The translations under genes were made by a program, and so were the position numbers. A stretch of DNA of 35,446 bases from positions 1 through 35,446 of the forward strand of contig DAOTXG010000013.1 of the NCBI GenBank assembly GCA_034435515.1, in the 5' to 3' direction. Source of the DNA: Anaerolineales bacterium. Its GTDB lineage: Bacteria; Chloroflexota; Anaerolineae; Anaerolineales; UBA6663. The notes under the pieces are model-generated. The model ran no database searches and was not told the origin of the DNA. It saw nothing but the letters and a program-made list of their open reading frames with translations. Positions 1 to 35,446 of this stretch are shown piece after piece (positions within the stretch are counted from its first letter, which is position 1; each line of letters starts with the position of its first letter).

Positions 1-180
1 GAATCGAATCAACAGCACAGGGCAATCGCCGGAAGACGGTGATTATGGCTGGCTGTTGATCAACATGATTTTTGCTCCGGCTGAACCGATGGCGGGATTA
101 TAACGGGCAGAAGGCCAGACGTCAATCGTTGCGGCGCAGGGATAATTGACACTGATCAACGCGTCTCACGGTCGTCCTCG

Positions 181-612
181 TCAACCGGAAATGGTGTAGG
201 TATGCGGCGGGCGTAGAAGCGCGACGACATCGGCCTCGCGGTCGCACAATACGGCGAAATGGTCGAGAATGTCGCGCCCGAGGAGATGGGTATTCGCCTG
301 CGAGGGGTCAGTCAGCACCGCGCTAATGATGTTGAAGCGGATCCGGCGGCCAGCCGTGTCGGTAAAATTCAACGCCACTGCCGCATAAAAGTGCGGGACA
401 ACGCCGCCTGCGCTGAGAAGCGATAATTCGGCGGGCGTCTGCCGATGGGCCTGCAACAGCGGCGCAAAACCTGCGCCCAACACCGTCTGGGCTGCGCCGG
501 TATCCACCAGAAATTGAACAAGGTGGTCACTTCCGGCGACGGAAACTGCGGCGGGTACGACGGGACAATATACGCCGGTCTCGTCCGGCAGCCACAGGCC
601 GTCAATCCGCAT
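181..612 (-). CDS. clan AA (retropepsin-like) aspartic protease, DTGA type
   Basis: ORF 181..783 trimmed to the internal ATG at 612 (MRIDGLWLPDETG...). Contains the LVDTGAAQTVLG active-site motif and a later LLGRDILDHF segment, as in bacterial retropepsin-like proteases. The start overlaps the upstream ORF stop by 11 nt. Confidence 0.6.
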   Translation of the reverse strand: MRIDGLWLPDETGVYCPVVPAAVSVAGSDHLVQFLVDTGAAQTVLGAGFAPLLQAHRQTPAELSLLSAGGVVPHFYAAVALNFTDTAGRRIRFNIISAVLTDPSQANTHLLGRDILDHFAVLCDREADVVALLRPPHTYTISG

Positions 613-1030
613 ACGGCCTGAGGCAGAGAATGAACGGCGCATCGGCCGGGTGGGCAGCCTGCGCCCGGCGGAGCGCGTCGAGGTAGGAGTCGCCGCGAAA
701 GACCTCCCCCTGCGAAATGGCGACGTAGGCGCCCTGATGCGCCGCGAGCACGGCGGCATAATGGTCGCGCCACCAGCGTGCATTGCGCGTAAATGCGGTA
801 GTGAGAGCCGCTGTTGCTGTCGTGGGGGCTTCGGTTTCTACGACGACTTGCGGCGCGCGGAACGGCAAGCGCAACGGCAGGCGGGGCGGGCGGACGGGTT
901 GATCGCGGAGGTTAAACTCCACAAGTCCAGGCCGCACACCGGCCAATTGCTCCATCTGCTCAAGCGCGGCCGGCAAACGCTCCTCGGGCAGTTGGGAGGC
1001 CAGTTCGATGAGTCTTTCACGAAGAGTCAT
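602..1030 (-). CDS. small protein with DUF5678-like C-terminal domain
   Basis: 142-aa ORF. The C-terminal segment WWRDHYAAVLAAHQGAYVAISQGEVFRGDSYLDALRRAQAAHPADAPFIL resembles the DUF5678 pattern as recalled from memory. Overlaps the protease gene (ATGCGGATTGA). Confidence 0.5.
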   Translation of the reverse strand: MTLRERLIELASQLPEERLPAALEQMEQLAGVRPGLVEFNLRDQPVRPPRLPLRLPFRAPQVVVETEAPTTATAALTTAFTRNARWWRDHYAAVLAAHQGAYVAISQGEVFRGDSYLDALRRAQAAHPADAPFILCLRPYAD

Positions 1031-1124
1031 AATCGCCTTCTTTCTTTCGTGGCAACCATCATCGCGCTGGAAGTATACATCGAAAAGCCCAGGCCAAAAA
1101 CTGCGAGGCCAACCCCCTCCTTAC

Positions 1125-2822
1125 TCACCGGCTGATCAACGGCAAGTATAGGAAGTTGGTGTATACGACGAACCGCAGGATAACCAACCCTCCTGCCATA
1201 TCGGCGACGTAGACGTAATTCCCCGCTACCGCCACGTCCCAGACAGACCCTGATGTGTCGTAGTAGCTGACTTCCATTGGCGCCGCCGGGTTGGACACAT
1301 CAATGATCCGCAGGCCGAAGCCGTCATTGGCGACGTAGGCATAGTTTCCCGCCACCGCCACGCTATGAGCAGACCCCAGGGCGTAGAAGCCAGCCTCGGT
1401 TGGGGCCGCCGGGTTAGACACGTTAATGATCCGCAGGCCACTCGGCTCATCAGCGACGTAGGCATAGTTCCCAGCCACCGCCACACCCCAAGCCCACCCT
1501 GGCGTGTCATAGAAGCCAGCCTCGGTTGGGGCCGCCGGGGTGGACACGTTAATGATCCGCAGGCCGGAGTCCCCATCGGCGACGTAGGCATAGTTCCCAG
1601 CCACTGCCACGCCCTGGGCGCCCCTCGGCGTGTCGTAGAAGCCGGTCTCGGTCGGGGCCGCTGGGTTGGACACGGCGATGATCCGCAGGCTCCCATCGGC
1701 AATGTAGGCATAGTTCCCCGCCACCGCCATGCGCTCGGCAAACCCCGGCGTGTCGTAGAAGCCGGTCTCGGTCGGGACCGCCGGAGTGGATACGTCTATG
1801 ATTCGCATGCCGCTAAAACCATCAGCGACGTAGGCATAATTCCCCGCCACCGCCACGCCATAGGCTGCCCCCGGTGTATCATAGAAGCCGGCCTCACTCA
1901 GGGTTGCCGGGTTGGACACGTCAATGATCTGCAGGCTAGAATTCCCATCTGCGACATAGGCGTAATTTCCTGCCACTGCCACACCCTCGGCCTCGGCATC
2001 CCCCGCAGGCCCTGGCTTGTCATAAAAGCCGGCCTGGCTCGGGGCTACCGGATCGGATACATCAATGACCCGGAGGCCGCCGTAGTCATCAACGACATAG
2101 GCATAGTTCCCCGCCACTACTACGGCCCGGGCGACCCCTGGCGTGTCGTAGAAACCGACTTGGGTCGGAACCGCTGGGGTGGATACGTTGATGATCCGCA
2201 TGCCGCTCTCATCAGCGAGGTAAGCGTAATTTCCTGCCACCGCCACGTCCTGCCCCCCCACTGGCGTGTAGCCAACCTCGCTCGGGGCCGCCGGGTTGGA
2301 CACATCAATGATCCGCAGGCCGCCACTAGTGACGTAGGCATGGTTCCCCGCCACTGCCACGCCCTCGGCAAACCCCGGCGTGTCGTAGGAGCCAGCATTA
2401 GCCGGAGCCGCCGGGTCAGACACGTTAATAATCCGCAGGCCGGAGTCCCCAGCAGCGACGTAGGCGTAGGTCCCCGTCACTACCACGCCCTGCACAACGT
2501 CAGGTAGCACGCCTGTCTGGCCGACGACGACAGGATTGGCCGGATTGGAGATGTTCAGGGTGACCAGGCGTGGGCCAACGCCGACGTAGGCGTAGTCGCC
2601 CTGCACGGCCACAGCATTGGTAGCCCCGCCAATCTGGCCCACCAGTTCCAGGCTATAGATGGGGGCAGCAGGCATCACTCCTTGCAGTTGGTCATCACGA
2701 ACAGGCGGCAAGGCATGAGAAAAGGCCGATTGTGGCTGAGCCGAGGTGGCTGGCACTCCGCCCGGAACGAGCAGAGCCAGGACGACGACAAGACTGAGCA
2801 GGTTGGACTTGCGCGCAGACAT
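1125..2822 (-). CDS. secreted LVIVD-repeat beta-propeller protein (12 repeats)
   Basis: N-terminal signal-like segment (LLSLVVVLALLVPGGVPATSAQ). It is followed by 12 units of about 41-43 aa of the form GVAVAGNYAYVAD..GLRIIDVSNPAAPTE.GFYDTPG. Confidence 0.85.
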   Translation of the reverse strand: MSARKSNLLSLVVVLALLVPGGVPATSAQPQSAFSHALPPVRDDQLQGVMPAAPIYSLELVGQIGGATNAVAVQGDYAYVGVGPRLVTLNISNPANPVVVGQTGVLPDVVQGVVVTGTYAYVAAGDSGLRIINVSDPAAPANAGSYDTPGFAEGVAVAGNHAYVTSGGLRIIDVSNPAAPSEVGYTPVGGQDVAVAGNYAYLADESGMRIINVSTPAVPTQVGFYDTPGVARAVVVAGNYAYVVDDYGGLRVIDVSDPVAPSQAGFYDKPGPAGDAEAEGVAVAGNYAYVADGNSSLQIIDVSNPATLSEAGFYDTPGAAYGVAVAGNYAYVADGFSGMRIIDVSTPAVPTETGFYDTPGFAERMAVAGNYAYIADGSLRIIAVSNPAAPTETGFYDTPRGAQGVAVAGNYAYVADGDSGLRIINVSTPAAPTEAGFYDTPGWAWGVAVAGNYAYVADEPSGLRIINVSNPAAPTEAGFYALGSAHSVAVAGNYAYVANDGFGLRIIDVSNPAAPMEVSYYDTSGSVWDVAVAGNYVYVADMAGGLVILRFVVYTNFLYLPLISR

Positions 2823-2912
2823 GGTTTTACCCCTTTCTTGCGCAAAGGCAACTAAACGTGGAAGTACATGTACTCTACAACAGTTTCTCTAGCCAGACAA
2901 GTCCCCTTTCGT

Positions 2913-2992
2913 GCACTCAAAGGTTGTCAGGGGATTGGCGTGGGAGCGGCTTGTAGCCGCGACAGTCGCGGTTGCAAACCGCTCCCACACGG
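2913..2992. repeat. REP-like palindromic element (GTGGGAGCGG ... CCGCTCCCAC family), copy 1
   Basis: Inverted repeat GTGGGAGCGG (2940-2949) / CCGCTCCCAC (2980-2989). The left flank CTCAAAGGTTGTCAGGGGATTGGCGTGGGAGCGGCTTGTAGCCGCGAC closely matches the reverse complement of 19078-19128. The right half matches 24811-24833. Confidence 0.6.
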
Positions 2993-3071
2993 GTCGAAAC
3001 CGACGGCCATCGCGGGTGCTCGTTTCGCGCCGCTCCTACGCCACAAAAACTCCTTTGCTATCTGACACGGC

Positions 3072-3105
3072 ATACGAAATACGGAATACGCAATACGCTA
3101 TACGG
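3072..3105. repeat. heptamer short tandem repeat (ATACGNA)x5
   Basis: atacgaa atacgga atacgca atacgct atacgg. Overlaps the last codons and stop of the kinase-like gene. Confidence 0.75.
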
Positions 3106-3994
3106 TCCCCAGCCATCCCTCAAACTCCTTCCCATCCATCTTCGCTGTCGCCCGCCCCCAGCGCTCGACCGCCCAGCCCCAGAAGTCGAAGTCAATCGAC
3201 GAGATATTGGCCTGGATGGCCGCCCACAGCGTCCAGCCCACGTCGGACATGATCATGTTGAGCTTCATGCGAGCGAGTTTGTCAGGGTAAGGCGCGCCGA
3301 AATAGGCGGCGCACATCTCGACGAGGCCCGCCTCGTCAAACTGCTGTTCCTGGCAGGTGTTGCCAAGTTCAAAGGTCGGGTCGTTGTTCCCGCTGTACTC
3401 AAAGTCAATCAACCGCAATTGCTGGCCGTCGTCAATGTAATTCTCGGCCAGCAGGTCGTTGTTGCACGGGACGGTCGGTAGGGGGTTGCGCGCCATCGCC
3501 GCTTCGATGCGCGCGACCTGCGGCATGTAGCTCAAATAACCGTCTGGAATTTTGACCCGATGCTCGTCGCAAATCTTGAGGTAGAACTCGGTCAGCCGGA
3601 ACATGTCGAAGTCGTGCAGGAAGCGCGGCCCGGCGTGCAGTCGTTTGATGGATTGCGCCATGCGCGTGGGCATCCTCGGTTCCTTCAGTTTGGCGATGCT
3701 CATCGTCTCGCCGTGGATGAACTCCAGGACCATCACGTTGAACTCGGGCAGGTAGTGGACGACCTGCGCCCCCACCCCAGCCTCGGCGGCGGCTTTGGTG
3801 TTGTGGTATTCGTTCGCCCGGTCCACCGCCAGCAGTTCGGTGGATGCGCCGGGGATGCGGACGACGTAAGCCGTCCCGTCTACCTCAACTTTGTAGTTCG
3901 TGTTCGTCAGCCCGCCGGAGAGCGGCCTAGCGTCCACCGGCTTACCGCGCCAGTCAGGGAGGCACTCGACGACTTGCTCGATGGTGATGGTCAT
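3098..3994 (-). CDS. choline/ethanolamine kinase family phosphotransferase (APH fold)
   Basis: 298 aa. Motifs GGLTNTNYKV, PCNNDLLAENYI (catalytic loop) and IDFEYSGNNDPTFELG are typical of choline-kinase-like kinases. Confidence 0.8.
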   Translation of the reverse strand: MTITIEQVVECLPDWRGKPVDARPLSGGLTNTNYKVEVDGTAYVVRIPGASTELLAVDRANEYHNTKAAAEAGVGAQVVHYLPEFNVMVLEFIHGETMSIAKLKEPRMPTRMAQSIKRLHAGPRFLHDFDMFRLTEFYLKICDEHRVKIPDGYLSYMPQVARIEAAMARNPLPTVPCNNDLLAENYIDDGQQLRLIDFEYSGNNDPTFELGNTCQEQQFDEAGLVEMCAAYFGAPYPDKLARMKLNMIMSDVGWTLWAAIQANISSIDFDFWGWAVERWGRATAKMDGKEFEGWLGTV

Positions 3995-4012
3995 GGACGT
4001 TTCCCCACAATG

Positions 4013-4459
4013 TTAATCGGATTCTCGGTGCGCTGGTTCAGGCCCAAGCTTGGGGCCGAAGCGCAGCAGCAAAAAGACGAGGACGGCCGTGGCCAGCGAG
4101 AGCAGCACCATCCCTGTGCCCACGGCCAGGCCAATCGCCGCCGTCACCCACAGGCTGGCCGCCGTCGTCAGTCCCTGGACGCTGCCGTGCTCGCGCAAAA
4201 TCGCGCCGGCCCTCAGAAAACCAATGCCGGTGACAATCTGCGCGGCAACGCGAGCGGTATCGTTCGGGTTGCCGAAGCCATACAGCGACACGACCGTGAA
4301 CAGCGCCGCGCCCAGGCACACCATGCCGTGCGTCCGCACTCCGGCCGGCTTCTCCCGGCGGGCGCGTTCGTAGCCAATCGCCGAGCCGAGCGCCATGGCG
4401 TTCACCAGGCGCAGAAACATTTGTACGTCGGGGATCAAGAGAATCGGGTTGACGGTCAT
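4013..4459 (-). CDS. MgtC/SapB family membrane protein
   Basis: ORF 4013..4564 trimmed to the ATG at 4459 (MTVNPILLIPDVQMFLRLVNAMALGSAIGYER...GVRTHGMVCLGAALF...AAQIVTGIGFLRAGAIL). The ATG overlaps the nitrilase stop (ATGA). Confidence 0.8.
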   Translation of the reverse strand: MTVNPILLIPDVQMFLRLVNAMALGSAIGYERARREKPAGVRTHGMVCLGAALFTVVSLYGFGNPNDTARVAAQIVTGIGFLRAGAILREHGSVQGLTTAASLWVTAAIGLAVGTGMVLLSLATAVLVFLLLRFGPKLGPEPAHRESD

Positions 4460-5412
4460 GGCGCTCCCTCCGCCCTGGTTACGATCATCGGGCGCGGTTC
4501 CCGGTGAACGACCAGTTCGAACACGTCCGGGCGGGCGTAGTGTCCGGCCACGTCCAGCATCCACTTCGGGCCGCGCATCTGCCGGGGGTCAACCTCGGCG
4601 TACAGGGTTTCTTCCTTCATGCGCACCGGCCCGGCGACGAACTCACCCTGGGGATTGACGATCGCGCTGTCGCCGACATTGATCCATTCGCCGACGTGGG
4701 CGTAGAACTTCTGCTTGAACTCGTAATGGTCAGGGATGTCGTCCTTGCGCAACACGATACAACTGCCGAGAACAAACACGCGGCCTTCTTTCGCGATGTG
4801 CCGCAGCGTGGAAAGCCACGGTTCGCCTCGGTCCCACGTGGCAGCGACGTAAACCTGCACGCCCCACGCGTACATGCTGTAGCGGGCAAGCGGCATATAG
4901 TTCTCCCAGCATATCAGCCCGCCGATTTTTCCCAACGGCGTATCGTAAGCCTCAAGCGTGCTGCCATCGCCCTGCGCCCACACCAGCCGCTCGCCGCCGG
5001 TCGGCACGAGTTTGCGGTGCTTCCCCAGGATGTTGCCCTGCGCGTCAATGTAGAGCAGTGTGTTATACATGCTTCCGCCGCTCGCCTCGGCGTTGCGCTC
5101 GCTGACTCCTATGACCACGTAGGCATTCGCGCTTTTGGCGGCCTGGCACAACCGGGTGGTGGCCTCGCTCGGGATCGTGACTGCGTTGCCGAGTAACTCG
5201 GCATACAAGTCGTTGAGCAGGCCCTCCTCGCCTGGGGGAACGGCCCACACCCAATCGGGGTACGTGGGAATAAATGCTTCAGGAAACGCAATCAGCCGCG
5301 CGCCCTCGCGCCCGGCGGCGGCGATGAGATCGCAGGCCTTCTCCACCGTCACCTCGCGGTTCAGGAACACGGGCGCGGCCTGCACGGCGGCAATTTTGAA
5401 GGGGGTGTCCAT
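4456..5412 (-). CDS. nitrilase (carbon-nitrogen hydrolase superfamily)
   Basis: The track start at 5421 is GTG, placed directly against AAGGAG. The ATG at 5412 has AAGGAG 8 nt upstream. Motifs FPEAFIPTYP, HRKLVPT and the catalytic LICWENYMPLARY are present. Confidence 0.85.
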   Translation of the reverse strand: MDTPFKIAAVQAAPVFLNREVTVEKACDLIAAAGREGARLIAFPEAFIPTYPDWVWAVPPGEEGLLNDLYAELLGNAVTIPSEATTRLCQAAKSANAYVVIGVSERNAEASGGSMYNTLLYIDAQGNILGKHRKLVPTGGERLVWAQGDGSTLEAYDTPLGKIGGLICWENYMPLARYSMYAWGVQVYVAATWDRGEPWLSTLRHIAKEGRVFVLGSCIVLRKDDIPDHYEFKQKFYAHVGEWINVGDSAIVNPQGEFVAGPVRMKEETLYAEVDPRQMRGPKWMLDVAGHYARPDVFELVVHREPRPMIVTRAEGAP

Positions 5413-5498
5413 GCTTTTCACTCCTTACGGCTTGCATCCGGCCCGGCCTTTGGGTATCATTCACCGCAATTCCTTCTCAATTACTGGAGACCCACCTC

Positions 5499-6436
5499 AT
5501 GGACGCAACCGAAGCCCTGCTCAAAGAACTGACCGAAGCCCACGGCGTGCCGGGACACGAAGCCAAAATCCGCTCTGTGGCGCGCCGTCACCTGGAACCC
5601 CTCGGCGCGCTGGAGCAGGATAAGATCGGCAGCCTGATCTGCAAACAGCCCGGGACGAGCGAGACGCCGCGCGTGATGCTGGCCGGCCACCTGGACGAGA
5701 TCGGCTTTATGATCAAGCACATCACCAAAGAGGGCTTCCTCAAGTTCCTGCCGCTGGGCGGCTGGTTCGATCAGGTTCTCCTGGGCCAGCGCGTCGTGGT
5801 CAAGACCGGCAAAGGCGACGTGATCGGCGTGATCGGCGCGAAACCCCCGCACCTGCTCCCGCCCGACGAGCGCAACAAAGTCGTCGAGAAAAAGGCGATG
5901 TACATTGACATCGGCGCGACCTCTGGCGAAGAAGTCGAGGCCGCCGGGGTGCGCGTGGGCGACCCGGTCGTGCCGCTGGCCGACTTCCGCGTGCTGGCCA
6001 ATCCCAAGACTTATCTCTCCAAAGCCTTTGATAACCGGGTGGGCTGCGCGCTCGTCATCCAGACCTTGCAGGCGCTCCAGGCCGAAAGCCATCCCAACAC
6101 CGTCTACGGCGTGACGACGGTGATGGAAGAAGTCGGCGTGCGCGGCGCGACGACGCGCGCATGATCCCTAACCTGCGCCTGCGCGATCTGGTCATGGATA
6201 CCGCCAAAGAACTCGACGTCCCCCTGCAGACCTCGCTCATCGAGGGCGGCGCGACCGATGGCGCGGCCATCCACCTGCACAAGGGCGGCGTGCCCACCGT
6301 CGTCATCGGCGTGGCCGCGCGGCACATTCATTCGCACGGCGCCATCCTCCACCGCGACGACTACGACCACGCGCTCAAACTCGTCACCGGCCTCGTCCGC
6401 AGGCTGGACGCGGCAATGGTCGCCGGGCTGTGCTAG
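5499..6436 (+). pseudogene. M42 family metallopeptidase (FrvX/CelM/TET-like), disrupted by internal deletion plus frameshift
   Basis: The N-terminal 5499..6164 (ends ...TTVMEEVGVRGATTRA*) and C-terminal 6161..6436 (MIPNLRLRDLVMDTAKELDVPLQ...GGATDGAAIH...ARHIHSHG) parts lie in different frames. About 50 aa of the expected family core between them is absent, judged from recalled family length. Confidence 0.6.
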
Positions 6437-6442
6437 GCAATC

Positions 6443-6527
6443 ACGTATTGCGTATTGCGTATTGCGTATCCCCATCGGCTACGCGCAGCGGCCATCGGCC
6501 ACGCGCAGCGGCTATCGGTCATCAGCC
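6443..6527. repeat. tandem repeats: (CGTATTG)x4 followed by a 20-bp unit x2.7
   Basis: acgtattgcgtattgcgtattgcgtatc (6443-6470), then catcggctacgcgcagcggc / catcggccacgcgcagcggc / tatcggtcatcagcc (6473-6527). Confidence 0.75.
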
Positions 6528-8987
6528 TCGGAGCCGTTCTCCCTTCGGGTCGTACAGCACGTCGGCCGTCACCGTCGCCGGGACGCGCTGGCCGAAGACC
6601 TCGGCCTCCAGCAGCGTCCCCTCCCGCGCCAGTTCCAGCGGCAGGTAGATGAAGGCGATGTTTTTGCCGACGGTGTAGCCGTAGCCGCCGGAGCGCAGAC
6701 GGCCTATAATTTCGCCGTCGGCGAAGACCGCCTCGCCGCCATAAACGACGATGTCGCCGCTCAGGGTCACGGTCGCCAGCCGGCGCTGGAGACCCTGCTC
6801 TTTGATCTTCAGCAGCGCCTCGCGGCCAATGAAATTGCAGGGTGAGCCGGTTCCATCGCCTTTGTTGAGTTTTACGCAGAAGCCCAGACCGGCCTCGTAA
6901 GGATTCTCGACCGGTGTAATGTCGGCGTTCCAGTAGCGGTAGGCCTTCTCCAGCCGGAGCGAGTCGAGCGCTTTGTACCCGGCCGGGGTGATGCCGAACT
7001 CCTTGCCCGCCGCCATGAACGCGTCCCACACCGCGCCCGCGTCGCCGGGGCGCACGTAGAACTCCCAACCCAACTCGCCCACGTAGGTCACGCGCTGCGC
7101 CCAGGCGTCTGCGCCGCCGATCTTGAGCCATTGGGCGGTCATGTACGGGAAGGCCGCATTCGAAACGTCGTCGGGCGTCGTCTTCTGCAGCACATCGCGG
7201 GCGCGCGGCCCCCACATCCCGATGGTCGCCCACGCCTCGGTAACCTCACGCACTTCCACTGAACTATCGTCGGGGAGGTGCATTCGTATCCAGCCCAGGT
7301 CGCCCGCGACGAAGTTGCTGCCGGTGATCACGCGGAAATGGTCCTCGCCCATGCGGATCACCGTCAAGTCGCTCTCGATGCCGCCGCGCGGGTTCAGAAA
7401 CTGAGTGTAAACGACGCTGCCTATCGGCCTATCCACGTTGTTGTCGGCCAGGCGCTGCAGCAGGGCCAGCGCGCCGGGGCCGCGCACGTCGATCTTGCCG
7501 AAGGAGGACATGTCCCACAGCGCCACGCGCTCGCGGGCAGCGCGGTGCTCCTTGCCTACGCGCTCGAAGAACGCCGGGCGCGCCCAGCCCCACTGCTTCT
7601 GCTCCGCGCCCATGCGGCGGCCCGGCTTGCCCGGCTCAAAATAGTTCACGCGCTCCCAGCCGTTCTTCTCGCCGAAGACCGCGCCCAGCGCCTCTAACCG
7701 CCAGTGGAGCGGACTGATCCGCCGGGGCCGCGCCCACTCGTTTTCGTCGTGCGGGTAGCGCAGCATGTAGTAGTAGCGATAAGACTCGCGCGCGCGCTCG
7801 GCGGCATAGCCGCGATCCTCCATGATCGGCCCGAAACGGCGCACGTTGAGTTCGGTCACGTCGTAGGGCGGCTCGCCGTTCACAATCCACTCGGCGATGA
7901 TCTCGCCAATCGCACCGCCCGCGCCAAAGCCCGTATGCGAGAGGCCGCAGGCCGCCCAGAACCCGCGCACCCCCGGCACGGGGCCGAGCAGCGGGCGGCT
8001 GTCGGGTGTGATGGCTTCCGGCCCGTTCACCAGGTGCGCAAGTTCGGCCTTTTCCAGGATCGGGAGGCGCTTAATCGCGCCTTCCATGATCGGCCCGAAC
8101 AAATCCCAGTCCGGGGGCAGCAGCTGGCTCGTAAAATTCCACGGCACGCCGCCCGCCGACCACGCTACCGGCTCTGTTTCAAACCCGCCGATGAGGAAAC
8201 CGCCCTGCTCTTCGCGCATGTAGAAGAGATGCTCGGGGTCGCGGAGACAGGGCGTATTGTGAGGTAGTTCGTAATTGGGAATGGGCCTGGTGGCCAGATG
8301 CTGGTGGACGAGCGGAGTCATAGGCAGGTTAACTCCGACCATCTGCCCAACCTGCCGGCCCCACATGCCGGCGGCGTTGATCACGCACTCGGTCTGGATC
8401 GCGCCCTGCCCGGTGTGGACGGCGACGACCTCGCGGCGCGGCCCCAACTCGACGCCGGTGACGCGCGTTTCGGTGGCGATGGTGACGCCCATTTCCCGCG
8501 CGCGCCGGGCGATCTCCATCGTCACGCCGTTCGGGTCCACGTGGCCGTCGTTCGGCAGGTAAAGCGCGCCGTAAAGCTCATCCCGGCTCAGATACGGAAA
8601 CAGGCGCAGGGCCTCTTCCGGCCCGATGGTCTCCACGTTCAAGCCAATGGCTTTCGCCATGCTCACCTGCCGCTGCAAGAACCTGAACTGATCCCCGCTG
8701 GAGGCGACGCGCAGGCTGCCCACCTCGTGCCAGCCAATCGAGTGGCCGGCCTCGTTCTGCAAGTCGCGGTAGAGCGAAATGCTGATCTTGCGCATCCGCA
8801 TCAGCGCGGGCGAGGTATGGAAGTGCGTGAGCAGCCCGGCGGCGTGCCAGGTGGAGCCGCTCGTCAACTGGCCCTTGTCGAGCAGCAAGACGTCCTTACG
8901 GCCCAGTCTGGCGAGGTCATAGGCGATGCTGCAACCGGCGATCCCGCCGCCGATGATGACGATGGAGGAGTCTGGGAGGAGGGGCAT
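6522..8987 (-). CDS. FAD-dependent oxidoreductase fused to GcvT-like aminomethyltransferase domain (dimethylglycine/sarcosine dehydrogenase-like)
   Basis: ORF trimmed to the ATG at 8987, giving MPLLPDSSIVIIGGGIAGCSIAYDLARLG (dinucleotide-binding motif near the N-terminus). The C-terminal half has the GcvT fold pattern (FGKIDVRGPGA..., YVGELGWEFY). The upstream part of the track ORF runs through the heptamer repeats. Confidence 0.85.
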   Translation of the reverse strand: MPLLPDSSIVIIGGGIAGCSIAYDLARLGRKDVLLLDKGQLTSGSTWHAAGLLTHFHTSPALMRMRKISISLYRDLQNEAGHSIGWHEVGSLRVASSGDQFRFLQRQVSMAKAIGLNVETIGPEEALRLFPYLSRDELYGALYLPNDGHVDPNGVTMEIARRAREMGVTIATETRVTGVELGPRREVVAVHTGQGAIQTECVINAAGMWGRQVGQMVGVNLPMTPLVHQHLATRPIPNYELPHNTPCLRDPEHLFYMREEQGGFLIGGFETEPVAWSAGGVPWNFTSQLLPPDWDLFGPIMEGAIKRLPILEKAELAHLVNGPEAITPDSRPLLGPVPGVRGFWAACGLSHTGFGAGGAIGEIIAEWIVNGEPPYDVTELNVRRFGPIMEDRGYAAERARESYRYYYMLRYPHDENEWARPRRISPLHWRLEALGAVFGEKNGWERVNYFEPGKPGRRMGAEQKQWGWARPAFFERVGKEHRAARERVALWDMSSFGKIDVRGPGALALLQRLADNNVDRPIGSVVYTQFLNPRGGIESDLTVIRMGEDHFRVITGSNFVAGDLGWIRMHLPDDSSVEVREVTEAWATIGMWGPRARDVLQKTTPDDVSNAAFPYMTAQWLKIGGADAWAQRVTYVGELGWEFYVRPGDAGAVWDAFMAAGKEFGITPAGYKALDSLRLEKAYRYWNADITPVENPYEAGLGFCVKLNKGDGTGSPCNFIGREALLKIKEQGLQRRLATVTLSGDIVVYGGEAVFADGEIIGRLRSGGYGYTVGKNIAFIYLPLELAREGTLLEAEVFGQRVPATVTADVLYDPKGERLRG

Positions 8988-8989
8988 AG

Positions 8990-9105
8990 TCAGGTAAGTG
9001 GTAAGTAGTAAGTGGTAATTAGAGTGGGGATTATGCCATAAATAATCGGAGGTCGGAAAGACGTATCCGACCTCCGATTTACCAATCACCAATCCCCAAT
9101 TACCG
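8990..9105. repeat. intergenic repeat block: (GGTAAGT)-type heptamers, a 14-bp perfect hairpin, CCAAT-type heptamers
   Basis: ggtaagtggtaagtagtaagtggtaatt, then hairpin AATCGGAGGTCGGA-8 nt-TCCGACCTCCGATT (9044-9079), then accaatcaccaatccccaattacc. Confidence 0.7.
9044..9079 (-). terminator. probable intrinsic terminator of the permease gene
   Basis: Perfect 14-bp stem. On the minus-strand RNA it is followed by AUUAUUUAUGG. Lies 29 nt after the permease stop. Confidence 0.5.
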
Positions 9106-9107
9106 CT

Positions 9108-10766
9108 CTATTCCGGCGGAATCTCCTTGAAGGCGTACTCGACGTTGATGCCTCGGGATTTCTGGCTGCTCTTCATGTACACGTAGAGCAGCCACGAGAC
9201 CAGGATGATCGCGAAGGCGATGATCTGCGCCCAGAGGTTGGCGGGGAAGTTCTCGAAATTCCAGTTGCCCAGCACGCCTAGCTGCGGGGCAAACAGGAAG
9301 GCGAGGACCATCAGCGTGCCCAGCACCGCGCCGAGGCCGCCCAACACGGTGATGAGCGGATAACCGGCGAATTTATATTGCGCTCCGGGCGAGGCCTCGT
9401 ACAGGTCTTTAGCCCGATAAGGCAGGAGCGCGCCGGCCAGGCTGGTGACCACAAACACGTAGCCGCATCCGAAGGTCACGCCGAGGGTCAGGCCAATCCA
9501 GCCAGGGACGAGGTTGTAGGCGAGGATAACCGGGATGCTGGCGAGGAAGTAGGCCAGGTGCGCATTCACCGGGGTGTGCAGTTTCTCGTCCACGCGGCTG
9601 AACCATTCGGGGAGCAGCCGGTCGAGCGACATGGCGACCATCACGCGCGTCATGCCGATGTAGCAGTTGCACACAATCTGGAAGCCGTTGAGGATGTAGC
9701 CCAGGCCGATGATGAGCACGACAAGGGGGCTGGCGGTGAGCGCCACGGCCAGGATGGGCGGCCACAGGTTGAAGCCGGCGATGTTCGCTTCTCCGATCAG
9801 CGACCAGTAACCCGCGCCCGCGACGTACAGGAAGTCGGAACCGGCGACGCGCTCAATGCCCACCGCCAACAACGCCAGCAGCAGACCGGTGAAGATGAGC
9901 GAGCCGACCATGATGAAGGTCTGCGCCCGGAAATTCTTGGCGTCCTTAATCTCGCCGTTCTGCTGGGCCGAGTAGGTTGCCCACTGGAGCGACGTCCAGG
10001 CGATAGGCGCGACCAGCAGCGTAAACCACAGGTTGAAGGGCGGGTTGAGATCAATCTCGGCGGCCTGCACCGCGCTCACCGCCGTCTGGTAGAAATTCTC
10101 CGCGCCGCCGGAGGCCACGGCAAACGCATTCAGCCGCTCGACAAACGCCGTCGGGGGCGTGGTGAACAAGACGAAGAACACGACCGCGAAGGCGAGCAGC
10201 GTGCCCCACCACATCACGTGCTGGAAGCGGACGTAGTTCTTAAAGCCGCTGACCAGCAGGACGAGCGAGAGCAGCGCATTGACGACGCTGGTAATGATGA
10301 TCCCTGGCCCGGTCGTGAACCATACCCCGATGCTGGAGAACGCGGCATTGTTCATCGTCGCGCCCAACCCGAGGAACAGCGGCGCAAACCCCAGGTACGA
10401 GACCAGCCAGCCGGACAGCGCCACCCACTGCAAAATCCAGATCACAAAGCCGGACATCACCACGGTGAAGGCAAGACCCCCGCCGAACACGCGGCTCTGA
10501 AAGACGTAGTCGCCGCCCGAACGAGGGAGGGCTGTGGAGAGCCACACGTAGGCAAAGGCGATGGGGATTTCGATGAGAGTGGCGAGGAGGATGCCCCAGA
10601 CCAGATTGCCGCCCGGCAGCGCGCCGGGGGCCCACAGGTAGGTCCATGGGAAGATCAGGCCCATGGTGAGGATGTTGTAGACGAACGCCGAATACGGCGA
10701 CATCACCCGGACGAGGCCGGAAGCCTTGCGGGTGAAGACTTCGGGAGTCGTGGCAATTGCGGACAT
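9108..10766 (-). CDS. APC superfamily amino acid/amine permease
   Basis: ORF trimmed to the ATG at 10766, preceded by GGAGGAGAAACT. About 12 hydrophobic segments and about 550 aa, the typical APC length. Confidence 0.8.
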   Translation of the reverse strand: MSAIATTPEVFTRKASGLVRVMSPYSAFVYNILTMGLIFPWTYLWAPGALPGGNLVWGILLATLIEIPIAFAYVWLSTALPRSGGDYVFQSRVFGGGLAFTVVMSGFVIWILQWVALSGWLVSYLGFAPLFLGLGATMNNAAFSSIGVWFTTGPGIIITSVVNALLSLVLLVSGFKNYVRFQHVMWWGTLLAFAVVFFVLFTTPPTAFVERLNAFAVASGGAENFYQTAVSAVQAAEIDLNPPFNLWFTLLVAPIAWTSLQWATYSAQQNGEIKDAKNFRAQTFIMVGSLIFTGLLLALLAVGIERVAGSDFLYVAGAGYWSLIGEANIAGFNLWPPILAVALTASPLVVLIIGLGYILNGFQIVCNCYIGMTRVMVAMSLDRLLPEWFSRVDEKLHTPVNAHLAYFLASIPVILAYNLVPGWIGLTLGVTFGCGYVFVVTSLAGALLPYRAKDLYEASPGAQYKFAGYPLITVLGGLGAVLGTLMVLAFLFAPQLGVLGNWNFENFPANLWAQIIAFAIILVSWLLYVYMKSSQKSRGINVEYAFKEIPPE

Positions 10767-10957
10767 AGTTTCTCCTCCGGCAAAAGCAAATGACACACGG
10801 CCAACAAGGACCAGCCACAAACGTTTGCAGACAGTTAGAGCAAATCCGGCCCCAGACACCTCCTATGGATGTTCGTTGCGGTAAAGAGTTCGCGGTGAAA
10901 TACGAGGCAAGTGTAGTCCTTCTGCCTGAAAATGCAAATCGGCGAAAGAAGACGAGG

Positions 10958-11185
10958 CTACCCCAGCAGCGCCTCGACGCTCTCCCGAAACACGCGCGTG
11001 TGATAATCAATGTCCTCCGCGGTCGTCGCGGGCGAAATGAGCGCCATGTTGTGAAAAGGCGTGAGCAGGATGCCCCGGTTGAGCGCGGCGAGGTGTTTCT
11101 TACCGGCCAGCGGGCCGTGTGGGAACGAGATGGCACAGAGCGGCTTGGACGCAGGTACATGGCGCGTTTCTAACGCAAATTGCAA
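10958..11185 (-). pseudogene. 3'-terminal remnant of a class III (GSA-aminomutase-like) aminotransferase gene
   Basis: Only the last 60 or so residues of the family are present (...LNRGILLTPFHNMALISPATTAEDIDYHTRVFRESVEALLG*). There is no upstream coding continuation; the sequence runs into AT-richer promoter-like DNA. Confidence 0.55.
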
Positions 11186-11219
11186 AACGTTAGAATTGGT
11201 CTCAACTGCGAGAGGGGAG

Positions 11220-11247
11220 ATTATAGGCCCGGTTTGGGCGCATTCAA
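11220..11247 (-). promoter_or_regulatory. sigma70-like promoter (minus strand): TTGAAT-16 nt-TATAAT
   Basis: The reverse complement of 11242-11247 is TTGAAT and of 11220-11225 is TATAAT. It points toward the aminotransferase remnant and permease. An 8-bp hairpin TTCTAACG/CGTTAGAA (about 11169-11197) lies in the leader. Confidence 0.45.
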
Positions 11248-11301
11248 AGCGCGATGGACAACTTCAACGAAATTCATCCGGGAAAGATATGCAAAAGTAT
11301 A

Positions 11302-11331
11302 TTGACTTTCATGCAAGATGAGTCTTATACT
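11302..11331 (+). promoter_or_regulatory. sigma70-like promoter (plus strand): TTGACT-18 nt-TATACT
   Basis: TTGACT at 11302-11307 and TATACT at 11326-11331. It is back-to-back with the minus-strand promoter. Near-consensus AT-rich hexamers are rare in this G+C-rich DNA. Confidence 0.5.
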
Positions 11332-11337
11332 AGGACA

Positions 11338-11745
11338 TAGAAGCAAAGCACCTTCAACAATCAGGCAGCGGAGGGGTTATCCGGCTCCAGCAATAGAGCA
11401 GCGCGAGGTATGGCGGCACAGTCCCGACCAGATCAGCGCGGAGAAGAATTAGAGGAAAAGAAACAGAGCCACACTCAACTTCTCCCCGGTGAAGCGGACC
11501 TCGCCTGGACGAAAGTGCTGGTGTTTCCACCCGGCGGCAAGAACTGGCAGCACGACCGCCAGACACTACTCCAAGGGTGAGCCGATAACCGGACCCAGGC
11601 CATGGCCCAATCCCCAGTGGACCAGCCGTGCCCTAGGAGAGAGGTACCTCTCCACCGACGAAGTTGCCTATTTATTATACGGTTGTTGAAAGCGGCTTTG
11701 CTGAGGAGCCGGATTACGTACACGAATCCGGCTCCGTTTCTTTTT
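11338..11745 (+). ncRNA. candidate structured non-coding RNA of about 400 nt, class unknown
   Basis: Bounded by the promoter at 11302-11331 and the terminator at 11705-11745. No ORF has a usable SD, and codon style is atypical. A long-range 12-bp helix joins 11375-11387 and 11579-11590. Local hairpins lie at 11440-11485 and 11636-11653. Confidence 0.4.
11705..11745 (+). terminator. rho-independent terminator (plus strand)
   Basis: GGAGCCGGATT-acgtacacg-AATCCGGCTCC followed by GTTTCTTTTT. Confidence 0.6.
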
Positions 11746-11890
11746 ATAGGTATCCAGAAAAGTCTTTTCCCAAATTCTGCTGTCAACGAATACTAAACGA
11801 ATGGCAGCACGAGCGCGTATTTGTTTACGCGAAGCGGTTGATCATTCGTTGACAGAGAGGCGTGAGAAAATTTACCTGGATCGCTATACT
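11744..11890 (-). repeat. nested-inverted-repeat element, copy 1 (flanks in minus orientation relative to copy 2)
   Basis: IR1 is CTGTCAACGAAT (11780-11791) / ATTCGTTGACAG (11844-11855). The flanks match the reverse complement of the flanks of 32725-32880. Confidence 0.75.
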
Positions 11891-11904
11891 TCGAACTCCC
11901 GGTT

Positions 11905-13176
11905 TCAACTGATGGGCCACGAATTCCCGTTCCGCCTCTCCCGCAATACCGCCTCGTACAACTGGATAATCTTCTCCGCGATCAGCGGCCAGGCGTAGCC
12001 GCGGGCGTAAGCGGCGGCCTGCTCGCCCAACTCGCGCCGGAGCAGCGGATCGGTGAGGACCTGGCACATCCGGTCGGCCAGGGTTTCTGGATCACGGTCG
12101 GGAACGTGAAAGCCGGTCTCGCCGTCGCGCACCAGGACGGCCAGGCCGCCCACCTCCGCGGCGATCACCGGCGTGCCGCACGCCATCGCCTCCAAAGCCA
12201 CCATCCCGAACGATTCGTAATGCGAGGGCATAATGACCGCTTCCGCCGCCGCGTAATAATCGGGAAGCGCATCCTGATCCTGCTGCCCCAGGAATGTCAC
12301 CAGGTCGGCCACCCCCAACTCCTCCCGCAAGTCTTTGAGCCGCTGCATTTCCAGGTTCTTCTGGGCCGCCGTCTCGTCCGGGTCGCCGCCGATGATGACC
12401 AGGCACATCTTTTCGCACTCGCATACTCCCCGGTCGCGCAGGAGCGCCACCGCCCGCAAGAGCGTTTCCAGCCCCTTGAGCGGCTCGATGCGCCCCACAA
12501 ACAGCAGCAACTGCAGGTCGGGGTTCACGCCCAGGCGCGCCTTAGCCTCGGCCCGCGAGCGGGGGTAGAAAAGGCCCAGGTCCACCCCGGGCGGAATAAC
12601 CGTAACCTTACGCACGTCTGCGCGGTAAAGCCATTGGAGTTGCGCTTCCTCCACGGGCGTCGCCGCGATGATCCGATCGGCGTCCTGGAGCAGCTCTGTC
12701 TCGACGCGCAGCCGCAGATCGCTCTCGCGCTCGTAAGGATGCTGGGCCACGCGGTTTTTCATGTGGCCGAGGGTATGGAACATTTGAACGAACGGCGCCC
12801 CCCAGGCAACCCGCAGGCTCCGTGCGGCCACCCCCGAGAGCCAGTAATGAGAATGCATCAGGTCATACCGCTCATCGCAGGCCCGCGCGAACTCGCGCAC
12901 CCCGCCCACAAATTCGGGCACGTGCCCATACAGGATTTCCTTTGGCAGCGGCGCCTCCGGCCCCGCCGGGATGTGGATCACCCGGTTGCCATAACCGAGG
13001 TCCTCCTTGACGTGCGGCTGGTGTTCGTCCTGGGAGCGGGTGAACACGTCCACGTGGAAGCCCTGCCGCCCGAGCTCACGCGTCAGGTCGCGGACGTAGA
13101 CGTTCATCCCGCCCGTATCTTTGCCGCCCAGGGTCGCCAGGGGGCAGGTGTGAAAGGAAAGCATGGCAATGCGCAT
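11905..13176 (-). CDS. GT4 family glycosyltransferase, MshA-like
   Basis: MRIAMLSFHTCPLATLGGKDTGGMNVYVRDLTRELGRQGFHVDVFTR... and C-terminal ESFGMVALEAMACGTPVIA are typical of the retaining GT-B GT4 family. Confidence 0.85.
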   Translation of the reverse strand: MRIAMLSFHTCPLATLGGKDTGGMNVYVRDLTRELGRQGFHVDVFTRSQDEHQPHVKEDLGYGNRVIHIPAGPEAPLPKEILYGHVPEFVGGVREFARACDERYDLMHSHYWLSGVAARSLRVAWGAPFVQMFHTLGHMKNRVAQHPYERESDLRLRVETELLQDADRIIAATPVEEAQLQWLYRADVRKVTVIPPGVDLGLFYPRSRAEAKARLGVNPDLQLLLFVGRIEPLKGLETLLRAVALLRDRGVCECEKMCLVIIGGDPDETAAQKNLEMQRLKDLREELGVADLVTFLGQQDQDALPDYYAAAEAVIMPSHYESFGMVALEAMACGTPVIAAEVGGLAVLVRDGETGFHVPDRDPETLADRMCQVLTDPLLRRELGEQAAAYARGYAWPLIAEKIIQLYEAVLRERRNGNSWPIS

Positions 13177-13185
13177 GAAGGAGAT

Positions 13186-13191
13186 TATAAC
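13186..13191 (-). promoter_or_regulatory. -10 box TATAAT placed 7 nt before the GT4 ATG (possible leaderless mRNA)
   Basis: The minus strand reads GGTTATAATCTCCTTCATG. There is no SD, and the -10 to ATG distance equals the usual -10 to TSS distance. Confidence 0.35.
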
Positions 13192-13214
13192 CGCGAATAT
13201 GGCGGGCGGGTGGT

Positions 13215-13243
13215 TTGCCGCTCTTAAGGGCTTGTGCTAAACT
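13215..13243 (+). promoter_or_regulatory. candidate promoter with extended -10 (TTGCCG-17 nt-TAAACT, TG at 13235-13236)
   Basis: TTGCCG at 13215-13220 and TGcTAAACT at 13235-13243, upstream of the REC-ATPase operon. Confidence 0.35.
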
Positions 13244-13301
13244 GGCAGGCGCACCTCTCCGGCAGCCGTGTGTAGTTTCCTGCCCCGGATGGGAAAGTGG
13301 C

Positions 13302-14447
13302 ATGGCCGAAAAAATCCTCATCGTAGACGACGACCTCGACACGCTGAAACTGGTCGGGCTGATTCTGCAGCGGCACGGCTTCCAGATCGCCGCCGCCAGC
13401 GGCGGTTTGCAAGCGCTCAGCAAAGCCGCCGCCGAGCGCCCGGACATCATTTTGCTGGATTTGATGATGCCGGACCTCGACGGCTACGAGGTCACCCGCC
13501 GCTTGCGGGCGAACGCCGCGCTGGCTCACATCCCGATCATTATGTTCACGGCCAAGACGCTGCTCGACGACAAAGTCGCGGGGTTCGAAGCCGGGGCCGA
13601 CGATTACCTGACCAAACCCACCCATCCCTCCGAACTCGTGGCGCACATCAAGGCGCTGCTCGCGCGCTCGCAAGCCACCCGGGCCCAGACGGTTCCCATC
13701 GCACTCGGACGCATCGTCACTTTCATCGGCGCGAAAGGCGGTGTTGGGACCTCGACGGCCGCGCTCAATTTCGCCGCCGCGGCGGCGCAGGCCGGCCAGA
13801 ACGTCATTCTCGCCGACCTGCACTCCGGTTCCGGTTCCATTGGGTTGATGCTGGGGATGACGGCCAGACCGAGCGCCAGCAGCCTCCTCGCCAGACCTAT
13901 CGGCGACCTGGACCAACGCACCGTCGGCGATCAGCTGACCGCGCACCCCTCCGGCATCCGGGTGCTGGCCAGCGCGCCTGAGCCGAGTGAGGTCCACCTG
14001 ACCAACAACGCCGCGCAGATCGAGACGGTGGTCAAAACGCTGGCGCAGATGAGCCAGGTGCTCGTCCTCGACCTGGGCACCGGCCTGGCCGAGGCCAGCC
14101 GGCGGATCGCGGCGCTCAGCGACCTGCTCGTCGTCGTCTCTGAACCGACGCGCCTCTCCCTGCTGCAATCTAAAGCGCTCGTCGCCAACCTGATGGGCCT
14201 GGGCCTGCCGGCCGCGCGCATCGAGGTCGTCCTGGTCAACCGTTCCCCCTCGACCCTGCAAATTTCCTGGCAACAGGCGGAACAGATGCTGGGGGCCAAG
14301 ATTTCGACCATTGTGACCCCAGCGCCCGAACTGGCCTACCAGTCGGTCGAAGCCGGGACGCCCATGGTGTTGCTGCGCGCCGACAGCCTGACGGCCGATC
14401 AACTGCGCAAGATGACAAATCAGCTGTTGGAAAGATTGAGCAAATGA
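13302..14447 (+). CDS. response-regulator receiver domain fused to ParA/MinD-type (CpaE/TadZ-like) ATPase
   Basis: Trimmed to the ATG at 13302 (MAEKILIVDDDLDTLKLVG...DLMMPDLDGYEV...MFTAK). Followed by a deviant Walker A, FIGAKGGVGTSTAALNFA. Confidence 0.8.
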   Translation: MAEKILIVDDDLDTLKLVGLILQRHGFQIAAASGGLQALSKAAAERPDIILLDLMMPDLDGYEVTRRLRANAALAHIPIIMFTAKTLLDDKVAGFEAGADDYLTKPTHPSELVAHIKALLARSQATRAQTVPIALGRIVTFIGAKGGVGTSTAALNFAAAAAQAGQNVILADLHSGSGSIGLMLGMTARPSASSLLARPIGDLDQRTVGDQLTAHPSGIRVLASAPEPSEVHLTNNAAQIETVVKTLAQMSQVLVLDLGTGLAEASRRIAALSDLLVVVSEPTRLSLLQSKALVANLMGLGLPAARIEVVLVNRSPSTLQISWQQAEQMLGAKISTIVTPAPELAYQSVEAGTPMVLLRADSLTADQLRKMTNQLLERLSK

Positions 14448-15208
14448 CCGCGCTCGTCCAGCAGGCCGCCGAATTGCTCCAACGCGCGCGGGTCGCCATC
14501 GCCCTGACCGGCGCCGGCATCTCGACCCCCTCGGGCATCCCTGATTTCCGCAGCGCCGGGTCGGGCCTATGGGAGGACGCCGACCCGCTGGAGGTCGCCT
14601 CGCTCGCCTCGTTCCGCTATCACCCGGAACGCTTTTACGCGTGGGTGCGCCCCCTGGTGGCCAAGATGCACGCCGCCCAACCTAATTCGGCGCACCACGC
14701 CCTCGCCGAATTGGAGGCGGCCGGCCGTCTGCGGCTGGTCATTACTCAGAATATTGACGAACTGCACCGGCGAGCCGGCAGCCAGCGGGTCATCGAAATT
14801 CACGGCAACGTCCGCGAGGCGGTCTGCGGCCAATGTCATCGCTCGACGCCAGGCCGCCCCATCCTCGAGCAGTTCCTGGCGGACGGGTTGGTGCCCCATT
14901 GCGAGGCCTGCGGCGGTGTGCTTAAACCCAACGTGATCCTGATGGGCGAGCAATTGCCGGTGGCTTTGCTCCACGAAGCCTTTGCCGCCGCCCGTGGCTG
15001 CGACGTGCTGCTGGTGGCCGGTTCCTCGCTGGAAGTGATGCCCGCCGCCGAATTGCCGCTCGAAGCCGTGATGCACGGCGCGCGGCTGATCATCGTCAAC
15101 CTCGAACCGACTTATCTCGACGACCGCGCGGATGTGCTCATCCACGCCGACGTCGCCGAGATCCTGCCCCAAATCGCGGCGGCGGTTCGGGAGCCGCCCC
15201 ATGTCTAG
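14444..15208 (+). CDS. cobB: NAD-dependent protein deacylase (sirtuin, CobB type)
   Basis: GAGISTPSGIPDFRS, TQNIDELH, HG, Zn ribbon CGQC...CEACGG, GSSLEV. The start overlaps the upstream stop (ATGA). Confidence 0.85.
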   Translation: MTALVQQAAELLQRARVAIALTGAGISTPSGIPDFRSAGSGLWEDADPLEVASLASFRYHPERFYAWVRPLVAKMHAAQPNSAHHALAELEAAGRLRLVITQNIDELHRRAGSQRVIEIHGNVREAVCGQCHRSTPGRPILEQFLADGLVPHCEACGGVLKPNVILMGEQLPVALLHEAFAAARGCDVLLVAGSSLEVMPAAELPLEAVMHGARLIIVNLEPTYLDDRADVLIHADVAEILPQIAAAVREPPHV

Positions 15209-16430
15209 CGCCCCGGCGAAACCACCCGGCGTCGAAACGATGCGGCGCAACTATCCGGTGCTCCTGCGCCGGATGGAGCGGCTGATGGAAATCAGCCGCA
15301 TCCTGGCCTCCACGCTCGACCTGAACAAACTGCTGCGCCAGATCATCCAGGCGGCGATGGAACTGACCGACACGGAGGCCGCCTCGATCATGCTCTTCGA
15401 CCCGCGCTCCGGCGAACTGCGCTTCGAGGCGACCACGAACGAAGACTCCGCCGCGCTGGAAGGCATCGTCATCCCGGTCGAGGGCAGCATCGCCGGGTGG
15501 ATCGTGACGCACACCGAGCCGCTGGTTGTGCCGGACGTCAGCCGGGATTCGCGCTGGAGCCAGGTGGTGGACCGGCAGACGTCCTTCGTCACCCGCTCCA
15601 TCCTCGGCGTGCCGCTCGTCACGCGCGACAAGACCATCGGCGCACTCGAAGCCTTGAACAAGCGCGCCGGCCAGTTCACTCCCGACGATGCGGAGACGCT
15701 CAAGACGCTGGCGGCGCAGGCGGCCGTCGCCATCGTCAATGCGCGCCTGTTCCAGCAGTCCGATCAGATCGCCGAGATGGTGCACGAGCTGCGCACGCCG
15801 CTGAACTCGCTGATGGCGACCACCTCCCTGCTCCTCCGCGCGGAACTGCCGGAGGCCAAGCGCGCCGAGATCGTCAAGATGATGCAGCGCGAGACGGCGC
15901 GCCTGGCGCAGATGACGACGGATTTCCTCGACCTCGCCCGGCTGGAATCGGGCCGGATGCGTTTCGTGCGCGAGGTTTTTGACCTGCCGGAGTTGGTGAA
16001 CGAATGCGTCGAGGTCGTCCGCCCGCAGGCCGGCGGGCGCGGGATCATCCTGCAAACCCACATGGACGATGAAATTCCCCGCCTGGAGAGCGACCGGGGC
16101 AAAATCAAGCAGGTGCTCCTCAACCTGCTGACGAACGCCGTCAAGTACAACCGCGAGAACGGCACGATCACCGTCCGCGCGCAGGTGCAGGGCGGCAAGT
16201 GCCGAGTCAGCGTCACCGACACCGGGCGCGGCATCCCGAAAGACGCCATGCAGCATATGTTCGAGAAATTCTTCCGCGTGGCCAAGATGGAAGACGCGGC
16301 GACCGGGACCGGACTGGGTCTGCCGATTGCCAGGAAGATCGTCGAGGCCCTGGGCGGCGAGATGGGGGTCGAATCCATCGAGGACGTAGGGAGCATTTTC
16401 TACTTCACCCTGCCTTTACCCCAGGCTTAA
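15201..16430 (+). CDS. GAF-domain sensor histidine kinase
   Basis: Trimmed to the ATG at 15201, an 8-nt overlap with the sirtuin gene. GAF region, H-box HELRTPLNSL, N box LLTNAVKYN, and G boxes DTGRGI / GTGLGL. Confidence 0.85.
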   Translation: MSSAPAKPPGVETMRRNYPVLLRRMERLMEISRILASTLDLNKLLRQIIQAAMELTDTEAASIMLFDPRSGELRFEATTNEDSAALEGIVIPVEGSIAGWIVTHTEPLVVPDVSRDSRWSQVVDRQTSFVTRSILGVPLVTRDKTIGALEALNKRAGQFTPDDAETLKTLAAQAAVAIVNARLFQQSDQIAEMVHELRTPLNSLMATTSLLLRAELPEAKRAEIVKMMQRETARLAQMTTDFLDLARLESGRMRFVREVFDLPELVNECVEVVRPQAGGRGIILQTHMDDEIPRLESDRGKIKQVLLNLLTNAVKYNRENGTITVRAQVQGGKCRVSVTDTGRGIPKDAMQHMFEKFFRVAKMEDAATGTGLGLPIARKIVEALGGEMGVESIEDVGSIFYFTLPLPQA

Positions 16431-16507
16431 CCTCGCGGGACTTCCCCAACGGCACTGATGGAGAATACGTTATATTCATGTGCGCAATCTAAAAGAGGGG
16501 AGGGGCA

Positions 16508-16969
16508 TCAAGAACGCAGCTGGAACGCCGCGTAAAATTCATCCCGTTCCAACCAGGCGAGGCCGAAATCGCCGTGCGAGACCTGAACGGGGGCGTTGGG
16601 AAAAGCCGGGTCGTTGAGATAAACGCTCTGGTCGTCCAGCCCGACGACGAGAAGGGCATGGCCGGTCACCCGATCCCAATAGGGCAGTTCGCTGGTATCA
16701 ACAAAGGCTATGCAGGGACGGTTATTCTGTAAATGTTCACGAAGTTCATCTAAAGTTCCCTGCTTGTAGACCACGGTGATGCCCAACTGCTCCAGGTTGC
16801 GTACTCGCGAGGAGAACGCGCCAAACCACTGCACTTCCAGCAATTTCAAGAGCTGATCGTAGTCAGCCGCAATGCCAAGGTAGGCCAGCGCCATCGCCGC
16901 GCAGGCCGCTAGGCATTCGCCATCTTGACGTTGCTCAATATGGGGAACAGGCAAATAGGTTGAAGTCAT
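16508..16969 (-). CDS. stand-alone C39-like cysteine peptidase domain protein
   Basis: ATG at 16969 with GAGG 9 nt upstream. VPHIEQRQDGECLAACAAMALAYLG supplies the Q and catalytic C. GHALLVVGLDD supplies the H, and VYLNDPA is also present. G+C is lower than in the neighbours by eye. Confidence 0.65.
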   Translation of the reverse strand: MTSTYLPVPHIEQRQDGECLAACAAMALAYLGIAADYDQLLKLLEVQWFGAFSSRVRNLEQLGITVVYKQGTLDELREHLQNNRPCIAFVDTSELPYWDRVTGHALLVVGLDDQSVYLNDPAFPNAPVQVSHGDFGLAWLERDEFYAAFQLRS

Positions 16970-16980
16970 AAACCATGACC

Positions 16981-17451
16981 TCAATCCGGCAGCTTGGCAG
17001 GGGCCAGCCGCACTTTCCCGTCTTCGGCAATAACTAATTTTCGCGCGGGCGGCACGTCTTTCGCCAAGTATTCAGCGGGCGTCTCGCGCTTCGGTTCGTA
17101 GGGAGGCACGAGCGGCTTCAGTTGCATTGCGCCCGCTATCAGCGCCGTTTTGCGTTCTGTCAAGTCTTGCGTCTCACCGGTCTCGACGTCTACATCCACG
17201 GTGCCTACGACCCCTACCGGGCCAGTATGGGGAAAACTCAATTCTACTGGCACGCGCCACATCGCACGGGTTCTCATCACAACCAGGGTCGGCTTGTGCG
17301 CGCTCATTTGGATGGTGACCTCGTTCAGCAACCAGCGGTTCACCATCCGCCGCGCTCCTTCTGCCGTCACTTTGATTTCAAACGCGCGCGGAAGGGCAAT
17401 TTCCACCCGCCCCTTTTCTGGCAGGGTGATGTTTTCGAGGATAATGTCCAT
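16981..17451 (-). CDS. hypothetical protein, possible PepSY-like fold
   Basis: 156-aa ORF immediately upstream of the C39-like gene. The segment WRVPVELSFPHTGPVGVVGTVDVDVETGE resembles the PepSY-type strand-turn pattern, but this is a weak inference. Confidence 0.5.
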   Translation of the reverse strand: MDIILENITLPEKGRVEIALPRAFEIKVTAEGARRMVNRWLLNEVTIQMSAHKPTLVVMRTRAMWRVPVELSFPHTGPVGVVGTVDVDVETGETQDLTERKTALIAGAMQLKPLVPPYEPKRETPAEYLAKDVPPARKLVIAEDGKVRLAPAKLPD

Positions 17452-17547
17452 GGTAACCTTCCTCTGTCCTTAAGCGCATTGAGTATAGCACAGAGAACTT
17501 GAATCTATGAGCACGCCAATACCCTCAGCCGCCCCTCAGCCGCGCAT

Positions 17548-17576
17548 TTGACTCTCCGCCGTAAATAATCTAAATT
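17548..17576 (+). promoter_or_regulatory. sigma70-like promoter TTGACT-17 nt-TAAATT
   Basis: TTGACT at 17548-17553 and TAAATT at 17571-17576, about 45 nt upstream of the comD-like ATG. Confidence 0.4.
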
Positions 17577-17622
17577 ATAGACGCTTTGCGTCCGCTTTTG
17601 CTCTCACACTCAAGGCCCGCCT

Positions 17623-18132
17623 ATGACCGTCTCCCGTGACAACTCACTGGCCGTGTACAAAGGCATCAAAGACGCCGGCATCCGCTATCTTTCGGCGCTG
17701 CCGGAGACGTGGCTCGTGTATCTGCTGCAACTCGCGGAGGACGACCCCGACATGACCCTGGTGGAAGTGGCCAAAGAGGAGGAAGCCATTGGCATCGCCG
17801 CCGGGGCCTACTTCGCGGGCAAGCCCAACGCGCTGTTGATGCAGAACCACGGCTTCCTCGCCAGCCTCAACGGCCTCGTCTCGCTGGCCATGCTCTACCG
17901 CATTCCGCTGACCATGCTCATCGCCTTACGCGGCCACTGGGGCGAGCCTTATCCCTGGCATACGCAGGGCGGCATCCATACCGAGCCGGTGCTCCGCGGC
18001 CTCGGCCTCCCGTTTGAATACGCCCGCGACCCGCGCAAAGTCGGCCAGCAAATCAAAGAAGCGCTGACGTTTGCCAATAGCTCGCTCTCGCCGGTGGCGC
18101 TGCTGTTGACGAGGGAACTAATGGAAGACTAA
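17623..18132 (+). CDS. sulfopyruvate/phosphonopyruvate decarboxylase alpha subunit (TPP enzyme N-terminal domain, ComD-like)
   Basis: 169 aa. EEEAIGIAAGAYFAGKPNALLMQNHGFLASLNGLVSL matches the ComD-type pattern. Confidence 0.75.
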   Translation: MTVSRDNSLAVYKGIKDAGIRYLSALPETWLVYLLQLAEDDPDMTLVEVAKEEEAIGIAAGAYFAGKPNALLMQNHGFLASLNGLVSLAMLYRIPLTMLIALRGHWGEPYPWHTQGGIHTEPVLRGLGLPFEYARDPRKVGQQIKEALTFANSSLSPVALLLTRELMED

Positions 18133-18454
18133 GTAGCTGCCCAAAAGTTCTTACCGTATTTTCCTGCTCGCGGCGGATTTGTAATCCGCCGCCGGGGGCT
18201 GCCGGACGCTTCGCGCAAATCCGGCAGGAGCGAAAAGTAGAGAGAACTTTCAGAGACCAACTTAGTACAGTCCGGGCAGAAATTCGTCGCCGGTTTCCTA
18301 GACTTTTGGGGTCTCGCCCACTCCGCTTTGCTACGGGGTGCTTCGCAAGACCCCAAAGGTCTGCGCCCTAAACCGGTGAAGGATTTCCGCCGACGTGCAC
18401 CAGTCAGAGAGACCTTTGGGGTCTTGGAATCCCCAAAGATCTGGGAGAACCGCC
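18133..18454. repeat. cluster of small palindromic elements between the two decarboxylase subunit genes
   Basis: GCGGCGGATT-tgt-AATCCGCCGC (18170-18192) and CTGCCGGA...TCCGGCAG. There are also three hairpins of AGAC(C)-loop-GGTCT form (agacttttggggtct, agaccccaaaggtct, agacctttggggtct) plus the related cccaaagatctggg. Confidence 0.65.
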
Positions 18455-19042
18455 ATGAAACGCGCCGATTGCATCAAAGCCCTTTACCCGGAACTGGAAG
18501 ACCGCCTGGTCGTCACCATCATGGGCGCGTGCGCGCAAGAACTGTACGACCTCGGCCACCGCGAAAATTTCTTTTACCTGGAACACGCCATGGGCCTGGC
18601 CTCGTCCATCGGCCTCGGGCTGGCGATGAACTTGCCGGACGAGAAAGTGGTGGTGCTCGACGGCGACGGCTCGGTGCTGATGAACCTGGGCGGCCTGGCC
18701 ACCCTCGCCCGCTACCACCCGCCGAACCTGACGCACATCATCTTCGACAACGGCAGTTTGCTCTCGACCGGCGGCTTTGCCTCACATACCACGTCCGGCC
18801 TCACTGACCTGGCGGCGATTGCGCGCGGCGCGGGCTGTCCCAGCGTCACGCTCACCGCCAGCATCTACGATTTCCTGACCGCCGCCGCCGAAGCCTTCGA
18901 GAATAAGGTCATGTCGACCATCGTCGCCAAAGTCGAAGCCGTCGGCCCCGATCATTACGGCATGGACATGCACCTGCCGGAGAATGCGTTTAGGTTTCAA
19001 CGGTATATCCTGGAGAGACAAAAAGTAAAACGTAATTCGTAA
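18455..19042 (+). CDS. sulfopyruvate/phosphonopyruvate decarboxylase beta subunit (TPP-binding domain, ComE-like)
   Basis: Trimmed to the ATG at 18455 with GGGAGA 7 nt upstream. The TPP motif is VVLDGDGSVLMNLGGLATL...IFDNG. Confidence 0.75.
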   Translation: MKRADCIKALYPELEDRLVVTIMGACAQELYDLGHRENFFYLEHAMGLASSIGLGLAMNLPDEKVVVLDGDGSVLMNLGGLATLARYHPPNLTHIIFDNGSLLSTGGFASHTTSGLTDLAAIARGAGCPSVTLTASIYDFLTAAAEAFENKVMSTIVAKVEAVGPDHYGMDMHLPENAFRFQRYILERQKVKRNS

Positions 19043-19160
19043 AACGTAAGGAAGGTGTGCACGCCAACCTTGTCCGTCGTGGCTGCAAGCCGCTCCCACG
19101 CTAATCTCTTGACAACTTTTGAGCGCACACTAAGGAAGGTGGATGCTTTACGTTTTACGC
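19022..19160. repeat. repeat block: GTAAAAC heptamers, half REP-like element (copy 2), inverted heptamers
   Basis: gtaaaacgtaattcgtaaaacgtaaggaaggtg ... ggctgcaagccgctcccacgctaatctcttgacaacttttgagcgc ... taaggaaggtggatgctttacgttttacgc. Confidence 0.6.
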
Positions 19161-19206
19161 TTGATTTCACCCTCTCAATTCTTTCTAACCAAGGAGACCA
19201 CCTGCC

Positions 19207-19998
19207 ATGCCCCCCGCCCCCGTCACCGTCCTCTCCCTGCTCGTCGAAGAGCTCAACAATGGCCGCGTGAAAGTGGTTGACCTCACTCAGCCGCTCGGGC
19301 CGGACACGCCCGTCATCGGCCTGCCGCCCATCTTCGCCTCGTCGCCGCCCTTCAGCACGGAAACTATCTCTCGCTACGACGAGAAAGGGCCGGCCTGGTA
19401 CTGGAACACGATCCACCTGGGCGAGCACACTGGCACGCACTTCGACGCGCCCATCCACTGGATCACCGGCAAAGACCTGGCGAACAACGCGCTCGATACG
19501 ATCCCCGCGCGCAAACTGGTCGGCCCGGCCTGCGTGATCGACGTGACTAAGGAAGTCGCCGTCTCCGAGGATTTCCTGCTCACCCGCGAGCACGTGCTGG
19601 CCTGGGAAGGCGAGCACGGCAAAATCCCGTCCGGCGCGTGGGTGCTCTTACGCACCGACTGGTCGAAGCGCCTCGACGCGGCGAAGTTCCTCAACGTCAA
19701 GGACGATGGCCCGCACTCGCCCGGCTTCCACAAGGATTGTTCGCACTTCCTCGCCTACGAACGCGACGTGCTGGGCGTGGGCGTCGAGACAGTCGGCACG
19801 GATGCGGGGCAGGCGGGCAAGTTTGACCCGCCCTTCCCCAACCACACCACCATGCACGGCGCAGGCAAATTCGGCCTCGCCTCGCTCCGCAATTTGGATC
19901 AACTCCCGCCTGTCGGCGCAGTCGTCATCGCCGCGCCGCTCAAGATTGTGGACGGCTCCGGGAGTCCGCTGCGGGTGCTGGCGTTGGTTCCGGCGTAG
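19207..19998 (+). CDS. cyclase family protein (kynurenine formamidase-like)
   Basis: AAGGAGA SD. The HxGTHxDAPxH motif is present (LGEHTGTHFDAPIHW). Confidence 0.8.
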   Translation: MPPAPVTVLSLLVEELNNGRVKVVDLTQPLGPDTPVIGLPPIFASSPPFSTETISRYDEKGPAWYWNTIHLGEHTGTHFDAPIHWITGKDLANNALDTIPARKLVGPACVIDVTKEVAVSEDFLLTREHVLAWEGEHGKIPSGAWVLLRTDWSKRLDAAKFLNVKDDGPHSPGFHKDCSHFLAYERDVLGVGVETVGTDAGQAGKFDPPFPNHTTMHGAGKFGLASLRNLDQLPPVGAVVIAAPLKIVDGSGSPLRVLALVPA

Positions 19999-20377
19999 CC
20001 GCCTGCTTCGGCGTCTCGTTGTCCCAATACTCGCGCCAGCGGGCAATCAACCCGTCGCGGAAATCCACCCACACGGCGTCGTCGGCGACGTAGCGCGCGC
20101 CTGTCTCGTTCTTCGTGTCTTCCCACCGATATTCGACCGCCGCGCAGTTCTCGCCGAAAATGATCCGCCGGAGCAGGACCTTCACGTCGCTGTGGCGGCT
20201 CGAAAAGCGCAGCACGGTCGCGCGCAGGGCTTCATGGCCCTTGATGACCTTCCCCGCGACCACAATTTCGCCGTCGGGCGTAAAGTCGTCCGCCAACCCG
20301 TCGGCGTCGCCTTGCTCCCAGGCGCGAATCTGGTTGAGAATGGCCGCGCGCATCTCGGACTCGCTCATCAGTGTCAT
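19940..20377 (-). CDS. SnoaL/NTF2-like fold protein
   Basis: AAAGGAG SD. WEQGDADGLADDFTPDG...F..G.....EYRW pattern. The low-complexity Pro/Ala tail overlaps the convergent cyclase gene by 59 nt. Confidence 0.6.
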   Translation of the reverse strand: MTLMSESEMRAAILNQIRAWEQGDADGLADDFTPDGEIVVAGKVIKGHEALRATVLRFSSRHSDVKVLLRRIIFGENCAAVEYRWEDTKNETGARYVADDAVWVDFRDGLIARWREYWDNETPKQAATPEPTPAPAADSRSRPQS

Positions 20378-20396
20378 CGTCGGCTCCTTTCACTCC

Positions 20397-21230
20397 TCAA
20401 GCCAGCCGCGTCCCGCACCCGACCGTCGTCAGTTCAAGGCAGTAAAAGCCGGGCCGGCGCAGCAGATAATCTGGGGACTCCGGTTCGAAAGCGCGTCTAT
20501 AAAGCTGCCGGTCTTCGGCGGACAGGAAAGGCTCAATGCGGCGCATCTGCCACGCCAGGACCAGTCGCCAGTATGTCTCCACTTCCTCGGGCATCGGGGC
20601 TATATCGTCGGAAACATACGTGTGAATGCACAACTCGTGGAAACCAGCCTGTTCCAGCCAGACCGCCAGATGGCGGGCCGCGTGATAGCGCTCCATCGAG
20701 ACGCCGTTTGGGCATTCGCTTTGCAAGTATTGGCGCCGGGCCTCCACTAAGCGACGCTCAAAGGCAGCCGGCAATGCCAGAATGGGATAATGAGCGTAAT
20801 CGTTTTCGACCACGACGATGCGACCCCCGGGCTGCAATAACCGTCGCAATGATTCGAGACGCCTCAGCGGGTCGGGCGCCGAATGCATCGTCCGGCAGAG
20901 CCAGATGGCGTCGAACACGCCAGAACACAAGCCCGCCTGCTCGATGTCGCTCAGGCATCGGTCGAACCGCTTCGCGTGGCTGTGGTCCAGATGGGTTTTC
21001 AACAGAGCCGAGTTGTGATCCACGGCGACGATGCGCGCCTCCGGGCCAAGCACCTCGGCCATGAGTTGACTGTAGAAGGCATCGCCGCAGCCTGCGTCGA
21101 GGACGAGCGCTCCCGGCCTCAGGCCGCTCCAGGCCTCTGCGAGGATGCGGCGATAGAGCGGTTCGCGCACGCGATGGTAGGCCTCCATTAAGGGCCAATA
21201 GTCTGGGACGGTTGTGCGCGCGATCATCAT
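20397..21230 (-). CDS. class I SAM-dependent methyltransferase
   Basis: Motif I is LVLDAGCGDAFYS, with the later GGRIVVVEND. The start is uncertain: ATG at 21230 or 21227, or GTG at 21251. Confidence 0.75.
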   Translation of the reverse strand: MMIARTTVPDYWPLMEAYHRVREPLYRRILAEAWSGLRPGALVLDAGCGDAFYSQLMAEVLGPEARIVAVDHNSALLKTHLDHSHAKRFDRCLSDIEQAGLCSGVFDAIWLCRTMHSAPDPLRRLESLRRLLQPGGRIVVVENDYAHYPILALPAAFERRLVEARRQYLQSECPNGVSMERYHAARHLAVWLEQAGFHELCIHTYVSDDIAPMPEEVETYWRLVLAWQMRRIEPFLSAEDRQLYRRAFEPESPDYLLRRPGFYCLELTTVGCGTRLA

Positions 21231-21310
21231 TTGCCGGCCGCCAGGCTGCACGACGTGAAGCGCCCTGTGAGGCCCATTGAGTATACTATAACTATAGTGG
21301 AGTTGCCCGC

Positions 21311-22549
21311 ATGCGAATTGTTTGCTCCGTTTGCTCTCACGAAGCCAACCCGCGAACTTTAGGCCTCTGCCGCTGGTGCGGCGGCCTCCTGCAGCCGCGT
21401 TATTCGGACGAAGCCTTCAACCAGCTCCGCCGCGTCCAGCCCGGCCCCGGCCTCGACCGCTATCGCGCGGTGCTGCCGGCTAAAACGGCCATGCCTTTCC
21501 TCGGCGAAGGCGATACGCCGCTCATCCACTCGCGCCGCATCGGGCCGGCGCTCGGCCTCCCCTACCTCTACTTCAAATACGAAGGCCGCAACCCGACGGG
21601 CGCTTTCAAAGACCGCGCCGCTTCGCTGGCCGTCGCGCTGGCCCTCGATTCGGGCGCGAAGGGCCTGCTCACGGCTTCCTCTGGCAATGCCGCCGCCGCC
21701 ATCGCGGCTTATTCCGCCGCCGCCGGATTGCCCTGCCTCATCCTCCTCGAACCCGGCAACCCGCCCGCAAAAGTGCGGCAGGCTCTGGCGACTGGCGCGA
21801 CAGTCCTGCCGGTGGAGGGCCTCTTTACTCACGGTCCGGATAAACTACGGGAACTCCTGAGCGAGGTCGCCGCGCGCCTCGACTACTACCTGGCCTTCGT
21901 CTGGGCGCCGGTTAATCCCTGCCTCCTGGAAGGCCTCAAGACCATTGCCTACGAAATCGTCGCGCGGCTCCCCGGCGCGCCCGATTGCCTGGTCTGTCCG
22001 GTCGGCGGCGGCGATTTGCTGGCGGCCCAGTGGCGGGGCTACTGCGATTTGAGCCGCGCCGCCCGGATTGACGTGCTGCCCCGCCTGATCGGGGTGCAGT
22101 CGGCGAGCGCTGCGCCGCTGCTCCACGCCTTCGAGAACCACGCGGCCCACGTGACTCCGCTCGACCACGCCAACTCACAAATCTCCGGCATTAATGTCGC
22201 CTTCACCGGCGACCATGCCTTACAGGCCGTGTACGACTCGAAAGGCGCAGTCGCGAGCGTGACCGACGACGAGATATTCGCCATGCAAAAACGCCTGGGG
22301 ACGGAGGAGGGGCTGTGGGTCGAACCGGCGTCCGCCGCGCCGGTCGCCGCTCTCGGCGGCTTGCTGGCCCGCGGGGCCATCCGCGCCGACGAATGGATCG
22401 TCTGCCTCCTCACTGGCGCGGGCTTCAAAGACTCCCGCCTGGCCGAGGCCGAAGCCGCTGAAATCAACCGGCGCGAGCCGGCGCCGTTCGACGTCGAGGC
22501 CATCGTTAAACAAACAGGCCGCGCCTCACCCCCCGCCCCCCTCTCCTGA
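21311..22549 (+). CDS. threonine synthase-like PLP enzyme with N-terminal CxxC...CxxC zinc ribbon
   Basis: CSVCSHEANPRTLGLCRWCGG. PLP-lysine motif GRNPTGAFKDRAASLAV. GGGDL loop. Confidence 0.8.
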   Translation: MRIVCSVCSHEANPRTLGLCRWCGGLLQPRYSDEAFNQLRRVQPGPGLDRYRAVLPAKTAMPFLGEGDTPLIHSRRIGPALGLPYLYFKYEGRNPTGAFKDRAASLAVALALDSGAKGLLTASSGNAAAAIAAYSAAAGLPCLILLEPGNPPAKVRQALATGATVLPVEGLFTHGPDKLRELLSEVAARLDYYLAFVWAPVNPCLLEGLKTIAYEIVARLPGAPDCLVCPVGGGDLLAAQWRGYCDLSRAARIDVLPRLIGVQSASAAPLLHAFENHAAHVTPLDHANSQISGINVAFTGDHALQAVYDSKGAVASVTDDEIFAMQKRLGTEEGLWVEPASAAPVAALGGLLARGAIRADEWIVCLLTGAGFKDSRLAEAEAAEINRREPAPFDVEAIVKQTGRASPPAPLS

Positions 22550-22589
22550 TGACGAAAAGCAAGTGCGTCATCAGGAGAGGGGGTGAGGT
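22524..22589. terminator. bidirectional terminator hairpin between convergent genes
   Basis: CCCCTCTCCTGATGACG-aaaagcaagtg-CGTCATCAGGAGAGGGG, extended by CCTCACCCCC / GGGGGTGAGG. Confidence 0.6.
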
Positions 22590-23219
22590 CTACAATTCGT
22601 AAATCAGCCTGAGCGCCACGTCCGCCCCCGGCGGCACGTCCTCAATCGGCTCGAACTGAAAACGCGGGATGTCTTCGGCCGCCTTCTTGACCGAGCCGGT
22701 GACCAGAATATCCCACGCCTGCGCCGTGTCCTCGCCCAGCTTGCTGGCCGCGTTGACCTCCGAGCCGAATACGTCCTGGTCGCCGATGCGCAGCACCCGC
22801 CCATAGCCCAGCCCCACGCACAACAGGATTTGCTCCGTCTCGGGCCGGCCGGCGTTGTACGCCTTGAGCGTCTTCTGCATGGCGATGGCGCACTCCAGCG
22901 CCTTGGTGACGTTGCGGAAGATGACGAGCATGCTGTCGCCTTCCATCTTGAGCAGGATGCCGTCGTGCTGGTCAATGCTCGGCACCAGGATCCGCTGCGA
23001 TTCGTAGATGACCTGTAAAAAGTGGATAATGCCAAAGGCCGCCACGTTGCGCGAGAACCCGGCCAGGTCGGTGAACATCACCGCCCACGTCTCGCCGAAC
23101 AAATCCCAGATGCGGGTATCCAGCTGATCTTTGTTGGCACCGGGCTTGATGCGCTCTTCGATCAACTTTTCCAGCCGGTCTTGCGAAGCGCTGGTACCGA
23201 TTTGAAATACGTAGGGCAT
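22590..23219 (-). CDS. class III adenylate/guanylate cyclase catalytic-domain protein
   Basis: AVMFTDLAGFS, GDSMLVIF, GLGYGRVLRIGDQDVFGSEVNAASKL. Confidence 0.8.
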   Translation of the reverse strand: MPYVFQIGTSASQDRLEKLIEERIKPGANKDQLDTRIWDLFGETWAVMFTDLAGFSRNVAAFGIIHFLQVIYESQRILVPSIDQHDGILLKMEGDSMLVIFRNVTKALECAIAMQKTLKAYNAGRPETEQILLCVGLGYGRVLRIGDQDVFGSEVNAASKLGEDTAQAWDILVTGSVKKAAEDIPRFQFEPIEDVPPGADVALRLIYEL

Positions 23220-23238
23220 CGCTTGCCTCCCGTTGGCG

Positions 23239-24366
23239 CTACACCAACAACTCCTTGTGCTTCGTCAAACAATCCATTAACCTGTCCACGTCTCCTTGAT
23301 TATTATAGAAGTGGGGCGAAATGCGCAAGTTGTCGTCGCGGCTGGAAGTTATAATTCCGTCAGATTCCAAACGCTTCACCAGCAGGTCAACTTTGTGCGA
23401 ACGCAGGGTGATCAGCGCGCCGTGCTTCTCCGGGTCAACCGGCGAGGCCAGGTTGAAGCCGCGCCGCATGGCGCCCTCCTTGATCGCCCCGGTCAACGCG
23501 CCGATCTCGGCCTGGATTTTCTCCAGCCCCACCGACTGGATCAGCTTCATCCCCGCGACCCCGGCGTACAGGCTGGGGACCGGCGGCGTGCCGGACTCGA
23601 AGCGGCGGGCGGTGGGCGAGGGCGTATTGGCGTAAATGTCCATCGCAAAAATATTGGCCTGCGAGAACCAGCCCATCGCCGTCGGCTGCAGGTCGGGCAC
23701 GAGGTCTCTGCGAATGTAAATGAACGCCAGCCCGGCCGAGGCCAGCAAATACTTGAGCACGCCGCCCGCCAGAAAATCCACTTTCAGCGCCTTCACGTCC
23801 ACCGGCAGCGTGCCAAGCGTCTGGTAGGCGTCCAGCAGCACCAGCGCGCCTTTGCGGTGCGCCATTTCCACAATCGCCGGCGCGTCGAGCCGCGAGCCGT
23901 TGCGGAAACAGACGTGCGTGATCGAAACCAGTTTCGTCCGCTCGTCAATCGCCTCCGCGAAGCGCTCCAGCGGGATGACGTGGCCCGCCGCCGGGACGTG
24001 AACCACCCGCGCCCCGCGCCGCTCCTGCGCGTGCCAGATTTGAGCGACAGTCGGGAACTCAAAATCGCTGACGACGACCTTGTTTCGCTCGCCGCCGAAA
24101 TCCAACGCGCTGGCGATGGCGCTCACCCCGGCCGAAACTGAGGTACAGTCGGCGACTTCATTCGGATCCGCGTTGACCAGCCCGGCAAAGGCGTGCCGCG
24201 CAATCTCGCTCCGCTCCACCCACAGTTCCCACGGCGAGCCTTTGTCGTCCCAATCCTGCATGTACTGAGCATAGGCTTTTTGGACTTCGACGGACAACGC
24301 GCCTTGCGAACAACTGTTGAAGTAAATTTTCTTTTCGAAAATGGGGAAGTGGTCGCGGAGGGACAC
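23239..24366 (-). CDS. class V aminotransferase / cysteine desulfurase-like PLP enzyme
   Basis: 375 aa. Pattern YFNSCSQGA..., ITHVCFRNGSRLD, DAYQTLG, GGVLKYLL (Lys region). Confidence 0.8.
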   Translation of the reverse strand: MSLRDHFPIFEKKIYFNSCSQGALSVEVQKAYAQYMQDWDDKGSPWELWVERSEIARHAFAGLVNADPNEVADCTSVSAGVSAIASALDFGGERNKVVVSDFEFPTVAQIWHAQERRGARVVHVPAAGHVIPLERFAEAIDERTKLVSITHVCFRNGSRLDAPAIVEMAHRKGALVLLDAYQTLGTLPVDVKALKVDFLAGGVLKYLLASAGLAFIYIRRDLVPDLQPTAMGWFSQANIFAMDIYANTPSPTARRFESGTPPVPSLYAGVAGMKLIQSVGLEKIQAEIGALTGAIKEGAMRRGFNLASPVDPEKHGALITLRSHKVDLLVKRLESDGIITSSRDDNLRISPHFYNNQGDVDRLMDCLTKHKELLV

Positions 24367-24450
24367 TGGATTACCTCAGATACGGCGGGAAAGTAGGCAC
24401 GCAATTATATGAAGGTTGACTCGTGTTATCTGTATCGCTCACGTTGACTC

Positions 24451-24693
24451 TCAATGAAAGCCGAAACACTTTCCGAAAAAAGAAGTGCGCTGCCCTAAAA
24501 ATGCTTTCGCACCTTCATTTCCTCTATACGCCAAAACACACAAGAGCGTTGTCCATATGGCGCGAGCTATTACTAAAAAGCTTAGCCGTGTTAAGAGAGC
24601 AACAATAAGAGTGATAGCCTCTAGCCCGAGAACAACTGCTACGATCGCTACCACAATCTTCCGTCCACGAGATGCTCCCTTAATCATCCTCAC
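24451..24693 (-). CDS. small hydrophobic protein (2-3 predicted TM segments), low G+C
   Basis: GTG start with GGAGAGG 4 nt upstream. Very hydrophobic (IVVAIVAVVLGLEAITLIVALL..., IWTTLLCVLAY). No recognisable family. Confidence 0.35.
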   Translation of the reverse strand: MRMIKGASRGRKIVVAIVAVVLGLEAITLIVALLTRLSFLVIARAIWTTLLCVLAYRGNEGAKAFLGQRTSFFGKCFGFH

Positions 24694-24756
24694 TCATCCT
24701 CTCCAAAGTATGCAGGGCTTTTCCATTTTCCCTTGACTGAAAATGCCTAATGTGGC

Positions 24757-24833
24757 GTGGGAGCGGATCCGCTTCGCGTCCGCGATAGGCCGCCTGATTT
24801 GCCATAAGGGTCGCGGTTACAAACCGCTCCCAC
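24757..24833. repeat. REP-like palindromic element, copy 3
   Basis: GTGGGAGCGG (24757-24766) ... GTCGCGGTTACAAACCGCTCCCAC (ends 24833). Confidence 0.6.
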
Positions 24834-24880
24834 GACTTTGGAAAAGCCCTGCCAAAGTATGCTTCTCCGCTTCCCGGCCT

Positions 24881-25600
24881 TTATCTGCCGAGATATGCTT
24901 TTCTCATAAGTTCGTTATTCAACAAATTTTCAGCTTTGTCGGCCAATACGACCCGCCCCGTCTGCAGCACGTACCCCCGGTGGGCGATGGAGAGCGCCAT
25001 GGCGGCGTTCTGCTCGACGACGAAGACCGTCACGCCCTGCTGGTTGATCTGCTGGATGATCTCAAAGTTCTGCTCGACCAGGAGGGGGGCCAGCCCCATC
25101 GAGGGTTCGTCCATCAGCAGGAGTTTGGGGCGGGCCATGAGGGCGCGGCCCATCGCCAGCATTTGCTGTTCGCCGCCGCTGAGCGTGCCGCCCGCCTGGT
25201 TGAGCCGCTGCTTCAGGCGCGGGAAGAGCGCCAGCACTCTGTCCAGGTCTTCGCGGATGCCCGCTGTGTCGCGCCGCAGGTAGGCGCCCATTTGCAGGTT
25301 CTCCAGCACGCTCATCGCGCCGAAGATGCGGCGGTTCTCCGGCACCACCGCCATGCCGCGCTCGACCCGATAAGAAGTCGGCCTGTCCTGCACCGCCTCG
25401 CCGCGGAACTCCACCACGCCGCTCGCCGGCTTCACGATGCCGAGAATCGTCTTGAGCGTCGTGGACTTGCCCGAGGCGTTGCCGCCGAGCAGGCAGACAA
25501 TCTCGCCCTGGTAAATCTCAAGGCTCACCTCTTGCAGGATGTGAATCGGGCCGTAGAAGGTGTTGATCTGCTTGAGACGGAGGAGCGGTGATTGATCCAT
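24881..25600 (-). CDS. livF: branched-chain amino acid ABC transporter ATP-binding protein LivF
   Basis: Walker A GGNASGKST, signature LSGGEQQML, Walker B LLLMDEPS. Confidence 0.9.
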   Translation of the reverse strand: MDQSPLLRLKQINTFYGPIHILQEVSLEIYQGEIVCLLGGNASGKSTTLKTILGIVKPASGVVEFRGEAVQDRPTSYRVERGMAVVPENRRIFGAMSVLENLQMGAYLRRDTAGIREDLDRVLALFPRLKQRLNQAGGTLSGGEQQMLAMGRALMARPKLLLMDEPSMGLAPLLVEQNFEIIQQINQQGVTVFVVEQNAAMALSIAHRGYVLQTGRVVLADKAENLLNNELMRKAYLGR

Positions 25601-25617
25601 GGTCTCTGACGGGGCTT

Positions 25618-25650
25618 AGACCGGACGGGTCTGGGAGACCCGTCCGGTCT
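25618..25650. repeat. perfect 15-bp hairpin between livG and livF
   Basis: AGACCGGACGGGTCT-ggg-AGACCCGTCCGGTCT. Confidence 0.75.
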
Positions 25651-25673
25651 GAGGCCGCTTCTTGGTCCCCGGC

Positions 25674-26459
25674 TCATTTCGTCATTGCGCCTTTGCGTCC
25701 CAGATACGCTTCGATCACGCGTTCGTTCGTCGCCACGTCGTGATACGCCCCTTCGGCAATCTTCTCGCCGTAGTCGAGCGCGATGACCCGGTCGGAGATG
25801 CCCTCGACCACCTTCATGTCGTGCTCGATGACGAGGATGGTGTAGCCGCCTTTCGAGCGCAGTTCGCCGATGAGTTCGGCCATTTCGTGCGTCTCGCTGG
25901 GGTTCATCCCCGCCGCCGGTTCGTCGAGCAGGAGCAGTTTCGGCTCAGTCGCCATGGCGCGGGCGATTTCGAGGCGGCGGCGGTTGGCGTACGAGAGGCT
26001 GTAAGCCGGTTGGTCCAGGCGGTAGCCCTTGAGTCGTTCGCCGAAGAAGGCCAGTTTTCCCTCGGCCAGCGCGCGGATGCGGGCTTCTTCTTTGCGGAAA
26101 CCCGGCGTGCGGAAGACGATTTGCGCGAGGTTGGCGCGGGTGTGCGGGTACGCGGCGGCCATCACGTTTTCCAGGACGCTCATGTTCAGGAACAACCGCA
26201 GGGTCTGGAAGGTGCGGGCGACGCCGCGCCGGGTGATTTGGTGCGGCGGCAGGCCGACGAGGCTGGCGTCCTCGAAACGGATGTCGCCCCGGTCGGGGGT
26301 GTAGAGGCCGGTGACGAGATTGAACACCGTCGTCTTGCCCGCGCCGTTGGGGCCGATGAGGCTGACAACTTCGCCTGCGTTGACTTCCAACGATAAATTG
26401 CTGACCACCTCCAGGCCGCCGAAGTGTTTGTGGACGTTGACGAGTTCGAGCAGAAGCAT
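25674..26459 (-). CDS. livG: branched-chain amino acid ABC transporter ATP-binding protein LivG
   Basis: Walker A GPNGAGKTT, signature LSYANRRRLEIA, Walker B LLLLDEPAAG. Confidence 0.9.
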   Translation of the reverse strand: MLLLELVNVHKHFGGLEVVSNLSLEVNAGEVVSLIGPNGAGKTTVFNLVTGLYTPDRGDIRFEDASLVGLPPHQITRRGVARTFQTLRLFLNMSVLENVMAAAYPHTRANLAQIVFRTPGFRKEEARIRALAEGKLAFFGERLKGYRLDQPAYSLSYANRRRLEIARAMATEPKLLLLDEPAAGMNPSETHEMAELIGELRSKGGYTILVIEHDMKVVEGISDRVIALDYGEKIAEGAYHDVATNERVIEAYLGRKGAMTK

Positions 26460-27892
26460 TACACGATCTCCACCCGGCGCTGGCCGAGCAGGCCGTGCGG
26501 CCGGTAGGTCATCAGCACGACCAGCAGTGCGCCGAGGAGCAGCAGGCGGGTGATGCTCGGCTCAAGCGCGAGGCGCGTCTCCCAGGTAAAGGCCAGCAGG
26601 TACAGCGTGGGGATCAGCGCGGCCACGCGGGCCGCCGGGTTGCGCGTGCGGGCCACGAACAACAGCAAGAGGACGACCACGCCAAAAACCAAATTCCCGA
26701 TCAGGGCGGCGTCAGGCGGAATAATTAACCAGCCTTGAATTGCCTGCCCGAGGGGTGAGGGCGAGGGTTGGGGCGTGGCCACCAGCGCGGGCCAAAAGTT
26801 GTTCGCGGCGAGTTTGAGCAGCCAGCCGCCGCCCACGGCGCCGACCAGCGCGACGGCGAGATGCCGCCACGGGCGCAGCAGGGTGGCGAGTACGAACAAT
26901 CCGCCGAGATAAAAAAGGTAGCGCGAGAGTTCGACTTCGCGCAGCATTTCGGGTCCAACGGCGAGGACGAACGCGCCGACGAGGACGCCGGGCAGACTGC
27001 CGAGGCCGCCGAGGATGACCATCGCGTAGAGCAGGATCAGGAGCGTCACGTCGAAGTTGCTGGGGAAGACGTTGCCCTGCCAGGCGGCGAACAAGGCGCC
27101 GGACAATCCGGCGATGGCCGCGCCTAACGCGAAGGCCAGCAGTTTGAGCCGTTGGGTCGGCATCCCCATCGCTTCGGCGGCCAGCGGGTCCTCGCGCATC
27201 GCCCGCCACGCGCGCCCGACGCGCGACTGGTTCAAGTGAGCAATGCCGACGAGCGTGAGCGCGAGCACGAACAGGAGAAGATAATAGTTATGCGTGACGG
27301 TCTCGAACGCAAAGCCGAAGACGCGAATCGGGTCAATGTTGACGACGCCGTTCGGCCCGCCCGTGAGGTTGAGCGGCCTGTCGCTCCACGGGACTGGCAC
27401 ACGGTCGAAACTCGTCGCCAGCTGGACGAAGATTTGCCCAAAGCCGAGGGTGACGATGGCGAGATAGTCGCCGACCAGCCGGAGCGAGGGCGAGCCGAGC
27501 AACAGGCCTAACAGCAGGGAGAGGCCGACGACGAACAGCAGGCTGGCCCACGTCGGCCAGTGGTTGTCGAACTGCGGCGAGGACAGCAGCGCGTAAGCAT
27601 ACGCGCCCATGCCGTAAAACGCGACGTAGCCCAGGTCGAGCAAACCGGCGTAGCCGACGACGACGTTGAGGCCGAGCGCCAGCGCGCCGTAAAGGAGGAA
27701 GTTGCCGCCGACGCGGATGAAGTAATCACTGCGGGTGATTTGAGGGAGGGCGGCGGCCAGGATAAGGAATAATAAGAACCGCGCCCAGGGGGGCACGCGC
27801 TCCCATTGCTCGGCGACGCGCCCCCACGCGCCCGCCCGCTTGCGCCGCGCTTCAACCTGCGCGACCCATTCGTCGCGTCCGAATTTCTCCAT
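26459..27892 (-). CDS. livM: branched-chain amino acid ABC transporter permease LivM
   Basis: The ATG at 27892 overlaps the livH stop (TGATG). The stop overlaps the livG start (TAATG). Multi-TM protein. Confidence 0.85.
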   Translation of the reverse strand: MEKFGRDEWVAQVEARRKRAGAWGRVAEQWERVPPWARFLLFLILAAALPQITRSDYFIRVGGNFLLYGALALGLNVVVGYAGLLDLGYVAFYGMGAYAYALLSSPQFDNHWPTWASLLFVVGLSLLLGLLLGSPSLRLVGDYLAIVTLGFGQIFVQLATSFDRVPVPWSDRPLNLTGGPNGVVNIDPIRVFGFAFETVTHNYYLLLFVLALTLVGIAHLNQSRVGRAWRAMREDPLAAEAMGMPTQRLKLLAFALGAAIAGLSGALFAAWQGNVFPSNFDVTLLILLYAMVILGGLGSLPGVLVGAFVLAVGPEMLREVELSRYLFYLGGLFVLATLLRPWRHLAVALVGAVGGGWLLKLAANNFWPALVATPQPSPSPLGQAIQGWLIIPPDAALIGNLVFGVVVLLLLFVARTRNPAARVAALIPTLYLLAFTWETRLALEPSITRLLLLGALLVVLMTYRPHGLLGQRRVEIV

Positions 27893-28821
27893 CACACCTT
27901 TTGCTGGATCTTCACTCCCGCAATCCCGCCCGGCCTGACCAGCAGGACGACGACGAGCACGATAAAGGCAATCACGTCTTTATAGGTTGAAGAGATGTAG
28001 CCGGTCGCAAAGGCTTCGACCAAGCCCAACAGAAAGCCGCCCAGCATCGCGCCTGGGAGGCTGCCGATGCCGCCGACGACGGCGGCGGTGAAACCCTTCA
28101 GCCCGGCGTTGAAACCCATGAAGTGCCAGATGCGCGTGAAGACGACGCCAGTGAGCACGCCGGCCGCGCCCGCGAGCGCGGAGCCGATGAAGAACGTGGC
28201 GACGATGACTCGATCCACATCCACGCCGGTCATCGCCGCGGCTTCGCGGTCGAGCGCGACCGCGCGCATCGCCCGGCCCAACCGGGTGCGTCGAACCAGA
28301 TACGTGAGAGCCGCCATCAACAGCACGGCGACCACAATCACGAGCAGGCGCACCGCCGACAGCCGGGCCGAGCCGATGTCCCAGCCAATCACGGCGGGGA
28401 TGAGCGCCTCGGTGCGATAGGCGCGGAATTTCGCGCCGAGCGTCAGTTGGACGGCGTTCTGGAGGAAGAACGACACGCCCAGCGCGCTGATGAGCGCGGC
28501 CAGCCGGGGTGAGTTCCGAAGCGGGCGGTAGGCAAACCACTCGATGCCCACGCCCAAAACTCCGCAGCCGAGCATCGCCGTAATCATCATCAGCAGGATG
28601 ATCAGCCAGGCGGGCGCCAGGGGCCCGGCCTGCGGCAAGAGCGCGGTCATCACGCCAAAGCCGACGAACGCGCCCACCATGTACACGTCGCCATGCGCGA
28701 AGTTGAGCAATTGCAGAATGCCGTACACCATCGAATAGCCCAATGCAATCAGCGCATACACCGCGCCGAGCGTCAGGCCGTTGACGAGCTGCTGAGGCAG
28801 TTGGGTAAAGAAAAGCTCCAT
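27892..28821 (-). CDS. livH: branched-chain amino acid ABC transporter permease LivH
   Basis: Trimmed to the ATG at 28821 (MELFFTQLPQQLVNGLTLGAVYALIALGYSMVYG...). The upstream part of the track ORF runs through a hairpin element. Confidence 0.85.
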   Translation of the reverse strand: MELFFTQLPQQLVNGLTLGAVYALIALGYSMVYGILQLLNFAHGDVYMVGAFVGFGVMTALLPQAGPLAPAWLIILLMMITAMLGCGVLGVGIEWFAYRPLRNSPRLAALISALGVSFFLQNAVQLTLGAKFRAYRTEALIPAVIGWDIGSARLSAVRLLVIVVAVLLMAALTYLVRRTRLGRAMRAVALDREAAAMTGVDVDRVIVATFFIGSALAGAAGVLTGVVFTRIWHFMGFNAGLKGFTAAVVGGIGSLPGAMLGGFLLGLVEAFATGYISSTYKDVIAFIVLVVVLLVRPGGIAGVKIQQKV

Positions 28822-28861
28822 GACGTCAACGGAGGCGACGGCGGATAAACGGATAGGCCGG

Positions 28862-28920
28862 TTCTGCCGCAACGTGCGACGCACTTTAGAAGTGCGTCGC
28901 ACGTAAGCCACAGGGCAGAA
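28862..28920. repeat. perfect 14-bp hairpin with outer 7-bp stem between the SBP gene and livH
   Basis: CGTGCGACGCACTT-tag-AAGTGCGTCGCACG (28873-28903), flanked by TTCTGCC / GGCAGAA. Confidence 0.7.
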
Positions 28921-28936
28921 TTTATTAGCCAGAGCA

Positions 28937-31183
28937 CTAGGGGGTGACCGTCACAAACTGGCCGTTCTGCACCTGGAAAGTGAAGAACTGCGCCCCCAGC
29001 ACGTCGCCGTTCGCGTCAAAAGCGATCGGCGAGCCGAGGATGCTTTTGTCAATCTTTGTCTTGACTACTTCGGCGAGCACGCCCTCGCGGGTCAGGTTCC
29101 CGGCCTGGGCCGCGCGCTCAATCGCCTCGATGAGCGCCTGAGCCGCCACGTAGGTCGGCGGGCCGAAGGCGCCGAAGTCGCCATACTGCTCCTGATAAGC
29201 CTGGGCCACTTCGGCGGCCCCGGGAATCCCGTGAATGTCGGGGGCGAAATTGGTCACGTACGAGCCTTCGTTCGCGCCGTTGGCGACCAGGTCGGGCGAG
29301 TTAAAGCCGTCGCCGCCGACCAGCGTGGCCGCCACGCCCTGCTCTTTCATCTGCGACCAAAGCTGCGCGCCCTGCGAGGCGATCTGGCCGGGGAAGAAGA
29401 TCACGTCGGCCTTCGCCGCCTTGATCTTCGTCACCAGCGCCGAGAAGTCGGTGTCGTCTTGCGTCACCGATTCGCGCGCGACTTTGACGCCGGCGTCCTT
29501 GATCGCCTGCTCGACGATGTCGGCGAGGCTGACGGAGTACGAGGACTGGTCGTCAATGATGTACACCGAAGTCGCGTTCAGTTTCGTCAGGATGAGGTTC
29601 GCGTCGGTCGGCCCTTGCACACCGTCGTGCGGCACCACACGGAAAAAGGTCTTGTAACCCGAAGTGGTGAGCGTGGGCCGCGTAGCGGAGGGCGAGACGT
29701 GGGCGAGGCCAGCGCCCTCGAAGAGCTCCGCCGAGGCTTCGACCTCCTGGCTGCCCGACGGGCCGACGACCGCAAGGATTTCGCCGTCGTCCACGAGTTT
29801 CTGGGCGACGGTGGTCGCAATCGCCGGGTCAAGTTGAGTATCTTCCTCGATGAGCTGGATCGGGATGCCGCCGGCGAGATTGTGCAGGGCCACTGCGAGG
29901 CGGGCAAAATTCAACTGCTCGACGCCGATAGTCGCCGCCGGGCCGGTGAATGGGCCCATGATCGCGATCTTGATCGCCTTGGGCGGAGCAACCAGTTCGG
30001 TCGTCTGCGTGACGAGCGTAAACTTGCCGTTCTGCACCTGAAAGACGTAGAACTGCGCGCCCTTCACGTCGCCGTTGGCGTCGAATTCCAGCGGCGTGCC
30101 CAGGATGGTCTTAGCGATCTTGACCTTCGCCACCTCGGCCAACACGGCTTCGCGAGTGAGAGTCCCGGCCTTCATCGCGTTCGTCACGGCTTCGAGCACG
30201 ACTTGGGCGGCCACGTAAGTCGGCGGGCCGAACGAGCCGAAGTCGCCGTATTGCGCCCGGTAGCCCTCAATCACGTTGGCGGCTTCGGGCACGCCGTTGA
30301 TGTCCGGCGCGAAGTTCGAGACGAAGGAGCCTTCGTTCGCGCCGTCGGCGATCAGGTCAGGCGAGTTGAAGCCGTCGCCGCCCATGAGGATGGCCGGGAC
30401 GCCCTGCTCGCGCATCTGCTTCCACAGTTGCGCGCCCTGGGAGGCGATCTGGCCGGGGAAGAAGACCACCTCAACGTTGGCCGCTTTGATCTTCGTCACC
30501 AGCGCCGAGAAGTCCGTATCATCCTGCGTGACCGACTCGCGGGCGGTGGTCACGTTCATCCCGCCCAGCACGTTGGCGACCTCGTCGGCGAGGCTGGTCG
30601 AGTACGACGACTGATCGTCAATGACGAACACCGACTTGGCCTTGAGCGTGTCGGCGATGAAGTGCGCGTCGGTCGGGCCTTGCACCGAGTCGTTGGGCAC
30701 CGCGCGGAAGAAGGTCTTGTAGCCCGAAGCCGTGAGCGAGGGCCGCGTGGCCGAGGGCGAGACGTGCACGAGTTTGGCCCCCTCGAATAGTTCAGCCGAG
30801 GCTTCCACTTCCTGGCTGCCCGAGGGGCCGATCACCGCGTAGACATCCGGGTCGCCCACAAGTTTCTGAGCGACGGTGGTCGCAATCGCCGGGTCGAGTT
30901 GAGTGTCTTCTTCCAGCAGTTCGATCTGCGTCCCCATCTGCTTATTGAAGTCGGCCACTGCCAGGCGGGCGAAGTTGAGTTGCTCGACGCCGATGGTGGC
31001 CGCCGGGCCGGTGAACGGCCCCATGATGGCGATTTTTGCCTTCACCGCCGTCACCTCGGTTGGCTTTTCGGTTGGGGCCGCAGTGGGGGCTGCCGTCGTC
31101 GCCGCGCCGCCGCAGGCCGACAGCACGAGCGCTGCGCTGACGACGATGCCGATCAGCGCTGTGAATTTGTTCGGGCGTTTCAT
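28937..31183 (-). CDS. tandem double LivK-type (type I periplasmic binding fold) substrate-binding lipoprotein
   Basis: ATG at 31183 with AAGGAGGAG SD. Lipobox LVLSACGG. Two complete SBP modules, each starting KIAIMGPFTGPAATIGVEQLNFARLAVA. Confidence 0.85.
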   Translation of the reverse strand: MKRPNKFTALIGIVVSAALVLSACGGAATTAAPTAAPTEKPTEVTAVKAKIAIMGPFTGPAATIGVEQLNFARLAVADFNKQMGTQIELLEEDTQLDPAIATTVAQKLVGDPDVYAVIGPSGSQEVEASAELFEGAKLVHVSPSATRPSLTASGYKTFFRAVPNDSVQGPTDAHFIADTLKAKSVFVIDDQSSYSTSLADEVANVLGGMNVTTARESVTQDDTDFSALVTKIKAANVEVVFFPGQIASQGAQLWKQMREQGVPAILMGGDGFNSPDLIADGANEGSFVSNFAPDINGVPEAANVIEGYRAQYGDFGSFGPPTYVAAQVVLEAVTNAMKAGTLTREAVLAEVAKVKIAKTILGTPLEFDANGDVKGAQFYVFQVQNGKFTLVTQTTELVAPPKAIKIAIMGPFTGPAATIGVEQLNFARLAVALHNLAGGIPIQLIEEDTQLDPAIATTVAQKLVDDGEILAVVGPSGSQEVEASAELFEGAGLAHVSPSATRPTLTTSGYKTFFRVVPHDGVQGPTDANLILTKLNATSVYIIDDQSSYSVSLADIVEQAIKDAGVKVARESVTQDDTDFSALVTKIKAAKADVIFFPGQIASQGAQLWSQMKEQGVAATLVGGDGFNSPDLVANGANEGSYVTNFAPDIHGIPGAAEVAQAYQEQYGDFGAFGPPTYVAAQALIEAIERAAQAGNLTREGVLAEVVKTKIDKSILGSPIAFDANGDVLGAQFFTFQVQNGQFVTVTP

Positions 31184-31385
31184 GCGGGTACTCCTCCTTG
31201 GCATATTCTCCAAAAGTTGTGGCTGAAGAAGAGTTGGGTCAATTGGATGCGCCTGATAGCCTCACCTCCTTAGAGCAAATGCTCCCCAACCGTGTCCTCG
31301 CAGTTGGGCGCGCCAACGCTTCGCGCAAATTCGCGTCATTCGCGGCGAAAACTTCATGACTGTAACGACTGACGCGAAGCGGTTA

Positions 31386-31874
31386 CTACGTGGCGGGAAC
31401 CGCCTCGGGCGACAGCTCGGCCTCGCTTTTCTGATCCGCTGGGCGATATTGGGAAGGATAATTGACGATCTTGTCCCACTCGTCGGCGGTGGAGCGAGCC
31501 ACGAAGGCGACCAGCGGCTCGTCGCCGATGTTGAAGACCTCGTGCGGCACGCCCGGCTCGATGTAGATGAAGTCGCCGGCCTCGTTGACGATCGAGTATT
31601 TCAGGCCCTCGCCGAAGTCGTGGCGGACTTTGCCCTGGACGATGTAGAGCATCACCTCGAAGCCATCGTGGATGTGGGCGTAGGCGATGGCCCCCGGCGG
31701 CACGGTGGCGACGTTGATGGACAGGTCCTTCGACCCCACGTTGCGCGCCGACAGGCCCTGCTGATACTCGATGCCGTTCCAGCCGCGCCGGAAGTCCTTC
31801 CCCCCGCCCCGCAGCACCTTGATGCCCTCGTGGGCCTCGACCAGTTCGGGCTTGACCGAATCGTCTTGCTTCAT
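31386..31874 (-). CDS. cupin domain protein
   Basis: AAGGAGA SD. The cupin motifs are in ...AYAHIHDGFEVMLYIVQG... and ...GDFIYIEPGVPHEVFN. Confidence 0.75.
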   Translation of the reverse strand: MKQDDSVKPELVEAHEGIKVLRGGGKDFRRGWNGIEYQQGLSARNVGSKDLSINVATVPPGAIAYAHIHDGFEVMLYIVQGKVRHDFGEGLKYSIVNEAGDFIYIEPGVPHEVFNIGDEPLVAFVARSTADEWDKIVNYPSQYRPADQKSEAELSPEAVPAT

Positions 31875-31936
31875 GATACTGTTCTCCTTATCAGATTCCT
31901 ACGATCTTAAGTAACTGTTCAGACCAACGTTCTTTC

Positions 31937-32028
31937 GAACGCTGATCACGCTGATCAGGCTGATTTTCGCTGAGTTTAAATAAAGAAGATCAGCGCCATC
32001 AGCGTATTTTTCAGCGGAATCAGCGTTC
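31937..32028. repeat. palindromic block built from 9-10 bp periodic GCTGAT units
   Basis: gaacGCTGATcacGCTGATcagGCTGATtttcGCTGAg ... agATCAGCgccATCAGCgtatttttCAGCggaATCAGCgttc. The outer 10 bp are perfectly complementary. Confidence 0.65.
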
Positions 32029-32069
32029 CCCACCGCTGGGCTGTAGCAGTTACAATCGTGAACTGCTTC

Positions 32070-32543
32070 TTATCCCCGGATCTCCGCCACTTTGGCCAAC
32101 AACTGCTCCACGTTCGGCGCGCCCTGCGGGATGACCTCGCTGTGGCGCACGACGCCGTCCCGGTCAACGATGATGATGGCGCGGCGGCTGTAGCCCTTGT
32201 CCTCGCGCCACAGCCCGTAGGCCTGGGTGACCGCGCCTTTCGGATGGAAGTCGGCCAGCAGCGGAAAGGCGATGCCGCCCAACTGCTCGGAAAAGGCCCC
32301 GTGCGAATGGACGCTGTCCACGCTGATGCCCAGCACCTGGGCGTTAAGCTCCTCGAAGCGGGAGAGATTCTCCTGCAGTGACCGGAGCTCAATCCGTCAA
32401 GTGCCGGTGAAGTCTAAAACGTAGAAAGCCAGCACGACGATCTTGCCGCGCAGCTCGGCCAGGCTGACCGGGCTGAGGCCCGTGTGCGCCGACAGTGAAA
32501 AGAGCGGGGCTTTCTCCCCGACCGCAATGGGGGTATCAGCCAT
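32070..32543 (-). CDS. peroxiredoxin (AhpC/TSA-BCP type) with in-frame TGA at the peroxidatic Cys position; candidate selenoprotein, alternatively a nonsense pseudogene
   Basis: The two track ORFs 32397..32606 and 32070..32336 are in the same frame and joined by a single TGA at 32397-32399. The ATG at 32543 has AAGGAAA upstream. The protein reads ...VVLAFYVLDFTGT[TGA]RIELRSLQENLSRFEELNAQVLGISVDSVHSHGAF...RRAIIIVDRDG..., 157 codons in total. Confidence 0.6.
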
Positions 32544-32724
32544 ACGACCATTTCCTTGTGGGTGAGAATGGGGGACATGATACACTCGCCCGCACGAAAA
32601 AAGCAAATTGGGCTACGATTGTCCTAATGGCAGGCGCGCCTCCGGTTCGCGAGGACGGCGAAGTTGTCTGTCCGCGAATAAACGCGAATTGGCGCGAATA
32701 GATTCCGAATTGTGTCTGGCCGAC

Positions 32725-32880
32725 GACTATAGCTATCCAGGTAAATTTTTTCGCGCCGCTCTGTCAACGAATATGAAACGAATAAACGAATATGCTCTCG
32801 CGCCGCCATTCGTTTACGCGAAGCGGTTGATCATTCGTTGACAGCAGAACCTTGAAAAGGACTTTTCTGGACACCGATAA
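32725..32880 (+). repeat. nested-inverted-repeat element, copy 2
   Basis: IR1 is CTGTCAACGAAT (32761-32772) / ATTCGTTGACAG (32833-32844). The flanks match the reverse complement of the flanks of 11744-11890. Confidence 0.75.
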
Positions 32881-33083
32881 CGCGAAGCGGTCACTACGCC
32901 TTTCGCCGTTTCTTCTTATCCGTTTATCCGTTTCGTATCCGTTGACGCCGAGTCAGAATCTTAACCCCCATAGGGCATCCCAGGGACATTAGCCGAAAGG
33001 GCCGATCCGGACTAGAATCAGTCCTGTCAGTGTAGTAAGTCGGCGGGGCCATGCCCCAGTCGGTTAGGTCGAGCGCCAGCGCA

Positions 33084-33111
33084 CGAACCAGCGGTTGGGA
33101 CAGCAGTTCGC
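33084..33111 (+). repeat. 28-nt direct repeat, left copy (CGAACCAGCGGTTGGGACAGCAGTTCGC)
   Basis: Matches 34045-34072 at 26 of 28 positions. Contains the internal dyad CGAAC...GTTCG. Lies 33 nt upstream of the next ATG. Confidence 0.65.
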
Positions 33112-33144
33112 CCGTTGTGTGCCGTCCTTCTCTTCGGAGGAGTC

Positions 33145-33564
33145 ATGAGTACATGGCTGTACCAAATTAGTCCCCAGGAATGGAGCCCCGACCGCTACCG
33201 CGTCGAAATATGGGAGGGCGAGAAATCGGCATGGCCAGTCGGTGCGAAATTCACAGGTGGCAAGACCCCACAGCCAGGTGACACAGTTGTGTTCTTCTAT
33301 TCGCCAACTGGCGGAAGCGACCCCGGTTTCTACGGGTGGGCAGTCGTGCTTGAGTGGTACGAGACGAGTTCAACCCCTCTCTATTTCAGACCAGTAGCCC
33401 CAAGCGACTATTTGAAGATGCATCCCTGGTGGGATACCAGTGCCAGCAAACTGGCAAACATGATACACGGAAAGGTCAAGCAACGAACGCTATGGATAGT
33501 CGAGGGCGACCTTGCGAAAAAAATCCGTCGAGGCATTGCAGAATGGCTGGCCTCACAAACTTGA
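33145..33564 (+). CDS. small protein, possible PUA-like (EVE-type) domain
   Basis: GGAGGAG SD. MSTWLYQISPQEW...PGDTVVFFYSPTGG..GFYGWAVV resembles the EVE/PUA-like N-terminal pattern. G+C is lower by eye. Confidence 0.55.
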   Translation: MSTWLYQISPQEWSPDRYRVEIWEGEKSAWPVGAKFTGGKTPQPGDTVVFFYSPTGGSDPGFYGWAVVLEWYETSSTPLYFRPVAPSDYLKMHPWWDTSASKLANMIHGKVKQRTLWIVEGDLAKKIRRGIAEWLASQT

Positions 33565-33584
33565 CATGCCAAGGAACGAAAACA

Positions 33585-33983
33585 ATGGCCACTCCGCGAT
33601 ACTACTTCATAATGTTCGGTGAGCCAACCCCGCCAGATAAGGACACTATCGAGTCAGGTGTGTACCACCCTAATGCAAATCTCGCGCCGTTTCCAGTTCG
33701 TCCAGGCGACATTCTTCTACTTTACTGCACTGAAAATTACCCCGAACACGCGATGCAAGCCCCAGGTTTTGGAGTCGCAACCCGGATCGACAAGACTGTT
33801 ATCGAATACCGCTACCTACCCTTCACTGAACCCATTTACAAGAGCAATCTCGAACAAGCCTTTCGTCCAGAAGACTTGGACAAGTTCAAGAACAGAAGAT
33901 TTTCGACCTTCTGGCTGTTTGAAATATCAAGGGAATCATTTGCGGCAGCAATTGGTCAAACCACTATTGCATGGCCGCAGTGA
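33585..33983 (+). CDS. small protein, possible PUA-like domain
   Basis: AAGGAA SD 8 nt upstream. RYYFIMFG...RPGDILLLYCT...GFGVATRI. Starts 20 nt after the previous ORF. G+C is lower by eye. Confidence 0.5.
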   Translation: MATPRYYFIMFGEPTPPDKDTIESGVYHPNANLAPFPVRPGDILLLYCTENYPEHAMQAPGFGVATRIDKTVIEYRYLPFTEPIYKSNLEQAFRPEDLDKFKNRRFSTFWLFEISRESFAAAIGQTTIAWPQ

Positions 33984-34044
33984 GTTTCAATTGCAGGCGG
34001 TACCCAACCCGCGCGGTGATCACCGCTGGCTGCGCCTCACCACC

Positions 34045-34072
34045 CGAACCCGCGGTTGGAACAGCAGTTCGC
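34045..34072 (+). repeat. 28-nt direct repeat, right copy (CGAACCCGCGGTTGGAACAGCAGTTCGC)
   Basis: See 33084-33111. Lies 41 nt upstream of the LLM ATG. Confidence 0.65.
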
Positions 34073-34113
34073 TCTCACCATAGCAATGAGCCATCAACTT
34101 AGAGGAGCAGCAT

Positions 34114-34974
34114 ATGCGTTATGGACTTGCTCTTCCCAATGGCGGCGCCTGGGGCGACGCGTGGACGCTCGCCGAACTGGCCCATCTGGCCGAGGAGTCG
34201 GGCTGGGACGGCGTCTTTCTCGAAGACTACATCATCTGGCAGAATCGCCAGGACGTACCCACGTACGATCCCTGGGTTACGCTCGCGGCGATGGCGATGC
34301 GGACGAAACGCATTCGGCTTGGCACAACTGTTACGCCGCTGGCGCGCCGCCGCCCGTGGAAGGTTGCGCGCGAGACGGTCACGCTGGACCACCTGTCGAA
34401 TGGGCGGATCATCCTCGGCGTCGGGTTGGGCGATACCGGTGAGTCCGTTGGGACAGATGCCAGTTTCACGCACTTCGGCGAAGTGACCGAGGCGAAACAG
34501 CGCGCCCAGATGCTGGACGAGGCGCTCGACGTGATTGTGGGACTGTGGAGCGGCGAGCCATTCAGTTACGAGGGCCAGCACTACCGCGTGAAAGAGGTGA
34601 CGCTTCTGCCTCGTCCCGTACAAACGCCGCGCATCCCTATTTGGGTCGGCGGCGGGTGGCCGCTCAAAGGCCCCACCCGGCGCGCCGCTCGCTGGGATGG
34701 GTCATGTCTCTACAAGCACCAGGTCCATTACATGACACCCGACGACGTGCGCGCCTTGAAAGCCGTCGCCCAGCGTCAGCGAGGGTCGCTGGCCGGTTAC
34801 GATATTGCGGTGGGAGGCAGTCGGCGGCGTCCCGATTGGGACGAGGAGCGAGCCTATATTCGGTCGCTGGCGGAGGCGGGCGCCACCTGGTGGAGTGAGT
34901 ATATTTCTCCCGATGTCGGAGACCTGGAGACTGTGCGCGCGTGCATCCAGCGCGGACCACTGCGCATTGACTGA
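34114..34974 (+). CDS. LLM-class (luciferase-like) flavin/F420-dependent oxidoreductase
   Basis: GAGGAG SD. MRYGLALPNGG...LAELAHLAEESGWDGVFLEDY...RIRLGTTVTPL...LDHLSNGRIILGVGLG are typical of the LLM family. Confidence 0.85.
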   Translation: MRYGLALPNGGAWGDAWTLAELAHLAEESGWDGVFLEDYIIWQNRQDVPTYDPWVTLAAMAMRTKRIRLGTTVTPLARRRPWKVARETVTLDHLSNGRIILGVGLGDTGESVGTDASFTHFGEVTEAKQRAQMLDEALDVIVGLWSGEPFSYEGQHYRVKEVTLLPRPVQTPRIPIWVGGGWPLKGPTRRAARWDGSCLYKHQVHYMTPDDVRALKAVAQRQRGSLAGYDIAVGGSRRRPDWDEERAYIRSLAEAGATWWSEYISPDVGDLETVRACIQRGPLRID

Positions 34975-35446
34975 TGAATCAACTGATCATCATCACCCAC
35001 GCCGTGCTGGTCGGCCTGACGCCGCTCATCCCTTTTCCGGTCCTCGACGACCTGGCCAAGGCGTTCTTCTACCGCAATCTCGTCCAGTCGCTGGCGTCGG
35101 CCCACGGCCTGGCTTTGAGCGCGGAAGAGGTCGCTGCCCTGGCCGAGGAGCGAGGCCGCATCAGCCTGAGCGGCTGCCTGTTCGGGCTGCTCGAGTACCT
35201 GGTGAAACGCTTGGTGCGCAAGGTGATCTTCGTCCTGGAATGGCGGCGGGCCATTAATCTCGTGACGCATACGTACTACGTCGGGCATCTACTGGATTAC
35301 GCCTTCAAGCAGGGATGGTATACGCGGGGCGACGCGTGGACGCTCGCCGAACTGGCCCATCTGGCCGAGGAGTCGGGCTGGGACGGCGTCTTTCTCGAAG
35401 ACTACATCATCTGGCAGAATCGCCAGGACGTACCCACGTACGATCC
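34974..35446 (+). CDS. open-ended ORF: 117-aa unknown N-terminal part fused in frame to a second copy of LLM residues 14-53
   Basis: The ATG overlaps the LLM stop (TGATG). There is no stop codon to the window end, and the ORF is absent from the ORF track. From 35326 the DNA is identical to 34151-34271. Confidence 0.45.
   Translation, partial: MNQLIIITHAVLVGLTPLIPFPVLDDLAKAFFYRNLVQSLASAHGLALSAEEVAALAEERGRISLSGCLFGLLEYLVKRLVRKVIFVLEWRRAINLVTHTYYVGHLLDYAFKQGWYTRGDAWTLAELAHLAEESGWDGVFLEDYIIWQNRQDVPTYD
35326..35446 (+). repeat. exact 121-bp direct repeat of 34151-34271 (offset 1175 bp), truncated by the window end
   Basis: Base-by-base identity read from the sequence. The bases preceding the two copies differ (t versus c). 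Confidence 0.9.

Follow-up and report, generated by a model that had tools for sequence, protein, structure and literature searches.

A candidate strain-specific non-coding RNA gene of about 405 nt in patchwork DNA of an uncultured Anaerolineales bacterium

A gap without genes in a 35-kb contig from an uncultured Anaerolineales bacterium (Chloroflexota) may hold an independently transcribed, strain-specific non-coding RNA (ncRNA) gene of about 405 nt, on the plus strand at approximately 11339-11746. We put the probability of this reading at about 0.4, and we consider it nearly as likely that the same DNA is a non-functional relic of rearrangement. We favor the ncRNA gene because the best terminator in the contig lies on the same strand as a near-consensus promoter, itself a rare signal here, because the ends of a long closing helix coincide with the predicted ends of the transcript, and because there is no coding signal. 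Counted against it are the absence of a homologue everywhere we searched, a sister genome that does not have the unit, and the 954-nt patch around it, which also contains a pseudogene fragment and a MITE.

In what follows, the window is the whole stretch of DNA that was analysed, 35,446 nt in length. Its sequence recurs in two JGI metagenomes, 3300022563 and 3300009444 (99.99% and 100% identical), and the region of the unit is 100% identical between the assemblies of the two samples, which are the only other copies that we saw. Since these independent assemblies share the junction, it is not an assembly chimera. The gap that houses the candidate unit is 719 nt long (11186-11904) and has a GC content of 0.51, compared with about 0.64. 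There is no plus-strand gene downstream of the terminator, where a MITE-like repeat is followed by a convergent family-4 glycosyltransferase (GT) gene. The coordinates of all features are collected in Table 1.

Table 1. Features of the candidate unit and its surroundings, in window coordinates.
Feature	Position	Strand	Remarks
Sigma-70-type promoter TTGACT-18-TATACT	11302-11331	plus	score 10/12
Divergent promoter TTGAAT-16-TATAAT	11247-11220	minus	score 10/12; back-to-back with the plus-strand promoter
Predicted non-coding transcript, ~405 nt	11339-11746	plus	bounded by promoter and terminator
Closing helix, 5' arm	11342-11369	plus	AGCAAAGC..CUU CAACAAUC AGGCAGC
Closing helix, 3' arm	11663-11702	plus	11-nt bulge AUUUAUUAUAC; ends 2 nt 5' of the terminator
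Segment a, GGUUAUCCGGCUC	11375-11387	plus	pairs with 11579-11590 or with the terminator 5' arm
Segment b, GAGCCGAUAACC	11579-11590	plus	3' partner of segment a
Hairpin GGAGAAG/CUUCUCC, 7 bp	11440-11446/11479-11485	plus	predicted probability 1.0
A-rich loop segment AAAAGAAACAGAGCC	11456-11470	plus	complementary to the terminator 3' arm and U-tail, 11730-11744
Hairpin AGG-CAUGGC...GCCGUG-CCU	11597-11634	plus	predicted probability 0.85-0.97
Hairpin GGAGAG/CUCUCC	11636-11641/11648-11653	plus	predicted probability 0.41
Intrinsic terminator	11705-11746	plus	stem, UACA loop, then tail GUUUCUUUUUA
56-aa ORF	11410-11580		between promoter and terminator
66-aa ORF			ends 16 nt 5' of the terminator
MITE-like palindromic repeat, ~140 nt	11747-11886	.	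TA/TA flanks; directly 3' of the terminator tail
Family-4 glycosyltransferase (GT), mshA-like	11905-13176	minus	right flank; convergent to the unit
75-aa ORF, then amino-acid permease operon	left flank of the gap	minus	
Truncated class-III aminotransferase pseudogene, C-terminal end (the 75-aa ORF)	10958-11185	minus	PDB 5ykt residues 407-456, E 8e-12

The first-pass annotation of this DNA had described a transcription unit running from a near-consensus promoter to a strong intrinsic terminator with an 11-bp stem, with a second promoter back-to-back on the minus strand. All of these signals are present, and the reading as a transcription unit stood up to our tests: promoter, same-strand terminator, lack of coding potential and non-random folding are found together. 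Promoter-like sites that score at least 10/12 are rare in this DNA. There are just four in the whole 35 kb, and two of them are the promoter of the unit and its minus-strand partner, which reads into the pseudogene fragment and, beyond it, the permease operon. Assuming the usual gap of about 7 nt, transcription from the plus-strand promoter is predicted to start near A11339/G11340.

The arms of the terminator stem are GGAGCCGGAUU (11705-11715) and AAUCCGGCUCC (11725-11735), with one bulged A, and two inner C-G pairs beyond these 11 bp bring the stem to 13 bp. The hairpin has a dG of -22.5 kcal/mol as RNA and a z-score of -5.6 as DNA, and its U-tract can also be given as GUUUCUUUUU. In a custom scan it was the best clean hairpin-plus-T-run in the window. 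A standard terminator scan skipped it because the loop was counted as 9 nt. The minus strand has no T-run, so the terminator is unidirectional and works for the plus strand only.

The predicted fold of the unit is not what would be expected by chance. The 408-nt stretch 11338-11745 has an MFE of -159.8 kcal/mol and a fold z of -4.7, the most extreme among 52 windows of 408 nt across the contig, the remainder of which reach -3.2 at most. The dominant long-range helix in the predicted ensemble is a closing helix that was absent from the first-pass annotation. It has 26 bp (8+3+8+7), of which the three long segments are predicted at a probability of about 1.0 and the 3-bp segment at 0.61, and it starts approximately 3 nt past the predicted start site and stops 2 nt before the terminator. 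As a duplex it reaches -34.6 kcal/mol, compared with -17.6 +/- 3.4 kcal/mol for shuffled sequences (reached by 0 of 1000), and nowhere else in the unit is there as good a partner for the 5' end of the transcript as 11663-11702.

Inside the closing helix, the picture is less uniform. A 12-bp helix between segments a and b, with C11382 bulged, had been proposed as the main long-range pairing; it does occur in the MFE structure, but its pair probability is about 0.3, so it belongs to a minority of the ensemble. The small hairpins that had been listed with it were recovered at 11440-11485 and 11636-11653, at the probabilities in Table 1, but a third one, GGCGG/CCGCC, is not used by the MFE. The hairpin at 11440-11485 closes a 32-nt A-rich region (11447-11478), in which an inner stem GAG/CUC (11452-11454/11474-11476) has a probability of 0.89.

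If the unit is an ncRNA gene, we would expect it to work as follows. RNA polymerase with the housekeeping sigma factor would start at TTGACT-18-TATACT and stop at the 13-bp hairpin plus U-tract. Once the segment 11663-11702 had been made, it would pair with the first 30 nt of the transcript to give the closing helix, which would abut the terminator hairpin and leave both ends of the RNA locked in duplex. Duplex-locked ends are an arrangement of many stable bacterial RNAs. The interior of approximately 290 nt would form several arms, the firm ones being 11440-11485 and 11597-11634, and the A-rich loop at 11456-11470 could capture the 3' U-tail. Such an RNA would presumably act in trans, in a regulatory or protein-binding role. 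It is probable that the unit either came in with the patchwork DNA linking the GT and the permease operon in this lineage or originated within it.

The unit is an orphan in every collection that we searched. The first-pass annotation had suggested a comparison with all Rfam models and a search of related genomes. For the first, we found no match to a known family in the whole window with Rfam 15 at the gathering score, and only chance-level matches over 11100-11950 at E up to 10. One of these aligned a model of group II domain V with the hairpin of the terminator (E 0.37). We rejected it, since the bulged strand is the wrong one, a GNRA loop is missing and the stem is followed by a U-tract. 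There is no tRNA or tmRNA either. We also rejected a CsrB-like sponge, as the 10 GGA motifs compare with about 8 expected and are not enriched. A REP-like repeat family was rejected as well, since ATCCGGCTCC, the 10-mer found at 11379-11388 and in the 3' arm of the terminator, is not enriched in the window or in the related loci.

The search for homologues in related genomes came back empty. These related loci comprise 36 around GTDB orthologues of the GT, plus the closest relatives of the permease and GT from ENA, JGI and NCBI. With nhmmer the unit is absent from all 52 related Anaerolineales loci, and queries made from the unit, from the MITE and from the upstream region returned only the identical source contigs and the conserved permease leader. 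BLASTN of the unit against phage and plasmid records found no homologue. For scans of large collections, we wrote the frame translations of the unit as degenerate 24-nt patterns, six of them at once. Twelve such patterns found no relative in JGI metagenome contigs, in a scan that did not return the source contig itself, and the pattern scan of IMG/VR found none either. In the literature we found only general comparative-genomics surveys of RNAs, which cover families already in Rfam.

The neighborhood of the GT changes from one relative to the next. Its orthologues in GTDB come exclusively from Anaerolineales MAGs, and at these 36 loci (up to 82% amino-acid identity) unrelated genes follow the GT and nhmmer did not detect the unit. 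Next to the GT in most of the 20 loci that we examined are a gene of ~360 aa and a gene of ~420 aa; we take the latter to be histidyl-tRNA synthetase in L003, L004 and L012, judging by eye from the translation rather than from a family search. With tblastn, the neighbor proteins of the relatives left no decayed remnants in the unit region of the window.

The closest relative is a sister genome, present in ENA ERZ27254865/795/861 and JGI 3300025324, with 96% amino-acid identity in the GT and 95% in the permease. Here a 1406-aa TPR/peptidase gene comes after the GT, and ThiS and other genes come before the permease. Its nucleotide sequence matches the window at 94% identity as far as 11903 on the GT side and at 90.5% as far as 10866 on the permease side, where a remnant of the leader extends to 10948. 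The sister genome does not have the patch at either flank, so 10949-11902 (954 nt) is lineage-specific. A second strain-specific insertion in the contig is a 1.1-kb segment at 16432-17553, which is missing from the sister genome (L045/L046) and carries a pair of small ORFs on the minus strand; one of them has a Peptidase_C39_2 domain.

The 954-nt patch is made up of the truncated pseudogene, the divergent promoters with the RNA unit, and the MITE-like element. The pseudogene is the 75-aa ORF of the left flank, for which we found no Pfam match and no record by exact look-up. This aminotransferase fragment marks the junction of a rearrangement, and the minus-strand promoter (11247-11220) now reads across it into the permease operon.

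These observations would also fit a non-functional patchwork, which, as noted, we consider nearly as likely as an ncRNA gene. The 954-nt segment would then be debris of the event, a rearrangement or deletion, by which the GT and the permease operon became neighbors. Its promoter and terminator would be left over from lost genes, possibly as an orphaned 5' leader or 3' end, and the structure would come from inverted duplications of a terminator-like motif at the level of DNA, with no selection on RNA. Similarity to the sister ends exactly at 11903 and at ~10948, a truncated aminotransferase and a repeated MITE lie within the patch, the neighborhoods on both sides differ in every relative examined, and no search found a homologue. 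Five partial copies of one motif, GGTTATCCGGCTCC / GGCTCCGTTTCTTTT, occur in both orientations. Only 3 of the 122 pairs in the MFE structure are G.U, the others being Watson-Crick, and the minus strand has a fold z of -4.4, close to that of the plus strand. This is the pattern expected from inverted duplication of DNA, and the palindromic symmetry could thus reflect the DNA no less than an RNA. The closing helix does have a small edge on the plus strand from two G.U pairs (-34.6 vs -30.8 kcal/mol on the minus strand). What speaks against a relic is that decay is unlikely to retain a near-consensus promoter together with the best terminator of the contig, and would not be expected to leave a 26-bp helix whose ends fall within 2-3 nt of the predicted start and of the terminator base. 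The 100% identity across the assemblies of two samples also speaks against it, though it has little weight at such divergence.

The MITE-like element raises the question of whether the unit itself is mobile. A second copy of the element lies at ~32730-32872 in the window and shares 74% identity with the first in inverted orientation and 71% in direct orientation. The element has terminal inverted repeats TAGGTATCCAG/CTGGATCGCTA and an inner inverted repeat CTGTCAACGAAT/ATTCGTTGACAG, folds into a hairpin over its full length (DNA z -3.9), and was not found in the 52 related loci. Before it was inserted, the terminator tail was 16 nt from the stop codon of the GT. Beside the second copy, at 32903-32921, the motif CGCCGTTTCTTCTTATCC resembles the terminator tail CTCCGTTTCTTTTTATAGG beside the first.

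Like MITEs and REP-like repeats, the unit has inverted repeats at both ends, a lower GC content and a strain-specific location, and a genuine MITE adjoins it. It could therefore be the remnant of a non-autonomous mobile element, in which the arms of the closing helix would be terminal inverted repeats approximately 360 bp apart (imperfect repeats of 28-40 nt, 11342-11369 and 11663-11702). We consider this improbable. The adjacent MITE has two copies and TA flanks, but the unit is single copy in the data searched (neither the 35-kb window nor the 52 related loci has a second one) and shows no target-site duplication, as its flanks ...CATAGA| and |GAGGAG share no direct repeat. In addition, the repeats match the transcription signals and not an insertion scar.

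A different proposal of the first-pass annotation was a switch, based on a 10-mer ATCCGGCUCC that 11379-11388 has in common with the 3' arm of the terminator (11726-11735). The shared 10-mer is there, and the complementarity behind the proposal is real and not random: 11376-11388 is complementary to the terminator 5' arm (11705-11717) at 12 of 13 positions, which none of 2000 shuffles reached. The A-rich loop segment is likewise complementary to 11730-11744 at 14 of 15 positions (0 of 2000 shuffles), and it contains a perfect complement to the 9-nt U-tail alone (6 of 2000). In a conditional terminator, a factor or ligand would shift 11376-11388 onto the terminator 5' arm, and read-through would run through the MITE and antisense into the GT, from which the terminator is separated by the MITE alone, with the gap having been 16 nt before the insertion.

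The energetics do not support a working terminator/antiterminator switch. With 11376-11388 forced onto the 5' arm, the fold reaches only -142.5 kcal/mol and so lies 17.3 kcal/mol above the MFE; the pairing is topologically crossed with the closing helix, leaving linkers of just 2 nt (3' side) and 6 nt (5' side). In nascent folds that end at 11704 or 11722, the closing helix has already formed and the terminator arm is free, so by these models the RNA should terminate by default. A strong terminator with an upstream segment complementary to its 5' arm is also what attenuation leaders and riboswitches have; here, however, the competing segment is 330 nt upstream, and there is neither a recognisable aptamer (no known one came up in the Rfam searches) nor a plus-strand gene downstream. 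Read-through could run only antisense into the GT, and in the sister genome the arrangement beside the GT is missing. We regard regulation of this kind as unlikely, on a par with a mobile element.

A bolder version, which we hold to be slightly less probable still, is a self-clamping riboregulator of a new kind. It would rest on three complementarities: the closing helix, 11376-11388 with the terminator 5' arm, and 11456-11470 with the 3' arm and U-tail, which together would bring the RNA's own terminator under control. A cellular signal would toggle two states, a closed, terminated and stable RNA and an open one with read-through antisense into the mshA-like GT.

The unit had been described as having no credible ORF, and we agree. 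Its ORFs have a GC3 of 0.46-0.64, compared with 0.76-0.85 in the neighboring genes, and none has a properly spaced SD when examined by eye. Six-frame translations of 11190-11904 had no match in 5.8 billion protein clusters, and those of the unit region had none in Pfam. When we compared the 56-aa ORF with 1.84 billion representatives, without a word filter, it had two matches, both to proteins with 13-aa tandem repeats, which we take as artefacts. The JGI annotation calls no gene within the unit. A small protein gene is the least likely of the readings and hardly credible: ORFs such as those of 56 aa and 66 aa do exist between promoter and terminator, but these candidates have a GC3 of 0.61-0.64 against 0.82-0.85 in real genes, a GAGG a mere 1 nt from the ATG, no homologues beyond the tandem-repeat matches and no JGI gene call. 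The unit also resembles hok-type type I toxin mRNAs, which are ~400 nt long and whose 5' and 3' ends pair to close the molecule. However, it has no short hydrophobic ORF; all of its ORFs are hydrophilic or rich in Arg/Pro.

Returning to the ncRNA gene, the unit is best filed as a candidate stand-alone bacterial ncRNA gene and not as a new class of RNA. It shares with such genes a sigma-70-type promoter of its own, a Rho-independent terminator on the same strand at a distance of a few hundred nt, a lack of coding potential and a stable fold. Scans for a promoter plus a terminator have reportedly found stand-alone ncRNA genes, and such pairs in empty intergenic DNA are said to have been productive for small RNA genes in E. 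coli. Unlike these genes, the unit is long at ~405 nt, its transcript is a predicted one, and it is not conserved even where the flanks have 90-94% nucleotide identity. Compared with 6S RNA and Ms1, it has the same pairing of its 5' and 3' ends in a long closing stem, would also be an independent gene and has a highly stable fold, but it does not match the Rfam models of either, even at E up to 10. It also differs from 6S in that its interior is multi-branched, without a rod and central bubble, and in that it is twice as long.

If it is transcribed, the unit would be a very young, lineage-specific ncRNA at a dated rearrangement junction in an uncultured lineage of Chloroflexota. Since the sister genome lacks it, with flanks that are 90-94% identical in nucleotides, it could serve as a small case study of the birth of an RNA gene from patchwork DNA. 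As a candidate, it does not open a long-standing question. In practical terms, strong signals of promoter, terminator and fold can occur in strain-specific, junk-like DNA, and we advise that calls of this sort be accompanied by a check of synteny with close relatives.

We noted some other features in the contig. There is another gap without genes at 24367-24880 (514 nt, GC 0.49), whose sequence is unrelated to the RNA unit. The 408-nt window 24501-24908, which overlaps it, has a fold z of about -3.1, and its minus strand may carry a small hydrophobic ORF. At 10866-10948 on the minus strand is the leader 5' of the amino-acid permease / DAO-GCV_T operon. It has no Rfam match, and it is conserved in nucleotide sequence in relatives (L039 5582-5694 and L040-L043 5782-5826) despite different upstream genes; it may be a cis-regulatory element. 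Within the same operon, after the stop of the permease and before the DAO/GCV_T gene begins, there is a clean 12-bp hairpin at ~9046-9090 on the minus strand (TCGGAGGTCGGA...TCCGACCTCCGA, then TTATTTAT), which may be an internal terminator or an attenuator.

Follow-up and report, generated by a model that had tools for sequence, protein, structure and literature searches.

A peroxiredoxin gene from an Anaerolineales bacterium with a probable selenocysteine codon at the peroxidatic position

Results

One peroxiredoxin reading frame is split by a single in-frame TGA

The window, by which we mean the whole 35,446-nt stretch of Anaerolineales DNA that was analyzed (contig DAOTXG010000013.1, assembly GCA_034435515.1), carries on its minus strand a frame of 157 codons plus a TAA stop (32072..32070) that runs from an ATG at 32543 to 32070. 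Its translation, MADTPIAVGEKAPLFSL...FYVLDFTGT*RIELRSLQENLSRFEELNAQVLGISVDS...RRAIIIVDRDGVV...IRG*, shows exactly one internal stop, a TGA at 32399..32397 that forms codon 49. The ORF list divides the gene into 32397..32606 and 32070..32336 (both minus strand), and the original prediction, which joined these two ORFs into one frame with a single TGA at 32397-32399, is thus correct on this point. A ribosome-binding site, AAGGAA (32552..32557, minus strand), places its AAGGA core 9 nt 5´ of the ATG (...CACAAGGAAATGGTCGT-ATG), and the N-terminus MADTPIAVGEKAP agrees with those of relatives, for example MPDTPIAVGEKAP in L081. The part upstream of the TGA (32400..32543, minus strand) comprises 48 codons and includes the V42-x-x-x-T46 portion of the active-site motif; the part downstream (32070..32396, minus strand) comprises 108 codons and the stop, and includes R121. 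Codon-position GC is gene-like in both halves, with GC3 values of 0.79 before and 0.88 after the TGA, compared with 0.72-0.89 for the Pfam-supported genes of the window.

Standard gene callers had been expected to miss such a gene, and every pipeline that we saw does so. The N-terminal piece is called as a separate ORF of 48 aa, or of 48-52 aa with weak AhpC-TSA matches in related assemblies and loci, and the C-terminal piece is usually annotated as a truncated "redoxin/peroxiredoxin" of 88-118 aa (the NCBI name for two such fragments, P0026 and P0044, is "redoxin domain-containing protein").

On the minus strand from 32543 to 23239, the peroxiredoxin gene is followed by a cupin gene, a gene for a 758-aa protein with two tandem Peripla_BP_6 domains (Liv-type substrate-binding), two BPD_transp_2 permeases, LivG- and LivF-like ATPases and a class-V aminotransferase. 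The same gene order is found in the related locus L169:9806-18682, where the C-terminal peroxiredoxin fragment is 78% identical. No thioredoxin-like partner or sel gene lies adjacent to the peroxiredoxin gene. In the 195-nt spacer between the peroxiredoxin stop and the cupin start (31875-32069, minus strand), repeated ACGCTGATC units and inverted copies form a long, imperfect hairpin (-71.1 kcal/mol, z -5.37). This element is unique in the window and absent from L169, in which the corresponding gap is 13 nt; a REP- or MITE-like palindrome, a terminator and an operator array are possible explanations.

We also noted two split coding regions elsewhere in the window. An M42-family aminopeptidase appears to be broken into 5499-6164 and 6161-6436 (both plus strand): the first ORF (221 aa, covering approximately positions 5-216 of a profile of ~350) ends in TGA, and the C-terminal part (91 aa, ...GGATDGAAIHL...HIHSHG...) lies in another frame, with ~40 residues apparently missing. 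The probable explanation is a pseudogene or an assembly frameshift, and we do not count the gene as a selenoprotein candidate. The N- and C-terminal domains of a TPP enzyme are encoded as two small ORFs (17623-18132 and 18395-19042, plus strand), in a layout that resembles a two-subunit decarboxylase and adjoins a putative cyclase, a methyltransferase-like ORF (20397-21251, minus strand) and a threonine-synthase-like PALP enzyme.

The predicted product resembles AhpE

For profile searches, Cys was put at codon 49 of the 157-aa product. Residues 8-134 matched positions 1-123 of the 124-position Pfam AhpC-TSA profile (PF00578; E 6.7e-34, 116.9 bits, cutoff 26), and the match ran through the in-frame UGA without a break. 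Of the solved structures, those of M. tuberculosis AhpE (Rv2238c; 1xvw, 4x1u) came closest and aligned over residues 7-143 with an E of 6e-24, and the seven highest-ranking PDB sequences were all AhpE/Rv2238c or AhpC/TSA proteins (153-164 aa). In the AhpE alignment, SRRAIIIVD of the window protein stands opposite ANRGTFVVD, and codon 49 is aligned with the peroxidatic Cys of FTGIC. The active-site motif reads V42-L-D-F-T46-G-T-U49, in which V42 (32418-32420) stands at -7, the place of the canonical Pro of the full PxxxTxxU motif. The Thr at -3 and the conserved Arg are retained, R121 being invariant in the homologue alignment, and the protein has no other Cys residue. The original prediction had placed the stop on the peroxidatic Cys of a T-x-x-C motif within a fold that was otherwise intact, including the conserved Arg, and both statements agree with the end-to-end AhpC-TSA match and with the alignment to the catalytic Cys of AhpE and of the homologues.

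Neither the window protein nor representatives of the other selenocysteine (Sec) clades described below (L017, L024, L031 and L074) reached the cutoff of any model in NCBIfam release 20.0. PrxU (NF040737) was the best model for the window protein, but its 85.9 bits fall short of the cutoff of 270, as do the 75-90 bits that this model gave for the representatives of the other two Sec clades. The BCP model NF006960 (thiol peroxidase) gave 54.7 bits against a cutoff of 140. Since both scores fall below cutoff and AhpE is the nearest structure, we consider the protein to be AhpE-like and neither a PrxU orthologue (the PrxU model has 233 positions versus 157 residues here) nor a BCP. The earlier assignment to "Prx/BCP" therefore holds for the peroxiredoxin part and fails for BCP. 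The complete CDS (32070..32543, minus strand), as judged by its translation, the AhpC-TSA profile and the AhpE alignment, is predicted to encode an AhpE-like peroxiredoxin with a single redox residue ("1-Sec").

TGA occupies the catalytic codon in three old clades

A search of 5.8 billion proteins gave matches at 64-98% identity that were all C-terminal, 88-118 aa long and limited to 53-67% of the query. Full-length proteins first appeared at 53-56% identity, with none above 56%, and these carry Cys at the catalytic position (FYPLDFSPVC...). In the DNA of 160 related loci (80 from species-representative genomes and 80 from metagenomes), the catalytic codon could be placed for a total of 157 sequences, the window among them. 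The column that corresponds to codon 49, a comparison already suggested with the original prediction, contains 109 TGA codons versus 48 Cys codons (41 TGC and 7 TGT). TGA forms occur in Anaerolineae and other Chloroflexota, Dehalococcoidia, Armatimonadetes, Thermoanaerobaculia/Acidobacteriota, Planctomycetota, Myxococcota, Binatia, Verrucomicrobiia and Bacillota, including the cultured Bacillota Aneurinibacillus tyrosinisolvens and Neobacillus driksii.

The Sec forms group into three pure clades in a neighbor-joining tree (32, 42 and 32 sequences), and by parsimony three changes between the Sec and Cys states suffice. The TGA thus appears old and stable, in contrast to what would be expected of scattered nonsense mutations. 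At every TGA locus the frame continues without a stop for at least 47 codons before the TGA and at least 105 codons after it. For the window and its 17 closest relatives (153 pairs), pN/pS was 0.32 over the 30 codons before the TGA and 0.29 over the 100 codons after it, and these values of ~0.3 on both sides indicate that both parts are translated in this frame. The absence of other lesions, noted originally for the window sequence, is therefore a feature of the TGA loci in general.

Variation around the catalytic residue was also seen. Val stands at -7 in 27 of 108 Sec forms, as it does in the window. In a set of sequences that are not phylogenetically independent, the motif Pro is replaced by Val, Ile, Leu or Ala in 33/108 Sec forms, all of the window-type clade, and is retained in 44/45 Cys forms; position -3, in the same non-independent sequences, is Thr in 106/108 Sec forms, and each of the 45 Cys forms sampled has Ser there. 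Two loci, L012:1430-1435 (an Armatimonadetes MAG) and L013:3124-3129 (a Dehalococcoidia MAG), have a Cys codon directly after the TGA (GG-U-C-DQV), and the adjacent Sec-Cys pair could form an internal selenenylsulfide.

A hairpin downstream of the UGA is specific to TGA loci

The 76 nt from 32405 to 32330 have a minimum free energy of -33.7 kcal/mol (z -2.89), which beats 200 of 200 shuffles. The hairpin within this segment (32344..32392, minus strand) lies inside the CDS, begins 4 nt after the UGA and has its apical loop 28 nt after the UGA. A 9-bp lower stem pairs UUGAGCUCC (32392..32384) with GGAGCUUAA (32352..32344), two further pairs join 32381..32380 to 32354..32353, and the upper stem-loop (32358..32376, minus strand; GC-A-GGAGA-AUC-UCUCC-C-GC) carries a bulged A at 32374 and the apical loop AUC at 32368..32366.

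Folding of the 60 nt after the catalytic codon separates the TGA loci from the Cys loci, with mean z-scores of -2.22 for 98 distinct TGA loci and 0.02 for 45 Cys loci (Mann-Whitney p = 2e-16). The midpoint of the hairpin apex is 33 nt from the U of the UGA in TGA loci (IQR 33-34), whereas in Cys loci it is scattered (median 44.5, IQR 37.5-49.5). In 84 of the 98 TGA loci, 25-29 nt separate the codon from the loop. The hairpin keeps its position in all three Sec clades, and its sequence in each clade is unrelated to those in the others. Ten window-type hairpins were used to build a covariance model, which was searched against 579 kb on both strands and matched only TGA sites (22 loci).

Since the register of the hairpin shifts by 1-3 nt between sequences, base pairing was assessed in the covariance-model alignment, which is fitted to the model and so favors the structure. 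In this model-fitted alignment, 77.5% of cells pair, versus 38-45% when partners are slid by 1-3 columns, and compensatory changes, on both sides, are seen in 11 of 18 pairs, compared with 4.3 ± 1.5 in shuffled alignments (0 of 500 as high) and 2-5 in slid ones. The upper helix (helix 2) in the same fitted alignment is 87.7% paired, with both-side changes in five of seven pairs. The ungapped codon alignment, scored for the named structure, gave a weaker result in the same direction (67.5% paired versus 34-43% slid), and RNAalifold on the ungapped codon-anchored alignment returned a trivial 3´ helix only.

The minimum-energy apical loop, AUC in the window or ACC in relatives, is without guanosine. 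G30, counted from the UGA, sits in the second closing pair and would be exposed only if the top two pairs were open, and the best-conserved unpaired bases are A32 (26/30) and the bulged A26 (24/30). Loops of the Thermoanaerobaculia-type clade read GAGAU. Rfam gave no match for the window at the gathering threshold or at E values up to 10; to our knowledge Rfam has no bacterial SECIS model, and this null may carry little weight.

Two hairpins had been pointed out as possible SECIS candidates in the original prediction, and both can be drawn as described. The one that contains the UGA (32379-32399) is rejected as a conserved element because it does no better than shuffles in 30 relatives (241/500 for pairing and 268/500 for covariation). 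The other (32358-32376) proves to be the upper stem of the larger 32392..32344 hairpin, extended by the 9-bp lower stem, and a covariance-model analysis of the 60 nt after the UGA, as had been proposed, finds a SECIS-like hairpin specific to TGA loci. Collectively, these data characterize the predicted, conserved 32392..32344 hairpin as bSECIS-like, with a spacing typical of SECIS elements.

Search for Sec machinery and other selenoproteins

Pfam and NCBIfam scans of ~35 ORFs of the 35-kb window found no selA, selB or selD. ARAGORN found no tRNA genes in the window and no tRNA-Sec among seven tRNAs in 854 kb of related loci. The sole window protein with a loose connection to selenium is the class-V aminotransferase (23239..24366), which comes nowhere near any of the cutoffs for cysteine desulfurases, SclA and kynureninase (60 bits versus 525 for SclA, for example). 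When the window was searched for further in-frame TGAs with long, high-GC3 open frames on either side, no second selenoprotein candidate emerged; all matches were either antisense shadows of genuine genes or the broken M42 peptidase. That the organism can decode Sec is suggested by the comparative signature at codon 49 together with the literature, in which Chloroflexi and Acidobacteria include selenoprotein users (PMC1794560).

Discussion

We consider it very probable, on comparative sequence evidence, that the region encodes one 157-residue AhpE-type peroxiredoxin with selenocysteine as its peroxidatic residue. The recoding reading put forward in the original prediction now has the support of the codon column, the selection on both sides of the UGA, the independent assemblies described below and the TGA-specific hairpin. 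We infer selenium insertion, the binding of the hairpin by SelB, the identity of the reductant and the substrate, and the steps would be as follows. Sec-tRNA(Sec), brought by the elongation factor SelB, would read the UGA at codon 49 while SelB is tethered to the stem-loop in the CDS 3´ of the UGA. The U49 selenolate, positioned and activated by T46 and R121, would attack the O-O bond of the peroxide and give a selenenic acid. Since the window protein contains no further Cys, recycling of the enzyme would depend, as in 1-Cys AhpE, on a thiol partner from outside, of the thioredoxin or glutaredoxin type.

Other readings of the UGA were weighed against Sec insertion. We think it improbable that the codon is read through without Sec, by a near-cognate or suppressor tRNA that would insert Trp or Cys, with the hairpin acting as a stimulator of read-through or as a pause signal. 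UGA followed by C is a weak termination context, and UGA-C is what the window has; the absence of Sec machinery from the 35-kb window and of the consensus G from the apical loop also fit this account. However, it is precisely the redox-active Cys that is recoded, and the site and its counterparts in homologues make up a Sec/Cys pair, which is the signature that defines selenoproteins (PMC1088965, PMC1794560). Trp at position 49 would kill catalysis, Cys could be directly encoded, as it is in 48 homologues, and the spacing and form of the hairpin fit a bacterial SECIS in three clades with unrelated sequences.

It is very improbable that the locus gives two separate products, a 48-aa peptide and an independently started C-terminal fragment of ~88 aa. 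Each piece would lack the catalytic residue and part of the thioredoxin fold, the TGA is crossed without a break by both the Pfam domain and the AhpE alignment, and the downstream "start" varies among relatives such that the fragments range from 88 to 118 aa. These points outweigh the fact that all pipelines annotate the gene in this way and that GTG, ATG or TTG codons are present 3´ of the TGA.

A pseudogene, created by a nonsense mutation in the catalytic Cys codon, would require one base change only (TGC or TGT to TGA), and at least one other gene of the window, the M42 aminopeptidase split at ~6161, appears to be broken. This reading is effectively refuted, with the same TGA at 109 loci from many phyla and in three old pure clades, no additional lesions, pN/pS of ~0.3 on both sides and a dedicated hairpin in TGA loci only; no frameshifts or further stops were seen in close relatives. 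Equally remote is a sequencing or assembly error at 32397-32399 that hides a real TGC or TGT, which has nothing in its favor except the prior chance of a single-base error and is excluded by independent assemblies of near-identical strains of the same organism (ENA ERZ27245685, JGI 3300022563 and JGI 3300009691), all of which have TGA at codon 49, with 2-8 differences from the window elsewhere in the gene. Genome-wide reassignment of UGA is ruled out, since TGA is the ordinary stop of 11 of the 24 other Pfam-supported genes in the window, as in the standard code.

With Sec at codon 49 as the preferred reading, AhpE-like selenoperoxiredoxins are likely undercounted, because pipelines split the gene and no NCBIfam model reaches its cutoff. 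This would affect Chloroflexota, Acidobacteriota, Planctomycetota, Myxococcota and some Bacillota. With a protein model of their own and the hairpin model, such genes would be recovered and the lineages marked as selenocysteine users. In addition, the clade supplies small 1-Cys peroxiredoxins as natural Sec/Cys pairs, among them a variant that lacks the canonical Pro, and these could be used to study the contribution of selenium to peroxide reduction. The main value is practical, in the correction of annotation, and the current view of selenocysteine recoding is unchanged; the Val-for-Pro active site and the SECIS loop without G are minor curiosities. We regard as doubtful the further idea that the Chloroflexota-type clade may be a distinct, uncatalogued AhpE-like "1-Sec" subfamily, defined by VxxxTxxU (Pro to Val, Ile or Leu) and by a SECIS loop without the consensus G. 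Were it true, it would point to an altered active-site geometry permitted by selenium chemistry and to a SelB with different RNA recognition.

Comparison with known systems

The window hairpin resembles bacterial SECIS elements of the E. coli fdhF type in that it lies in the CDS directly 3´ of the UGA and has a small loop with bulges below. The bSECISearch consensus places the apical loop 16-37 nt from the UGA, and the ~28 nt of the window is inside this range. It differs in the loop, which is predicted to be a triloop without G in the window-type clade and is GAGAU in the Thermoanaerobaculia-type clade. The apical-loop guanosine has been emphasized for bacterial SECIS elements (PMC1088965), and some known selenoprotein genes depart from the SECIS consensus (PMC9312934).

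Among solved structures, the closest likeness is to AhpE (Rv2238c; 1xvw, 1xxu, 4x0x, 4x1u), which has a similar length (~153 aa versus 157), the FTG-x-C/U motif and the conserved Arg; like this 1-Cys type, the window protein is without a resolving Cys. AhpE, however, has Cys and the motif Pro (FPLAFTGIC), where the window protein has a predicted Sec and Val. AhpE is reduced by mycoredoxin/mycothiol, which Chloroflexota are not expected to have. Reportedly, experiments by Sohling and colleagues in 2001 showed PrxU of Eubacterium acidaminophilum to be a Sec-peroxiredoxin. The Sec of PrxU, like the one predicted for the window protein, is at the peroxidatic position, and the PrxU model (NF040737) is the best-scoring one in NCBIfam, but the match is far below cutoff and the model is considerably longer, as given above.

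Peroxiredoxins with TxxU (PF00578) are an established family of prokaryotic selenoproteins (PMC13188914, PMC1088965, PMC5029168), and the Sec-for-Cys exchange at the peroxidatic residue was rightly treated as known in the original prediction. The family accounted for 91 proteins in 78 organisms in a survey of ~5200 genomes (PMC5029168) and for 43 genes in the Sargasso Sea data (PMC1088965), and a 2026 review lists it as PF00578/TxxU, experimentally verified, with the motif PxxxTxxU (PMC13188914). In our literature search we found no paper on an AhpE-like subgroup of Sec-peroxiredoxins. The window gene shares with the family the AhpC/TSA domain, a predicted Sec for the peroxidatic Cys, widespread Cys homologues and a stem-loop directly 3´ of the UGA, and departs from it in the Val of its clade (VxxxTxxU versus PxxxTxxU) and in a minimum-energy apical loop without G. 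The gene is thus not new in kind, and is an additional member of the established Sec-peroxiredoxin family, in an AhpE-like subgroup.
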